Assembly (NCBI GenBank): GCA_041499395.1 | Contig: JBGQKH010000002.1 | Location: 1-53,349, forward strand | Reading direction: 5' to 3' | Source of the DNA: Candidatus Limnocylindria bacterium | GTDB lineage: Bacteria; Chloroflexota; Limnocylindria; QHBO01 | DNA: 53,349 bases | Shown: piece by piece, positions 1-53,349 of the stretch | Numbering within the stretch: position 1 is the first letter of the stretch | How the letters are laid out: each line of letters opens with the position of its first letter | Made by a program: the position numbers and the translations under genes | Notes under the pieces: generated by a model | The model's database searches: none | Seen by the model: only the letters and a program-made list of their open reading frames with translations | Told to the model about the DNA's origin: nothing

Positions 1-1
1 C

Positions 2-730
2 GACGACCTGCTGCCGGTCGCCCGCCGCCTCTATCGGCGGATCCTGGGCGGTGCCCGGCTGGCCGATGTCGAGGCAGGCGTGCTGGGCGTCGTGCGCTCC
101 TCGGACTGTCCGGGCAGCGAGGTGCCCTCGCGCTACTTCGGCTACCTGCGCGGCGGGTCCCCCGACCTGCTGACCGACGTGCTCGACCACAACCTCCAGG
201 ACATCGTCTCCCTGGCGCTCCTCGAGGCGGAGTTCACTCAGCTGCGTGCCGGTGGCTGGCGAGTGGCAGCCGTGCTCGATCGGCACGGGATGGCCGTGGA
301 GCTCCTCCGCCACGGCGCGACCGACGAGGCGCTCGAGGTGGTCGAGGCCGCCATGGCACCCGGCGTCGACCAGGACCGCGCTCACTCCCTGCGACGCATG
401 GCAACCCGACTGCTCCTCAGCGCTGGCGAAGTGGACCGCGCCGAGGCCCTCTGGACCGCGGCTACGCGGCGAGCCTCGACCGATGCCGCCGCCGCCTGGC
501 TCGAGGTCGCCCGCATCCGCGAGCGCCACCGAGGCGACCTGCACGGGGCGCTCGAGGCGGCGGCGACTGCATCCCGCGTCCTCGACGTCGCGTTCGCGCT
601 GGGTCGAGGTGGCGGGATCCTCGCCATCGGCCAGGTGCGCATCAGGGTCGAGGCCAGGCTCCGCCGGTTGCGACGTTGGGTCGCCGCGGCCGAGCGGCGC
701 CGCAACAGGGCGCTCGCAGCGAACGCCTAG
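2..730 (+). CDS. partial CDS (N-terminus outside window): RNase H-fold exonuclease-like C-terminal region plus Ala/Arg-rich helical tail
   Basis: The frame of track ORF 80..730 stays open back to base 2. The HNLQDIVSLALLE segment resembles the last conserved motif of YprB/RNase_H_2-type exonuclease folds, and the rest looks like helical repeats. Family call rests on motif memory only. Confidence 0.4.
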   Translation, partial: DDLLPVARRLYRRILGGARLADVEAGVLGVVRSSDCPGSEVPSRYFGYLRGGSPDLLTDVLDHNLQDIVSLALLEAEFTQLRAGGWRVAAVLDRHGMAVELLRHGATDEALEVVEAAMAPGVDQDRAHSLRRMATRLLLSAGEVDRAEALWTAATRRASTDAAAAWLEVARIRERHRGDLHGALEAAATASRVLDVAFALGRGGGILAIGQVRIRVEARLRRLRRWVAAAERRRNRALAANA

Positions 731-1570
731 CGGCGGGTCCCCAGGTAAGCCGCCGCGCCTTCCATGGCCGCGGCGACGGCCTCTTCGGGGTTCAGGGCGT
801 CAGCGAGGGCGATCGCGAACAGCCCCGCAAAGGCGTCGCCCGCACCGACCGTCGAGATCGCCTCGAGTCGGCGCGGGACGGGCAGGTGCCGGATCCCGGG
901 GCCGCGGTCGATCAGCCAGGTTCCTTCAGCGCCCGTCGTGAGGGCCAGCAACGGGCGCGGGCCGACGGCGGCTCGCAGCGACGCGAGCTGACGCCGTGGG
1001 TTGCCCGCCACATCGTTCAGGGTCGTCGTCGCTGACCACGAGCGCATCGAGGTCGGCGAGCGCCGCAGTGAGCTCGTCGCCCAGCTCGGAGAGCGGCATC
1101 GGTCGGGCCTCGTCGCCCGCGACCAGGCGACGCAGCCACCCCTGGAGCGCGGCCACCCGGGTCGGAATCACCTTGCTGGCCCGTACCGTGGCGACCGGGA
1201 CCTCGCCCGCGACGGGGGCGAGGAGCACGGCCCGCGGGGCGAGGTCCGACAGCTGAGAATCGAGGGCACGCACCATGCTCCCCTTCCCCTCCAGCAGCAG
1301 CCGGCGAGCACCTCCTTCGTGGTGGATGGCGAATCGGATCGACGCGGCCGTGGCCGAGGCGAGGCAGGGTCCGAGCGAGATGAGCTCGGCGACGGCGGCG
1401 CGCGCCTCCGGCTCGGGTCCGGCGGCCGTGATGGTGGCCACCCGTCGGCCGGCGCCGGCCGCCGCCCGCGCTGCGTGCAGCACCGAGCCACCCGCAACCG
1501 TCGAGCCGTCGGCGAGGCGGTCGAGCGTCAGGCCGCCGACGATGAGCAGGTCCGGCCGGCCGGGTATCAT
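727..1570 (-). pseudogene. PfkB-family (ribokinase-like) sugar kinase, split by a 1-nt frameshift near 1020-1023
   Basis: Track ORF 926..1606 gives the N-terminal part (LLIVGGLTLD..., likely start MIPGRPD at 1570). Track ORF 727..1047 gives the C-terminal part with the PfkB signature STVGAGDAFAG. The two frames join as ...DALVVSDDD / LNDVAGNP... at a CCC run (minus strand). Confidence 0.65.
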
Positions 1571-1576
1571 CGGGGC

Positions 1577-1903
1577 ATGATGCGACTCTTCTTCTACGAG
1601 CTGCACGAGGGCGCCACCGACCTCCTGACCGACGCGATCCTCGTCAGCGACGCCGAGTACAGCCCGGAGGCGTTCGCCGCCCTAGTGGTGGCGGCCCGGG
1701 CGGCGGTGGTCGATACCTTCGAAGAGGACACCCTGGTGGAAGCGATCGCGCGCGAGCTCGAGCGCCGCCACGGCTTCAGCTTCGCCAGCGACGAGAAGCT
1801 CACCGCCAGCATGGCTGTAGGACTCGAAGCGGACGACACCTTCCTCGTCGAGACGAGCACCGAGTTCCGCAGCCTGATCGCGGAGGTCGACCTCTCGTCC
1901 TAG
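1577..1903 (+). CDS. small acidic hypothetical protein (108 aa)
   Basis: This is the C-terminal part of track ORF 1001..1903, starting at ATGATG 1577. Composition is protein-like (MMRLFFYELHEGATDLL...), unlike the Arg/Gly-rich upstream part, which is antisense to the kinase. No family recognised. Confidence 0.45.
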   Translation: MMRLFFYELHEGATDLLTDAILVSDAEYSPEAFAALVVAARAAVVDTFEEDTLVEAIARELERRHGFSFASDEKLTASMAVGLEADDTFLVETSTEFRSLIAEVDLSS

Positions 1904-1915
1904 GGTCTCGCAGCC

Positions 1916-3010
1916 TCAGCGCGCGACGTTGAAGAGCACCTCGATGACGTCGCCGTCACGGACCGAGTAGGTCTTGCCCTCGGAGCGCAGCAGGCCGCGT
2001 TTGCGCGCCTCGGCCATGCTGCCGCACGCCATCAGGTCGTCGAAGGTGACCACCTCGGCGCGGATGAAGCCGCGCGCCAGGTCGCTGTGGATCGCTCCCG
2101 CCGCGTCCACGGCGTTGGCCCCGGAGCGGAGGGTCCAGGCGCGACACTCATCAGGCCCGGCCGTGAAGAACGAGAAGAGGCCGAGCAGCGCATAGGTGAG
2201 TCGGATCACCCGGCCGCGGCTCGGCTCGGCGATGCCCAGGTCCTCCATGAAGAGCGCCGCGTCCTCGGCAGAGAGCTGCGCCACCTCGGCCTCGATCTTG
2301 CCCCCGAGGGCAGCAACGTCGCTCTGCGGGATCGGGTAGCGGGATCGGCCTGCCGTCTCGAGCTCCCCTGCCGCGGAGAGGCGTCCCTCGTCGATGTTGA
2401 GCACCACCAGGACCGGCTTCTGGGTCAGGAATCGGTAGCCGCGCAATCGCAGCTCATCGTCATCGGTCAGGTGCACCGCGCGCAGCGGGTGACCGGCCGA
2501 CAGCTCCGGCTCGAGGCGGGCCAGCAGCTCCTCCTCGCGGGCGTTCTCCTCGCGCTCCGCCGGCGACCCGTGACGGCCCGAGGTGCGCAGCTTCTCGAGG
2601 CGCTTCTCGATGACGGTCAGATCGGCGATCGCGAACTCGAGGTCGAGCTCCTCAACATCGCGCCAGGGGTCGGGCGCGCCTTCTCCTCCCCCACCCTCGA
2701 AGGCGCGGGCCACGTGGAGCAGCGCGTCCGCGTTGCGGATGAGCGCGAGGTGATCCGGGTTGACCGTCCCCTCCCGCGCGGCGCCGGCCGGAATCGCGAC
2801 GTCGACGTAGGTCACGTCGGCTGGAGTTGTCTTGTGCGGGCTGAAGAGGGCCGAGAGGCGGTCGAGGCGATCATCGGGGACCTTCACGACCCCCAGGTTC
2901 GGCGCGGCCCGGCCCCCCGAGAAACCGCCGGTGTCGGCGTGCGCACCGGTCAGCGCGTTGAAGACGGTCGTCTTGCCGCTCCCCGGCAGCCCGACGATGG
3001 TGACCTGCAC
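1916..3010 (-). CDS. ychF: ribosome-binding ATPase YchF (Obg-family GTPase fold)
   Basis: N-terminal P-loop VGLPGSGKTTVFNALT, C-terminal TGS-like end ...YSVRDGDVIEVLFNVAR, and a typical length of 364 aa. Confidence 0.93.
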   Translation of the reverse strand: MQVTIVGLPGSGKTTVFNALTGAHADTGGFSGGRAAPNLGVVKVPDDRLDRLSALFSPHKTTPADVTYVDVAIPAGAAREGTVNPDHLALIRNADALLHVARAFEGGGGEGAPDPWRDVEELDLEFAIADLTVIEKRLEKLRTSGRHGSPAEREENAREEELLARLEPELSAGHPLRAVHLTDDDELRLRGYRFLTQKPVLVVLNIDEGRLSAAGELETAGRSRYPIPQSDVAALGGKIEAEVAQLSAEDAALFMEDLGIAEPSRGRVIRLTYALLGLFSFFTAGPDECRAWTLRSGANAVDAAGAIHSDLARGFIRAEVVTFDDLMACGSMAEARKRGLLRSEGKTYSVRDGDVIEVLFNVAR

Positions 3011-3013
3011 CGG

Positions 3014-3991
3014 CTAGTACCCGGCCTCCAGGTCAACCACGTTCTCGAGCGGCTCTCCGGCGGCGAAGCGGCGCAGGTTGGCCAGGAACAGGTCGAGCGA
3101 GCGATCCACGACCCGGTCGCTCGACCACGAGGTGTGCGGCGTGATGATCAGGTTGGGCGTGTCGTAGAGCGGCGAGTCGGGCGGGAGCGGCTCCTCGTTG
3201 AAGACGTCGAGCACCGCGCCACCGATCCAGCCCGACTCGAGGGCGCGGCGCAGCGCCAGCTCGTCGAGGAGCCGGCCGCGGGCGATGTTGATCAGCCAGG
3301 CGTGCTCGGGCATCTCCTGCAGCTGGGCCGCGCCGATCATCCCGGCGGTGTCATCGGTGAGCGGCGCCGCCACGACCACGATGTCGCTGCGCCGCAGCAG
3401 CTCGTCGAGCTGGTCGAGCCCGAGCAGCTCGACGTTCGGCTGGTCACCGGCCCCGCGTTCCGGGTGCCGGCGGGTCGCCAGCACGTGCGACTCGAAGGGG
3501 ACCAGCAGGCGGGCGACCTCGGCGCCGATGCTGCCGAAGCCGACGATCCCGATCGTCATCCCGCCGAGCTCGGTGCCCCTCAGGGGCTGCCAGGTCCGCT
3601 CGCGGCCGAGCTCCAGCAGCTGCGGAAGCCGCCGAGCGATGGCGAGGCACATCATCACCACGTACTCGGCGATCGGCCGCGAGAAGACCCCGCGGGCGTT
3701 GGTGACGGTCAGGCCCCGCTCGCGCACCACCGGGGTGGCAACGCGGTCGACGCCGGCCGAGAAGGAGTGGATCCACTCCAGCTTCGCGGCTCGGCCGACG
3801 ATGTGATCGAGCACCGACGCCGGCACCCCACCCCGCAGCAGCACTCGCGCCGAGCCGAGCGCCGCCTCGGCGTCATCGTGGACGAGCCCCTCGCGCGACA
3901 TCTGGACGACGCGGACGCCGGGCACCGCCTCCAGTCGCGCCGCGTGCTCGGCGGAGAGCGGCGCGCCGAAGATCGGGGTCGCCAGGATCAC
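3014..3991 (-). CDS. D-isomer-specific 2-hydroxyacid dehydrogenase family, NAD-binding
   Basis: Rossmann motif GIVGFGSIGAEVARLL, followed by NIARG and PHTSWSS motifs typical of the family. Confidence 0.88.
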   Translation of the reverse strand: MILATPIFGAPLSAEHAARLEAVPGVRVVQMSREGLVHDDAEAALGSARVLLRGGVPASVLDHIVGRAAKLEWIHSFSAGVDRVATPVVRERGLTVTNARGVFSRPIAEYVVMMCLAIARRLPQLLELGRERTWQPLRGTELGGMTIGIVGFGSIGAEVARLLVPFESHVLATRRHPERGAGDQPNVELLGLDQLDELLRRSDIVVVAAPLTDDTAGMIGAAQLQEMPEHAWLINIARGRLLDELALRRALESGWIGGAVLDVFNEEPLPPDSPLYDTPNLIITPHTSWSSDRVVDRSLDLFLANLRRFAAGEPLENVVDLEAGY

Positions 3992-4002
3992 GATCTCGTC
4001 GC

Positions 4003-5175
4003 TCAGCTGACGCGTCCCTCCGGTCGGTGCCCCTCGATGCGATCGATCCAGCGCTGCGGATGACGGATCTCGGCCAGATCGGGAAGCGTCGCGGGACCCT
4101 CCCAGACGCGGTTGAGGAAGGCCCGGTCGCGCGCCGCCAGCACGGCCGCCACGAACCGCTCACCGGCGACGTACTGCTCCATCTTCAGGTCGAGCCCCGT
4201 GATGCGCATGATCGCGCGCTCCATCGCGCCGCGCGCCTCGTTGCGCCGCTCGAAGCGCTCGTGGAGCCGCGCGAAGCCGGGCAGCAGCCGCTCGCCGGCG
4301 AAGTTCATGACGTGGTTCGAGTACCCCTCGAGCAGTGACATGAGCGCCTGGGTCCGGCGGAATGACGCGAGCTGGGCGGGGCTCATCATCCGCTCCAGCC
4401 AGTGGCCGCCTCGTCCCCGCAACGCGCCGCGCAGCCGTTCGCCCAGCCCGCCGGAGTCGGCGGCGAGCAGCTCGATCGCCTCGCCAACCGCGCTCGCGAA
4501 GTGATCGCGCAGCCACGGATAGGCCTCGAACTCGAAGGCGTGGGTCGCCTCGTGCAGCGCGATGAAGGTGCGGAACTGGTCGGGCGCGACACCGAGCGCG
4601 GCGGCCGTGACGGCGATGTTCGGCTCCACGAAGTTCAGGCGCCCGCGGACCGAGGGCGAGGCGGCGAGCAGGCTGACGTCGTACTGGCCGAGCACCTTGC
4701 GCGCCAGGAATGCCATCAGCAGCCCGAGCTGCTGGTTGCCGAGAGACCGATTCACGATCCGTGCGACGGCGCGGCCCGGCGTGTCGACTCCGGTCGTCGC
4801 CTGGGTCACGATCCGCTCGACCCGCTCGAAGAGCTGCTCGAAGGTCGCGATGTTCAGGTCGATCCACTCGAGCCGATCGATCACTGCCGGGGTCTCGAGC
4901 GCGCGCGGCAGGTCCGCGCCGATCGCCTCGGCCACCACGGGCTCGATGCGGAGCAGCTCGGCGCGATAGAAGGCCTCAGCCTCGGCTCGCTCGGCGGCGG
5001 TCAGCGTCGCACCCGCCTGCCCGAGGCGGCGACGCGCGATCCGGCGCACCGACTCCCAGTCGATGAGGCGGGTCCCGGCGTGGCGCATCAGCTCGCGCTG
5101 GACGACCGTGGCGCCCATCGCCAGCAGGCCTCCCACGACGATCCCCATCCCGAGCCGGCTGGCGCTGCGTGGCAT
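4003..5175 (-). CDS. DUF2342-type zinc-dependent metalloprotease-like hydrolase (actinobacterial family)
   Basis: HEATHAFEFEAYPWLRDHF (HExxH) plus the overall sequence pattern of the DUF2342 family. Leaderless-type start (see the -10 box at 5182-5187). Confidence 0.75.
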   Translation of the reverse strand: MPRSASRLGMGIVVGGLLAMGATVVQRELMRHAGTRLIDWESVRRIARRRLGQAGATLTAAERAEAEAFYRAELLRIEPVVAEAIGADLPRALETPAVIDRLEWIDLNIATFEQLFERVERIVTQATTGVDTPGRAVARIVNRSLGNQQLGLLMAFLARKVLGQYDVSLLAASPSVRGRLNFVEPNIAVTAAALGVAPDQFRTFIALHEATHAFEFEAYPWLRDHFASAVGEAIELLAADSGGLGERLRGALRGRGGHWLERMMSPAQLASFRRTQALMSLLEGYSNHVMNFAGERLLPGFARLHERFERRNEARGAMERAIMRITGLDLKMEQYVAGERFVAAVLAARDRAFLNRVWEGPATLPDLAEIRHPQRWIDRIEGHRPEGRVS

Positions 5176-5181
5176 GCGCGG

Positions 5182-5187
5182 AGTCTA
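5182..5187 (-). promoter_or_regulatory. -10 box TAGACT, 6 nt upstream of ATG 5175 (leaderless-type promoter); overlaps the murI stop codon
   Basis: The minus strand reads TAGACT-ccgcgc-ATG. The same hexamer occurs upstream of the valS leader, tRNA-Leu and the 13.1-kb non-coding interval. Confidence 0.4.
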
Positions 5188-6009
5188 GTCGGCCGTGACC
5201 GCCGCCTGCTCGACCGAGGGCAGGGCCGCCCCGAAGACGGTCCCCGCCACCGCCGTGAAGGTCGCCACGTCGCCGGTCGTGACGATCCGGTTGGCCCCTG
5301 GGCCCTCGCTCGCCGTCCGCCCGCCGAGGGCGTCGAGCAGGTCCTCCGTGGCCAGCGCCGTGGTGAAGGCCGAGTCGACCACGGCGACCCCCGGCCCGGC
5401 CACCTGCTCGATCAGCGGGCGGAGGAGCGGATAGTGGGTGCAGCCGAGGAGGAGGGTGTCGATCTGTCCGTCCGCGGCGAAGAGCTCGGCCAGGTAGCCG
5501 CGCACGGCGCCCTCGGCGATCGGGCCGGAGAGCTGGCCCGCCTCGACCATCGGCACCAGCTCGGGACAGGCGAGCTGCGTGACCGCCAGCCCGGGATCGG
5601 CCTCCCCGACCGCAGCGGCATAGGCCCCCGACGCCACGGTGCCGGCGGTCGCGATCACCCCGACGTGGCCAGCGCGCGTCGAGGCGGCGGCGGCGACCGC
5701 GCCCGGCCGCACGACGCCGAGGACCGGCACGCTGGCGACCTGGCGCACGAGGGGCAGCGCCTGCGAGGTGGCCGTGTTGCAGGCAAGGACCAGCAGCTTC
5801 ACGTCCTTGGCGAGGAGCCAGGCCACGGACTCGAGGGTGTACGCGCGGACCTCATCCGCGGGGCGTGGCCCGTACGGGGCTCGGGCGTTGTCGCCAAGGT
5901 AGATGGTCGACTCGGCCGGCAGCCGGCGCCGCAGCTCGGCCAGCACGGTCAGGCCACCGACGCCCGAATCGAAGACGCCGATCGGTCGTGGGTCGGCGTG
6001 GAACCCCAC
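5185..6009 (-). CDS. murI: glutamate racemase
   Basis: VFDSGVGGLTVL, the LACNTA catalytic Cys region and the LGCTHYP second Cys region. Confidence 0.93.
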   Translation of the reverse strand: MGFHADPRPIGVFDSGVGGLTVLAELRRRLPAESTIYLGDNARAPYGPRPADEVRAYTLESVAWLLAKDVKLLVLACNTATSQALPLVRQVASVPVLGVVRPGAVAAAASTRAGHVGVIATAGTVASGAYAAAVGEADPGLAVTQLACPELVPMVEAGQLSGPIAEGAVRGYLAELFAADGQIDTLLLGCTHYPLLRPLIEQVAGPGVAVVDSAFTTALATEDLLDALGGRTASEGPGANRIVTTGDVATFTAVAGTVFGAALPSVEQAAVTAD

Positions 6010-6017
6010 GATGTCGG

Positions 6018-7163
6018 TCAGCGTCGCGCGGCGGCGGTCGAGCGCGAGGGGATCCGTGAGCCGATGGAGGTGGCCATCTGCCGGATCCCCTGCGAGATCG
6101 GCGCCTCGGGGCTCGCCAGCACGAACGGGACGCCCTCGTTGTTGGCGGCGATCACGAGGCGGCCGTCGGAGACGATCTCGTAGTCGATCCGGCGATTGAG
6201 CGCCTCCTCCACATCGGCCTTGCTGAATCCGCCGGTCGAGTCGGATCGGTTGAGGACGGTGGCCAGCTTGGAGGCCGGGTAGCCGATCGCAGCGAACGCC
6301 TCGTCCGCCATCGCCAGGCTTCGGATCGCCATGCTGTCATAGGCAAGCACCTCGAGGATCAGGTCCGATGCGTCGAGGAAGGCGAGCACGTCGTCGGAGA
6401 GGGCAGCGCGGGTGTCGACCACGATCACGTCGTAGATCTGGCGAATCATCGAGAGCGCCTTCTCGATGTCGCGCACCGTCACCATCTCCGCCATCTCGAT
6501 GCGTGGCGGGGCGAGGAGCACGTCGATCCCGGACGGGTCCTTCCAGAGCACGTCGGCCAGGTCGACGTCACGGATCTTATCGGTCGGCAGGTTGACGATC
6601 GACGGTGCCGCCGCCGGGGCGCGAAGGAGGCCGCGCAGGTCGCTGAACTGCATCGATCCGTCGATCAGGCAGACCTTGTGGTCGATGCCGAAGGCGACCG
6701 CAAGGTTGTAGGAGAGGGTCGTGCGACCGACGCCGCCCTTCGGGGAGAAGAGGGTGATCATCGCCGAGGCGTTGCGACCGCCCCCCTCGGTGCTGGCCTC
6801 ATGCACCTTGCGCACCATGGTGGTGAGATCGAAGCCGGAGAAGGGCATCTTCAGGACCGCATCGATCCCGCGCGCCGCATCCTCCGAGATCGGGTTCTGC
6901 GGCACCGTCAGCACGATCACCGAGACGGTCGGCTCGCCGTGGCGAACCTGCTCGGCGACCTGCATCCCAGAGATTCGGCCCTGGAGCAAGGCGTCGACGA
7001 TCAGGACGTCGGGACGCAGCTCGCTGACTGCCGCGAGGGCGTGCTCGCCCGACGTGACCACCTCGAGCATTTTGATCTGGGCCTGGGCCTGCAGCAGCGA
7101 GCGCATGTGCATCGCGACCTGCGGCACATCCTCGACCACCAGCAGCCGGATCTGCTCAGCCAA
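6018..7163 (-). CDS. response-regulator receiver domain fused to a MinD/ParA-type (CpaE/TadZ-like) ATPase
   Basis: The N-terminus (LLVVEDV...DVLIVDALL...KMPF) is receiver-like with acidic pocket residues present. The C-terminal deviant Walker A is FSPKGGVGRTTLSYNLAVAF. Confidence 0.82.
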   Translation of the reverse strand: MAEQIRLLVVEDVPQVAMHMRSLLQAQAQIKMLEVVTSGEHALAAVSELRPDVLIVDALLQGRISGMQVAEQVRHGEPTVSVIVLTVPQNPISEDAARGIDAVLKMPFSGFDLTTMVRKVHEASTEGGGRNASAMITLFSPKGGVGRTTLSYNLAVAFGIDHKVCLIDGSMQFSDLRGLLRAPAAAPSIVNLPTDKIRDVDLADVLWKDPSGIDVLLAPPRIEMAEMVTVRDIEKALSMIRQIYDVIVVDTRAALSDDVLAFLDASDLILEVLAYDSMAIRSLAMADEAFAAIGYPASKLATVLNRSDSTGGFSKADVEEALNRRIDYEIVSDGRLVIAANNEGVPFVLASPEAPISQGIRQMATSIGSRIPSRSTAAARR

Positions 7164-8001
7164 CCCTCTCCTCTTGCGACTCGGACGCCGCGGGCTCGTA
7201 CCTCACGACAACAATACGGCGCCCGCTCTCCCGTCCAAGCGGCTCGAGGTCGTGTGAGCCGTAGCTCAGCTCGACCACCATCCCCGCCTGCCCAACGAGC
7301 GCGGCGAGCGCCTCAGGAGATGGATACCAGAGCTTATGACTGGCCGGAAGCCGCGCTATCGTACCATCGGGCTGTACTGCATCCGCGATCGTCGAGAAGG
7401 CGACGCGAAGGCCTTCCGGTGACTCCCGACGGATCAGCTCGCTGCGGCGCACCACCTCGCGGCCATGGAGCTCCCGGCGCCAATCGATCGACAGGGGGAG
7501 GTCGCGCACGGGCATCGCCGCGGGACCCAGGTCGTCGATCACGAGGCGTCCGCCCCGGCCCAGCAGGGAGCGCACTCCGCCAAGCAGGCGCAGCGCATCC
7601 TCCGGCCCGTCGAGGTGCGGGAAGACGCCGACGGCGATTGCCAGGTCGAACCGCTCCCGGATGTTGAGGGTGGCGAGCGCCCGGACGTCCCCGCGAAGGA
7701 GTGCCAGCCGGCCCTCGGCGGCAGCCGTCGACAGCGTCGGATCGCCCGTGATCCGCCTCTCGGCGCGGCGCAGCAGGGCCGCCGAGCCATCGATCCCGAC
7801 CAGTCGAGCCGCGCCGCCCTCGAGCAGCGCCGGGAAGAGGCGCCCCGAGCCACAGCCGAGGTCGAGGACTCGCCCGCCGCCGAGGCGCACCTGCTCGCGC
7901 CAGAAGGTCCTGTCCTCGGTGACCTGGTCGTGCTCCAGGTCGTAGATCTCGGCCAGCAGGTCCTCGTCGCCAGGCTGCGACGCGAAGATGTCGGCCGTCA
8001 C
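7156..8001 (-). CDS. class I SAM-dependent methyltransferase (small-molecule/protein type)
   Basis: VLDLGCGSGRL motif I. I trimmed the track ORF 7156..8106 to GTG 8001 so that it follows the stop of the upstream membrane gene (8015). The stop overlaps the next gene's start by 8 nt. Confidence 0.75.
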   Translation of the reverse strand: MTADIFASQPGDEDLLAEIYDLEHDQVTEDRTFWREQVRLGGGRVLDLGCGSGRLFPALLEGGAARLVGIDGSAALLRRAERRITGDPTLSTAAAEGRLALLRGDVRALATLNIRERFDLAIAVGVFPHLDGPEDALRLLGGVRSLLGRGGRLVIDDLGPAAMPVRDLPLSIDWRRELHGREVVRRSELIRRESPEGLRVAFSTIADAVQPDGTIARLPASHKLWYPSPEALAALVGQAGMVVELSYGSHDLEPLGRESGRRIVVVRYEPAASESQEERVG

Positions 8002-8014
8002 GCCGCCCCCAGGC

Positions 8015-8422
8015 TCACGGGAGGTCGAAGCGGCGCACCGCGAACCATTCGACGGCCACTGCCAGGCTGACGAGGAAGAGCCCGATCGGCATCGACAGGG
8101 CCCCACCCAGCCGCAGCCCGGCCAGCGCCGCGACGGCGACGGCGACGATCAGGCCCCGGCGCGCGGCACGCGCCCAGGCGCCGCGGTACAGGATGCGACG
8201 TCGCACCGCGAACTCGGCGAGGAGCGCGAACGGCGTCACAGCAAGGCCCACCATCGTCGCGGCAAGCGCCACCACCACGGCTCGGTTGAATCCCGCCTCG
8301 GGACAGGGGCTCGACGGCGTGTCGGCCGGGCAGGCGCTTCCGGCAAAGGCGACCAGGACGACCGCCGAGAGCACGGCCAGCAGGACAAGCGCCGCGACTG
8401 CGACGCGGGTGCGACCGGTCAA
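8015..8422 (-). CDS. hypothetical integral membrane protein (about 4 TM segments)
   Basis: Hydrophobic stretches VAVAALVLLAVLSAVVLVAF, VVVALAATMVGLAV, LIVAVAVAALAGL and IGLFLVSLAVAV. Sits between two co-directional genes with short gaps. Confidence 0.55.
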   Translation of the reverse strand: MTGRTRVAVAALVLLAVLSAVVLVAFAGSACPADTPSSPCPEAGFNRAVVVALAATMVGLAVTPFALLAEFAVRRRILYRGAWARAARRGLIVAVAVAALAGLRLGGALSMPIGLFLVSLAVAVEWFAVRRFDLP

Positions 8423-8442
8423 CGCCGATCAGCCATGCGAGC

Positions 8443-11400
8443 TCATCGAACGGCGTCGGGGCAGATCTCACGGAACGGGCAGTAGCCGCATCGTGTGGGC
8501 GACGGGTTCGCATCGAATCGCCCCGCACGAATCCCCTCCGCCGCGGTCGCGACCTGCTCGCTGGCGCGCGCCAGGCGCCTGGGGCTTGCGCTGCTGTGCC
8601 CCTCGATCCCAAGCTCGAGGAAGTGGAGGGCAAGGTCGTCGGGCGGGCGTCCGTGCTGCGCCTCCCAGGCGAGGCCGTAGATCGCCAGCTGGAGCGACTC
8701 GCGCGCCCGTCGGGCCGCGGTGGCGGGGTCGCGCACGTCGCTCGACTTGTAGTCGGTGATCGTGACGCGGCCGGCGGCGTCGGTGTCGACCCGATCGAAG
8801 CGGCCCCGCACGCGGTCACGCCCGAAGGGCACCACGAACTCGAGCTCGACGGCGGTGGGTGGGGCCGGATCGGCCTGCTGGCTGGTCCAGAAGCGCTCGA
8901 GCGCATCGCGGGCCGCCTGCCTCCGTGCCTCCTCGTGCGCCCGCGTGAGGAAGCCGGTCGACTCCCAGGCCGCGTCGAGCTCGGCGTGCAGCTCCGGCAG
9001 CGACATCGCCTGGCTCGCCATCTGGCGCCGATGGAAGGCCTGGACCGCCGCGTGAAGCGCCTTCCCGTAGACCAGCTGGTGCGAGGCGGGCGTCGGAATG
9101 CGAATCACGTGCCCGAAGCGGTACTTGGCCGGGCAGTCGAGGTAGTCGCTGACCTGGCCGTAGGAGAGGGTCAGCTGGCGATCCCCCAGCGACGGCGGGC
9201 CGGGCGTCGCTGGGCGTCGCACCGGGTGCTGGCTGCGTGCCAAGCGCTCCGCGACGCTCGGACGCAACGACTCAACCGGCGTCGCCGGGGGCAGGTCGAG
9301 GGCCTCGAGCACGAACTGGCTCATCCGGCGTGCCGTGCGCCCGCCGTAGTCGCGCGCCCAGGTGAGGAGCAGCTCCTCGCGCGCCCGGGTCATCCCGACG
9401 TAGAAGAGTCGTCGCTCCTCCGCGAGGTGATGGTCCCCCTCCGGGAGGGCCTCACGAATCAGCTCCGCCGGAAGCGGGAGCAGGTCACCGCGCGATCGCG
9501 TCGGGAAGCGGTCGTCGACGAGCCCGACCATGATCACAACGGGGAACTCGAGCCCCTTCGCCTTGTGATAGGTCAGGACGTGGACAGCGTCCCCGTCGTC
9601 GATCGCCACGTCGGCCGTCGACGGGTCGTCGCCAGCCTCGATGAGCGTGTCGAGCTGCGCGACCAGGAACGGCAGCCGGTCGTCGCGCAGGAGGGACGAC
9701 TGTCGCCGCACGATCTCGAAGAAGCGGCCCACGTTGGCGAGCCGCTCGTCGCCGCTCTGTCGCGCCTCGGCGGCGAGGCGGCCCAGGTAGCCCGATGAGG
9801 TGATGAAGTGGTAGAGCAGCTCGCCCGTGGTGCGCTCGGCGCTCATGGCGCGGTGCTGGTCGAGGCTCCCGAGGAGGCGCGCCACGACCTCGAGGGGGCG
9901 GCGGCCGAAGGGGGCTCGCTCCGGCTCGTGAGCCGCGGATCGCAGCGCCGCCTCGAGGCTGGTGCGGCGCCGGGACGCGGCGTTCAGCGCCAGCGTCACG
10001 TCGCGCGGATCGAGTCCGAAGAGCTCAGAGGTGGCGAGGTCGTAACAGCTGACCGAGTCCTCGGGGTCGTTGACTGCGCGAAGGAAGCTGACTAGCAGCC
10101 GCACTTCCGGCTGGCGGTAGAGCCCCGCCGTGCCCGCGAAGCGCCACGGGACCCGCGCCATGTTGAGCGAGCGGAGGATCGGGTCGGCGTCGCGGTTGGT
10201 GCGCACCAAGATGGCGTGGTTGCCGGCGCGCCGGCCGGCACGCACCGAGGCGGCAACGCGCTCCGCAACGGCGTCCGCCTCATCCGAGCCCGTGTCGAAG
10301 GCGAGGAGCGTGATCGGGTCGTCCACGCCCGCCTCCTTCCGCGGATGGGCGCGGGCCATGAGCTGCTTGTCGATCCCTTCGCGCGACTCGAGCCGATCCG
10401 GATCGTTGTTCTTGATCAGGCGGTAGGCCGCGTCAAGGATCGGCTGGCGGGAGCGGAAGTTGTCGGTGAGGACCACGCGCCCGGCGCCCGGGAAGGCGGC
10501 GCGGAAGCCCAGGATGTTCGAGAGGGCGGCCCCTCGGAAGCGGTAGATGCTCTGGTCGTCGTCGCCGACCACGGTCAGGTTGGCCGTCGGCGAGCCGGCA
10601 AGGAGCTCGACCAGCTCGAACTGCGCGTGGTTCGTGTCCTGGAACTCGTCGACGAGGATGTACCGATAGCGCTGCCGTTCCGCTGCGAGGACGGCAGGGT
10701 GATCCCGCAGCAGGTCGAGCGCGAGGCCCACCTGGTCGCCAAAGTCGATCCGATCGGTGCGGCGCATGAGCTGCTGGTAGGCGGCGTAGCAGGCCGACAG
10801 CTCGGCCTGCCCCGCCGCCTCCTCGGCCAGGGCTGCGTCGTCGGGCGAGGCCGAGGCCGCGGCTGCCAGGGCACCGGCCCAGGCACGGTAGGCTGCCGGA
10901 GGGACATCCTCGTCGCGCGCGCGGCTGATGAGCGTCACGAGCGCCTGGAGGAAGCGCGTCGGGTCACCGAGCGGACGGTAACGGTCGAGGGGAAGCTCGA
11001 AGAGGTGCTCGCGCAGGAAGATCACCTGCTCGGCGCGCGAGAGGACGGTCGATCGATCCGAGAGGCCCGCCTCGAGGGCGTGGTCGCGGAGCAGCCGATC
11101 TCCCCACGCGTGGAAGGTGCTGATCACCGTATCGGTGTAGCCGTACGGGACGAGCCGGTCGACGCGCTCCGTCATCTCCAGCGCAGCCCGATCCGTGAAG
11201 GTGAGCGCGAGGATCTCGGACGGCTTCGCCCGCTTCTCGGCGATGAGCCAGGCGATGCGACGCGTGATGACCGTCGTCTTGCCGGTCCCTGCGCCCGCGA
11301 CGATCAGGAGGGGCCCGTCGCCGTGGGTCACCGCCTTGCGCTGGCGAGGGGTGAGGTCGGCCAGGAGCGGGGGCTGGACTCGGAGGTGTGGACGAGGTGC

Positions 11401-11499
11401 CGGCCGCGACGGGGCGACCAGCTCCTCGAAGATCGGGATCTGGTTCGGGGAGGGAACCACCGCTGGCATCTCCCCGATGGTAGCCGAGGTGCCGTTCAC
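8443..11499 (-). CDS. UvrD/Rep-family SF1 helicase fused to a C-terminal Cas4/AddB-type PD-(D/E)XK nuclease with a Cys4 (Fe-S) cluster
   Basis: Helicase motifs AGAGTGKTTVIT (I), ILVDEFQDTN (II) and VLTYHKAKGLEFPVV (V/VI region). Nuclease part: YLDCPAKYRF ... ITDYKSS ... LQLAIYGL ... RCGYCPFREICP. Confidence 0.9.
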   Translation of the reverse strand: MNGTSATIGEMPAVVPSPNQIPIFEELVAPSRPAPRPHLRVQPPLLADLTPRQRKAVTHGDGPLLIVAGAGTGKTTVITRRIAWLIAEKRAKPSEILALTFTDRAALEMTERVDRLVPYGYTDTVISTFHAWGDRLLRDHALEAGLSDRSTVLSRAEQVIFLREHLFELPLDRYRPLGDPTRFLQALVTLISRARDEDVPPAAYRAWAGALAAAASASPDDAALAEEAAGQAELSACYAAYQQLMRRTDRIDFGDQVGLALDLLRDHPAVLAAERQRYRYILVDEFQDTNHAQFELVELLAGSPTANLTVVGDDDQSIYRFRGAALSNILGFRAAFPGAGRVVLTDNFRSRQPILDAAYRLIKNNDPDRLESREGIDKQLMARAHPRKEAGVDDPITLLAFDTGSDEADAVAERVAASVRAGRRAGNHAILVRTNRDADPILRSLNMARVPWRFAGTAGLYRQPEVRLLVSFLRAVNDPEDSVSCYDLATSELFGLDPRDVTLALNAASRRRTSLEAALRSAAHEPERAPFGRRPLEVVARLLGSLDQHRAMSAERTTGELLYHFITSSGYLGRLAAEARQSGDERLANVGRFFEIVRRQSSLLRDDRLPFLVAQLDTLIEAGDDPSTADVAIDDGDAVHVLTYHKAKGLEFPVVIMVGLVDDRFPTRSRGDLLPLPAELIREALPEGDHHLAEERRLFYVGMTRAREELLLTWARDYGGRTARRMSQFVLEALDLPPATPVESLRPSVAERLARSQHPVRRPATPGPPSLGDRQLTLSYGQVSDYLDCPAKYRFGHVIRIPTPASHQLVYGKALHAAVQAFHRRQMASQAMSLPELHAELDAAWESTGFLTRAHEEARRQAARDALERFWTSQQADPAPPTAVELEFVVPFGRDRVRGRFDRVDTDAAGRVTITDYKSSDVRDPATAARRARESLQLAIYGLAWEAQHGRPPDDLALHFLELGIEGHSSASPRRLARASEQVATAAEGIRAGRFDANPSPTRCGYCPFREICPDAVR

Positions 11500-11517
11500 G
11501 GGACGCTTATCGCCCGC

Positions 11518-12147
11518 TTACCGGACACCTCGTCTGTCGCGGTCGGCCGCGCGCCGGCCGAGGATCGCCTCGGCATGACGACGCGTCGTTCCGAGCGCAT
11601 CCCGCACGCCTCGTACGGAGAGCGCCGCCTCTCCATCGAGGCGATCCAGGTCGGCGTTGATCGTCGCCCAGGTGGCGAGCGGGTAATCGATCCGCGGCCC
11701 CACCGCGACGAGCTGCCCCGCAGCGCGCAGCTGGTCGAGGAGCGCGGACGGGACTCCGAGCCGAACGGCAACCGATTCGGCGGGCGGCGGCGTCATGCCG
11801 CCCGCCGCCAGCGTCGCGATCAGCTGATCGACCCGCTCCCGCATGACAGGATCGAGGACCTGGGCGAGCCCGGGGAGGCTCACGCGGTGCCCGTCTCGCC
11901 GCAGCACGTCGGACGCCACGAGCTCGTCGACCACGACGCGCAGCTCGCCATCGGACAGAGTCAGCGGCTGCCGACCCCGATGGCTGCTCGGCCTTGCGGG
12001 ATCGGCAGCGCGCAGCTCCGAGATCAATCGGTCGACCCGCACGTCATTGCGAAGCGGCTCACGACGTTGCATGCGTCGCAGGACATCGAGCAGGCGGCGC
12101 TCCGCCAGCCTCCGCTGGGCGGGATCGATCGGGGCCCCGGCTTCCAA
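11518..12147 (-). CDS. winged-helix protein resembling the C-terminal WH domains of SelB
   Basis: The C-terminal ...LSVRGVRDALGTTRRHAEAILG... resembles the last SelB winged helix. Start set to TTG 12147, just after the DUF4446 stop; the Arg/Ser-rich part of track ORF 11518..12288 overlaps the upstream gene. Start and family are both uncertain. Confidence 0.5.
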   Translation of the reverse strand: MEAGAPIDPAQRRLAERRLLDVLRRMQRREPLRNDVRVDRLISELRAADPARPSSHRGRQPLTLSDGELRVVVDELVASDVLRRDGHRVSLPGLAQVLDPVMRERVDQLIATLAAGGMTPPPAESVAVRLGVPSALLDQLRAAGQLVAVGPRIDYPLATWATINADLDRLDGEAALSVRGVRDALGTTRRHAEAILGRRAADRDRRGVR

Positions 12148-12154
12148 GGCCGGC

Positions 12155-12691
12155 CTAGTCCACCGACGGGATCGGCTTCGCTCCCTCGACCGCGATCCGG
12201 ATCGCCTCTGCCTCCTCTTGCGAGAGGGCGTGCGACGACTCGCCACCTTCAACCGGCTTGGCGAAGACGCGGGTCTGCCCTCGCCCATGCAGGCTGCTCA
12301 GCACGATCCCATCTCGCCGGTCATCCAGGAAGGCGATCGCGAAGCTCTGATCCGAGCCGGTGTCATCGAACGGGTTGAAACGCACCAGGCCGACGTGCTG
12401 GAGGCTGCCTCGCGAGCGGACCTCCAGGTACTCGTGCAGCTGGGAGAGCCGTTCGAGCTGTGCGCCCACCTCGACCACCTTGCCGAGGTGCGCGTCGAGC
12501 ACCTGCTGGAGCGACCCGCCCTGGCCGTCGCTGACCAGGCTGCGGTAGGCGTCGGTCGCACGTCGCAGGCGTCGCGCCTGGATCCAGGCGAAGGCGGTGA
12601 GGCCGGTGATGAGGGCTCCGAGCACCCCGACGACGAGCGCCAGGTTGTCCACGAGGGCGCGATTCAGGTCGGACACGGGCGCTGGTATCAT
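12155..12691 (-). CDS. DUF4446 family protein (N-terminal TM, C-terminal conserved domain)
   Basis: HVGLVRFNPFDDTGSDQSFAIAFLDDRRDGIVLSSLHGR... is the characteristic DUF4446 core. N-terminal TM LALVVGVLGALITGLTAFAWI. Confidence 0.78.
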   Translation of the reverse strand: MIPAPVSDLNRALVDNLALVVGVLGALITGLTAFAWIQARRLRRATDAYRSLVSDGQGGSLQQVLDAHLGKVVEVGAQLERLSQLHEYLEVRSRGSLQHVGLVRFNPFDDTGSDQSFAIAFLDDRRDGIVLSSLHGRGQTRVFAKPVEGGESSHALSQEEAEAIRIAVEGAKPIPSVD

Positions 12692-12734
12692 ACCCGCCCC
12701 GATTCGCCCGCCAGCAGCTCACCACGGAGGTTCG

Positions 12735-13106
12735 ATGGCCCGACGAGGCGGCAAGGCGGCCAACCGCCGCGACCGTAACCGACGCGCACAGCGCAAGGCG
12801 CCCCTGCGCCCGGCGGTCCCGCAGCGCCCGACCGGCGGCTCCCTCTCGGATGCGATCGACGCCGCCGCCGAGCGACGCGCCGAGGCCGCCCCGGCCCGCG
12901 CCGCCGCCCCGGCGCCAACGAGGGGTGCGCGATCGGATCCGCGCTTCGCAGTCGCCGGCCCGTCGCGCCTTTCCGAGCGCGCTGCGTCGGAGTACCACTA
13001 CGTGATCCGGGACCTGCGCAACATCGCCGTCCTGGTGGTCGCGATGGGCGTCGTCCTCGTTGGCGCGGTGGTCGGCTTCTCCGCGATGGGGATCGGCCCG
13101 CACTGA
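12735..13106 (+). CDS. small basic protein with a C-terminal membrane anchor (123 aa)
   Basis: GGAGG Shine-Dalgarno 5 nt before ATG 12735. EYHYVIRDLRNIAVLVVAMGVVLVGAVVGF tail. The upstream part of track ORF 12597..13106 was discarded. Confidence 0.55.
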   Translation: MARRGGKAANRRDRNRRAQRKAPLRPAVPQRPTGGSLSDAIDAAAERRAEAAPARAAAPAPTRGARSDPRFAVAGPSRLSERAASEYHYVIRDLRNIAVLVVAMGVVLVGAVVGFSAMGIGPH

Positions 13107-13131
13107 TCCACGAAGGGCGTGCGAAAACCCA

Positions 13132-13160
13132 TTGCAAGCCCCGGCGCCGCTGGCTAGACT
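13132..13160 (+). promoter_or_regulatory. sigma70-type promoter TTGCAA-17 nt-TAGACT firing into a gene-free interval
   Basis: TTGCAA at 13132-13137 and TAGACT at 13155-13160, with an exact 17-nt spacer. It lies 26 nt after the stop of the preceding CDS, and no plausible CDS follows. Confidence 0.5.
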
Positions 13161-13165
13161 CCGCG

Positions 13166-13712
13166 ATGCCGCCCTCACGGCCCGCAAGGTCGTAATCAGG
13201 GGGCGGACGGTACGGAGTCCCGCGGTGACGATTCTGTCGCTCACCCCGAGCCTCCGCCGGGTGCAGGTGAAGTAGGAGGCGGGGATAAGCTCCCGCCCCA
13301 GAGCGTGGCAGGCAGTCTGCCTCCGCCGGAGCGACGCGAGCGAGCCGCAAGCTCGATCGGTCGGCGCTCAGGATCGTTACGGAGAAAAGGGCCAGTCACG
13401 CGAAGGCGACGATCGGGACCGGCCGCGCGCCCTTCGGGGAGCGTCAGAAATCCGATCGGGCCGGCCTACGGCTCCAGGTTCAGTGGCGTGGGAACCACTG
13501 GGCGACTCTGTCAAACGAGGAGTCGCGAAGACCAGCTTGACGGGCACCAGGTGCCAGAGGTCCGAACCGCTTGAGCGGACCCGAGGTTCCAGGAGGTCGG
13601 TCAGGTGAGGCGTCCGAGGTCCGTTCGTCGCCGCCGGCTTACCACCGAACGCTGATGTGCGAACCGAGAGGGTCTGAGGGTCCGTGCGAGATAGGGACCT
13701 TCGGACCCTCAC
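13166..13712 (+). ncRNA. candidate unassigned structured RNA (~545 nt), family unknown
   Basis: The predicted TSS lies just after the promoter above. Many stable local hairpins: a UUCG-capped stem at 13430-13439, and 7-bp stems at 13410-13416/13452-13458 and 13502-13508/13520-13526. Further stems at 13481-13486/13495-13500 and CCGC-UUGA-GCGG at 13567-13578. The interval ends in a 9-bp stem at 13675-13683/13703-13711. No credible ORF, and no RNase P, tmRNA, SRP or B12-box signature found by eye. Confidence 0.35.
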
Positions 13713-13743
13713 GTCATTCCTGGGCCACGCCATTCCTGGGCGG

Positions 13744-14916
13744 CTAGTGGCTGGACGCGGGCAGGTCCACCCCCTCCAACCCGAGCCACGCGGCCAGCGC
13801 CTCCAGCTCAGACTCCACCGCATCGGCGATCGCGCGCGTGAAGTGGACATCGTGGTGGATGGCGTGGACGAGGAGCCGGGACCGCTTGCGGTCCGCGATC
13901 GCATCCACCTTGCCGACGAGCCGATCGTGGTGCAGCACCGGGAGCGCGAAGTAGCCCCATCGTCGCTTGGCCGGGGGCTTGTACATCTCCAGCACGTACT
14001 CGAAGTCGAAGAGGTCGACCGCGCGGGCACGGTCGTAGACCAGGCGATCGAATGGCGACAGCAGCGCCGTGCGCCCTTCGAAGGGCTTGCCGATGGCCTC
14101 GGGATCCACGCGCCACTGTCCCGGGACGCCCTCGACGGTCACCGGCTCGCCAGCGGCGCCGACCACGTTGGGCTCGAGCGGGACGGCGGTCCCCCGCGCG
14201 CGGGCGATGCCGAGTGACCGCAGCCGCCGTTCGTCGCGGATCCGGCGCGCCTCGTCAAGTGGCACGACCCTGGTGCCGGCGGGATAGACCCGCTCGGGCA
14301 CGTCCCACAGGCGCTGGCGCCCGACGCGACCCGCGATGGCGACCTCGCCGCGCGCCATGAGGAACTCCAGCATCTGGGTGACGTTCCGGTCATTCGTCCA
14401 ACCCGTTGACGGCCACGCCACCTGGCTCGTGTCGGGGATGTCGCGGGACAGGAGCGGTCCGGAGGCGCGGAGCCGATCGATCACGTCGCGACGAAATCGG
14501 TCATTCGCCCGCAACCAGTCGCGCTGCTTTTCGTAGCTGGGGAAGGTTGCCATCTCGGCCAGGTGCAGCCCGAGATCCTCCATCGGCCGGATGATCGCGT
14601 TGTGCTCGAAGAGCTCGCGGTCCGCTTCCAGGGCCTGCTGCAGCAGCGCCGGCAGATAGGCCGATCCGAGGCGACTCCAGGCGACCAGGTCGGCGCTCGG
14701 TGCAATGGCGGCCGTCGGGTCGATCTGGAGGATCGTCAGCTGGCGCACGACCGTGAGCAGGTCGGTCGGTCGAGGCGCGTCGAGCATCTGGGCGCGGACG
14801 GCGATGCGGCGAGCATCCGCGAGGTCGAGCCGATGGACGCCGTTACCCGTCGGCGTCCCCTTTTCTCCCTCGCCGCGCCTCGAGGCGCTGCCGCCGGAGC
14901 CGCTGAAGCCGCTCAC
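13744..14916 (-). CDS. YcaQ/AlkZ-like winged-helix DNA glycosylase family (DUF1006)
   Basis: ...FEYVLEMYKPPAKRRWGYFALPVLHHDRLVGKVDAIADRK... is typical of the YcaQ family. Start uncertain: GTG 14916 is chosen, ATG 14787 would cut the conserved N-terminal helix, and the track start is 15006. Confidence 0.75.
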   Translation of the reverse strand: MSGFSGSGGSASRRGEGEKGTPTGNGVHRLDLADARRIAVRAQMLDAPRPTDLLTVVRQLTILQIDPTAAIAPSADLVAWSRLGSAYLPALLQQALEADRELFEHNAIIRPMEDLGLHLAEMATFPSYEKQRDWLRANDRFRRDVIDRLRASGPLLSRDIPDTSQVAWPSTGWTNDRNVTQMLEFLMARGEVAIAGRVGRQRLWDVPERVYPAGTRVVPLDEARRIRDERRLRSLGIARARGTAVPLEPNVVGAAGEPVTVEGVPGQWRVDPEAIGKPFEGRTALLSPFDRLVYDRARAVDLFDFEYVLEMYKPPAKRRWGYFALPVLHHDRLVGKVDAIADRKRSRLLVHAIHHDVHFTRAIADAVESELEALAAWLGLEGVDLPASSH

Positions 14917-16201
14917 CGATCTGCGTCTCGAGCCCCTGGTCACTGGGCTCGTAGAACACGCGTCCGGCCAGGGCGTCGGGCAGGTACTGCTGCTCAACGT
15001 CGGCATCCTCGAAGTCGTGCGGGTAGCGGTACCCCTTCCCGTAGCCGTGCTCCTTTGCCAGGCGGCGGTGCGCGGATGGGCGAAGGTGCAACGGGACCGG
15101 CAGCCTCCCCTTCTCCTCGACCTCGGCCAGGGCCGCGAAATAGGCGGCGCCGGCCCGGTTCGACTTCGGCGCCGATGCGATGTAGGCGGCCGCCTGCGCC
15201 AGGGCGTACTGCGCCTCCGGCAGGCCGATCATCTCGACCGCCTGCATCGCCGCCACCGCGACCTGGAGCGCTCGCGGGTCCGCGTTGCCGACGTCCTCGC
15301 TGGCGGCGATCACGATCCGCCGCGCGATGAAGGTCGGGTCCTCCCCCGCCGCGACCATGCTGGCGCACCAGTAGAGGGCGGCATCTGGATCGTTGCCGCG
15401 CATGCTCTTGATGAAGGCCGATGCCGCTTCGTAGTGCTGGTCGCCGACCCGGTCGTAGGCGAGCAGCCGCTGCTGCGCCGCCTCGGCGATCGCGTCGCGG
15501 GTCAGCGAGCCGGACTCCCCCGCCACCGCGGCGGCCGCCTCCAGGATGTTGAGCGCCTGGCGGGCGTCGCCGCTCGACAGCTCCAGCAGCGCGGTCATGC
15601 CCTCCTCGGCGACGGCGACTCGACCTGCGAGTCCACGCTCGTCGGCGAGCGCCCGCAGCACGATCTCGCGCACCTCGTCGGGACCGTGCGGCTCGAGGCG
15701 GTAGACCCGCAGCCGGGAAAGCAGCGGAGAGTTGATCTCGTAGTAGGGATTTTCGGTGGTTGCGCCGATCAGCACGATGGTGCCGTCCTCCACGTGCGGC
15801 AGGAGCGCGTCCTGCTGGCTCTTGTTGAACCGATGCAGCTCGTCGATGAAAACGACCGTCCGTCCCCCCGCCTGGCGCAGCGCCTTCGCGTCGGCGACCA
15901 GCGCCCGGATGTCCGCCACGCCGCTGGTGACCGCGGAGATGGGGCGCCACGTTCCGCCGGAGCGATCGGCGAGGAGCCGGGCGAGCGTCGTCTTGCCGGA
16001 GCCGGGCGGCCCCCACAGGACCATGCTCGGGGCGTAGCCGGGCTGCACGACGCGGGTGAGGGCGCCATCGGGCCCGACCAGGTGGTCCTGCCCGACGAAC
16101 TCCTCGAGGCTGCGGGGTCGCATCCGGGCCGCGAGCGGGGCTCCGGCCTCGGGCGCATCGACGAAGAGGGGCTCGGTGACGCTCGGCGGCTTACGCGGCA
16201 T
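14843..16201 (-). CDS. rarA: replication-associated recombination protein A (AAA+ ATPase)
   Basis: LARMRPRSLEEFVGQDHL, Walker A WGPPGSGKTTLARLLA, VVFIDELHRFNK, and the MgsA C-terminal domain YDRVGDQHY...SAFIKSMRGSD-like. Start taken at MPRKPP (16201), with GGAG 7 nt upstream. Confidence 0.9.
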   Translation of the reverse strand: MPRKPPSVTEPLFVDAPEAGAPLAARMRPRSLEEFVGQDHLVGPDGALTRVVQPGYAPSMVLWGPPGSGKTTLARLLADRSGGTWRPISAVTSGVADIRALVADAKALRQAGGRTVVFIDELHRFNKSQQDALLPHVEDGTIVLIGATTENPYYEINSPLLSRLRVYRLEPHGPDEVREIVLRALADERGLAGRVAVAEEGMTALLELSSGDARQALNILEAAAAVAGESGSLTRDAIAEAAQQRLLAYDRVGDQHYEAASAFIKSMRGNDPDAALYWCASMVAAGEDPTFIARRIVIAASEDVGNADPRALQVAVAAMQAVEMIGLPEAQYALAQAAAYIASAPKSNRAGAAYFAALAEVEEKGRLPVPLHLRPSAHRRLAKEHGYGKGYRYPHDFEDADVEQQYLPDALAGRVFYEPSDQGLETQIGERLQRLRRQRLEARRGRKGDADG

Positions 16202-16220
16202 GGGTCGGCTCCATCGGCCG

Positions 16221-16228
16221 ATTATGAT
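16221..16228. promoter_or_regulatory. overlapping divergent -10 elements (ATTATGAT / ATCATAAT) between rarA and the aminotransferase gene
   Basis: Plus strand: TATGAT at 16223-16228, then 7 nt, then ATG 16236 (leaderless type). Minus strand: CATAAT at 16221-16226, then 19 nt containing GGAG, then ATG 16201. Confidence 0.35.
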
Positions 16229-16235
16229 GCCCGCC

Positions 16236-17393
16236 ATGGATCAGAACCTGCGCGTCCCCGGCCCGACACCGCTCCCGCTCGAGGTCCGCGAGGCGCAGTC
16301 GGCCCCGATGATCAATCACCGCGGCCCGGAGTTCGCCGAGATGCTGCGCGAGATCAGCACGGGGATCGCGCAGCTCATCGGGACGAGCCAGGAGGTGCTG
16401 CTCCTCACCGGATCCGGCACCGGGGCGATGGAGGCGGCGGTCGTCAATACGCTTTCGCCTGGCGACCGGGTGCTGGCCGTCACGATCGGCTCGTTCGGTG
16501 ACCGCTTCGCGAAGATCGCCACCGCGTTCGGGGCCGCCGTCGAGCGCCTCGAGGTTCCCTGGGGCGAGGCTGCCGACCCCACCGCCCTGGCCGCGCACCT
16601 CGCGTCGAATCCCCCCTACCGCGTCGTCCTGATCACCCACAACGAGACGTCGACCGGGGTGACGAACCCGCTCAAGGAGCTGGCCGGCGTGGTTCGCGGC
16701 GCGACCGGCGATCCGCTGCTGCTGGTCGACGGGATCAGCGGCCTCGGCGCGTTGCCGTTCGAGATGGATGCCTGGGGGATCGACCTCGTCATCAGTGCCA
16801 GCCAGAAGGCGTTCATGGCGTCGCCCGGCATCGCGATCGCGGCGCTGAGCCAGCGCGCCTGGGAAGCGGCCGAGGCGGCGCGCATGCCACGCGCCTACTG
16901 GGACCTGCGCGAGGCGCGCGCCTGGGCCGCCAAGGGCCAGACGCCGTGGACGCCGGCGGTGAGCGTCCTCTTCGGCCTCCGCGTCGGCGTGCGGCGGCTG
17001 ATCGCCGAGGGACGTGAGGGAACCTGGGCACGGCACGCTGCCATCGCTGAGGCGGTGCAGGCCGGGCTCGAAGCGCTCGGCCTCAGGCTCGTGGCTCCAC
17101 ACGAGCACCGCTCCAACACGGTGACCGCCGCATGGCTGCCCGATGGACTGGAGTGGGGTCCCTTCAATGCCGCCATGCGCGCCAAGGGGCTGATCGTGGC
17201 CGGCGGCCAGGGGGCATGGGCGGGGCGCATCCTGCGACTCGGCCACATGGGCGGGGTCGGCATCGACGAGATGCGCGACGCGGTGCGCATCATGGGCGAA
17301 ACGCTGGCCGAGATGGGCCACGCCGCCGACCCCCCAGCAGCGCTTCGCGCCATGGACGAGGCCTACCAGGCGGGGCTCGCACCGGTCGGCTGA
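16236..17393 (+). CDS. class V pyridoxal-phosphate aminotransferase (serine-pyruvate / alanine-glyoxylate type)
   Basis: PGPTPLPLEV...INHRGPEF N-terminus, PLP-lysine region ISASQKAFMASPG, 385 aa. The upstream part of track ORF 16056..17393 is antisense to rarA. ATG 16224 is an alternative start. Confidence 0.88.
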   Translation: MDQNLRVPGPTPLPLEVREAQSAPMINHRGPEFAEMLREISTGIAQLIGTSQEVLLLTGSGTGAMEAAVVNTLSPGDRVLAVTIGSFGDRFAKIATAFGAAVERLEVPWGEAADPTALAAHLASNPPYRVVLITHNETSTGVTNPLKELAGVVRGATGDPLLLVDGISGLGALPFEMDAWGIDLVISASQKAFMASPGIAIAALSQRAWEAAEAARMPRAYWDLREARAWAAKGQTPWTPAVSVLFGLRVGVRRLIAEGREGTWARHAAIAEAVQAGLEALGLRLVAPHEHRSNTVTAAWLPDGLEWGPFNAAMRAKGLIVAGGQGAWAGRILRLGHMGGVGIDEMRDAVRIMGETLAEMGHAADPPAALRAMDEAYQAGLAPVG

Positions 17394-17409
17394 ACGGCTG
17401 ACCGGTCGG

Positions 17410-19704
17410 TCAGCCTCTCCCCCCGCGCAGGATCGACCGCCATCGGCTCCGCACCGCCAGCCAGAACATCGGCAGCTGGAGGCGGCTCCACGCCATCTGC
17501 AGCCGCGCGATCACCTCGGACGAGACCGATCGGCCCGAGTAGCTCTGCCAGACCTTGCCCTCGGCGATCTGGTGAATCTCGACCCGCCGCTGGGGGAGCT
17601 GCTCCTCCAGCCAGGAGGCGTACTCGTAGAAGGTCTCGGCGGGGCGTGGCGAGAGTCCGGCCCGGTCCCCAGCGTAGGCGAGGCGTTGCCACTGCTGGTC
17701 CCCCGGCGCCAGGAACCGGTATCGGTAGCGCCTCCTGACGAGGCGCCAGGCGGCGTAGAGGACGAGCAGGCCGATCGCCACGAACAGGAGCAGGGCGTTG
17801 CCGGTGCGGGCCTCGTCGGTCGGTGGCTGGCCGCCGGGATGGAAGCCGCCGGGGACCGGCTGGAACGAGGGGAGGTCGGAGACGGTGCCCAGCGCAGCCT
17901 TGCCTTCGAAGCCCTGCACCCTGGGATCGGTGGTGGCGGTGGGGACGGGCGGGACGGTCCCCGCGCCCGGGTCTCGGGAGACCGTCGGGATCGAATGCGT
18001 TGCCTCGAAGATCTGCCAGCCGTAGCCGGGGAAGTAGATCTCGGTCCACGCGTGTGCGTCACGCTGTCGGTACTGGTAGATGCCGCTGGCCGTCCGCTGC
18101 CCCGGCGCGTAGCCGACCGCGACGCGAGCCGGAAGGCCGAGCGTGCGCGCCATCACCGCCATGGCGCTGGCGTAGTACTCGCAATAGCCGACCTGCCCCT
18201 TCGGATCGAAGAGGAAGAAGTCGACCAGGTCACGCCCGGGATCCCCGGGGAGGTTGCCGGAGGTCGAGTACTTGAAGCGCGGGTCGGTGCGCAGGTAGTC
18301 CGCCAGGGCCTTCGCTTCGTGATACGGGTCGGTCGCCCCGGCGAGATTGACGATCTGGCGGGCCAGCTCGGTCGTGCGCTGCGTCACCCCATCGGTCGAC
18401 AGGTAGGTGGCCCGGATCTCCGCGGGATAGCTCGTTCCGGCACCTGCGAGCATCGCCTCGGTCGCAGTCGAGATGTCGGCCGTGATCTGGTAGCCCTTCC
18501 CCTTGTCCAGGACCGACGGCGACTGGAGCGCGCCAAGGAGCGGCTTGCCCCCCGGCTCATGGATCAGCAGTGGAGCGAAGGCTGCGGTCGGGTAGCCCGG
18601 CGTGAACATGTTGCGTTCCACGCTGCCCAGGATCTCGACGCTGACCGTCTCCACGCTGAACGAGTCGGTCGCGAGCGGACGCTCCGGGGTGTAGGCCGGG
18701 AAGATCCGATCGCCCGCGGCGACGCGCCGGTCTGACCCGGCGCTGCTCATCCAGCCATGCCCGGTGTAGACGTCGTAGGTGATGGTGCGCATGTAGTAGC
18801 CGTGCTTGGCCGCGACCGTCATCACCGCACCGTCGGCGGCGCTCCACTTGCCGGCCACCCGGAACGAGGCGCCGAAGGCGGTGCCCTGGATCCGGGAGGG
18901 TGCACCGCTGAGGCCGCCGAAGATCCCCTCGAACTGATCGCGAACCCCCGACCAGACACCGTCGAGGTTGTTCCAGACCCCGGTCAGCGGCGCTGCGACG
19001 GCGACCGTGGTCAGGATCCACGCCAGCGCGATGCTGCCGAAGATGAAGGTGAGGCCGCTGCGGACGATCTGGCCCGGGACGTCCATCGTCTCGGTCACCT
19101 TGCGCGCGCGCCAACTCTCCTCGCGCATGACCAGGGCAACCCGCAGCCAGAGCAGGAGCGCCGCCAGCGAGAAGACCAGCAGGAAGGCGAAGAGCTCGGC
19201 GAAGGTGGCGGACATGTTGGCGATCAGCGCCACCCCGACCAGCAGGATGCTGTCGAGGACCCGATGGTGGCGGTAGAGGGCGTAGGCGGCCATGAAGGCA
19301 GTCACCCACATCAGGATCCCGAAGCCGAAGGCATACGGGGTCAGCTGCGGGGCGAATCCGCCATCAATGACGATCCGGGTGAAGTCCAGCGCGTCGCCCC
19401 GTAGCACCAGGAGCTGGGCGGTCTGGTCGAAGTTGGGATAGAAGGCCGCGCCGATCGTCGAGAGCAGGACCCAGGCGCCGATCACGGCGCTGATCGGGAG
19501 CACGATCGTCACCGACAGGCGGGTCAGCCCAAGCAGGGCGCCGGTCAGCGCCCCGAGGATGGCGATCGGCACCACGAAGTCGATCGGCTCGAACCAGCCG
19601 GCGTGCTCGACCGACCAGACGAGGGAGAGGAGCATCACGAGGAGGAGGCAGAGGCTCAGCCAGCCCTCGCGCGGCTTGAGGAAGCGGCGCAGCAGCTCAG
19701 GCAC
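17410..19704 (-). CDS. transglutaminase-domain membrane protein (TgpA-like: polytopic N-terminus, transglutaminase core, C-terminal TM/DUF4129-like)
   Basis: The catalytic region is GYCEYYASAMAVMARTLGLPARVAVGY ... DAHAWTEIYFPGYGW. There are many N-terminal TM helices. Start trimmed to GTG 19704, an 8-nt overlap with the DUF58 stop. Confidence 0.85.
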   Translation of the reverse strand: MPELLRRFLKPREGWLSLCLLLVMLLSLVWSVEHAGWFEPIDFVVPIAILGALTGALLGLTRLSVTIVLPISAVIGAWVLLSTIGAAFYPNFDQTAQLLVLRGDALDFTRIVIDGGFAPQLTPYAFGFGILMWVTAFMAAYALYRHHRVLDSILLVGVALIANMSATFAELFAFLLVFSLAALLLWLRVALVMREESWRARKVTETMDVPGQIVRSGLTFIFGSIALAWILTTVAVAAPLTGVWNNLDGVWSGVRDQFEGIFGGLSGAPSRIQGTAFGASFRVAGKWSAADGAVMTVAAKHGYYMRTITYDVYTGHGWMSSAGSDRRVAAGDRIFPAYTPERPLATDSFSVETVSVEILGSVERNMFTPGYPTAAFAPLLIHEPGGKPLLGALQSPSVLDKGKGYQITADISTATEAMLAGAGTSYPAEIRATYLSTDGVTQRTTELARQIVNLAGATDPYHEAKALADYLRTDPRFKYSTSGNLPGDPGRDLVDFFLFDPKGQVGYCEYYASAMAVMARTLGLPARVAVGYAPGQRTASGIYQYRQRDAHAWTEIYFPGYGWQIFEATHSIPTVSRDPGAGTVPPVPTATTDPRVQGFEGKAALGTVSDLPSFQPVPGGFHPGGQPPTDEARTGNALLLFVAIGLLVLYAAWRLVRRRYRYRFLAPGDQQWQRLAYAGDRAGLSPRPAETFYEYASWLEEQLPQRRVEIHQIAEGKVWQSYSGRSVSSEVIARLQMAWSRLQLPMFWLAVRSRWRSILRGGRG

Positions 19705-20953
19705 GGGATCGCTCCCGGATCGGCGGGGTTCGCGCACCGAGTGGCCGCCGGCCGAGGACGCTCGGCAGGTCGTCTCCCGCACGGACGAGATGATGCCCGA
19801 TGTCGTGCTCGGCAAGCGCGTGGCGCACCGCCGCCAGCTCGGCGCGGCTCTCTTCGTCGTCCCGCCCCTCGAAGCTGAAGCGATCGATCAGCACCACGAT
19901 GGCCCCGATCCCCCGGCGTCGAAGCGTCGCGAGTGCCCGCACCCACTCACGCTCGGTCGATCCCGTCACGATGCAGAGTGTCATCCCGCGGCGCAGCTGG
20001 GTGAGGGTGCTCACCACCACCTCGGCCAGCGGCTGGACACCATCCGCCTGCACGTTGGCGAGCAGGTTCAGGATCTTCTGCTCCACCCTTGTCCCTCGGT
20101 CGGGGGTGAGGTGCTGCTGGCGGCGCGACGAGACGGTGATCCCCACCGCCCGGTTCTCCGCCAGGGTATGGACCGCGATCGAGGCGGCCGCGCTGATCGC
20201 CGTCTCGACCGACCCGGACTCGGGCGGCCCCGCCTGCGTAGCCCGCTCCAGGTCGAGCAGCAGCCACAGGTCCGCAGCCTGCTCCAGGTCGAACTCCTTC
20301 ACGTACAGCTCCCCGTGTCGAACCGAGCTGAGCCAGTGGATGCGGTTGATCGCATCGCCCTGCACATAAGGACGCACGGTGCTGACCAATGGTGTCGCCG
20401 CCTCGTATCGACGCTTGGACGGCGTGGTCCCGTCGACCGGTGACGGCGGGAGCCGCCAGTGCGGGAGGGGGTAGACCCGCGGGTAGACCACGATCCAGGT
20501 CGCCCTCCCCACCACCATCTCGCTGGTGAAGAGGCCGAACGGGTCGCCGGTCCGCACCCGGAGCGCGGAGAGCCGGTAGCTGCCGCGCCGCTGCAGCATG
20601 ACCCGGGCGAGCCACTGGCGATGGCTCCGCGCCGCGACCCCGATCACGCGCCCCGGGAGCGGGGTCGGCAGCGTCGATTCGTTTGCCACCTCGACCCAGG
20701 GCTTCCCCCAGCCGCTGTCGTTATCGAGCCGGTAGATCGCCTCGAGCCGGTCGCCGACCTGGGCGCGGAGGTTCAGGACCGTGTATCCGGCGCGCAGCCC
20801 CCGCAGCCCGCGCCGCGCGTACCAGCGCGACGCGAGGAGGAGGATCGCCAGCAGGTAGACGAGGAAGAAGAGGAAGCTGATCCCCGTGCTGAAGGCCGCC
20901 ACCACCAGCGCGGTGCCGAAGAAGACGACCCGGAGCTGCTTGGAGAGGCCCAT
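19697..20953 (-). CDS. DUF58 domain protein (vWA-like partner of MoxR)
   Basis: RPYVQGDAINRIHWLSSVRHGELYVKEFDLE core motif. Two N-terminal TM helices. Lies directly downstream of the MoxR ATPase gene. Confidence 0.88.
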   Translation of the reverse strand: MGLSKQLRVVFFGTALVVAAFSTGISFLFFLVYLLAILLLASRWYARRGLRGLRAGYTVLNLRAQVGDRLEAIYRLDNDSGWGKPWVEVANESTLPTPLPGRVIGVAARSHRQWLARVMLQRRGSYRLSALRVRTGDPFGLFTSEMVVGRATWIVVYPRVYPLPHWRLPPSPVDGTTPSKRRYEAATPLVSTVRPYVQGDAINRIHWLSSVRHGELYVKEFDLEQAADLWLLLDLERATQAGPPESGSVETAISAAASIAVHTLAENRAVGITVSSRRQQHLTPDRGTRVEQKILNLLANVQADGVQPLAEVVVSTLTQLRRGMTLCIVTGSTEREWVRALATLRRRGIGAIVVLIDRFSFEGRDDEESRAELAAVRHALAEHDIGHHLVRAGDDLPSVLGRRPLGARTPPIRERSRA

Positions 20954-20960
20954 GGCCGGC

Positions 20961-21926
20961 CTAGCGTGCGCCGGCGGCGGGGCTGCTGCTCGGCTCGGCG
21001 ATCGGGACCTGGGCGAGGATCTCGCGGACGATCCCGTCGGGGTCGACCTCTCGCAGGGAGGCCTGGCTCTTGACGATGATCCGGTGTCCCAGGACGGCGA
21101 CGGCGAGCTGCTTGATGTCGTCGGGGATCACGAAGTCGCGTCCGTCGAGGGAGGCGAGCGCCTGCCCGGCCCGATACAGGTTGATCGATCCGCGAGGCGA
21201 TGCGCCGAGGTAGACGTCGGCATGGTCGCGGGTCGAGGTGACGAGACGCACGATGTACTCGGCGACCGTCTGGTCGACGTAGATCTCCTTCACCGCCGCC
21301 TGCATCTGGCGCAGCTCGTCGAGATCGAGCACCTGCTGCAGCTCTTCGATCGGGTGGCGGCGCTTCTGTTCGTCGAGGATCACGATCTCCTCCATCGCCT
21401 TGGGGTAGCCAAGCCGCAGGCGGAGCATGAAGCGGTCGAGCTGGGCCTCGGGCAGGGCGAAGGTGCCCTCGTACTCGATCGGGTTCTGGGTGGCGATGAC
21501 CAGGAACGGGGACGGCATCGGGTGGCTCACGCCGTCGATCGTCGCCTGCCGCTCCTCCATGCACTCGAGCAGCGCGCTCTGGGTTTTTGGCGTCGCCCGG
21601 TTGATCTCATCGGCGAGCACCACCTGCGCCATGATCGGCCCGGGGCGGAACTCGAACTCCTGCGTCTTCTGGTTGAAGATCGAGAGGCCGGTGACGTCCG
21701 AGGGGAGCAGGTCGGGCGTGAACTGGATCCGCCGGAACGAGCAGCCGATGCTTCGGCTCAGCGCCTTGGCGAGCATCGTCTTGCCGACGCCGGGGACGTC
21801 CTCGATCAGGATGTGGCCCTCGCAGAGGAGCGCCACGAGCGCCATCCGCACCTCGACGTGCTTGCCGACGATCACCCGCTCGACGTTCGCGACGACGCGC
21901 TCGGCCGATTCCTGGACACTCTTCAT
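20961..21926 (-). CDS. MoxR-family AAA+ ATPase
   Basis: [21 protein letters not shown] Walker [20 protein letters not shown] Walker B/sensor, PEAQLDRF. 321 aa. Confidence 0.93.
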
Positions 21927-22009
21927 GGAACGCTCCCCTATGGCTCGGACGCGGCACGCCCGTCAGGAACAATACCCCAGCCGGTTACGCTGTGGTTCAC
22001 CGGCCCGGG

Positions 22010-23554
22010 TCAGCCGCCGGCCGTGAGCCTCAGCCATTCGGCCATCACGCTGCCCCCGATCGGCGCTGCGTGCCCCGATCCGGTCCCGCCCCCCTCGACG
22101 ATGACCGCGATCGCGATCGTCGGCACCGACCCATCCTGGGCAGGCGCGAAGCCGATGAACCAGGAGTGCGGCGCGAGCCCCGGGCCACGCTCGGCGGTCC
22201 CGGTCTTGCCGGCCGTCAGAACGCCCGAAACGCCGTAGCGGGAGACGGCCCCGGCGCCGGCGTAGTGAATGCCGATCGGTCCGCTGACCGCATCCACCAT
22301 CGCGGATCGCACCTGCGCCGCTGCCTGGGTGGAGACGGCCCGGCTCCCGGCCGCGCCGCCGTAGGTCTCGAGAACAGTGGCATCCGGCCCGTCGAGGGGC
22401 GTGGCCGCGTGGGCGCGCAGGTCGCGCACCACGAATGGCTGGGGCAGGACTCCACCATCGGCCACCGTCGCCGCCAGGAGCGCCATCTGGAGCGGGGTCA
22501 CCGAGTCGCGCCCCTGGCCGAAGGCGGCGCTCGCCAGCTCGACCTCGTCGACGAAGGGGCCACAGCCGTCTCCGGAGGCCTGCGACAGGTAGGACGGATC
22601 GACCGACAGCCCGCGCTGGGCGCTTCCGATTCGCAGCGGCGAACAGAAGCCGAAGCGGCGCGCGTAGTCGAGGAAGCGAGACGCCCCAACCTCGAGCCCG
22701 ACGTGCGCGAAGAAGATGTTGCTGCTGACCTGGAGCGCTTCCGAGAGCGGCCACAACGCCGGCTTCACGCTGCCGAGGTCGTGCTCGCGGATCGTGAAGC
22801 CGTTGACCACGAACCCGGCAGCCTCCTGCTTTGGCTGGTCCGGGAACGTGGTCTGGGGCGTGATCGCGCCGGAGTCCAAGGCCGCCGACGCGGTGAGCAC
22901 CTTCATGATCGAGCCGGGCACGTAATGGCCCTGTCGACTCCGATCGAGGAAGGGGTTCGCCTGCCTCGCCGCCACGGCGTCGAAGGCGGCCTGCGCCAGA
23001 TCGGGGTTGCCGGAGAAGCCGGTCGGATCGTAGGTCGGCGAGGAGACCATGGCAAGGATCGCGCCGGTGCGCGGGTCGATCGCGACCACCGCCCCGACGT
23101 TCGAGCCGAGCTGCGCCTGGGCGAAGTCCTGCAGGCGCTTGTCGATGGTGAGCGTGAGGTCGTGCTCGTCGGGCTGGCGCGCGAGGATCTGGTTCAGCAG
23201 GTCGCGCAGCGGGTTCGGATCGGCACGCCCGGTGAGCAGGTCGTCCCAGGCGCGCTCGACGGCGGTTGCCCCGTAGCGGAGGCTGGCGTAGCCGATGACG
23301 TGCGCGAAGGCGGCGTCCGTGTAGGTCCGCGTGCTCACCCCGCCGACCACCTGGCTCGAGGCCAGCAGCTGGCCCCGGGCGTCGAAGATCGAGCCCCGCG
23401 GCAGGCTGCGGTGCGCGGCGATCACCTGCGGGTTGTCGGGGCGTGTCGCGAGCTGCTGCGCGTCGAGCACCTGCCACCAGGTGAGCGCGCCGGAGACGCT
23501 GGCAAAGGCGAGCACGAGGTAGAACGAGAGGCGTCGGATGTTGGTGGCGATCAT
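22010..23554 (-). CDS. pbpA: class B penicillin-binding protein (PBP2/PbpA-type transpeptidase)
   Basis: N-terminal TM, SIMK (SxxK), SSN and KTGTA motifs in the correct order. ATGA overlap with the rodA stop. Confidence 0.9.
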   Translation of the reverse strand: MIATNIRRLSFYLVLAFASVSGALTWWQVLDAQQLATRPDNPQVIAAHRSLPRGSIFDARGQLLASSQVVGGVSTRTYTDAAFAHVIGYASLRYGATAVERAWDDLLTGRADPNPLRDLLNQILARQPDEHDLTLTIDKRLQDFAQAQLGSNVGAVVAIDPRTGAILAMVSSPTYDPTGFSGNPDLAQAAFDAVAARQANPFLDRSRQGHYVPGSIMKVLTASAALDSGAITPQTTFPDQPKQEAAGFVVNGFTIREHDLGSVKPALWPLSEALQVSSNIFFAHVGLEVGASRFLDYARRFGFCSPLRIGSAQRGLSVDPSYLSQASGDGCGPFVDEVELASAAFGQGRDSVTPLQMALLAATVADGGVLPQPFVVRDLRAHAATPLDGPDATVLETYGGAAGSRAVSTQAAAQVRSAMVDAVSGPIGIHYAGAGAVSRYGVSGVLTAGKTGTAERGPGLAPHSWFIGFAPAQDGSVPTIAIAVIVEGGGTGSGHAAPIGGSVMAEWLRLTAGG

Positions 23555-24894
23555 GGCCCGCGCCCCTCCGCCACCGCGTCGACGGCGGAGCGGTGGCTGA
23601 TCGCCAGCAGCAGCCCGACCACCACAAAGCTGGCAAGGAGGCTCGAGCCGCCGTAGCTGACGAACGGGAAGGTGATCCCCGTCAGCGGAACGAGCTTCAC
23701 GTTGCCCGAGGCGATGATCAGCGTCTGGAGGCCCAGGCTGACGGTCAGGCCGACCGCCAGCATCGAGCTGAAGTCATCGCGGGCCAGCACCGCGGTGCGC
23801 AGCCCGCGGAAGACGAGGACCATGACGAGCGCCAGCAGGGCGACGGCGCCGATCAGCCCCAGCTCCTCGGCCACCGCGGCGAAGATGAAGTCGGTCGGCA
23901 GGGCGGGGATCGGCAGGTGCCCGGAGATCGTCGGCAGGCCCTGTCCGAGCCCCTCGCCGAAGAGGCCGCCGCGCCCAAAGGCGTAGAGCGCCTGTACCGT
24001 CTGATACCCGGTCCCGCTCGGGTCGGCGAAGGGGCTGATCCAGTTGTCGACGCGGACGCGGACGTGGCCGAAGGCCTGGTAGGCGCCAAACGAGCCGACG
24101 ACGAAGAGCACCATCCCGACCAGGACGTAGCTCCGTCGGCCGGTCGCCACGAAGAGCATGGTCAGGAAGATCCCGAAGAAGAGGAGGGCGGTGCCGAGGT
24201 CTCTGCTGATCACGACGATCCCCATCACCCCGAAGAAGATCGCCAGCATCGGCAGCAGGTAGGGCAGCGGCGGGATCTTGATGGGCCCGATGCGCGCGAT
24301 CCCCTCTGAAAGGACGGCCCGCTTCTCGGCCAGGTAGCCCGCGATGAAGATGACCAGCACCACCTTGATCGCCTCCGCGGGCTGAAAGCCGATCGGGCCC
24401 AGGAAGATCCAGAGCCGGGCCCCGTTCACCTCGCGCCCGAACAGGAAGGTGATGATCAGCAGCAGCGTCCCGGCGAGGGCCCAGGTGTACTTGTAGTGGC
24501 GCAGGACGCCGTCGTCCCGGAATCGCGCGGCGATCCAGAGCATGACGCCGACGCCGATCCCGAACCAGAGCAGCTGAGTGGTGGCCATCCCGAGCCGCAA
24601 CCCGAAGACGTTGGCACCGAGCAGGTTCTGCGGCAGCCGGTTGAGCATGACGATCCCCACGCCGCCGATCGTCGCCACCACCGGCAGGAGCATCTGGTCA
24701 CCCTGGTTGCCGGTGAGCCGCAGCACCAGGTGCGCGGCGAGCATCAGGCCCACGTAGCCGATCGCGAGTCCAAGCGGACCCGGATCGAGGGCCCCGGTCT
24801 GGGCGATGTGGGTCACCACGAAACCAAGCGGGACGAGGATCACGAGCGGCAAGAGGAGGCGCAGCTCGACGGGGCGCGGAACCGCGCGCATCAA
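23551..24894 (-). CDS. rodA: FtsW/RodA/SpoVE (SEDS) family peptidoglycan polymerase
   Basis: About 10 TM helices. Conserved ...GARLWIFLGPIGFQPAEAIK... and ...LPTDFIFAAVAEELG... SEDS motifs. Positioned between fhaB and pbpA. Confidence 0.9.
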   Translation of the reverse strand: MMRAVPRPVELRLLLPLVILVPLGFVVTHIAQTGALDPGPLGLAIGYVGLMLAAHLVLRLTGNQGDQMLLPVVATIGGVGIVMLNRLPQNLLGANVFGLRLGMATTQLLWFGIGVGVMLWIAARFRDDGVLRHYKYTWALAGTLLLIITFLFGREVNGARLWIFLGPIGFQPAEAIKVVLVIFIAGYLAEKRAVLSEGIARIGPIKIPPLPYLLPMLAIFFGVMGIVVISRDLGTALLFFGIFLTMLFVATGRRSYVLVGMVLFVVGSFGAYQAFGHVRVRVDNWISPFADPSGTGYQTVQALYAFGRGGLFGEGLGQGLPTISGHLPIPALPTDFIFAAVAEELGLIGAVALLALVMVLVFRGLRTAVLARDDFSSMLAVGLTVSLGLQTLIIASGNVKLVPLTGITFPFVSYGGSSLLASFVVVGLLLAISHRSAVDAVAEGRGP

Positions 24895-25334
24895 CGCTCC
24901 AGTCGCATCCGCACGCGCCCGATCGTCAGCTCGTCGCCGAAGGAGAGCGCCACGGCTCGATCGATCCGGTGCCCGTTGACGTAGGTCCCGTTGGTGCTCC
25001 CCTGGTCCTCGATGAACCAGCTCCGTCCCCGGAAGGTGAGCATCGCGTGGCCGCCGCTCACGAAGTCGTCGTCGATGACGATCGTGCTGTTCACGTCCCG
25101 CCCGATTGAGTTGATCGGCCCGAGCGCGATGGAGCTGCCGGCCAGCGGCTCCTCGATCGGGGACTCCACGACCGACAGGCGCCCGATCCCGGATTGGCTG
25201 GCCTGCTGGGTGACCTCCGCGCTGCGCAGGTCGCGCAGCAGCGAGCGCGAGAAGCCGAAGAGGATCAGGTAGAGGAGGCCGAGGAAGGCGAGCTGGAACG
25301 CGAGGAGGAGGAGCCGGAGGATGTCACCGGTCAT
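24891..25334 (-). CDS. fhaB: membrane-anchored FHA-domain protein (FhaB/FipA-like)
   Basis: Start taken at [10 protein letters not shown] (25334), a 4-nt ATGA overlap with the fhaA stop. One TM, then the FHA core [22 protein letters not shown]...[10 protein letters not shown]. Confidence 0.85.
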
Positions 25335-26089
25335 CCACGCACCTGGAACAGGATCTCCGTGCTCCCGATCTGGATCGAGTCGCCCGGCCCCAGCGCCACC
25401 TCGCTCACCTGCTGCCCGTTGACCCACGAGCCGTTCCGGCTGCCAAGGTCCGCAAAGCCGTAGGCGCCGTGCTGGAGCTTCAGCTGGCAGTGGTGCCGGC
25501 TCACCTCAGGGTCGTCGACGATCACGTCGTTGTCGCTGGCCCGCCCGATGCTGATCAGCGCCCCGCCCAGGTCGAAGCGAACCTGCGCTGCGCCATCGGT
25601 CCGCACCAGGAGGAAGGCGCGAGTCGCGGAGTCCGGTGCCGCCACCTCGTGCCCGGGGCGGGCGAGCACCATCGTCTGCGCCGATGGCCCCTCGGCCGCG
25701 TGCTGCTGGACGTGGTCGGCGGCGACGTCGACCACGTTGGCGGCGACTCGCACGTCGCCCCGTGGCACGGCCGGATCGGCGACCAGGTGGACGCTTGCCC
25801 GCGCCACCAGGTGGTAGCGCTCGCGTCGGGCGCGCGTCGCGGCGCCATGGGCCAGGTCATCCTCGAGCGAACCGCGGTAGGACTCGAACGCGGCGAAATC
25901 GGCCGGGTGCAGGTGCAGGTCATATCGGTTCGGCACGATGATCCCGACCGCGCCGAAGGTCTTGCCGCTGTCCATGGCGCGCTCGATGCGCTTCGTCAAC
26001 AGCACTGGTTGCAGGGTCGCTCCCAGGCGACCCGCCGGCGCCTCGAAGAGCCGCTCGAGGAACGCCTCGACCCGCGAGAAGATGCCCAC
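25331..26089 (-). CDS. fhaA: FhaA-like protein (DUF3662 N-terminal domain + C-terminal FHA domain)
   Basis: The 594-aa track ORF was trimmed to GTG 26089 ([16 protein letters not shown], a typical FhaA N-terminus). C-terminal FHA core [22 protein letters not shown]...[10 protein letters not shown]. Confidence 0.85.
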
Positions 26090-26095
26090 CTGCCG

Positions 26096-26101
26096 ATCGT
26101 A
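26096..26101 (-). promoter_or_regulatory. -10 box TACGAT, 6 nt upstream of the fhaA GTG start (leaderless type)
   Basis: The minus strand reads TACGAT-cggcag-GTG. Same geometry as the other TANNNT boxes in the window. Confidence 0.35.
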
Positions 26102-26254
26102 GCACGGGCTGCTGCCGCCCCCGACGGACCGGACGAGCGGGGTACCAACGGCGTCCGCGAAGGTACCAATGCGCCTGTGGGGCGCGCTGGAGGCGGCTCG
26201 GTATACTCCTGCTCCCTGAAGCCTCTCCCTCGAGAATCGGATGCCAACCACCAG

Positions 26255-27490
26255 ATGCCAGAAGCGCTGACCGAATCCTATTGCGAGCGGTGCGGCACTC
26301 GATACGAGTTCGCTGCTCCCGCAAAGATGACGCCCACGCGCCGCGCGCGCGGCCTGATGGCGGGCTTCAAGAACTACGTGATGAGCCAGGAGTCGCTCTC
26401 CGACTCGCTGGCCGACGCCGCGCGCCAGCAGGAGGAGGAGCTCGCGTCCAAGCAGCTGGACGCCTTCCACTCCTCGTTCAACTTCTGCATCGACTGCCGG
26501 CAGTACACCTGCGTCAACTGCTGGAACGATGCCGCTGGCCGCTGCCAGAGCTGCCAGCCGTTGCCGGCCGCGTTGCCGCTCGCCGATCGGTTCGCCGCGA
26601 CGCTCGGCGACGTCGAGCCCGACTACGCCATGCAGTTCCCGCTCGATCAGGCCGCCTGGCCGTCGCTCGACCTGCAGGAGCCCCGCCCCGAACCGAAGTG
26701 GCCTGAGCTCGCCCCTGCGCCTCCGATGGCCGAGGTCGAACCCGAACCGATCTGGGTGCCCGAGCCGGAGCCTGTCCTCGTCGAGGCCGAAACCGAGCCG
26801 ATTGCGGAGGCCGAGCCGGAGCCGGCGCCCGTGCTGGTCGAGGCACAGGCCGAGCCGGAGCCGGTGGTGGAACCGGTGCTTGTCGAAGCGCAGGCTGCGC
26901 CCGAGCCCGTGGTCGTACCCGAGCCGATCTGGGTGCCCGAGCCGCAGCCGGAGCCCGTGCTGGCCGAGGCACAGGCCGAGCCGGAGCCGGTCGCGGCGCC
27001 AGAGCCGGAACCGGTGCTGGTCGAGGCGGACGCCGAGCCAGAGCCCGAGGCACTTCCCGAGCCCACGCAGCTGCCGTATCGCCCGCTGCGCCCGATCTCG
27101 GACACCTTCCTGCACTTCCCGAACGCGGCGGGGAAGGACGAAGTGCCCGCAGCGGCGGCGGCTGCTGCCGCCGCGGACCGGGAGACGCTGGCCGCGCGGC
27201 GTGCGCAGCTCGACCTCCTGGGCCTTGGCGACACGGGACAGGGACCCGTTGGACCGTCGAAGCGAGTGGTGCTCCCCTATCGGTCGAGTGGAGCCGCACC
27301 ACGCGGGGCCGACCTTCAGGGCACGCCGTCCGCGACCGCCGGTGGCGCGTTCTGGGATGCGTCAGCCCGGGAGGTCGCCGGCGCGATCAGCCAGATCGGC
27401 GTGCGGAGCTGCGGGCACTGCGAGCTGTCGCTCTCGGCATCGGCGCGCTTCTGCCGGCGCTGCGGAACGCCGCAGTCCCAGTCCGCCTAG
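26255..27490 (+). CDS. multi-zinc-ribbon protein with a central Glu/Pro-rich tandem-repeat region
   Basis: The 673-aa track ORF was trimmed to ATG 26255. N-terminus has CERC...[23 protein letters not shown] (8 Cys in CxxC pairs). The centre is EPEP/VLVEA repeats. The C-terminus has a second ribbon, CGHC...CRRCG. Divergent from fhaA. Confidence 0.7.
26741..27060. repeat. in-frame tandem duplication (~177-nt higher-order unit built from shorter GAGCCGGAGCC-type units)
   Basis: CCCGA(A/G)CCGATCTGGGTGCCCGAGCCG occurs at 26741 and 26918. GTGCTGG(T/C)CGAGGC(A/G)(C/G)A(G/C)GCCGAGCC(G/A)GAGCC occurs three times. Encodes the [10 protein letters not shown]...[11 protein letters not shown] repeats. Confidence 0.8.
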
Positions 27491-27852
27491 TCGCCCCCGC
27501 TCGATCCCTTCGCGGCGTCGCCCCCGCTCGATCCCTTCGCGGCGTCGCTCCCGCTCGACGACGATCCACTCTCCTTGGACGGGGCGGCCGCATCCGATGA
27601 CGTCGTGTTGCCGCCGGTCTCGGTCGATGCGGAGGTCGTGCTCTTGCTCCCTCCCCCGACGCTCCCCGACGACGACGAGCGCGAATCGGTCTTGTAGAAG
27701 CCGCTTCCCTTGAAGATGATCCCGGTCGGATGGACGAGGCGGCGCAGCTCGCCGCCGCAGCGCTCACACCTTGTCGGTCCATCCTCGAGCATCGAGTGGA
27801 CCACCTCGCTGATGACGCCGCAGCTGCGGCACTGGTAGTCGTACGCTGGCAC
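27487..27852 (-). CDS. FmdB-family putative regulatory zinc ribbon protein (CxxC-x-CxxC) with a Ser/Gly-rich tail
   Basis: GTG 27852 gives [12 protein letters not shown]...[14 protein letters not shown]...GSGFY, the canonical FmdB/TIGR02605-type N-terminus. The longer track ORF N-terminus was discarded. Confidence 0.85.
27490..27565. repeat. 27-nt tandem repeat (2 perfect copies + 1 degenerate) in the fmdB-like 3' end
   Basis: GTCGCCCCCGCTCGATCCCTTCGCGGC at 27490-27516 and 27517-27543, followed by a diverged copy. Encodes (DAAKGSSGG)n. Confidence 0.85.
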
Positions 27853-27904
27853 TGCACGCGCTCCGCGGGGCGGCGGAGTCTCCCTGGACCGGTCGGAACG
27901 AGAA

Positions 27905-27928
27905 CGCGCGGACCGGTCGGTCCGCGCG
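27905..27928. terminator. perfect 10-bp inverted repeat (CGCGCGGACC-ggtc-GGTCCGCGCG) between the ATPase gene stop and the fmdB-like start
   Basis: Seen directly in the sequence. No U-tract follows, so it could be a terminator-like hairpin or an operator. GACCGGTCGG also occurs as a direct repeat at 27887-27896 and 27911-27920. Confidence 0.4.
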
Positions 27929-27977
27929 GGCATGATGGCAGGGGCGCTTCGGTGGCGCAACGCAGCCGAGGCGAGGG

Positions 27978-29192
27978 TCAGACGCTCGAGAGGCGCGCCG
28001 CGAGGGTGGCCCACCAGGGCCGTGTCTTGTCGGCGGGCGCCGCGCTCGGCTCCCGCGTCAGCAGGCGTGCGACGCCGTGCAAGTCGGCGCTCATCCGGTC
28101 GCCGGGGAACTTCGTGATCATGGGCATCCCCTCGTTGGCGGCGGCGACCGCCTTGGGCCCGTTGGACACGATCATGGCGCTCACCGGCTTGCCGAGCGTA
28201 TCGGCGATGTCGTTCATGCTCACGCCGTGGTTGGCGCGGTTGACGATCACCTTTACCACGTCGCCCAGGCCGACCTCGCGCGCGACCTCAAGGAATTGGG
28301 CGGCGTTGCGGAGCGGCCCGACCTCCGGCGTCACCACGAGGAAGATCTCGCCGGAGCAGGCGAGCATGGCCATGGTGCGGTCGTCGTAGCTGGGGTGGTT
28401 GTCGATGACAACGTACGAGTAGTGGGCTCGCGCCCAGCGGACTGCGGCCAGCAGCAGGTCGACCTTGATCCGCTCCGATTCGCCGGGGTCGTTGCCCCAG
28501 GTGAGCACGTTCACGCCGCTCGCCTTGTGCACGCAGACGGCCTGCTCAAAGGCGGCGTCGGTCCACTCGTCCGGCGTCGAGTCGGCGAGGTCCGCCAGGC
28601 CCATCCGATAAGGCACGTCAAGGATGCTCGTGACGTTGCCGACGCCGACGTCGGCATCCAGCAGCAGGACGGAGGCGCGGGTCTGCTCCCGAAGCGCGAC
28701 CGACAGGTTGACGGCGATGGTCGTCTTTCCCACCCCACCCTTCGGGGCGAAGATGCTCACCACGTGCCCCTCGCCGATGGTCGCGGACTCTGCGTTGGGC
28801 GACTCATCCCAGTTGCCGGAATCGACGCGAGCGCCACGGTTGTACCGGATCTGGAGCGCCTGGAGCCGATACACGAGCGCGTCGGCGGGCAGGGGCTTCA
28901 GCGCGTATTCGTCCCTCGTCGCCTGCGTGTTGCTGCCGATCGCCCAGGCAGGAGGCTCGTATTCGAAGACCAGGATCGTCGGCACCGCGGTTGCGCCGTG
29001 GAGCTCGGCGTACACCGTGGAGGCCTCCGGGATGTCGCAATCGAGCACCGCGAGATCCACGCCAGGGCCTGTCGCAATGAGGCCGGCGACGTCAGACGAG
29101 TCGGTCAGGACCTCGAAGCCGGCGACGTGCAGGGCATCGACATAGGGAGTCGTGTAGCCCTGCATCGCGAGCAGGACGGTCGGTCGCTCCAA
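27978..29192 (-). CDS. MinD/ParA-type (CpaE/TadZ/Ssd-like) ATPase with a degenerate N-terminal receiver-like domain
   Basis: Walker A FAPKGGVGKTTIAVNLSVAL and LLLDADVGVGN. The N-terminal ~120 aa have the receiver fold pattern (VLLAMQG...LAVLDCDIP...KPL) but lack the usual acidic pair. TTG start. Paralogue of 6018..7163. Confidence 0.82.
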   Translation of the reverse strand: MERPTVLLAMQGYTTPYVDALHVAGFEVLTDSSDVAGLIATGPGVDLAVLDCDIPEASTVYAELHGATAVPTILVFEYEPPAWAIGSNTQATRDEYALKPLPADALVYRLQALQIRYNRGARVDSGNWDESPNAESATIGEGHVVSIFAPKGGVGKTTIAVNLSVALREQTRASVLLLDADVGVGNVTSILDVPYRMGLADLADSTPDEWTDAAFEQAVCVHKASGVNVLTWGNDPGESERIKVDLLLAAVRWARAHYSYVVIDNHPSYDDRTMAMLACSGEIFLVVTPEVGPLRNAAQFLEVAREVGLGDVVKVIVNRANHGVSMNDIADTLGKPVSAMIVSNGPKAVAAANEGMPMITKFPGDRMSADLHGVARLLTREPSAAPADKTRPWWATLAARLSSV

Positions 29193-29308
29193 GGGTCTTC
29201 CTTCCGTGGTGGTGCGGTGACGTGTGCACCACTATCGGTCCCTCCGGGGGCGAGCGGCAATGGGACCCGAGCGTAGGCGAAGGCCGCCAAAAGTACCGGA
29301 CCGACCGT

Positions 29309-30028
29309 TCAGGTGCCGCGCATCCTCATGCCACACTTGGGGCAGTAGAAGGCGCCGGTCCCGGACTCGAAGCCGCAGTGCTGGCAGACGGCTCCGCCAC
29401 GCTCGCTGATCGAGGTTGCGCGCGCCGAGGCGGCAGCGCCGAGGCTGTGGCCAGTGGCACGCACCTGCTGGTAGAGCGCGCTCAGGAGGCGGTTCCCGTG
29501 GCGCTCCGTGTCGCCGCGCTGGCCCCGGCCGCCCCAGCCGACCACCGCCCGCACGATGAGGTCGCCGGAGAGCTCGTCCCAGTGGCTCGCCAGGCCGCCG
29601 ATGATGGCGTTGTAGTCCGGGTACCCCGACGTATCGGTCTCGCCGTGGAGGAGGGCGCAGGCGAGGTTGTCGACGGTCATGTCGACGGCGTCGGTCGACT
29701 CGAGGACGTAGAGCGCGTGGTGAGCGATGGGACTGGCCGTCGATCGCACGGTGATCCATTGCTGAAGCTCTGGCAGCCGCTCGATGTTCGGCGCTGCGTT
29801 GGCGAGATCGTTGCTGACCGGCTCGAGCACCTCGACCGGGGAGATGGCGAGCGGCTCGACGACGCTCGGCAGCATCGACTGCATCCGGGGATCGGCAGGC
29901 ATGCGAAGCCCATCGCTGCTCCTGGCAAGGAAGGCGAGCTTCAGGCTGAACTGCTGGGCGCTGACCTCCTCCTGGACGGGAGTCGGCGGGGGCGGCGGCT
30001 CATCCTTCTTGCGCCTCAGGAATGACAT
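29309..30028 (-). CDS. hypothetical protein with a C-terminal zinc ribbon (CQHCG...CPKCG)
   Basis: Protein-like composition, Pro-rich N-terminus, C-terminal CxxC-x12-CxxC. Leaderless-type start (TAGAAT, then 7 nt, then ATG). No family recognised. Confidence 0.6.
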   Translation of the reverse strand: MSFLRRKKDEPPPPPTPVQEEVSAQQFSLKLAFLARSSDGLRMPADPRMQSMLPSVVEPLAISPVEVLEPVSNDLANAAPNIERLPELQQWITVRSTASPIAHHALYVLESTDAVDMTVDNLACALLHGETDTSGYPDYNAIIGGLASHWDELSGDLIVRAVVGWGGRGQRGDTERHGNRLLSALYQQVRATGHSLGAAASARATSISERGGAVCQHCGFESGTGAFYCPKCGMRMRGT

Positions 30029-30035
30029 GCGACCG

Positions 30036-30041
30036 ATTCTA
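30036..30041 (-). promoter_or_regulatory. -10 box TAGAAT, 7 nt upstream of ATG 30028 (leaderless type)
   Basis: The minus strand reads TAGAAT-cggtcgc-ATG. Confidence 0.35.
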
Positions 30042-30094
30042 GCAGCGCCCTCGCCCGGCCCCGCGCTGAGCAGAGGGGCATTGAACGGCCCATG

Positions 30095-32770
30095 TCAGCC
30101 ACCGGTGAGAAGCCGCAGCTCGGACTCAAGCTCCGCCAGGCGCGCACGCTCGCGCTCCACGACCTCGGCCGGGGCCCGAGTGGCGAACTCGCCGGCAACC
30201 AGCGTTCGGAGGCGATCGATCCCGCGTCGCAGGTGCTCCTCCGCGGCGCCGCGCCGCTCGTCGGCGTGCGCCGCCGTCCTTCCCACCTCCCCCAGCCACC
30301 CGATGGCCACCGGGGTCGAGAGCACGCTCTCCGGACGCGCCGCGTCGTCGCCCGCCGGGCGAAGTTCCAGCGGGCGCACGCGGGCAAGCGCGCCGACAAG
30401 GTCGAGGCCGTGCTCGATGGTTGCGCGCGCCGTGGCGTCGGTCGGCACGATCGTGAGGGGGAGCCACGTGCTCGCTGGCACGCCGGCCTCGGTACGGAGG
30501 TTGCGGACCCCGCGAACGAGCGCGACCAGGACGCTCACGTCCGCCTCGGCCGCCTCGTCCCGCGTGCGGCCCGTCGGCCACGCGGCGCTCATCAGCAGTG
30601 GCTCGCCATGCGTCGACGAGGGATCGATCGCATGCAGCCTGCCCCAGATCTCCTCCGTGACGAACGGCATCAGCGGGTGCAGGATCCGCAACAGCTCCCC
30701 CAGCGCCCCCGCCACGCCGCGCCAGATCCGCGCCCGCTTCCCGGGCGAGGCGTCGTCGCGCCGCAGCTCGACCTTGGCCATCTCCAGGAACCAGTCGCAG
30801 TAGTCGCTCCATGCGAGCTCGTAGGCGGTCGAGACGTAGGCGGCCAGCTCGAGGCCGTCGAGCTGGGCCGTGGCGCGCGCGACCGCCTCAGCGAGACGGC
30901 TTCGGATCCAGCGCTCGGGGAGCGACGGCTCGCCCTCCGGTTCGGCGAGCGGGTCGGGGCGTGACCCGAGCACGAACCGGGCCGCGTTCCAGAGCTTGTT
31001 GGTGAAGTTGCGGCCGCCCGCCACCTTCGCATCGGTCAGTCGCTGGTCGACCCCGGGACTATTGCCCGAGACGAGCGCGAAGCGCAGCGCATCCGCGCCG
31101 ACCTCGTCGATCATCTCGAGGGGATCGACGACGTTGCCCTTCGTCTTGCTCATCTTGCGCCCATAGGGGTCGCGCACCAGGCCGTGGAGGTAGACCGTGT
31201 GGAACGGCTCCACGTCCATGCAGAAGAGGCCCAGCATCATCATTCGGGCGACCCAGAAGAAGAGGATCTCGTACGCGGTCTCCATGACAGAGGTCGGGTA
31301 GAAGCGGCCCAGGTCGGCGGTCTCGTCCGGCCAGCCCAGCGTGGAGAAGGGCCACAGCCCGCTCGAGAACCAAGTGTCGAAGATGTCGGTCTCCTGCCGC
31401 AGCTCCGACGCCGATCGGCCGCAGGTCGCGCAGGCCTCCGGCCCGGCCTCATGGTCGCTCACCGTGATGTGCCCATCGGGGCAGTACCAGGCCGGGATGC
31501 GGTGTCCCCACCACAGCTGGCGCCCGACCGCCCAGTCGTGGATGTTCTCCATCCAGTGCGCATAGACCTTCGTGAAATGATCGGGGAGGATCTGCGTCCT
31601 CCCCTCCCGCACCGATGCCAGCGCGCGGTCGGCGAGCGGCTTGACGCGCACGAACCACTGGACGGAGAGACGGGGCTCGACCACGGTCCCGCAGCGGTCG
31701 CAGCGGCCGATCACCATCTGGTGAGGACGCTCCGACTCCAGGTCGCCCATCGCGGCCAGTGCCGCCACGACGGCTGCCCGCGCGTCGTAGCGATCCATCC
31801 CGGCGAACTCGCCGGCGCCCTCGGTGAGGCGGGCGTCCTCGTCCAGGATCGAGATCATCGGCAGCGCATGCTGCTGGGCGACGGCGTAGTCGTCGAAGTC
31901 GTGGGCCGGCGTGATCTTCACCGCGCCGGTGCCGAAGCCCGGCTCGACCCCCTCGTCGCTGATGATCGGGACGCGGCGCCCGATGAACGGCAGGATTGCC
32001 TCGCGCCCGACCAGCGGGCGGTAGCGTTCGTCGTCAGGGTGCACCGCCACCGCGGTGTCTCCGAAGATCGTCTCAGGGCGGGTGGTCGCGACGCTGACCC
32101 ACTGCGCGGGATCCGGGGCGCCATCGGCTCCGGCCAGGTGGTAGCGAATCGTCCAGAGGCTGCCGGTCTCCTCGCTGTGGATGTTCTCGAGGTCGCTGAT
32201 CGTGGTGCGGCAGCGCGGGCACCAGTTGACGAGCGCCTCGCCGCGGTAGGCGAGCCCGGCGTCCCAGAGCTTCTTGAAGGCGACCCGCACCGCACGGGCG
32301 CTCCCGTCGTCCATGGTGAATCGCAGGCGGCTCCAATCCAGGGACGCGCCGAGACGACGGTGCTGCCGGCCGATCATGTCGCGCGTCTCGTCCATGAACT
32401 GCCACATGCGCTCGAGGTATCGCTCGCGGCCGAGCGACTGGCGCGACTCGCCCTCCTCGGCCAGGATCCGGTCCAGGACGAACTGCGCCGCGATGCTGGC
32501 GTGATCGACGCCGGGCAGCCAGAGCGTGTCGTCGCCGCGCATCCGGTGGTAGCGGACCATGATGTCCTCGACGTACGCGGTGAGCGCGTGGCCGAGGTGA
32601 AGCGCGCCGGTCACGTTCGGCGGCGGCTGGATGATGACGAAGCGCCTGGCGCCGGGGCGTGGCTCGGCTGCAGGCGCGAAGGCGCCGCTCGCCACCCAGC
32701 GCTCGTAGATCCCCGGCTCGACGTCGGCCGCGGCGTAGCGGGGCGCCAGCTCGCTTCGCTCCACGCTCAT
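30095..32770 (-). CDS. valS: valine--tRNA ligase
   Basis: PPNVTGALHLGHAL (HIGH), KMSKTKGNVV (KMSKS), class Ia editing/CP1 region, C-terminal coiled coil. Start set at ATG 32770, preceded by AAGGGAGG. The track ORF's N-terminal 37 aa are leader sequence. Confidence 0.95.
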   Translation of the reverse strand: MSVERSELAPRYAAADVEPGIYERWVASGAFAPAAEPRPGARRFVIIQPPPNVTGALHLGHALTAYVEDIMVRYHRMRGDDTLWLPGVDHASIAAQFVLDRILAEEGESRQSLGRERYLERMWQFMDETRDMIGRQHRRLGASLDWSRLRFTMDDGSARAVRVAFKKLWDAGLAYRGEALVNWCPRCRTTISDLENIHSEETGSLWTIRYHLAGADGAPDPAQWVSVATTRPETIFGDTAVAVHPDDERYRPLVGREAILPFIGRRVPIISDEGVEPGFGTGAVKITPAHDFDDYAVAQQHALPMISILDEDARLTEGAGEFAGMDRYDARAAVVAALAAMGDLESERPHQMVIGRCDRCGTVVEPRLSVQWFVRVKPLADRALASVREGRTQILPDHFTKVYAHWMENIHDWAVGRQLWWGHRIPAWYCPDGHITVSDHEAGPEACATCGRSASELRQETDIFDTWFSSGLWPFSTLGWPDETADLGRFYPTSVMETAYEILFFWVARMMMLGLFCMDVEPFHTVYLHGLVRDPYGRKMSKTKGNVVDPLEMIDEVGADALRFALVSGNSPGVDQRLTDAKVAGGRNFTNKLWNAARFVLGSRPDPLAEPEGEPSLPERWIRSRLAEAVARATAQLDGLELAAYVSTAYELAWSDYCDWFLEMAKVELRRDDASPGKRARIWRGVAGALGELLRILHPLMPFVTEEIWGRLHAIDPSSTHGEPLLMSAAWPTGRTRDEAAEADVSVLVALVRGVRNLRTEAGVPASTWLPLTIVPTDATARATIEHGLDLVGALARVRPLELRPAGDDAARPESVLSTPVAIGWLGEVGRTAAHADERRGAAEEHLRRGIDRLRTLVAGEFATRAPAEVVERERARLAELESELRLLTGG

Positions 32771-33012
32771 CGGTTGGCCTCCCTTTTCGCCACGCAACAA
32801 CACGACCCGCTCGTCGAAGGACGAACGGGTCGTGGTACCACCTTCGTTCGGCGACATCGGCCCGGCCGATGCTGCCCTCATTGCCGCGCTATCGGGCGGA
32901 CCCGGACGGCTCGCGTGCGACCTTCTCCCTCTCGTGCCGGGGCGGGCTTGCAGCCTGCGACCCGCCGTCTCTCGCGGTCGGTGGAGGGGTACTCCTCACG
33001 GTCGGCGCCGTG
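32771..33012 (-). promoter_or_regulatory. T-box leader (tRNA-Val sensing) upstream of valS
   Basis: Minus strand contains the T-box core GAAGGUGGUACCACGACCC at about 32826-32846. A 14-bp hairpin ACGACCCGUUCGUC/GACGAGCGGGUCGU follows at about 32802-32833, then GUUGUUG. An AGAGA box lies early in the leader. The candidate specifier loop GAGAAG-GUC-G carries a Val codon followed by a purine. Confidence 0.7.
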
Positions 33013-33018
33013 GGCGGG

Positions 33019-33047
33019 AGTCTAGCACCCGCCATGCGCCACGTCAG
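33019..33047 (-). promoter_or_regulatory. promoter CTGACG-17 nt-TAGACT for the valS T-box leader
   Basis: TAGACT at 33019-33024 and CTGACG at 33042-33047 (minus strand), with a 17-nt spacer. The -35 overlaps the stop codon of the upstream gene. Confidence 0.45.
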
Positions 33048-34216
33048 CCGGCCTTGGTGACCTTGCCGACCTTGACCTTGAGCGTGCCATTGTCGCGCTC
33101 GATCTCCACGCCCTCGCCCTCGATGGCGCGGATGGCGCGGGTCAGGTCGAAGGCGGGCGCGTGCGTGGCGGTGTAGATGAACTCGCCGCTGGGGCCAAGG
33201 CCCAGGGTCACGCTGCGGATCCCGTCGACCTTCTCGAGCGACTGCTTGAAGGAGGTGATGGCGCCGAAGCTGCCCAGCCCGTGGACCTGGATCGCCGTCG
33301 CCTGGTCGGCGACCGGCTCCGGAGCGACCGGCTCGGCGGGGACGACGTCGGAGGCGGCGGTATCGGTCGCGGAGGCAACCCCGTTGCCCGCGGGCGCCCC
33401 GTTGGTCGGGGCAGCGACCGGGTTGACCGGCTCGGCCATCACCGGCTCAGCCGCTATCGGCTCGGCCTTCACGGCCTCAGCAGCCGCGGGCTTGGCCTCG
33501 ATCGGCGCGACGGGGGCTTCCACTGCGGGCGCCACAGGGAGAGCCGCAACCGGGGCGGCGTCCGGGATGGCAGCCGTCGCGGGCTGCGCGACCGGGGCCA
33601 CGGGCTCGGCGGACGTGGGCTCGGCAGCGGGCGCAACCGGTGCCGGCGCAACCACCGCTGGCGCAACCGCTGCTGGCGCTGCAGGGGCAGGCGCAGCAGG
33701 GGCAGGCGCAGCCGGCCGGGACGCGGCCGTCGGCTCGGGCGCCTTGGCGGACCATGGCGAGGGCATCCGTCGCGCGGCGGCGGCGAAGGCGGCAGGATCC
33801 TGGATCCCCTCCAGCCCTTCGATGAAGTCGGAGACCTCGCGCTCGTAGGCATCGGCCCGTGCGGCGAGTGCGGCGTGCTCGGCCGTGTTTGCGGCGGCAA
33901 GCTGGGCGAGCTCCTGGTCGAGCTGTCCACCGCGGGCCTGAACCTTGCGAAGCGCGTCGGCGCGGATCCGCTCGATCTCGGCGCGCTCCCACGAGCCGAC
34001 GCCCGTGATCTCCGATTCGGCGTGCTCACGCAGCGCGGTCTCGCGGGCGGCGCGCGACATGTCGAGCTGTCCGGCCTCGGTCTCGACCGCCTCGCGCATC
34101 TCGGCGAGCGTCCGGTCGCGGGTCGCCTCGACGACCCGGCGCATGGCATCCACCAGGCTGTGGAGGAACTCGCTCGGCGCCTGGTCGTGGGTCGGATCGG
34201 GAGGATTCGCACTCAT
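33044..34216 (-). CDS. hypothetical protein: N-terminal coiled coil, long Ala/Pro-rich linker, small C-terminal globular domain
   Basis: The N-terminal ~150 aa are rich in E/R/A heptad-like sequence. The centre is (APAAP/VAPA)n. The C-terminal ~85 aa are VHGLGSFGAITSFKQSLEKVDGIRSVTL...VEIERDNGTLKVKVGKV. No family recognised. Confidence 0.65.
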   Translation of the reverse strand: MSANPPDPTHDQAPSEFLHSLVDAMRRVVEATRDRTLAEMREAVETEAGQLDMSRAARETALREHAESEITGVGSWERAEIERIRADALRKVQARGGQLDQELAQLAAANTAEHAALAARADAYEREVSDFIEGLEGIQDPAAFAAAARRMPSPWSAKAPEPTAASRPAAPAPAAPAPAAPAAVAPAVVAPAPVAPAAEPTSAEPVAPVAQPATAAIPDAAPVAALPVAPAVEAPVAPIEAKPAAAEAVKAEPIAAEPVMAEPVNPVAAPTNGAPAGNGVASATDTAASDVVPAEPVAPEPVADQATAIQVHGLGSFGAITSFKQSLEKVDGIRSVTLGLGPSGEFIYTATHAPAFDLTRAIRAIEGEGVEIERDNGTLKVKVGKVTKAG

Positions 34217-34352
34217 CGCGTTGGTGGTCCTTGCGGTGGCGTTTGGGTGGTTTGGCTCGGGGTCATGCTAGCGCGGGGATGGTGCGCCAACGCCCCGACC
34301 GAAAGTACCTTTACGACCGGGCCACTGGTACCGGGCAATGGTCCCCGAAGGG

Positions 34353-35651
<1,299 letters not shown>

Positions 35652-35720
35652 CGGTCCGAGGATAGCACGCGACTGACAGCCCTCCGGCTATAGACCGATG
35701 GTCCGGGATAGCATCTTCCG

Positions 35721-36194
35721 GTGCCTCCTGTCATCGCCCACGCGCCGATGGAGTCCCCGATCGGCCGGCTCTGGGTCGCCGTCTCGCCTCTCGGCCTCGT
35801 CTCGATCACCCGCGGCGACCTCCCGGAGTCCGAGAGGCCGCTGCTTGATCCGCCCCCCGTGGCGACCGCGATCGCCGAGCTGGAGGCGTACTTTGCAGGT
35901 AGCCTCCGCGACTTCTCGCTGCCCCTCGACCTGCGCGATGCCGGCGCCTTCGACGCTGCGGTCTGGACGGCCGCGCGAGGGATTCCCTACGGCGAGACCG
36001 CCTCGTACGGGGAGCTGGCGCTGATGGCCGGCTACCCCGGCGCTGCCCGTGCAGCCGGCGGCTCGATGTCCCGCTGCCACCTCTTCCCGGTCGTGCCGTG
36101 CCACCGAGTGATTCACGCCGACGGCTCGATTCGCGGCTGGGGCGGCGACCTCTGGATCAAGCGCTGGCTCCTCGACCTGGAGACCGGCAGGTAG
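35721..36194 (+). CDS. ogt: methylated-DNA--protein-cysteine methyltransferase
   Basis: IPYGETASYGELA and the active site VVPCHRVI. GTG start 6 nt after TAGCAT (35709-35714), i.e. leaderless type. Confidence 0.88.
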   Translation: MPPVIAHAPMESPIGRLWVAVSPLGLVSITRGDLPESERPLLDPPPVATAIAELEAYFAGSLRDFSLPLDLRDAGAFDAAVWTAARGIPYGETASYGELALMAGYPGAARAAGGSMSRCHLFPVVPCHRVIHADGSIRGWGGDLWIKRWLLDLETGR

Positions 36195-36203
36195 GGCCCG
36201 CGA

Positions 36204-36632
36204 CTACGGACCGAACGGATCGGGAGATGGGTTCACTTCGAGATCGCACATCACGAAGGTGGCGTAGTCGCCCAGGGCTCCTGCGGCGGCAATGCGGTCA
36301 CCCTCCCGGGCCACGGTCCGACCGGAGGGGTCGATGAGGACCACGACGCCATCCTGCTCGCGACGGGCGGAGTAGCCATAGGGCCAGACGACCACGCGAA
36401 CGTGGTCACCGCTCTTGAACCTCAGCCCGTAGGTCGAGTCGTATGCAAGGGTGCCGCCGACGGCGGCTGCAGCACAGAGGCCGCCGGGCGCGGCCGTATT
36501 GATCGAAACCGGCCCGACGGGGGCGGAGGCGCACGCGGCTAGCAGCGCGGCCAGCAACACGAAGTTCAGGACGGACCGGGGCCCGCCGCGGCGCGTAGCG
36601 CAGCCGCGCAAGGCGGGGTCCGGGCCGGCCAT
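36204..36632 (-). CDS. putative lipoprotein
   Basis: Start taken at MAGPDPA (36632), right after the clpP stop. Signal peptide ends in the lipobox LLAACAS. No family recognised. Confidence 0.55.
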   Translation of the reverse strand: MAGPDPALRGCATRRGGPRSVLNFVLLAALLAACASAPVGPVSINTAAPGGLCAAAAVGGTLAYDSTYGLRFKSGDHVRVVVWPYGYSARREQDGVVVLIDPSGRTVAREGDRIAAAGALGDYATFVMCDLEVNPSPDPFGP

Positions 36633-36636
36633 CAAC

Positions 36637-37314
36637 TTACTTCTTCTTGCCCTCGCCCTTTGCCTCCGCCGCTGCCGCCTCCTTGGCGGTCGGCACGGTC
36701 CCACCGGCGGCCTGGGTCATGCTGATCAGCGACTCGCCGGAGCCGACGAAGACCTCGTCGATCAGCCCGTAGGCCTTGGCCTCGTCGGCGCCCATGTAGA
36801 AGTCGCGATCGGAATCGGCCTTGACCTTCTCCGGCGTCTGGCCGGTGTGCGCGGCGAGGATCCGGGTCAGGCGGTCGGTGAGGTGCATCACCTCGCGCAT
36901 CTGGATCTCGACGTCGGGGGTGTTGCCACGGAACCCCGCGGACCCCTGGTGGATCATGATCCGGCTGTTCGGCAGCGCGAAGCGCTTCCCCTTCGCCCCC
37001 GCCGCGAGCAGGACCGAAGCCATGCTCGCCGCCATGCCGATGCAGATGGTGCTGACCGGCGCCTTGAGGTACTGCATCGTGTCGTAGATCGCGAGCCCAC
37101 TCGTCACCACGCCGCCGGGCGAGTTGATGTAGAGGCTGATGTCCTTGGTCGGATCCTCGCTCTCGAGGAAGAGGAGCTGGGCGATGACGAGGTTGGCGAT
37201 GTGGTCCTCGATCGGCTCGCCCAGGAAGATGATCCGCTCCTTGAGCAGCCGCGAATAGATGTCGAAGGCTCGCTCGCCGCGAGCGCTCGACTCGATCACC
37301 ATCGGGACCAGCAT
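36637..37314 (-). CDS. clpP: ATP-dependent Clp protease proteolytic subunit, with a short Ala/Lys-rich C-terminal extension
   Basis: [42 protein letters not shown] (catalytic Ser), MIHQ (His). Start MLVPMV at 37314. C-terminal tail ...[16 protein letters not shown]. Confidence 0.94.
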
Positions 37315-37318
37315 GCGT

Positions 37319-38662
37319 CTACTCCGTCGTCTCATCGGTTGTGGCGGGTGCATCCGCGGGAGGCGTATCGCCCCCCAGGGCGCGGTCGATCAGCGTGTCG
37401 ACCAGTGTACGGTTGCGCAGCGTCATGCGCAGGTACGAGCGGCCACGCCGCGAGGTCAGGTACTCGCGCAGGCGCGGCTCGTCGGGATAGCGGGCCAGCT
37501 GCTCCTCCACCTCCGCGTCGATCTCCCCGGGGGTCGCGTCGATCCCCTCCTTCTCGGCGATCGCCGAGAGGACGAGGAGTGACTTGACCCGGCGGCCCGC
37601 CGGCTCGCGCAGCTCTGCCGCGAGCTCCTCCGGCGACTGGCGGGCGATCTCCAGGTATCGGTCCAGCCCGATCTGCTGCGCCGCAAGGCGGTTGCGCAGC
37701 TCGTCGCGCATGATCTCGATCTCGTTGGCGATCATCACCTCGGGCAGGTCAACGCCCGCATTGGCGGTCGCGAAGTCGATGATCCGATCGGCGAAGTGGT
37801 GGCGTGCCTCGTCCGCGCCGCGGCGGGCGAGGGCATCGCGCACCTCGGCGCGCAGCTCGTCCACCGTCTCGACCTCGGCGACGCTCTTCGCAAAGGCGTC
37901 GTCGACCTCGGGCAGGATCCGCTCCCGGAGGTCGAGCAGCGTCACCTCGAAGTGGGCGAGCTTCCCACGCAGCTTCTCGACCCGATAGTCATCGGGGAAG
38001 GTCAGGTCGAAGCCCCTGGTCTGGTCGATCGTCATCCCGATCAGCTGCTCCTCCCAGCCAGGGATCATTCGATCCTCGCCGATCACGAGCGGCAGCCGAT
38101 CGGCCGAGCCGCCCTCGAACGCCTCCCCGTCGATGGTGCCGACGAACTTGACGGCTGCAATGTCGTCCTTTGCGGCGCCACGGCCGTCGACCGGTCGAAG
38201 GATCGCCTGCTGGTCACGCAGGTCGGTCATCACGGCCTCGACCTGCTCATCAGTCACCTCGACCGGCTCCAGGCTGAACGGGTAGTCGGCGTAGGCCCCG
38301 AGCGTCACCTCCGGCCGCACTGCGACCGTGGCCGTGAACTTCACGGTCGCTCCCTCGACCACCGTGGCGCTGTCGAGGTCGAGCTCGGGCTGGTCGAGCG
38401 GGATGATTGCCGCCTGGTCTAGGGCCGCGTCGTAGCTCTCGTTCACCAGGTGGTCGACCGCTTCGGCGAGCACCTCGGCCCGCCCCACGAACCGATCGAT
38501 CACGTGGCGCGGCGCCTTGCCGGGCCGGAACCCGGGGACCTTGGTCCGGTCGGCCAGGTGGCGGTACGCGGTGGCGAAGTGACGATCGACCTCGGTCGGC
38601 GAGACCTCGATCTCCAAGGCGACCCTGGAGCCGGGCTCGGGGCGAGTGGAGACGGTGACCAA
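37319..38662 (-). CDS. tig: trigger factor
   Basis: [10 protein letters not shown] ribosome-binding region, central FKBP-like domain, C-terminal helical domain. Start set to TTG 38662 (AGGAG 5 nt upstream), because the track ORF start would run into tRNA-Leu. Confidence 0.9.
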
Positions 38663-38683
38663 GGCAGCTCCTGATGCTATGGA

Positions 38684-38767
38684 TGGTGGGCGAGGCGAGA
38701 TTCGAACTCGCACGTCTTGCGACACCGGCTCCTAAAGCCGGCGCGTCTGCCGTTCCGCCACTCGCCC
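38684..38767 (-). tRNA. tRNA-Leu (anticodon UAG), type II with long variable arm, CCA encoded
   Basis: Folded by hand. Acceptor GGGCGAG/CTCGCCC, anticodon stem CCGGC/GCCGG with loop TTTAGGA, variable arm GTC-GCAA-GAC, T-arm GCGAG-TTCGAAT-CTCGC, then A-CCA. Confidence 0.9.
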
Positions 38768-38802
38768 ATCGACGCATGGACGGCGGGTGCCGTCGGGGGA
38801 GT

Positions 38803-39447
38803 CTAGCGCGACGACCAGCCGCTGTACCGGCTCGGCTCCGGTTCGCCCCGCACTGCCGAGCTTGGCCCGCCTGGCTTGGCCTGCTCGGCAGGAGCCGGCT
38901 CGATCGGCGTCGTAGCCTTGGGCGACCTGGCCGCCGGCTCGTTCGTCAGGAAGCGCGCGATCGCCTTGCGGGCGAGCGCCGCCGCGATCAGGGTCAGCGC
39001 TGTCTCGGCGGCATTCCAGGCGGTTCGCTGCGGGCCGGGCGGGCCCTCGACCATCTGCCGTGCCAGTTCCTTGCGCGCCTTCTTATCCCTGATCGGGTCG
39101 CGCCGCCAGCGGCGAAGCTCCTCGACCACCTCGTCTCGCACGGCCGACGACCGCGAACCTGCCTCCCCGGCGAGCGTATCCACCCACGCCTGCATCGTTT
39201 TCGGCAGCGCGTCGTAGGCCTCTTCGGCCGCGTGCGGCGCCATTGTCCCGCGCAGCAGGCGCGCCAGCCGGCGCGGCCCGCCGACCACCAGGAAGGCGGT
39301 TGCGGCGCCGATCCCGATCACCACCCCTGGGTTCTCGCGCACCCGCTTCCGCAGGTCGAGGGCGTCGCGCAGGCGCGCCGCCGTCGCCTCCAGCTCCGCG
39401 CGCTGAGCCGCGATCTCTACCCGCGTCTGATCAATCGTTTCGCCCAC
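38803..39447 (-). CDS. DUF3618 domain protein
   Basis: The N-terminus MGETIDQTRVEIAAQRAELEATAARLRD followed by a TM (VVIGIGAATAFLVVG) is characteristic of actinobacterial DUF3618 proteins. Usual pairing with the holin-X-like gene upstream. Confidence 0.78.
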   Translation of the reverse strand: MGETIDQTRVEIAAQRAELEATAARLRDALDLRKRVRENPGVVIGIGAATAFLVVGGPRRLARLLRGTMAPHAAEEAYDALPKTMQAWVDTLAGEAGSRSSAVRDEVVEELRRWRRDPIRDKKARKELARQMVEGPPGPQRTAWNAAETALTLIAAALARKAIARFLTNEPAARSPKATTPIEPAPAEQAKPGGPSSAVRGEPEPSRYSGWSSR

Positions 39448-39824
39448 GCGACCTCCTCCCTGACCGATGCAATCGTCTCTTCCGGCGGGCTGAACTTGAT
39501 CTTCTTGATCCCCCGCCAGGCGAGGAAGGCAGCGATCCCCACCAGGAGGAAGGTCACGATCAGCGAGACCACCCAGCCCGGCCAGCCGAGCAGCGCCGCG
39601 ATCGCGAGGATGAGAAAGACGGTGAACGAGATGAGCGCGGCGACCACCAGCGCCAGCGCGATGCCGAACAGGATTGCCGCGACCCGTGCCTCGGCGAGCA
39701 TCCCGCCGATCTCCTGGACGCCGTGTTGCACCTCGAGCCTGGCCAGCGCCACGAAGCCGGCCACCAGGCGACGCGCAAGCGCGAACGCGCTCAGGCGCGG
39801 TTCATCGGTCTCCTGGGCGGACAT
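39417..39824 (-). CDS. phage-holin-superfamily-III-like membrane protein (actinobacterial holin-X / DUF1469)
   Basis: LARLEVQHGVQEIG... followed by two long TM helices and a basic C-terminus. TAGAAT lies 9 nt upstream of the ATG. Confidence 0.75.
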   Translation of the reverse strand: MSAQETDEPRLSAFALARRLVAGFVALARLEVQHGVQEIGGMLAEARVAAILFGIALALVVAALISFTVFLILAIAALLGWPGWVVSLIVTFLLVGIAAFLAWRGIKKIKFSPPEETIASVREEVAWAKRLIRRG

Positions 39825-39903
39825 CTCCCGTCGATTCTAGCAAGCGAGATCGGCAGGGCCCGATCCCGCGAGCCAAACGTCGCTCGGCTATCCTTCGCCG
39901 CCA

Positions 39904-40563
39904 ATGGCCAAGCGACGCACCTCCGGCATCCAGCGCCGATCGCGCGCCTCCGACGAGGCGATGAGTCGCCGTGTCGGGAGCGGGCGGGGCCGCTCGCTCG
40001 ACTGGCGCCTCCTCTCGATCGGGGCCATCCTGCTGCTCGGCGCGGTTGTCCTGTTGCTCTTCGTCCTCTTCGGGCGGGGCGGCGACAGCGGTGGCGGCAA
40101 CGTCGGGCGGCAGCAGGTCGACGACGGCCGGAACCACATCGCGGAGGGGACCTCCGGCGGCCCGTATACCTCCGTTCCCGCGACGTCCGGCCCGCACTGG
40201 TCATCCGCCGATTCGCCCGGCCCATGGGGCGTCTACCCGGGCGACCAGCCGCAGCCGCAGGAGCGGATGCTCCACAACATGGAGCACGGCGGGATCATCG
40301 TCTGGTACGAACCCGGCAAGGTGAGCGCGGCAGACGTGGCGGCCCTCACCAGCTATGTGAACCAGCAGATCACCACCGTGCAGTTCAAGGTGATCCTCAC
40401 GGCGTGGAGCGGCCCCGACTTCGGGCACGCGATCGCGGTCACCGCGTGGGATTGGCTCCTATACCTGGACAAGCCCGACCTGGACGCCATCCGCACCTTC
40501 CTCGACGCGCACTACGACAAGTCGCCGGAGCCGTTCGGCGGCCCGGCGCAGCCCGGGACCTGA
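39904..40563 (+). CDS. DUF3105 domain protein (N-terminal TM, extracytoplasmic domain)
   Basis: PATSGPHW...MLHNMEHGGIIVWY...AVTAW motifs typical of DUF3105. TATCCT lies 9 nt upstream of the ATG. Confidence 0.82.
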   Translation: MAKRRTSGIQRRSRASDEAMSRRVGSGRGRSLDWRLLSIGAILLLGAVVLLLFVLFGRGGDSGGGNVGRQQVDDGRNHIAEGTSGGPYTSVPATSGPHWSSADSPGPWGVYPGDQPQPQERMLHNMEHGGIIVWYEPGKVSAADVAALTSYVNQQITTVQFKVILTAWSGPDFGHAIAVTAWDWLLYLDKPDLDAIRTFLDAHYDKSPEPFGGPAQPGT

Positions 40564-40789
40564 CTGGATCCTCGCCCGTCTGACCGGCGCGCGGGCGCTG
40601 GCACCGCTTGCTGCCGCCACCTGCCGAGCCCTCGCGGGGGCGGCATGCGACGACCACACCTAACTACCCCTAAGTGCACAAGACCGTGACAAACGGCACT
40701 AGGCGGTCAAAGGTGCGTTACCAGAGGCTTCGAGCACCGCCGTCGCCGCAGGGTCCCTGCGGCCCGCGGCACCTGGGAGGGCTCCTATC

Positions 40790-41368
40790 GTGCGAAAGAT
40801 CCTCGTTTCGCTGTTCCTGATTACATCCGTGGTCGGGATCGGCATGTTTGCCACCGGTGCCTATTTCACCGACACCGTCAACATGAACAACCTCACCTTC
40901 AATACCGGCAGCGCAAGTCTTGAGTTCGGCTTCTGCCCAAGTCTCCAGGCGGATTGCTCGACGGCACCTGCGAACCTTCATAGCCTGTCGGTCTTCCCGC
41001 CCGCGACGATCGGCCCTGGCATCGCCAATGCCGATTGCCTCGTGATCGAGAACAAGGGCGCCTACGCGCTCAACCTGACCGGCGGGATCGCCACGTACAC
41101 CCAAGCGATCGGCGGCATGGACGGTGCCTTCCTCGTCAAGGCCGAAACCACGGACTCGTCCTGTAACCCTGGCTCGGGGCCCGTGATCTTCGGCTCCCAG
41201 AGCCTGGTCAGTGCTTACGGGGCCGGACCTCAGTCATTCGGCTCGTTGGCGCCCGGTGGCCGGCTCTACGTGATCTGGTCGAACTCGTGGAACAGCACTG
41301 GCGACCAGAGCTCGTTCCAGAACAAGACGATCACCGTGAACACGTTCATGACCGGCAAGACCGCCTAG
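40790..41368 (+). CDS. TasA/camelysin-like (peptidase M73 family fold) secreted protein with a SipW-cognate signal peptide
   Basis: GTG start after GGGAGGG. The N-terminus is MRKILVSLFLITSVVGIGMFATGAYFTDTVNMNNLTFNTGSASLEF. This matches the TasA-type signal and first strand pattern (xGTxAYFSD...N.F..G.L.L). Codon usage is noticeably AT-richer than in neighbouring genes. Confidence 0.72.
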   Translation: MRKILVSLFLITSVVGIGMFATGAYFTDTVNMNNLTFNTGSASLEFGFCPSLQADCSTAPANLHSLSVFPPATIGPGIANADCLVIENKGAYALNLTGGIATYTQAIGGMDGAFLVKAETTDSSCNPGSGPVIFGSQSLVSAYGAGPQSFGSLAPGGRLYVIWSNSWNSTGDQSSFQNKTITVNTFMTGKTA

Positions 41369-41403
41369 CCGATCACGAATTGCAGGCGAGCGGTGCGCTC
41401 GGG

Positions 41404-41964
41404 ATGGCCGACGCACCGCATCGCAAACGGACCGAGCGGACGTCGATGGCTCACCTGCTGACGCTTGCCGGGCGAGGGTTGCAGCTGGCCCTCTGGATCG
41501 TCCTGCTCGGCTTCGTCGGGCTTGTCGGAATGTCGCGGGTGACTCGCTTTGAAGCGCTGGTCGTCCGGAGCGGCAGCATGGACCCGACCATCGCCATCGG
41601 CAGCATCGTCATCGTTGACCGGTCGGCGCGCTCCCCCGCCGTCGGGGCGATCGTCTCGTTCCGCGAGCCGGATGGCTCCGTGGTCACCCATCGGATCGTC
41701 GGCATCCAGGGCGGGCAATTCGTGACCCGCGGCGACGCGAACCGGAGCCCGGACGCGATCCGCCGTCCGGCGGCAAGCATCTATGGAGCGGTCGTTCTCA
41801 GCCTCCCGTACGCGGGCTACGCGGTCCATGCACTCCAGCAACCGGCGGTCTTCCTGCTCCTGCTCCTCGGCTCGGGCGGCCTGATCGTGCTCGGCGCGCT
41901 GCGCACGATCTACCGCGAGGTCATCCGGCTGGCGCACCACGAAGGGCCGATCAATGAGGGTTGA
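41404..41964 (+). CDS. sipW: signal peptidase I, archaeal/eukaryotic type (SipW-like, S26B)
   Basis: SGSMDPTI (catalytic Ser box), THRIV (His box), GDAN, and a C-terminal TM. ATG 41446 is an alternative start. Confidence 0.85.
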   Translation: MADAPHRKRTERTSMAHLLTLAGRGLQLALWIVLLGFVGLVGMSRVTRFEALVVRSGSMDPTIAIGSIVIVDRSARSPAVGAIVSFREPDGSVVTHRIVGIQGGQFVTRGDANRSPDAIRRPAASIYGAVVLSLPYAGYAVHALQQPAVFLLLLLGSGGLIVLGALRTIYREVIRLAHHEGPINEG

Positions 41965-42745
41965 GCGCGCACCGCGCTTCGCCCTCGTTGCGATCGCCGT
42001 TGGGCTCGCCGTCCCCGGCCTCGGGGCCACCGGCGCGTTCTTCAGCGACACGGTCAGCCTCAGCACTGGGTACGTGGTCACGCTGCCTGGCAACCCGCCG
42101 GTGCCCACCGATTGCGAAAGCGGGGCCTTCAAGCAGGTCATCGTCGGGACTGCCGGCGACGACACGATCCATGCCGGCAACGGGGGCGCGCTCGTCTTCG
42201 GCCTTGGCGGGAACGACACGATCTACGGCGGAAATGGCAAGGATTGCCTTGTCGGCGGCGCCGGCGACGACACGCTCTACGGCGGGAACGGCAAGGATGT
42301 GCTGCTCGGCGGCGCTGGCAACGACACGCTGTACGGCGAAGGCGGAGGCGCAGCCCCGGGCGGGAACGGCAAGGACCTCCTCGATGGCGGCGCTGGCTTC
42401 GATACCTGCCATGGCACCAGGAAGGACACCTTCGTCAGCTGCGAGACAACGGGGATGGAGGACGCTGGCGAGCTCCAGGGTGGAGCGTCAAGTCCGCCGC
42501 CCGCCGGAATGTCGACTCCGGACCCTACTGCGACCCTGAGCCCAAAGGCGGACCCAACCCCATCGTCGACGCCCGAGCCGGCGGTGACCCCCACGCCAAC
42601 ACCCGTGGCGACGCCCGAGCCGGCGGTGACCCCCACGCCAACACCCGTGGCGACGCCCGAGCCGACACTCACAGAGACGCCCACCCCAAACCCGACTGCC
42701 AGCCCCGCACTCACGCCCGATACAACCCCTACCCAGGCACCCTGA
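41954..42745 (+). CDS. secreted protein: SipW-cognate signal peptide, RTX-like GGxGxD calcium-binding repeats, Pro/Thr-rich C-terminal tail
   Basis: LGATGAFFSDTVSL signal region, then about 7 nonapeptide repeats (GGNGKDCLVGGAGDDTLYGGNGKDVLLGGAGNDTLYG...), then TPEPAVTPTPTPVA repeats. An 11-nt overlap with sipW suggests co-translation. Confidence 0.75.
   Translation: MRVERAPRFALVAIAVGLAVPGLGATGAFFSDTVSLSTGYVVTLPGNPPVPTDCESGAFKQVIVGTAGDDTIHAGNGGALVFGLGGNDTIYGGNGKDCLVGGAGDDTLYGGNGKDVLLGGAGNDTLYGEGGGAAPGGNGKDLLDGGAGFDTCHGTRKDTFVSCETTGMEDAGELQGGASSPPPAGMSTPDPTATLSPKADPTPSSTPEPAVTPTPTPVATPEPAVTPTPTPVATPEPTLTETPTPNPTASPALTPDTTPTQAP
42568..42665. repeat. perfect 42-nt tandem repeat (2 full copies + a partial third) in the Pro/Thr tail
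   Basis: GACGCCCGAGCCGGCGGTGACCCCCACGCCAACACCCGTGGC at 42568-42609 and 42610-42651, then GACGCCCGAGCCGAC. Confidence 0.9.
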
Positions 42746-42860
42746 CCGCGGCACGATCGGGCGCCGTGGACCCGGGGAGCGGGCGACGCTACACTACCGG
42801 CCTCCGGGCACGACGGCGTTGCGCCGATTCGGCCTGATCCGAGCGAATGGGACCTTTCGC

Positions 42861-42935
42861 GGGCGGCTAGCTCAACGGTAGAGCAAGTGACTCTTAATCA
42901 CTAGGTTCAGGGTTCGAATCCCTGGCCGCTCACCA
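42861..42935 (+). tRNA. tRNA-Lys (anticodon CUU), CCA encoded
   Basis: Folded by hand. Acceptor GGGCGGC/GCCGCTC (one G-U), D-arm GCTC-AACGGTA-GAGC, anticodon arm AGTGA-CTCTTAA-TCACT, T-arm CAGGG-TTCGAAT-CCCTG, then A-CCA. Confidence 0.9.
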
Positions 42936-42944
42936 CTCGATCTC

Positions 42945-43160
42945 TGCACGCGGTGGTGGCGATGGTCCGGCTTCGTGGCCTCCATGCGCTCAGCGACGCG
43001 CTGCCGCATCGGGTCGGTGAGGTGCCCGTAGGCACGCGCGGTGGTTGCGATGGTCCTGTGTGGTCCGGGGCCGTTGGGCCAACAGATCCTGATGAGGGGT
43101 GCTGACATTCAGAAGGACTAGATCCGCGGCGATCGGGAGCGTGCTGTCGACCCCGGCCCT
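42945..43160 (-). pseudogene. remnant of a tyrosine recombinase (phage-type integrase) C-terminus, frameshifted and truncated
   Basis: One minus frame reads ...GPHRTIATTARAYGHLTDPMRQRVAERMEA, the typical LGH-sIaTT-x-YgHL integrase end. The neighbouring frame upstream reads ...STLPIAADLVLLNVSTPHQDLL, the preceding helix pattern. No intact N-terminal part. The track ORF runs antisense into the tRNA. Confidence 0.5.
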
Positions 43161-43201
43161 CCTCCTTGTCTTCACCGGCGGGCGAGTTGATACTGCCCGG
43201 C

Positions 43202-43375
43202 ATGGACTTGCGCCCGGGCATCATCCTCACGGTCACCGGGATCATTGCGATGGTCGTCGTCCTGATGCCGAGCAGGCCGAACAAGACACTGTCGCGGCGT
43301 ACCGGAGTCATCATCGCAATCGTGCTGCTCGTGGTGGGAATACCGCTGCTCGTGGTCGGCATCCTTAGCCGCTGA
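43202..43375 (+). CDS. possible small membrane protein (57 aa, two TM helices)
   Basis: MDLRPGIILTVTGIIAMVVVLM...GVIIAIVLLVVGIPLLVVGIL. AT-richer than the surroundings. No family, and it could be spurious. Confidence 0.35.
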   Translation: MDLRPGIILTVTGIIAMVVVLMPSRPNKTLSRRTGVIIAIVLLVVGIPLLVVGILSR

Positions 43376-43514
43376 CGAGCGTGGAGCGGGCTAGGACGCG
43401 GCGATCGGTAGCGCGCAGGCGACCCCGGCCGCCCTAGCCGGGCTCGTGCGCCGATTCGCCGGCCACCCTAAGGAGTCGGCTCCGTCCGCCCATCATGATC
43501 CTGCATGGCGGCCC

Positions 43515-45898
<2,384 letters not shown>

Positions 45899-45902
<4 letters not shown>

Positions 45903-46255
45903 CGGTCCTGGATCAAGCCGAGGACGTTTCCGTCCGGGTCGCTGATCGTGGCCACCAGGCGCCCGCCGCCGACGTCGCGCGCCGGGTCCTTCAGGGTGGC
46001 GCCCGCGGCGGTCACCCCGGCCAGCCTTGCCTCGATGTTCGGCACGTGCCAGTAGGCCACCCCCGAGGCCATGACCTGCGGTCCCCCGCCGGGCACCAGC
46101 CCGATCTGCTGGCCTTCGGCCTCGAAGCCGACGTAGTACGCCCCGTCGGTCTGCGGCGGAGAGCCGAGCGGCGCGGCGTACACCGCCTTGGCCGCCCGGA
46201 GGTCGGACACGGGATAGAGCACGGTCTTGATTCCCTGCGTGGAAGAGCCGGTCAT
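45899..46255 (-). CDS. VOC (glyoxalase / bleomycin-resistance / dioxygenase) family protein
   Basis: Start MTGSSTQGIK at 46255, with GGAG 6 nt upstream. Beta-alpha-beta-beta-beta pattern ...LYPVSDLRAAKAVY... and ...RLVATISDPDGNVLGLIQ. The stop overlaps the uvrA-like start (ATGA). Confidence 0.82.
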
Positions 46256-46452
46256 GGTCACTCCTCTCTTGGTGATCTCGGTGGGGGCCATGCTAGCCAG
46301 GCCTTGACGACCGGCGCTTCTCGATTCCTGATCGGTCTCGTCGCCTGGGGCAGTCATCGCCGGCGCGAGGTTGCGCCACGGCCGATCGGAACCCCGGGAG
46401 CACCTGCCCCGTCTGGACGGTGAACGTCCTTCCGAATCCCCAGGAGGCATCC

Positions 46453-47229
46453 ATGTCCGAACATCGCTCGCAGGTCATGACCAGCACGGCGATTGCTGCC
46501 ATCGCGCTCATGGCCATCGTGCTCGGCGGGCCGTTGCTGGCCGGGTCGCGACCTACCGACACGCTGCCTGTCCAGGGTGCCACGGACACCGCTGGACAGG
46601 CAAAGGGAATCACCGTGCAGGGCATGGGCACGATCACGATCAGCCCCGACCTGGCCACCATCAGCGTCGGGGTGCAGACGCAGGCGTCCCGAGCCGCCGA
46701 GGCCCAGTCGCAGGCCAGCGCGGTGATGACCAAGGTCATCGCGGCCGTCAAGCACGCCGGCATTGCGGACGCTGATCTGACCACCCAGTGGATCTCGCTC
46801 CAACCGCTCTACGACTACAGTCCGAACGGGTCGGTCCCGCCACGGGTCACCGGCTACCAGGCCGGCCAGAGCCTTTCGGTGAAGGTCCACGATGTCGCCT
46901 TGGCCGGCCCGGTGATCGACGCGGCCGTCGGCGCCGGCGCCACCCAGGTGAACGGCATCAGCTTCAGCGTCGCCGATCCGACCGCAGCCACCAGCCAGGC
47001 GCGCGTGGCAGCCATGCGCGATGCACGGCAGCACGCCGCGACGCTGGCACAGGCGGCGGGCGTCTCCCTCGGCGCGCTGATCTCGGTGACCGAGGTCTCG
47101 AGCCCCATGCCAACCCCATTCCCGTACGCGGCCGGGGACGCCGCGGCGCCGGGCGTCAAGACCCCCGTCCAGATCGGCACGACCGACATCGAGGTCTTGG
47201 TCGAGGCGACCTTCGCCATCGGGAGCTGA
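46453..47229 (+). CDS. SIMPL (DUF541) domain protein, secreted or membrane-anchored
   Basis: AGGAGG 6 nt before ATG 46453. N-terminal TM. GMGTITISPDLATISVGVQT...VTGYQAGQSLSVKV...IGTTDIEVLVEATFAI is typical of SIMPL. Confidence 0.82.
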   Translation: MSEHRSQVMTSTAIAAIALMAIVLGGPLLAGSRPTDTLPVQGATDTAGQAKGITVQGMGTITISPDLATISVGVQTQASRAAEAQSQASAVMTKVIAAVKHAGIADADLTTQWISLQPLYDYSPNGSVPPRVTGYQAGQSLSVKVHDVALAGPVIDAAVGAGATQVNGISFSVADPTAATSQARVAAMRDARQHAATLAQAAGVSLGALISVTEVSSPMPTPFPYAAGDAAAPGVKTPVQIGTTDIEVLVEATFAIGS

Positions 47230-47267
47230 TCGAACCACGTCGGCGGCGACGCTCGTATGCTTCCGGC

Positions 47268-48134
47268 ATGCCCCTGATTCGCGTCGAGAAGCCGATCGAG
47301 CTCAATGCCCCGATCCTCGTGGCGGCCTTCGAGGGCTGGGTCGACGCGGGCAGTGCCGGGACGATGGCGGCCGAGCAGCTCACGCACGGCAGCCGGATCG
47401 TGGCGACCTTCGACGCGGATCGGCTCTTCGACTACCGATCCCGGCGGCCGACGCTGGATATCGTCGATGGTCGCCTCCGCACGCTGGAGTGGCCGCGGCT
47501 CGTCCTGCGCGCCAATCGCATCGGCGAACGAGACCTGCTGGTGCTGAGCGGCCCGGAGCCGGACTTCCTCTGGCAGGAGCTGGCCGCCGAGGTGACGAGG
47601 CTGGTGCAGGACCTCCACGTTGCCAGCTGGATCAGCCTGGGCGCCATCCCGGTCGCCGCGCCACACACGCGGCCGGTGACCGTGCTCGGCACGGCATCGC
47701 GCCCGGGGCTGCTGCCGGCAGGGGTGAGCCAGGGACCGGCCGGGCACCTGCGCGTGCCGTCGGCGGTCCTCTCTGTCCTCGAGCTCGGGGTCTCGGCGGC
47801 GGGAATCCCGGCGATCGGCTTCTTCGCGCAGGTTCCGCACTACGTCTCGGCCACGTACCCGGGCGCCGCGATCGAGCTCCTGCGCCAGGTCGGCCGCTTC
47901 CTGGGCGAGGATCTGCCGGTCGGCGACCTTCCCGGCAAGGCGCTGGAGACGCGCGGTCTCCTCGACGCGGCAACCGGCGGCGATGAGCGCACATCCGCAT
48001 ACGTCAAGCGGCTCGAGGAGGCTGCCGACGAGGCGCGCCTGCCGGAGGGCGACGACCTCATCTCGGACATCGAGCGCTTCCTGCGCGGTGGCGGCGGCGA
48101 GCCCGACGGCGACCCGGGACGCCGCATGAACTAG
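47268..48134 (+). CDS. PAC2 (proteasome assembly chaperone 2-like) family protein
   Basis: PILVAAFEGWVDAGSAGTMA...LLVLSGPEPDFLW...AQVPHYV pattern of actinobacterial PAC2 proteins. The upstream part of track ORF 46788..48134 overlaps the SIMPL gene out of frame. Confidence 0.82.
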   Translation: MPLIRVEKPIELNAPILVAAFEGWVDAGSAGTMAAEQLTHGSRIVATFDADRLFDYRSRRPTLDIVDGRLRTLEWPRLVLRANRIGERDLLVLSGPEPDFLWQELAAEVTRLVQDLHVASWISLGAIPVAAPHTRPVTVLGTASRPGLLPAGVSQGPAGHLRVPSAVLSVLELGVSAAGIPAIGFFAQVPHYVSATYPGAAIELLRQVGRFLGEDLPVGDLPGKALETRGLLDAATGGDERTSAYVKRLEEAADEARLPEGDDLISDIERFLRGGGGEPDGDPGRRMN

Positions 48135-48202
48135 GCTCGCGAAGCCGAAACCGGCCTCAGGCGATTTGACGCCTCCGGTCCCGGTCCCTAAGACTGCGAC
48201 CG

Positions 48203-49762
48203 ATGAGACCCTTCCTCGCCGGCCTCCTGGGCCTGGTTCTGCCAGGCGCCGGGCACGCGGTGGTGGGGCGCCGGCGAATGGCACTCCTGTTCGCAATCCC
48301 GGTGGTGCTGCTCGTCGCGGGATGGGTGGTTGCCTATCTGCTGAGCGGCCGAACCAGCATCCTTGGCTTCCTCCTCACTCCCGGGGTGCTGCCGGCGCTG
48401 GCCGTGGTCAACATCTCCCTGGCCACCTGGCGCATCGCCGCCGCGGTGGACGCGGCGCGGGGAGCTGGCGCCTCGAGGGCCGCATTCGCCGGCCTGGGGC
48501 TCGCGATCCTCCTCCTCGTCCTGGCGCCCCACTTCATCGCCGGGCGGGACCTCGTCGCCACGAACAGCTTCCTCGACTCGATGTTCGCGAGCACGGACGG
48601 CTCCAACACCCCCGCGCCGGCGAGCAGCGACATGCCCACCAACTCGGACGGCGGCTTCATCGTCCCCTCCGGCGATCCGCAGGATGGCTGGAGCGCCTGG
48701 ATCGGCGGCGGGCCGACGCCGACGCCCGTCCCCGTGGTGCGCGGCCCGATGGGCTCGGGCGTCGGCACCCTCCCCTCGCTCGGCGCCGCGGTGCCTTGGA
48801 CGCGTGCCGGGGCGATCCCGTGGGGCAACGACGGCCGCTTCGACCTCCTGCTGCTCGGCTCCGATGCTGGCGCTGACCGCTGGAGCCGCCGCATGGACGT
48901 GATGATGCTGGTCGAGATCGACGTCGCCACCGGCAGGGTGGCGATGATCGGGCTGCCGCGGAACCTGATCAACGCTCCCTTCCCGCCCGGTGCCGCGCGG
49001 GACGCGGTGGCGTGCGGCTGCCTCAACGGGCTCCTGAACGAGATGTACGTCGAGGCCACGGTCAGGCATCCGTCGCGCTGGCCGGGGACGGGAGCTGTGA
49101 AGGGCATCGGCGCCGTGAGGTCGATGGTCATGCAGCTCACCGGTCGTCCGGTTGACGGCGTGCTGGTGGCCGACCTGTGGGGCGTCATCAAGGTCGTGGA
49201 TGCGATGGGCGGGATCGACATCAACATCCCGGCCGCGGTGCACGACAGCCGCTATCCGGACCCGGTGTGGGGCGACATCGTGCTCAACATCCCCGCGGGA
49301 CAGCAGCATCTCGACGGCAGGATGGCGCTAGCCTACGCGCGCAGCCGCCACCAGGACTCCGACTATGGCCGCATGGCCCGCCAGCAGACCCTGCTCCTCG
49401 CCATCCGCAAGCAGATCGGGCCGGCGACCGTCCTGAACGCCCCCGCTCTCTTCGATGCCGCGAAGGGGTTTGCCTGGACGGATCTCCCGCGCGATGCGCT
49501 GCCGGCGCTCGGGGACCTCTTCTCCAAGGCGGCGCACGCGTCGGTCACCCAGCTGCGGATCGTGCCGTCCAGGTACGCGACCATCCTGACGCCCGCCGAG
49601 GTGACCCGCATCCAGCACGACATCGCTGCCCTGCTCGGCGTTGCGCCGCCGCCGACGCCAGCGCCGACGTCGACCCCCGCCGCCACGCCCGCCGCCACGC
49701 CGATCGAGACGCCGATGCCTACTCCATCGCCCTCGTCCAGTAGCGCCTCCGCAAGCCCATGA
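48203..49762 (+). CDS. LytR-CpsA-Psr (LCP) family cell-envelope phosphotransferase
   Basis: N-terminal TMs, then FDLLLLGSDAG...RMDVMMLVEID...IGLPRN ... LAYARSRHQDSDYGRMARQQ, the LCP core. Pro/Thr/Ser-rich C-terminus. Confidence 0.88.
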   Translation: MRPFLAGLLGLVLPGAGHAVVGRRRMALLFAIPVVLLVAGWVVAYLLSGRTSILGFLLTPGVLPALAVVNISLATWRIAAAVDAARGAGASRAAFAGLGLAILLLVLAPHFIAGRDLVATNSFLDSMFASTDGSNTPAPASSDMPTNSDGGFIVPSGDPQDGWSAWIGGGPTPTPVPVVRGPMGSGVGTLPSLGAAVPWTRAGAIPWGNDGRFDLLLLGSDAGADRWSRRMDVMMLVEIDVATGRVAMIGLPRNLINAPFPPGAARDAVACGCLNGLLNEMYVEATVRHPSRWPGTGAVKGIGAVRSMVMQLTGRPVDGVLVADLWGVIKVVDAMGGIDINIPAAVHDSRYPDPVWGDIVLNIPAGQQHLDGRMALAYARSRHQDSDYGRMARQQTLLLAIRKQIGPATVLNAPALFDAAKGFAWTDLPRDALPALGDLFSKAAHASVTQLRIVPSRYATILTPAEVTRIQHDIAALLGVAPPPTPAPTSTPAATPAATPIETPMPTPSPSSSSASASP

Positions 49763-50334
49763 GCAAGGGCCGCCTCGAGGCCTTCAGCGACGGCGTCATC
49801 GCCATCATCATCACGATCATGGTCCTCGAGCTCCGGCCGCCGGCCGGTGCCTCGCTCAACGACCTGGCCCCGCTCCTGCCGACGTTCGTCGCCTACCTGC
49901 TGAGCTTCGCACTGCTCGGGACCTGGTGGAACAACCACCATCACCTCCTCCACGCCGCCAAGACGATCGACGCGTGGGTGCTGTGGGCGAACCTCGGCCT
50001 CCTCTTCTTCCTGTCGCTCGTGCCGTTCGGGACGGCGTGGGTCGGCCGGACCAGCTTCGCGCCGATGCCGGTCGCGCTCTATGGCGTGATCCTCTTCATG
50101 GCCGGGGCCGCGTACTACGGCCTGGTGCGGGCTCTCCTGGCGGCTCCGGAGCAGCCGCGCGCGCTCGCCGAGGCGATCGGCCGCGACCTCAAGGGCAAGG
50201 CGTCGTCGGTGCTCTTCGCGATTGCGATCCCGCTTGCGTTGGCCGCGCCAATGCTGTCGGTGGCGATCGATGTGGGCGTCGTGGTGATGTGGATCGTCCC
50301 CGACCGCCGCATGGAGCGGGTGATCCGGGGCTGA
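49759..50334 (+). CDS. TMEM175-like (DUF1211) potassium channel family protein
   Basis: RLEAFSDGVIAIIITIMVLEL N-terminal signature, six TM pattern. ATGA overlap with the LCP gene stop. Confidence 0.82.
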   Translation: MSKGRLEAFSDGVIAIIITIMVLELRPPAGASLNDLAPLLPTFVAYLLSFALLGTWWNNHHHLLHAAKTIDAWVLWANLGLLFFLSLVPFGTAWVGRTSFAPMPVALYGVILFMAGAAYYGLVRALLAAPEQPRALAEAIGRDLKGKASSVLFAIAIPLALAAPMLSVAIDVGVVVMWIVPDRRMERVIRG

Positions 50335-50348
50335 GCGCCTCGGGGCCG

Positions 50349-50933
50349 ATGAGCGACGCCGAGCGGCAGATCTGGCTGGTCCGTCACGGGGAGACAGAAT
50401 GGTCCCGCGACGGCCGGCACACGGGCGTGACCGACATTCCGCTCACCGATCTCGGCCGCGGCCAGGCCGAGGCGCTCGGGGCTCGACTCGCAGGCCATCG
50501 GTTCGCGCTGGTCCTGACCAGCCCCCGATCGCGCGCCGTCGACACGGCCCGGCTCGCCGGGTTCGGCGAAGTGGCCATTGCCGATCCCGACCTCGCCGAG
50601 TGGGACTACGGCGCGCTCGAGGGGCGACGCACCGACGAGATCGTCGGCGACTATCCGGGCTGGACGATCTGGACGGGACCGTGGCCTGGCGGAGAGACGG
50701 CGGACCAGGTCAGCGCGCGAGCCGACCGGGTCGTGGCGCGATGCGAGGACCCCGGCGCCGGAGGTGATGCACTGCTCTTCGGCCATGGCCACATGCTGCG
50801 GGTGCTGGCCGCGCGCTGGCTCAGCCTGCCGGGTCCGTCGGGGTCGCTCTTTGGCCTCTCGACCGCCACCCTCTCGGTCCTCGGCTGGGAGCGAGATCAC
50901 CGCATCATCGAGACCTGGAACTCCGCGGCCTGA
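50349..50933 (+). CDS. histidine phosphatase family protein (phosphoglycerate-mutase-like)
   Basis: LVRHGETEWS (RHG motif), LTSPRSRAVDTA, GHGHMLR. The upstream part of track ORF 49641..50933 was discarded. Confidence 0.88.
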   Translation: MSDAERQIWLVRHGETEWSRDGRHTGVTDIPLTDLGRGQAEALGARLAGHRFALVLTSPRSRAVDTARLAGFGEVAIADPDLAEWDYGALEGRRTDEIVGDYPGWTIWTGPWPGGETADQVSARADRVVARCEDPGAGGDALLFGHGHMLRVLAARWLSLPGPSGSLFGLSTATLSVLGWERDHRIIETWNSAA

Positions 50934-50948
50934 TCCGGCGCACCCGCC

Positions 50949-51986
50949 TCAGGCGGGCTGCTGCACCGGGATGAGCCCCTCCGCCGATTCCGCGATGACC
51001 AGCGCCTGGTCGCCGGACTTCAGCACGAAGTCGGCCGGTGGGTTCACCTGGCTCTTCCCGTCGCGAACGACGGCGACGAGGATCGTGCGCGTCCTGCGCA
51101 GCAGCTCGCCGACCTGGGACACGGTCTGGCCCGCCGCATCGCTCGGCAGCTGCACGTGGTACAGCTCCGAGCCCTCGCCGCCGGTGACGAGGTCCATTAC
51201 CAGGTCGGCCAGCCCGGAGTAGAGCGCCGATCGCGCGATCAGGTGTGCCGCCAGGCGCGGGGTCGCGATCACCTCGTCGGCGTGTGCGCGCTTGAGGTGC
51301 TCCCCGTTGCGCGCGTTCGAGACCTCGACCACGGTGCGGACGTCGGGGGCGATGCTCTCGATCGCCATCACCACCAGGATCGAGCGCATGTCGGCGGCAT
51401 CGGTCGGCTCGTCGGGGAAGACGATCGCCGCCGATGCCTCGGTGATGTTGGCGCGCGCGAGATCCTCCTCGTTGGTGGCGTCGCCGCGAATGAAGTAGAC
51501 GCGACGATCCGCCGGGTTGCGCTCGGCGTCGGCCAGGAGCACCACCCCGCGATGCGACTGGTCCGCCAGCAGCTCGTCGATCACCTCGCGAGCGCTCGGG
51601 TTCCACCCGCACACCACTACGTGCCCGGTCATCCCGGCAGAGCCCATCCCCTGTCCCTCTCGTATCACGACGTCAATGATGAAGCCGATGAGCAGCCCCG
51701 TGACAAGCGCCAGCAGCGTGACGCTCAGGATGATCAGTGAAGCGCTCACCAGGCGCCCGATGCCGGAGCTGACAAAGGTGGCGTCGCCGGAGCCGAGGAG
51801 GAGACTGAGGGCCCAGTAGAACGACTCGCCGAACTTCCCGAACGTGACCGGCCCCTCGACCAGCGTGACGATCAGCGCGGCCACGACGATCGTGCCGGCG
51901 AGGAGGCCGACCAGCCCGAGCGCGGTGCGCCGGTCGATCCGCTCCCGGACTCGGCGGAGGTGCCACCCGATGCGGCGCAGCAGCAT
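50949..51986 (-). CDS. two-TM ion channel with a cytoplasmic RCK (TrkA-N/TrkA-C) domain and a non-canonical pore signature
   Basis: The 712-aa track ORF was trimmed to ATG 51986 (MLLRRIGWHL). The pore region is FYWALSLLLGSGDATF instead of TxGYGD. RCK Rossmann motif HVVVCGWNPSAREV. C-terminal TrkA-C-like domain. Confidence 0.82.
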   Translation of the reverse strand: MLLRRIGWHLRRVRERIDRRTALGLVGLLAGTIVVAALIVTLVEGPVTFGKFGESFYWALSLLLGSGDATFVSSGIGRLVSASLIILSVTLLALVTGLLIGFIIDVVIREGQGMGSAGMTGHVVVCGWNPSAREVIDELLADQSHRGVVLLADAERNPADRRVYFIRGDATNEEDLARANITEASAAIVFPDEPTDAADMRSILVVMAIESIAPDVRTVVEVSNARNGEHLKRAHADEVIATPRLAAHLIARSALYSGLADLVMDLVTGGEGSELYHVQLPSDAAGQTVSQVGELLRRTRTILVAVVRDGKSQVNPPADFVLKSGDQALVIAESAEGLIPVQQPA

Positions 51987-52025
51987 GGCGGGAGCATCGC
52001 ACAGTCGTGGTAGCCTCACGCCGCT

Positions 52026-53312
52026 TTGCCACACGTCACCATCGATCGACACACCCTGCCGAACGGGCTGCGCCTGATCCTGTCCCACGACGACCGTGCG
52101 CCGATCGTCGCGGTGAACCTGTGGTACGCGGTCGGCAGCCGCTACGAGAAGCCGGGCAAGACCGGCTTCGCACACCTTTTCGAGCACATGATGTTCGAGG
52201 GCTCGGCACATGTCGCCAAGGGCGAGCACTTCTCGCTGCTCCAGTCGATCGGGGGGTCGCTGAACGCGACGACCTGGCTCGATCGGACCAACTACTTCGA
52301 GACGATCCCCAGCCACGAGCTCGAGCTCGCCCTCTGGCTCGAGTCGGATCGGCTCACCAGCCTGCTCAGCGCGATGACCCAGGAGAAGCTCGACAACCAG
52401 CGCGAGGTGGTCAAAAACGAGCGGCGCTTCTCGGTCGACAACCAGCCGTACGGGACCTGGGATGAGAAGCTCCAGGAGCTCGTCTACCCCGAGGGCCACC
52501 CGTACCACCACTCGACCATCGGCTCCATGGCGGACCTCGACGCCGCCTCTCTCGCCGACGTGAGCGAGTTCTTCGCCTCGTACTACGCCCCGAACAACGC
52601 GGTCCTCACCATCGCCGGCGACTTCGACCCCGAGGGCGCGCTGGCCCTCGTGGAGCAGTACTTCGGGCCGATCAAGGCCAACCCGGCCATCCCCCCGGCA
52701 CCCTCCACCGAGGTTGACCCGGTCATCGGGGCCGAGGTGCGCGAGATCGTCCCAGACCGCGTCCCCCTGCCGCGCGTCTATGCGGCCTACCGGATGCCCA
52801 CCTTCGGGACCGATGGCTTCGACGCGCTCGAGGTCGCCGTCGACGTGCTCGGCACCGGGCGCGCCTCGCGCCTGTACCGGACCCTCGTGCGGGAGCGCCA
52901 GCTGGCGCAGGACGTGACCGTCTTCGCCTTCCCGTTCGTGGGCGGCGCGACGATCTTCACGATGTGGGTCACCGCTCGCCCCGGCGTCGCGCACGAGGAT
53001 CTGGAGGAGGCGCTCTTCGCCGAAGTCGACCGCCTCACCGCCGTGGGACCGAGCGACGACGAGCTCGAGCGGGTCCGCAACCTGCATGCCGCGAACGTCG
53101 AGTCGAGCCTCGAGCGGGTGGGTGAGCGGGCGGATCGGCTCTCGATGTACGCCTGCCTCTTCGACCAGCCGGAGCGCATCAACAGCGAGGTGAGCCGCTA
53201 CCTGGCGGTCGACGCGGCGCGCGTCCGCGAAGCGATGGCCGCCAGCATCCGCCCCGACAACCGCGTCGTCCTGACCTACCTCCCGGCCGAGGCGCCGGAG
53301 GGTGGCGCATGA
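52026..53312 (+). CDS. M16 (pitrilysin/insulinase) family zinc peptidase, active-subunit type
   Basis: FAHLFEHMMFEGS (HxxEH) and NATTWLDRTNY. 428 aa. TTG start 9 nt after TAGCCT. Confidence 0.9.
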   Translation: MPHVTIDRHTLPNGLRLILSHDDRAPIVAVNLWYAVGSRYEKPGKTGFAHLFEHMMFEGSAHVAKGEHFSLLQSIGGSLNATTWLDRTNYFETIPSHELELALWLESDRLTSLLSAMTQEKLDNQREVVKNERRFSVDNQPYGTWDEKLQELVYPEGHPYHHSTIGSMADLDAASLADVSEFFASYYAPNNAVLTIAGDFDPEGALALVEQYFGPIKANPAIPPAPSTEVDPVIGAEVREIVPDRVPLPRVYAAYRMPTFGTDGFDALEVAVDVLGTGRASRLYRTLVRERQLAQDVTVFAFPFVGGATIFTMWVTARPGVAHEDLEEALFAEVDRLTAVGPSDDELERVRNLHAANVESSLERVGERADRLSMYACLFDQPERINSEVSRYLAVDAARVREAMAASIRPDNRVVLTYLPAEAPEGGA

Positions 53313-53349
53313 CCGCGACCGTCAACCCGATGCGACCGCCGGCCGGCAC
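53309..53349 (+). CDS. partial CDS (start only), probably the second M16 peptidase subunit
   Basis: ATGA overlap with the preceding stop. M16 genes usually come in pairs. Only 13 codons are visible. Confidence 0.35.
   Translation, partial: MTATVNPMRPPAG

Follow-up and report, generated by a model that had tools for sequence, protein, structure and literature searches.

What may be encoded in 637 bp that separate two convergent genes, and that appear to carry no gene themselves, is the question raised by this locus of a Limnocylindria-type Chloroflexota genome. The stop codons delimiting the gap (13104-13106 on the + strand and 13744-13746 on the − strand) belong to a small gene for a 123-aa protein (small123) and to an AlkZ/YcaQ-like gene, respectively. 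In a first-pass annotation of the window (the whole stretch of 53,349 nucleotides that was analysed) the interval 13107-13743 had been described as gene-free and had been read as a candidate large structured RNA of no assigned family. The absence of genes is borne out by the positions of the stop codons and by the public gene calls for the same contig, in which the 637-bp gap is likewise empty; furthermore, none of the seven ORFs of the gap gave a Pfam match at E≤1.

A single-copy, syntenic and repeatedly lost locus

Eighteen further copies of the RNA, full or partial, were recovered from Limnocylindria-type Chloroflexota metagenome-assembled genomes and metagenomes, one at each locus; the 53-kb window itself contains no second one. 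Three of the 11 metagenome matches (L015, L020 and L023) were rejected, being chance pattern matches inside protein genes. The copies are 75-95% identical, fall into approximately two main clades and occupy a constant syntenic slot, in the order DUF4446 (−), small123 (+), the RNA (+) and then MgsA (−), and they diverge in step with the flanking genes (r = 0.67-0.79). Except in L018, where two opposite-strand genes are found between the two while promoter and RNA are intact, small123 is followed by the RNA at a distance of 10-30 nt. The product of small123 has an Arg-rich N-terminus and a C-terminal transmembrane helix; no Pfam family could be assigned to it, a single weak, sub-threshold match to the SCO2400 family being obtained. 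Annotation of the neighbours with Pfam, NCBIfam and PADLOC returned generic DNA-repair and housekeeping functions (a UvrD-type helicase-nuclease, DUF4446, an AlkZ glycosylase and MgsA), with no defence system and no RNA-related protein, and the neighbours give no hint of what in particular the RNA does.

The RNA is not universal within the lineage. At least five related loci lack it, with clean empty sites; they are scattered through the tree and are interspersed with filled ones in the trees of both MgsA and DUF4446; small123 is kept in all five RNA-less loci, and the RNA-less genomes keep MgsA too. The scattered, clean absences therefore indicate repeated loss of the RNA, which is probably dispensable. 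The picture is that of a single-copy, syntenic and vertically inherited RNA, several times cleanly lost and, as far as sampled, confined to a group of uncultured soil and groundwater Chloroflexota, the records from these environments including GCA_041481525.1, JACPOU01, CAWEDO01 and DASSIB01.

The slot itself is an indel hot spot, in which AlkZ, an ArsR/AHSA1 pair and other genes have been gained or lost among loci. Clean, repeated loss is also the pattern to be expected of a mobile insertion.

Conservation boundaries, promoter and predicted transcript ends

The conserved block spans ~600 nt, from the promoter (13132-13160) through the terminal hairpin and a short tail (~13721). Averaged over pairs of copies, identity is 85.3% within the RNA and drops to 42.6% and 37.3% in the spacers that adjoin it; the sharp limits of conservation fall at the predicted promoter and at the terminal hairpin. 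The adjacent protein genes are no better conserved than the RNA, which is on average 86.5% identical as compared with 83.0% for MgsA DNA, and which exceeds DUF4446 in conservation in 34 of 36 pairs. Thus, the block is under strong purifying selection, and the check for conservation in relatives that had been suggested at the outset finds both sequence and structure strongly kept in 18 of them. The block cannot encode a protein; no ORF or start codon is common to all copies, and 110 of the 121 indels are of 1 nt. These features, along with the lack of Pfam matches, leave no sign of the decayed gene that had initially been considered.

The promoter that had been proposed to face into the gap, TTGCAA-17 nt-TAGACT, was confirmed in its position, and both its −35 and −10 elements are kept in the 17 aligned copies (table 1). 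The −35 hexamer is found as TTGCAA, TTGACC, TTGCAT, TTGCGC or TTGAAT, and its distance from the −10 element is always 17-18 nt, so that the architecture is kept despite differing −35 sequence and spacer length; the sequence 5′ of the −35 element is, by contrast, unconserved. The site scores 8/12 against the Escherichia coli consensus, and is for this reason below the reach of a generic promoter/terminator scanner, which reported nothing in 12500-14500, including no canonical U-tract terminator. In the whole 53-kb window two sites of the form TTGnnn-16..18-TAnnnT reach at least 8/12, and TTGCAA-17-TAGACT is one of them. The same −10 hexamer had been noticed before a T-box leader and a tRNA-Leu, and it is indeed present 5 nt upstream of the former (a sub-threshold leader at 32814-33014, − strand) and 33 nt upstream of the latter. 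The RNA is predicted to have its own sigma-70-type promoter, the conserved −35/−10 pair of which coincides with the boundary of the block.

The 5′ end of the predicted RNA was set from the −10 element (±3 nt) and the 3′ end from the point at which conservation stops (±5 nt). As for the 9-codon ORF that had been pointed out as potentially leaderless after the −10 element, it is present, but its ATG is not conserved among the homologues.

Table 1. Positions in the window of the predicted RNA, its structural elements and its upstream neighbour.
Feature	Position	Strand	Remarks
small123, 123-aa protein, upstream neighbour	12735-13106	+	conserved syntenic anchor of the RNA
−35 element TTGCAA	13132-13137	+	TTG invariant in 17/17 aligned copies
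−10 element TAGACT	13155-13160	+	identical in 16/17 copies; TACACT in L011
Predicted ~555-nt structured non-coding RNA	13167-13721	+	conservation, consensus fold, G-U excess
5′ hairpin H1/H2, at predicted transcription start	13169-13206	+	four covarying pairs; same shape in every homologue
H4/H5 long-range closing helix, 5′ strand	13223-13241	+	provisional
Domain A, stacked H6-H8 around three hairpins	13245-13391	+	conserved pairing
Domain A hairpins H10, H11 and H12 domain	13275-13299; 13305-13326; 13329-13369	+	consensus fold
H14/H15 hairpin	13411-13457	+	covariation, individual folds, invariant runs
Adjacent hairpins H16 (13458-13474), H17 (13480-13501) and H18 (13502-13526)	13458-13526	+	99-100% of cells paired
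Long irregular hairpin H19-H21	13535-13606	+	~96% of cells paired; shared architecture despite many differences
H4/H5 long-range helix, 3′ strand	13609-13633	+	pairs with 13223-13241; provisional
Short hairpins H22 and H23 around invariant AACGCUGAUG	13635-13661	+	covariation
Terminal hairpin H24, 15-16 bp, ~−34 kcal/mol, without U-tract	13668-13710	+	98% of cells paired
Single-stranded 3′ tail ACGUCRUUCC	13711-13721	+	in all full-length copies; conservation stops right after
16-nt tandem duplication of the 3′ tail, CACGYCATTCCTGGGC twice	13710-13741	+	specific to this genome

Substitutions preserve a common multi-domain fold

The substitutions found among the copies preserve a common fold of the + strand, with multiple domains and more than 20 helices. 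For the consensus structure an energy of −203.0 kcal/mol was obtained, as against −128.1±8.2 kcal/mol in 120 phylogeny-preserving null alignments, for each of which the structure was predicted again (z = −9.1, 0/120). Canonical pairs are formed in 97.6% of 2426 cells, as opposed to 34-51% when the partners are slid, and double changes are found in 55 cells versus 23±4 in shuffles. When the structure predicted from the window copy only is used, pairing survives at 48% of the affected pairs, against 35% in the null (at most 39% in 1000), and the double changes are 66 versus 26. Taken alone, the 12 pairs that show double changes are not a significant number, since 11 of the 120 tree-aware nulls reach it; independent compensatory events are found at few pairs, in a sample that is narrow and correlated (two main clades).

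The strand is fixed as + by the excess of G-U cells (322) over A-C cells (28). The single-sequence folding energy is marginal with respect to shuffles (z = −1.8 for the + strand and −0.9 for the − strand), and the case therefore rests on the comparative data, in which each domain adopts a matching fold from copy to copy, indels being compensated and apices remodelled. All-against-all column covariation was uninformative, as the two-clade phylogeny makes many unrelated columns co-vary; the tree-aware null was built because of this confounding effect.

At the level of single helices, H1/H2 covaries at alignment columns 19/49, 23/40, 24/39 and 26/37. In domain A, a change from G-C to A-U is found in H10 (127/144), and three outer-stem pairs of the H12 domain, the apical loop of which is either GCAA or AAAA, show double changes. 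In H14/H15 the UUCG tetraloop (13433-13436) and the internal loop ACCGGCC (13418-13424) are both invariant, and pairs 279/294 and 282/291 are each found as A-U, G-C and other standard pairs. Covariation is also present at 313/325 and 358/376 in the H16-H18 region and at 492/504 in H22/H23, which alternates between G-C and C-G (nine versus six copies). The inverted repeat of H24 was found directly as well; homologues carry compensating 1-nt deletions in this hairpin, and in three lineages its apex is remodelled to give an extended stem with a GCAA loop. H24 is likely to be the transcript end or a 3′ protection element.

Some helices are ambiguous: a local hairpin can take the place of H4/H5, H9 and the outer stem of the H12 domain are alternatives to each other, and a CCGC/GCGG pairing competes with H21. 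The 17 pairs of H4/H5 are formed in 96-99% of cells, with variation limited to G-U wobble; the alternative local hairpin, within 13227-13240, is as compatible with the alignment and shows one double change.

Several of the stems listed in the first-pass annotation are part of this fold and are conserved in the homologues: those at 13410-13416/13452-13458 (with the UUCG hairpin), 13481-13486/13495-13500 and 13502-13508/13520-13526 are H14/H15, H17 and H18, respectively, and the terminal one at 13675-13683/13703-13711 belongs to H24. The stem drawn at 13567-13578 (CCGC/GCGG) exists, but it competes with the pairing of H21. The 10-nt direct repeat noted after the terminal stem is also present, but it is in reality the 16-nt, strain-specific tandem duplication of table 1 (units 13710-13725 and 13726-13741), found as a single copy in all homologues.

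Nature of the RNA, rival explanations and known relatives in kind

With a probability of approximately 75%, the segment 13132-13721 of the + strand is a free-standing gene whose product is a highly structured, non-coding RNA of ~555 nt; the family is undescribed and, within the sampling, found in one Limnocylindria-type lineage only. The initial reading of an unassigned large structured RNA is supported: the refuting checks suggested with it on Rfam, on conservation in relatives and on a decayed gene were carried out or approximated, and all came down on its side.

It is unlikely that the block is, instead, part of the small123 mRNA, as a long structured 3′ UTR, or that it is a convergent antisense regulator of MgsA or AlkZ. 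It does begin 10-30 nt past the small123 stop in almost all loci, there is always a convergent gene opposite, and read-through is conceivable as no U-tract terminator is present. However, a conserved −35/−10 pair is placed between small123 and the RNA, preceded by an unconserved spacer, L018 has the two split by opposite-strand genes, the convergent partner varies with the locus (AlkZ, MgsA or other genes), RNA-less genomes keep both small123 and MgsA, and 555 nt of conserved multi-domain structure go far beyond the needs of a UTR or of a terminator. That a conserved promoter belongs to the block also argues against non-autonomous mobile or selfish DNA (a MITE-like insertion, an orphan cassette or the remnant of an integrated element) lodged between convergent genes, with hairpins that would be incidental or act at the DNA level. 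This origin is quite improbable, the more so as terminal inverted repeats were not found, two conserved 20-nt patterns had no match in IMG/VR viral contigs, and blastn in ‘distant’ mode against plasmids and phages gave none; the asymmetry of G-U over A-C argues, in turn, for pairing at the RNA rather than the DNA level. It would account for the patchy distribution among close relatives with perfectly clean empty sites, the mixing of empty and filled loci in the MgsA and DUF4446 trees, the indel-prone slot (AlkZ, the ArsR/AHSA1 pair and other genes) and the CTAG seen at both junctions in some loci. The last is, however, merely the result of overlapping stop codons, and the RNA is always found in the same syntenic position, as one copy per locus and per genome match with none elsewhere in the 53-kb window, and with a divergence that follows that of the flanking genes. 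As to a decayed gene, an unrecognised small-protein gene or a GC-rich spacer with chance hairpins, these are largely refuted, with hardly any probability left to them. Any sequence of 68% G+C folds well, the single-sequence z-score is −1.8, and the gap accommodates several ORFs of 40-120 codons; on the other hand, the block is conserved twice as much as the adjoining spacers and equally to the coding neighbours, 1-nt indels dominate with no common ORF or start codon and no Pfam matches, and the structure is preserved far better than in tree-aware null alignments.

Very unlikely, too, is an extremely divergent form of a known RNA (RNase P RNA, tmRNA, 6S/Ms1, SRP RNA, OLE, ROOL, GOLLD or an ORF-less group II intron), to which the single copy and the strong promoter, as in housekeeping RNAs, and a few short strings might point. 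The first-pass annotation had found no known family (RNase P, tmRNA, SRP and others) and had proposed a check against Rfam; in agreement with it, cmscan of 13000-13850 with the 4227 families of Rfam 15, HEARO, raiA, group I introns, T-boxes and riboswitches included, gave no match at the gathering threshold or at E≤10, the divergent copies L013 and L016 gave inconsistent, unrelated chance matches only, and ARAGORN found no tmRNA in the window. Furthermore, the 5′ and 3′ ends are unpaired, unlike those of RNase P RNA, tmRNA and SRP RNA, and repeated loss is incompatible with an essential RNA. No described RNA of the same kind was found in the literature on Limnocylindria or Chloroflexi.

Among the look-alikes that were discarded, GGAGGAAAGGG and CGGGCUUACC recall CR-I and CR-V of RNase P RNA, but on inspection their order is wrong, they cannot pair with each other to make P4 and they stand in another context, and the unpaired ends (no P1) and the lack of an Rfam match also speak against this RNA. 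CUGAUGA recalls the hammerhead core, but is without stem II or a GAAA context. GUGCG, near the left end of the gap (13118-13122), would be of interest for an ORF-less group II intron, but it falls in the unconserved spacer 5′ of the promoter, outside the block; the terminal hairpin is a 15-16-bp stem and not a domain V, and no Rfam intron matched. CsrB-like GGA repeats were also considered, and the 13 GGA found are close to the ~12 estimated by hand from base composition.

For the predicted RNA, the best guess is a stable, trans-acting structural RNA. Its own promoter would drive transcription from ~13167, where the 5′ hairpin has its foot, and the transcript would end at, or be trimmed back to, the very stable terminal hairpin, to give a nuclease-protected stable RNA. 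Acting in trans, this could work through its three-dimensional shape and, like OLE, raiA, ROOL or GOLLD, serve as a scaffold that binds proteins or assembles with itself. A cis-regulatory leader is disfavoured because no gene is present downstream on the strand of the RNA, and a simple antisense RNA would not be the case either. An accessory, condition-dependent role may be envisaged since relatives survive without the RNA.

The closest parallel in kind may be sought in OLE RNA (RF01071), which belongs to the Firmicutes and partners with the membrane protein OapA. The two RNAs are alike in length (~550-600 nt), in their many conserved helices, in being lineage-restricted and in adjoining the gene for a small membrane protein; they differ in that no sequence or structure match is found, in the phylum (here Chloroflexota) and in the promoter, which the Limnocylindria RNA is predicted to have as its own, being separable from small123 (L018). 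The obligate co-occurrence of RNA and partner genes to be expected of an OLE-like RNP is not seen here, with small123 persisting in five RNA-less loci and lying apart from the RNA in L018. OLE is a large ornate RNA for which homo-oligomers have been described by cryo-EM, and ROOL and GOLLD form RNA-only multimeric assemblies (PMC12286853). With the latter two the Limnocylindria RNA shares large size, ornate structure and patchy distribution, but it occupies a fixed chromosomal slot and has no viral, phage, plasmid or Rfam match. ROOL and GOLLD are typically tied to prophages, tRNA clusters and mobile contexts. The 6S and Ms1 RNAs are rod-like hairpins of 180-300 nt with a central bubble; they are comparable in that they stand alone, are stable and have a strong promoter of the housekeeping type, as is predicted for the RNA described here, but differ from the multi-branched fold with more than 20 helices found here, for which no Rfam 6S match was obtained. 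The raiA RNA is ~200 nt long. The raiA motif is an independently transcribed, abundant structured RNA that has been investigated for its structure (PMC11706538, PMC12968392), present in thousands of species (PMC12968392). The likeness lies in independent transcription of a structured RNA (predicted only, for the Limnocylindria transcript), and the difference in the ~555 nt of the latter, its apparent restriction to one lineage and the lack of an Rfam match.

Bacterial non-coding RNAs of more than ~500 nt with conserved intricate folds are rare, and, to our knowledge, each of the large ones (rRNAs, RNase P, group I/II introns, OLE, GOLLD, ROOL and HEARO) is a catalyst, an RNP core or an RNA-only assembly. 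It is possible, if rather doubtful, that the present RNA founds a new class of large ornate RNAs that function via an elaborate tertiary or quaternary architecture (an RNA-only multimer, a new ribozyme or an RNP core); if so, this would be one native to an abundant, uncultured soil and groundwater lineage. The Limnocylindria are a widespread class of uncultured Chloroflexota for which we know of almost no RNA biology. The family is apparently lineage-restricted and dispensable. With no detectable relative and a compact gene, running from promoter to terminal hairpin, it is a clear-cut target for structural study and for genome comparison, in which the close relatives that lost the RNA represent natural knock-outs.

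Locus, boundaries and probable promoter

The interval 13107-13743 (637 bp) is bounded by two stop codons, one of the gene for a 123-aa protein (small123, + strand) and one of an AlkZ/YcaQ-like gene (- strand). That no gene lies between them, as the first-pass annotation had stated, is borne out by the public gene calls for the same contig (GCA_041481525.1, a Chloroflexota MAG), which leave the 637 bp empty too. The G+C content of the interval (~68%) equals that of its surroundings, and the + strand has an excess of purines. The mechanical ORF of the AlkZ/YcaQ-like gene (13744-15006, - strand) would encode 420 aa; 14787 is the start in the public calls and in most homologues (about 347-366 aa), so its 73 N-terminal codons are probably not translated.

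The AlkZ protein finds its best matches in 'Candidatus Limnocylindria'/Chloroflexota MAGs. Syntenic loci were fetched via the neighbouring proteins, and GTDB species genomes and JGI metagenomes were then scanned with two invariant 20-21-nt strings of the element, giving 18 further copies (L003, L007, L009-L014, L016-L019, L021, L022, L024, L025, L029 and the identical L001/L002). They are 75-95% identical to the window, a narrow sample from one lineage, partly since the collection scans require exact 20-nt matches, and are full length (about 570 nt) except where a contig end cuts them. Each matching genome or contig carries one copy, and no second one was found within the 53-kb window. The gene order is in every case DUF4446 (-), small123 (+), element (+) and MgsA/RarA (-), with AlkZ wedged in to the right of the element in the window, L003, L007 and L009, and other genes wedged into the order in L011-L013. 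In L018, an AHSA1/SRPBCC-like gene (177 aa) and an ArsR-type HTH regulator (127 aa), both identified from ORF translations rather than by family search, lie between small123 and the RNA promoter (6181-7036, - strand); given this inserted pair and the variable presence of AlkZ, the RNA slot is an insertion/deletion hot spot. MgsA and a UvrD-like helicase are broken up over several frames on two long ENA contigs (L003, 2500-4000; L029, 1090-2473 and 4693-7597), probably by indel errors of long-read assembly, so that single-base indels of these two copies are unreliable.

Conservation begins at the -35 hexamer and stops about 10 nt past the terminal hairpin, the mean pairwise identity being 42.6% in the 22 nt from the small123 stop to the -35, 63.8% in the promoter, 85.3% over 13167-13721 and 37.3% beyond. 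The DNA of the element is, on average, better conserved than that of MgsA (86.5% versus 83.0%), and more than that of DUF4446 in 34 of 36 pairs. The motif TTGCAA-17-TAGACT is found at 13132-13160 as first annotated: the TTG of the -35 never varies, 16 of the 17 copies have TAGACT exactly, and the spacing is 17-18 nt, even in a clade with a TTGACC -35 and an unrelated spacer sequence. TAGACT recurs elsewhere in the window, 5 nt ahead of a sub-threshold T-box leader (39 bits, E = 3e-5) and 33 nt ahead of tRNA-Leu, and only one site of the window besides that at 13132 fits TTGnnn-16..18-TAnnnT at ≥8/12. On account of the conserved elements and spacing, the company of TAGACT and the rarity of fitting sites, 13132-13160 is likely to be a real promoter; the predicted 5' end falls at about 13167, two nt before the first conserved helix.

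TAGACT occurs five times in the window, in four cases as gcTAGACTcc ahead of a gene or an RNA gene, a pattern pointing to an extended -10 motif that is characteristic of the organism. The T-box leader match itself (32814-33014, - strand; 39.1 bits versus an Rfam gathering score of 93) may be a divergent Chloroflexota T-box.

As far as can be judged from sequence, the element is shown to be non-coding. Pairwise comparison with the window gives 121 indels, 110 of them of 1 nt and 10 of 2 nt; no ORF of ≥40 codons is common to all copies, the ORF sets vary from copy to copy, and the ORFs of the gap have no Pfam match at E≤1. A 9-codon ORF noticed earlier does not hold up, its ATG being missing outside the window's own clade. 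At 13710-13741, a 16-nt tandem duplication (CACGTCATTCCTGGGC / CACGCCATTCCTGGGC) repeats the conserved 3' tail of the RNA; because the unit is single in all homologues, the comparison identifies it as a recent strain-specific slip.

Features of the RNA locus, -10 sites of the window and positions of RNA-less sites in related loci
Feature	Position	Strand	Remarks
small123 gene	12735-13106	+	123 aa; Arg-rich N-terminus, one C-terminal transmembrane helix
AlkZ/YcaQ-like DNA glycosylase gene	13744-14787	-	
gcTAGACTcc sites	5182-5187, 33019-33024, 38800-38805	-	TAGACT positions
gcTAGACTcc site	13155-13160	+	TAGACT position
5' hairpin	13169-13206	+	RNAalifold consensus
Long-range helix closing three domains	13223-13241 with 13609-13633	+	RNAalifold consensus
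Domain A	13245-13391	+	RNAalifold consensus; three hairpins
Run of four hairpins	13411-13526	+	RNAalifold consensus; includes invariant C(UUCG)G
Long irregular hairpin	13535-13606	+	RNAalifold consensus
Two short hairpins		+	RNAalifold consensus; between 13606 and terminal hairpin in fold order
Terminal hairpin	13668-13710	+	RNAalifold consensus; 15-16 bp, then conserved tail
Empty site, L004	~4996-5005		
Empty site, L005	~5070-5094		
Empty site, L008	~1654		
Empty site, L026	~3079-3082		
Empty site, L027	2858-3089		

Consensus fold and its controls

Folding of the window sequence by itself is weak (z = -1.8 for the + strand, -0.9 for the - strand) and would settle nothing. The stems listed in the first-pass annotation are all present in the window sequence, and the RNAalifold consensus of 16 full-length copies has 152-155 pairs in about 24 helices. 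Standard pairs occupy 97.6% of 2426 cells, a share that drops to 34-51% if the 3' partners are shifted by 1-3 columns, and both sides have changed in 55 cells, versus 23±4 after shuffling (0/500 reach this value) and 4-10 in the shifted controls. Folding every copy domain by domain leads to the same shapes and brings out events hidden by the MAFFT columns: compensating 1-nt deletions in both arms of the terminal hairpin, an apex remodelled in three lineages into an extended stem with a GCAA loop and, in the UUCG hairpin, three to four compensatory pairs. Three assignments are ambiguous: H4/H5, the long-range closing helix, versus a local hairpin at 13227-13240; helix H9 versus an outer stem 13329-33/13365-69; and helix H21 versus CCGC/GCGG. 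G-U cells far outnumber A-C cells (322 versus 28), so that pairing holds for the + strand alone, which argues for hairpins acting as RNA, not DNA, and agrees with the promoter orientation.

The sample consists essentially of two major clades, so that unrelated columns can co-vary as well, and two less circular tests were therefore run. When the structure was taken from the window sequence alone and the substitutions of each homologue were moved randomly among positions with the same base (1000 runs), affected pairs were still canonical in 48% of cases versus 35% expected (maximum 39% in 1000), and double changes numbered 66 versus 26±5. In an R-scape-style null, the substitutions of an NJ tree were re-dealt branch by branch to random columns and the consensus was re-predicted for 120 null alignments: the consensus energy is -203.0 versus -128.1±8.2 kcal/mol (z = -9.1), canonical cells 97.6% versus 95.6±0.4% and double-change cells 55 versus 26±9, with 0/120 nulls reaching any of these values; the number of covarying pairs taken by itself (12 versus 8.8±2.3 in this null) is not significant.

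Relation to known RNAs, inheritance and possible role

The first-pass annotation had recognized no known RNA family in the interval, and cmscan of 13000-13850 against all 4227 families of Rfam 15 likewise gives no match at E≤10. Two divergent copies return only unrelated, inconsistent chance matches, ARAGORN finds no tmRNA, and literature searches brought up no such RNA described for this lineage. Short likenesses to RNase P (GGAGGAAAGGG, CGGGCUUACC), to the hammerhead core (CUGAUGA) and to a group II 5' end (GUGCG) all fail on context. Elsewhere in the window (1343-1431, + strand), ARAGORN calls an 89-nt tRNA-Ile(GAT) that the Rfam tRNA model does not match even at E≤0.5; either the tRNA is unusual or carries an intron, or the call is a false positive. 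The closest analogues in size and complexity are the orphan 'ornate' RNAs OLE, ROOL and GOLLD, all of which assemble into RNA-only homo-oligomers (PMC12286853), together with the raiA motif RNA (PMC11706538, PMC12968392), the resemblance being one of kind and not of homology.

What is shown is a + strand element that is under constraint, structured and non-coding, and that begins with a conserved predicted promoter and ends with a very stable hairpin; the probability that it represents a genuine structured RNA gene belonging to a new family is put at about 0.85. Any one specific mode of action is, by itself, doubtful. The predicted primary transcript would be of about 555 nt, with 5' and 3' hairpins that may stabilize its ends.

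The element is wholly missing at five related loci (L004, L005, L008, L026 and L027/L028). At the first four of these, the two convergent genes run directly up to or into each other, and one CTAG supplies the stop codons of both; at L027/L028, MgsA is separated from small123 by a further 305-aa gene and a 231-nt spacer. These loci are scattered among the filled ones in the MgsA and DUF4446 trees, a distribution for which both mobility and repeated loss were considered. Since the element diverges in step with its flanks (r = 0.67 and 0.79), no recovered copy lies at any other site, it has no terminal inverted repeats, and searches of viral contigs, phages and plasmids gave no relatives, mobility is not favoured and the pattern is read as vertical descent, the element having been cleanly lost at least four times independently from an indel-prone slot. 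Such repeated loss implies an accessory role. Cis-regulation is unlikely, because no gene follows the RNA on the same strand, the facing gene varies among loci, and the RNA is intact when apart from small123.

The size of the RNA, its more than 20 helices and the invariant loop and junction strings (ACCGGCC, UUCG, CCUA, CAGGU, ACGA, GCUU and UGAUG) suggest that selection acts on a three-dimensional shape, which would point to an RNA that either self-assembles or serves as a scaffold for protein binding. By analogy with OapA for OLE, the Arg-rich, membrane-anchored small123 protein is a natural candidate partner of the RNA, a link made weak by the retention of its gene in every RNA-less locus.
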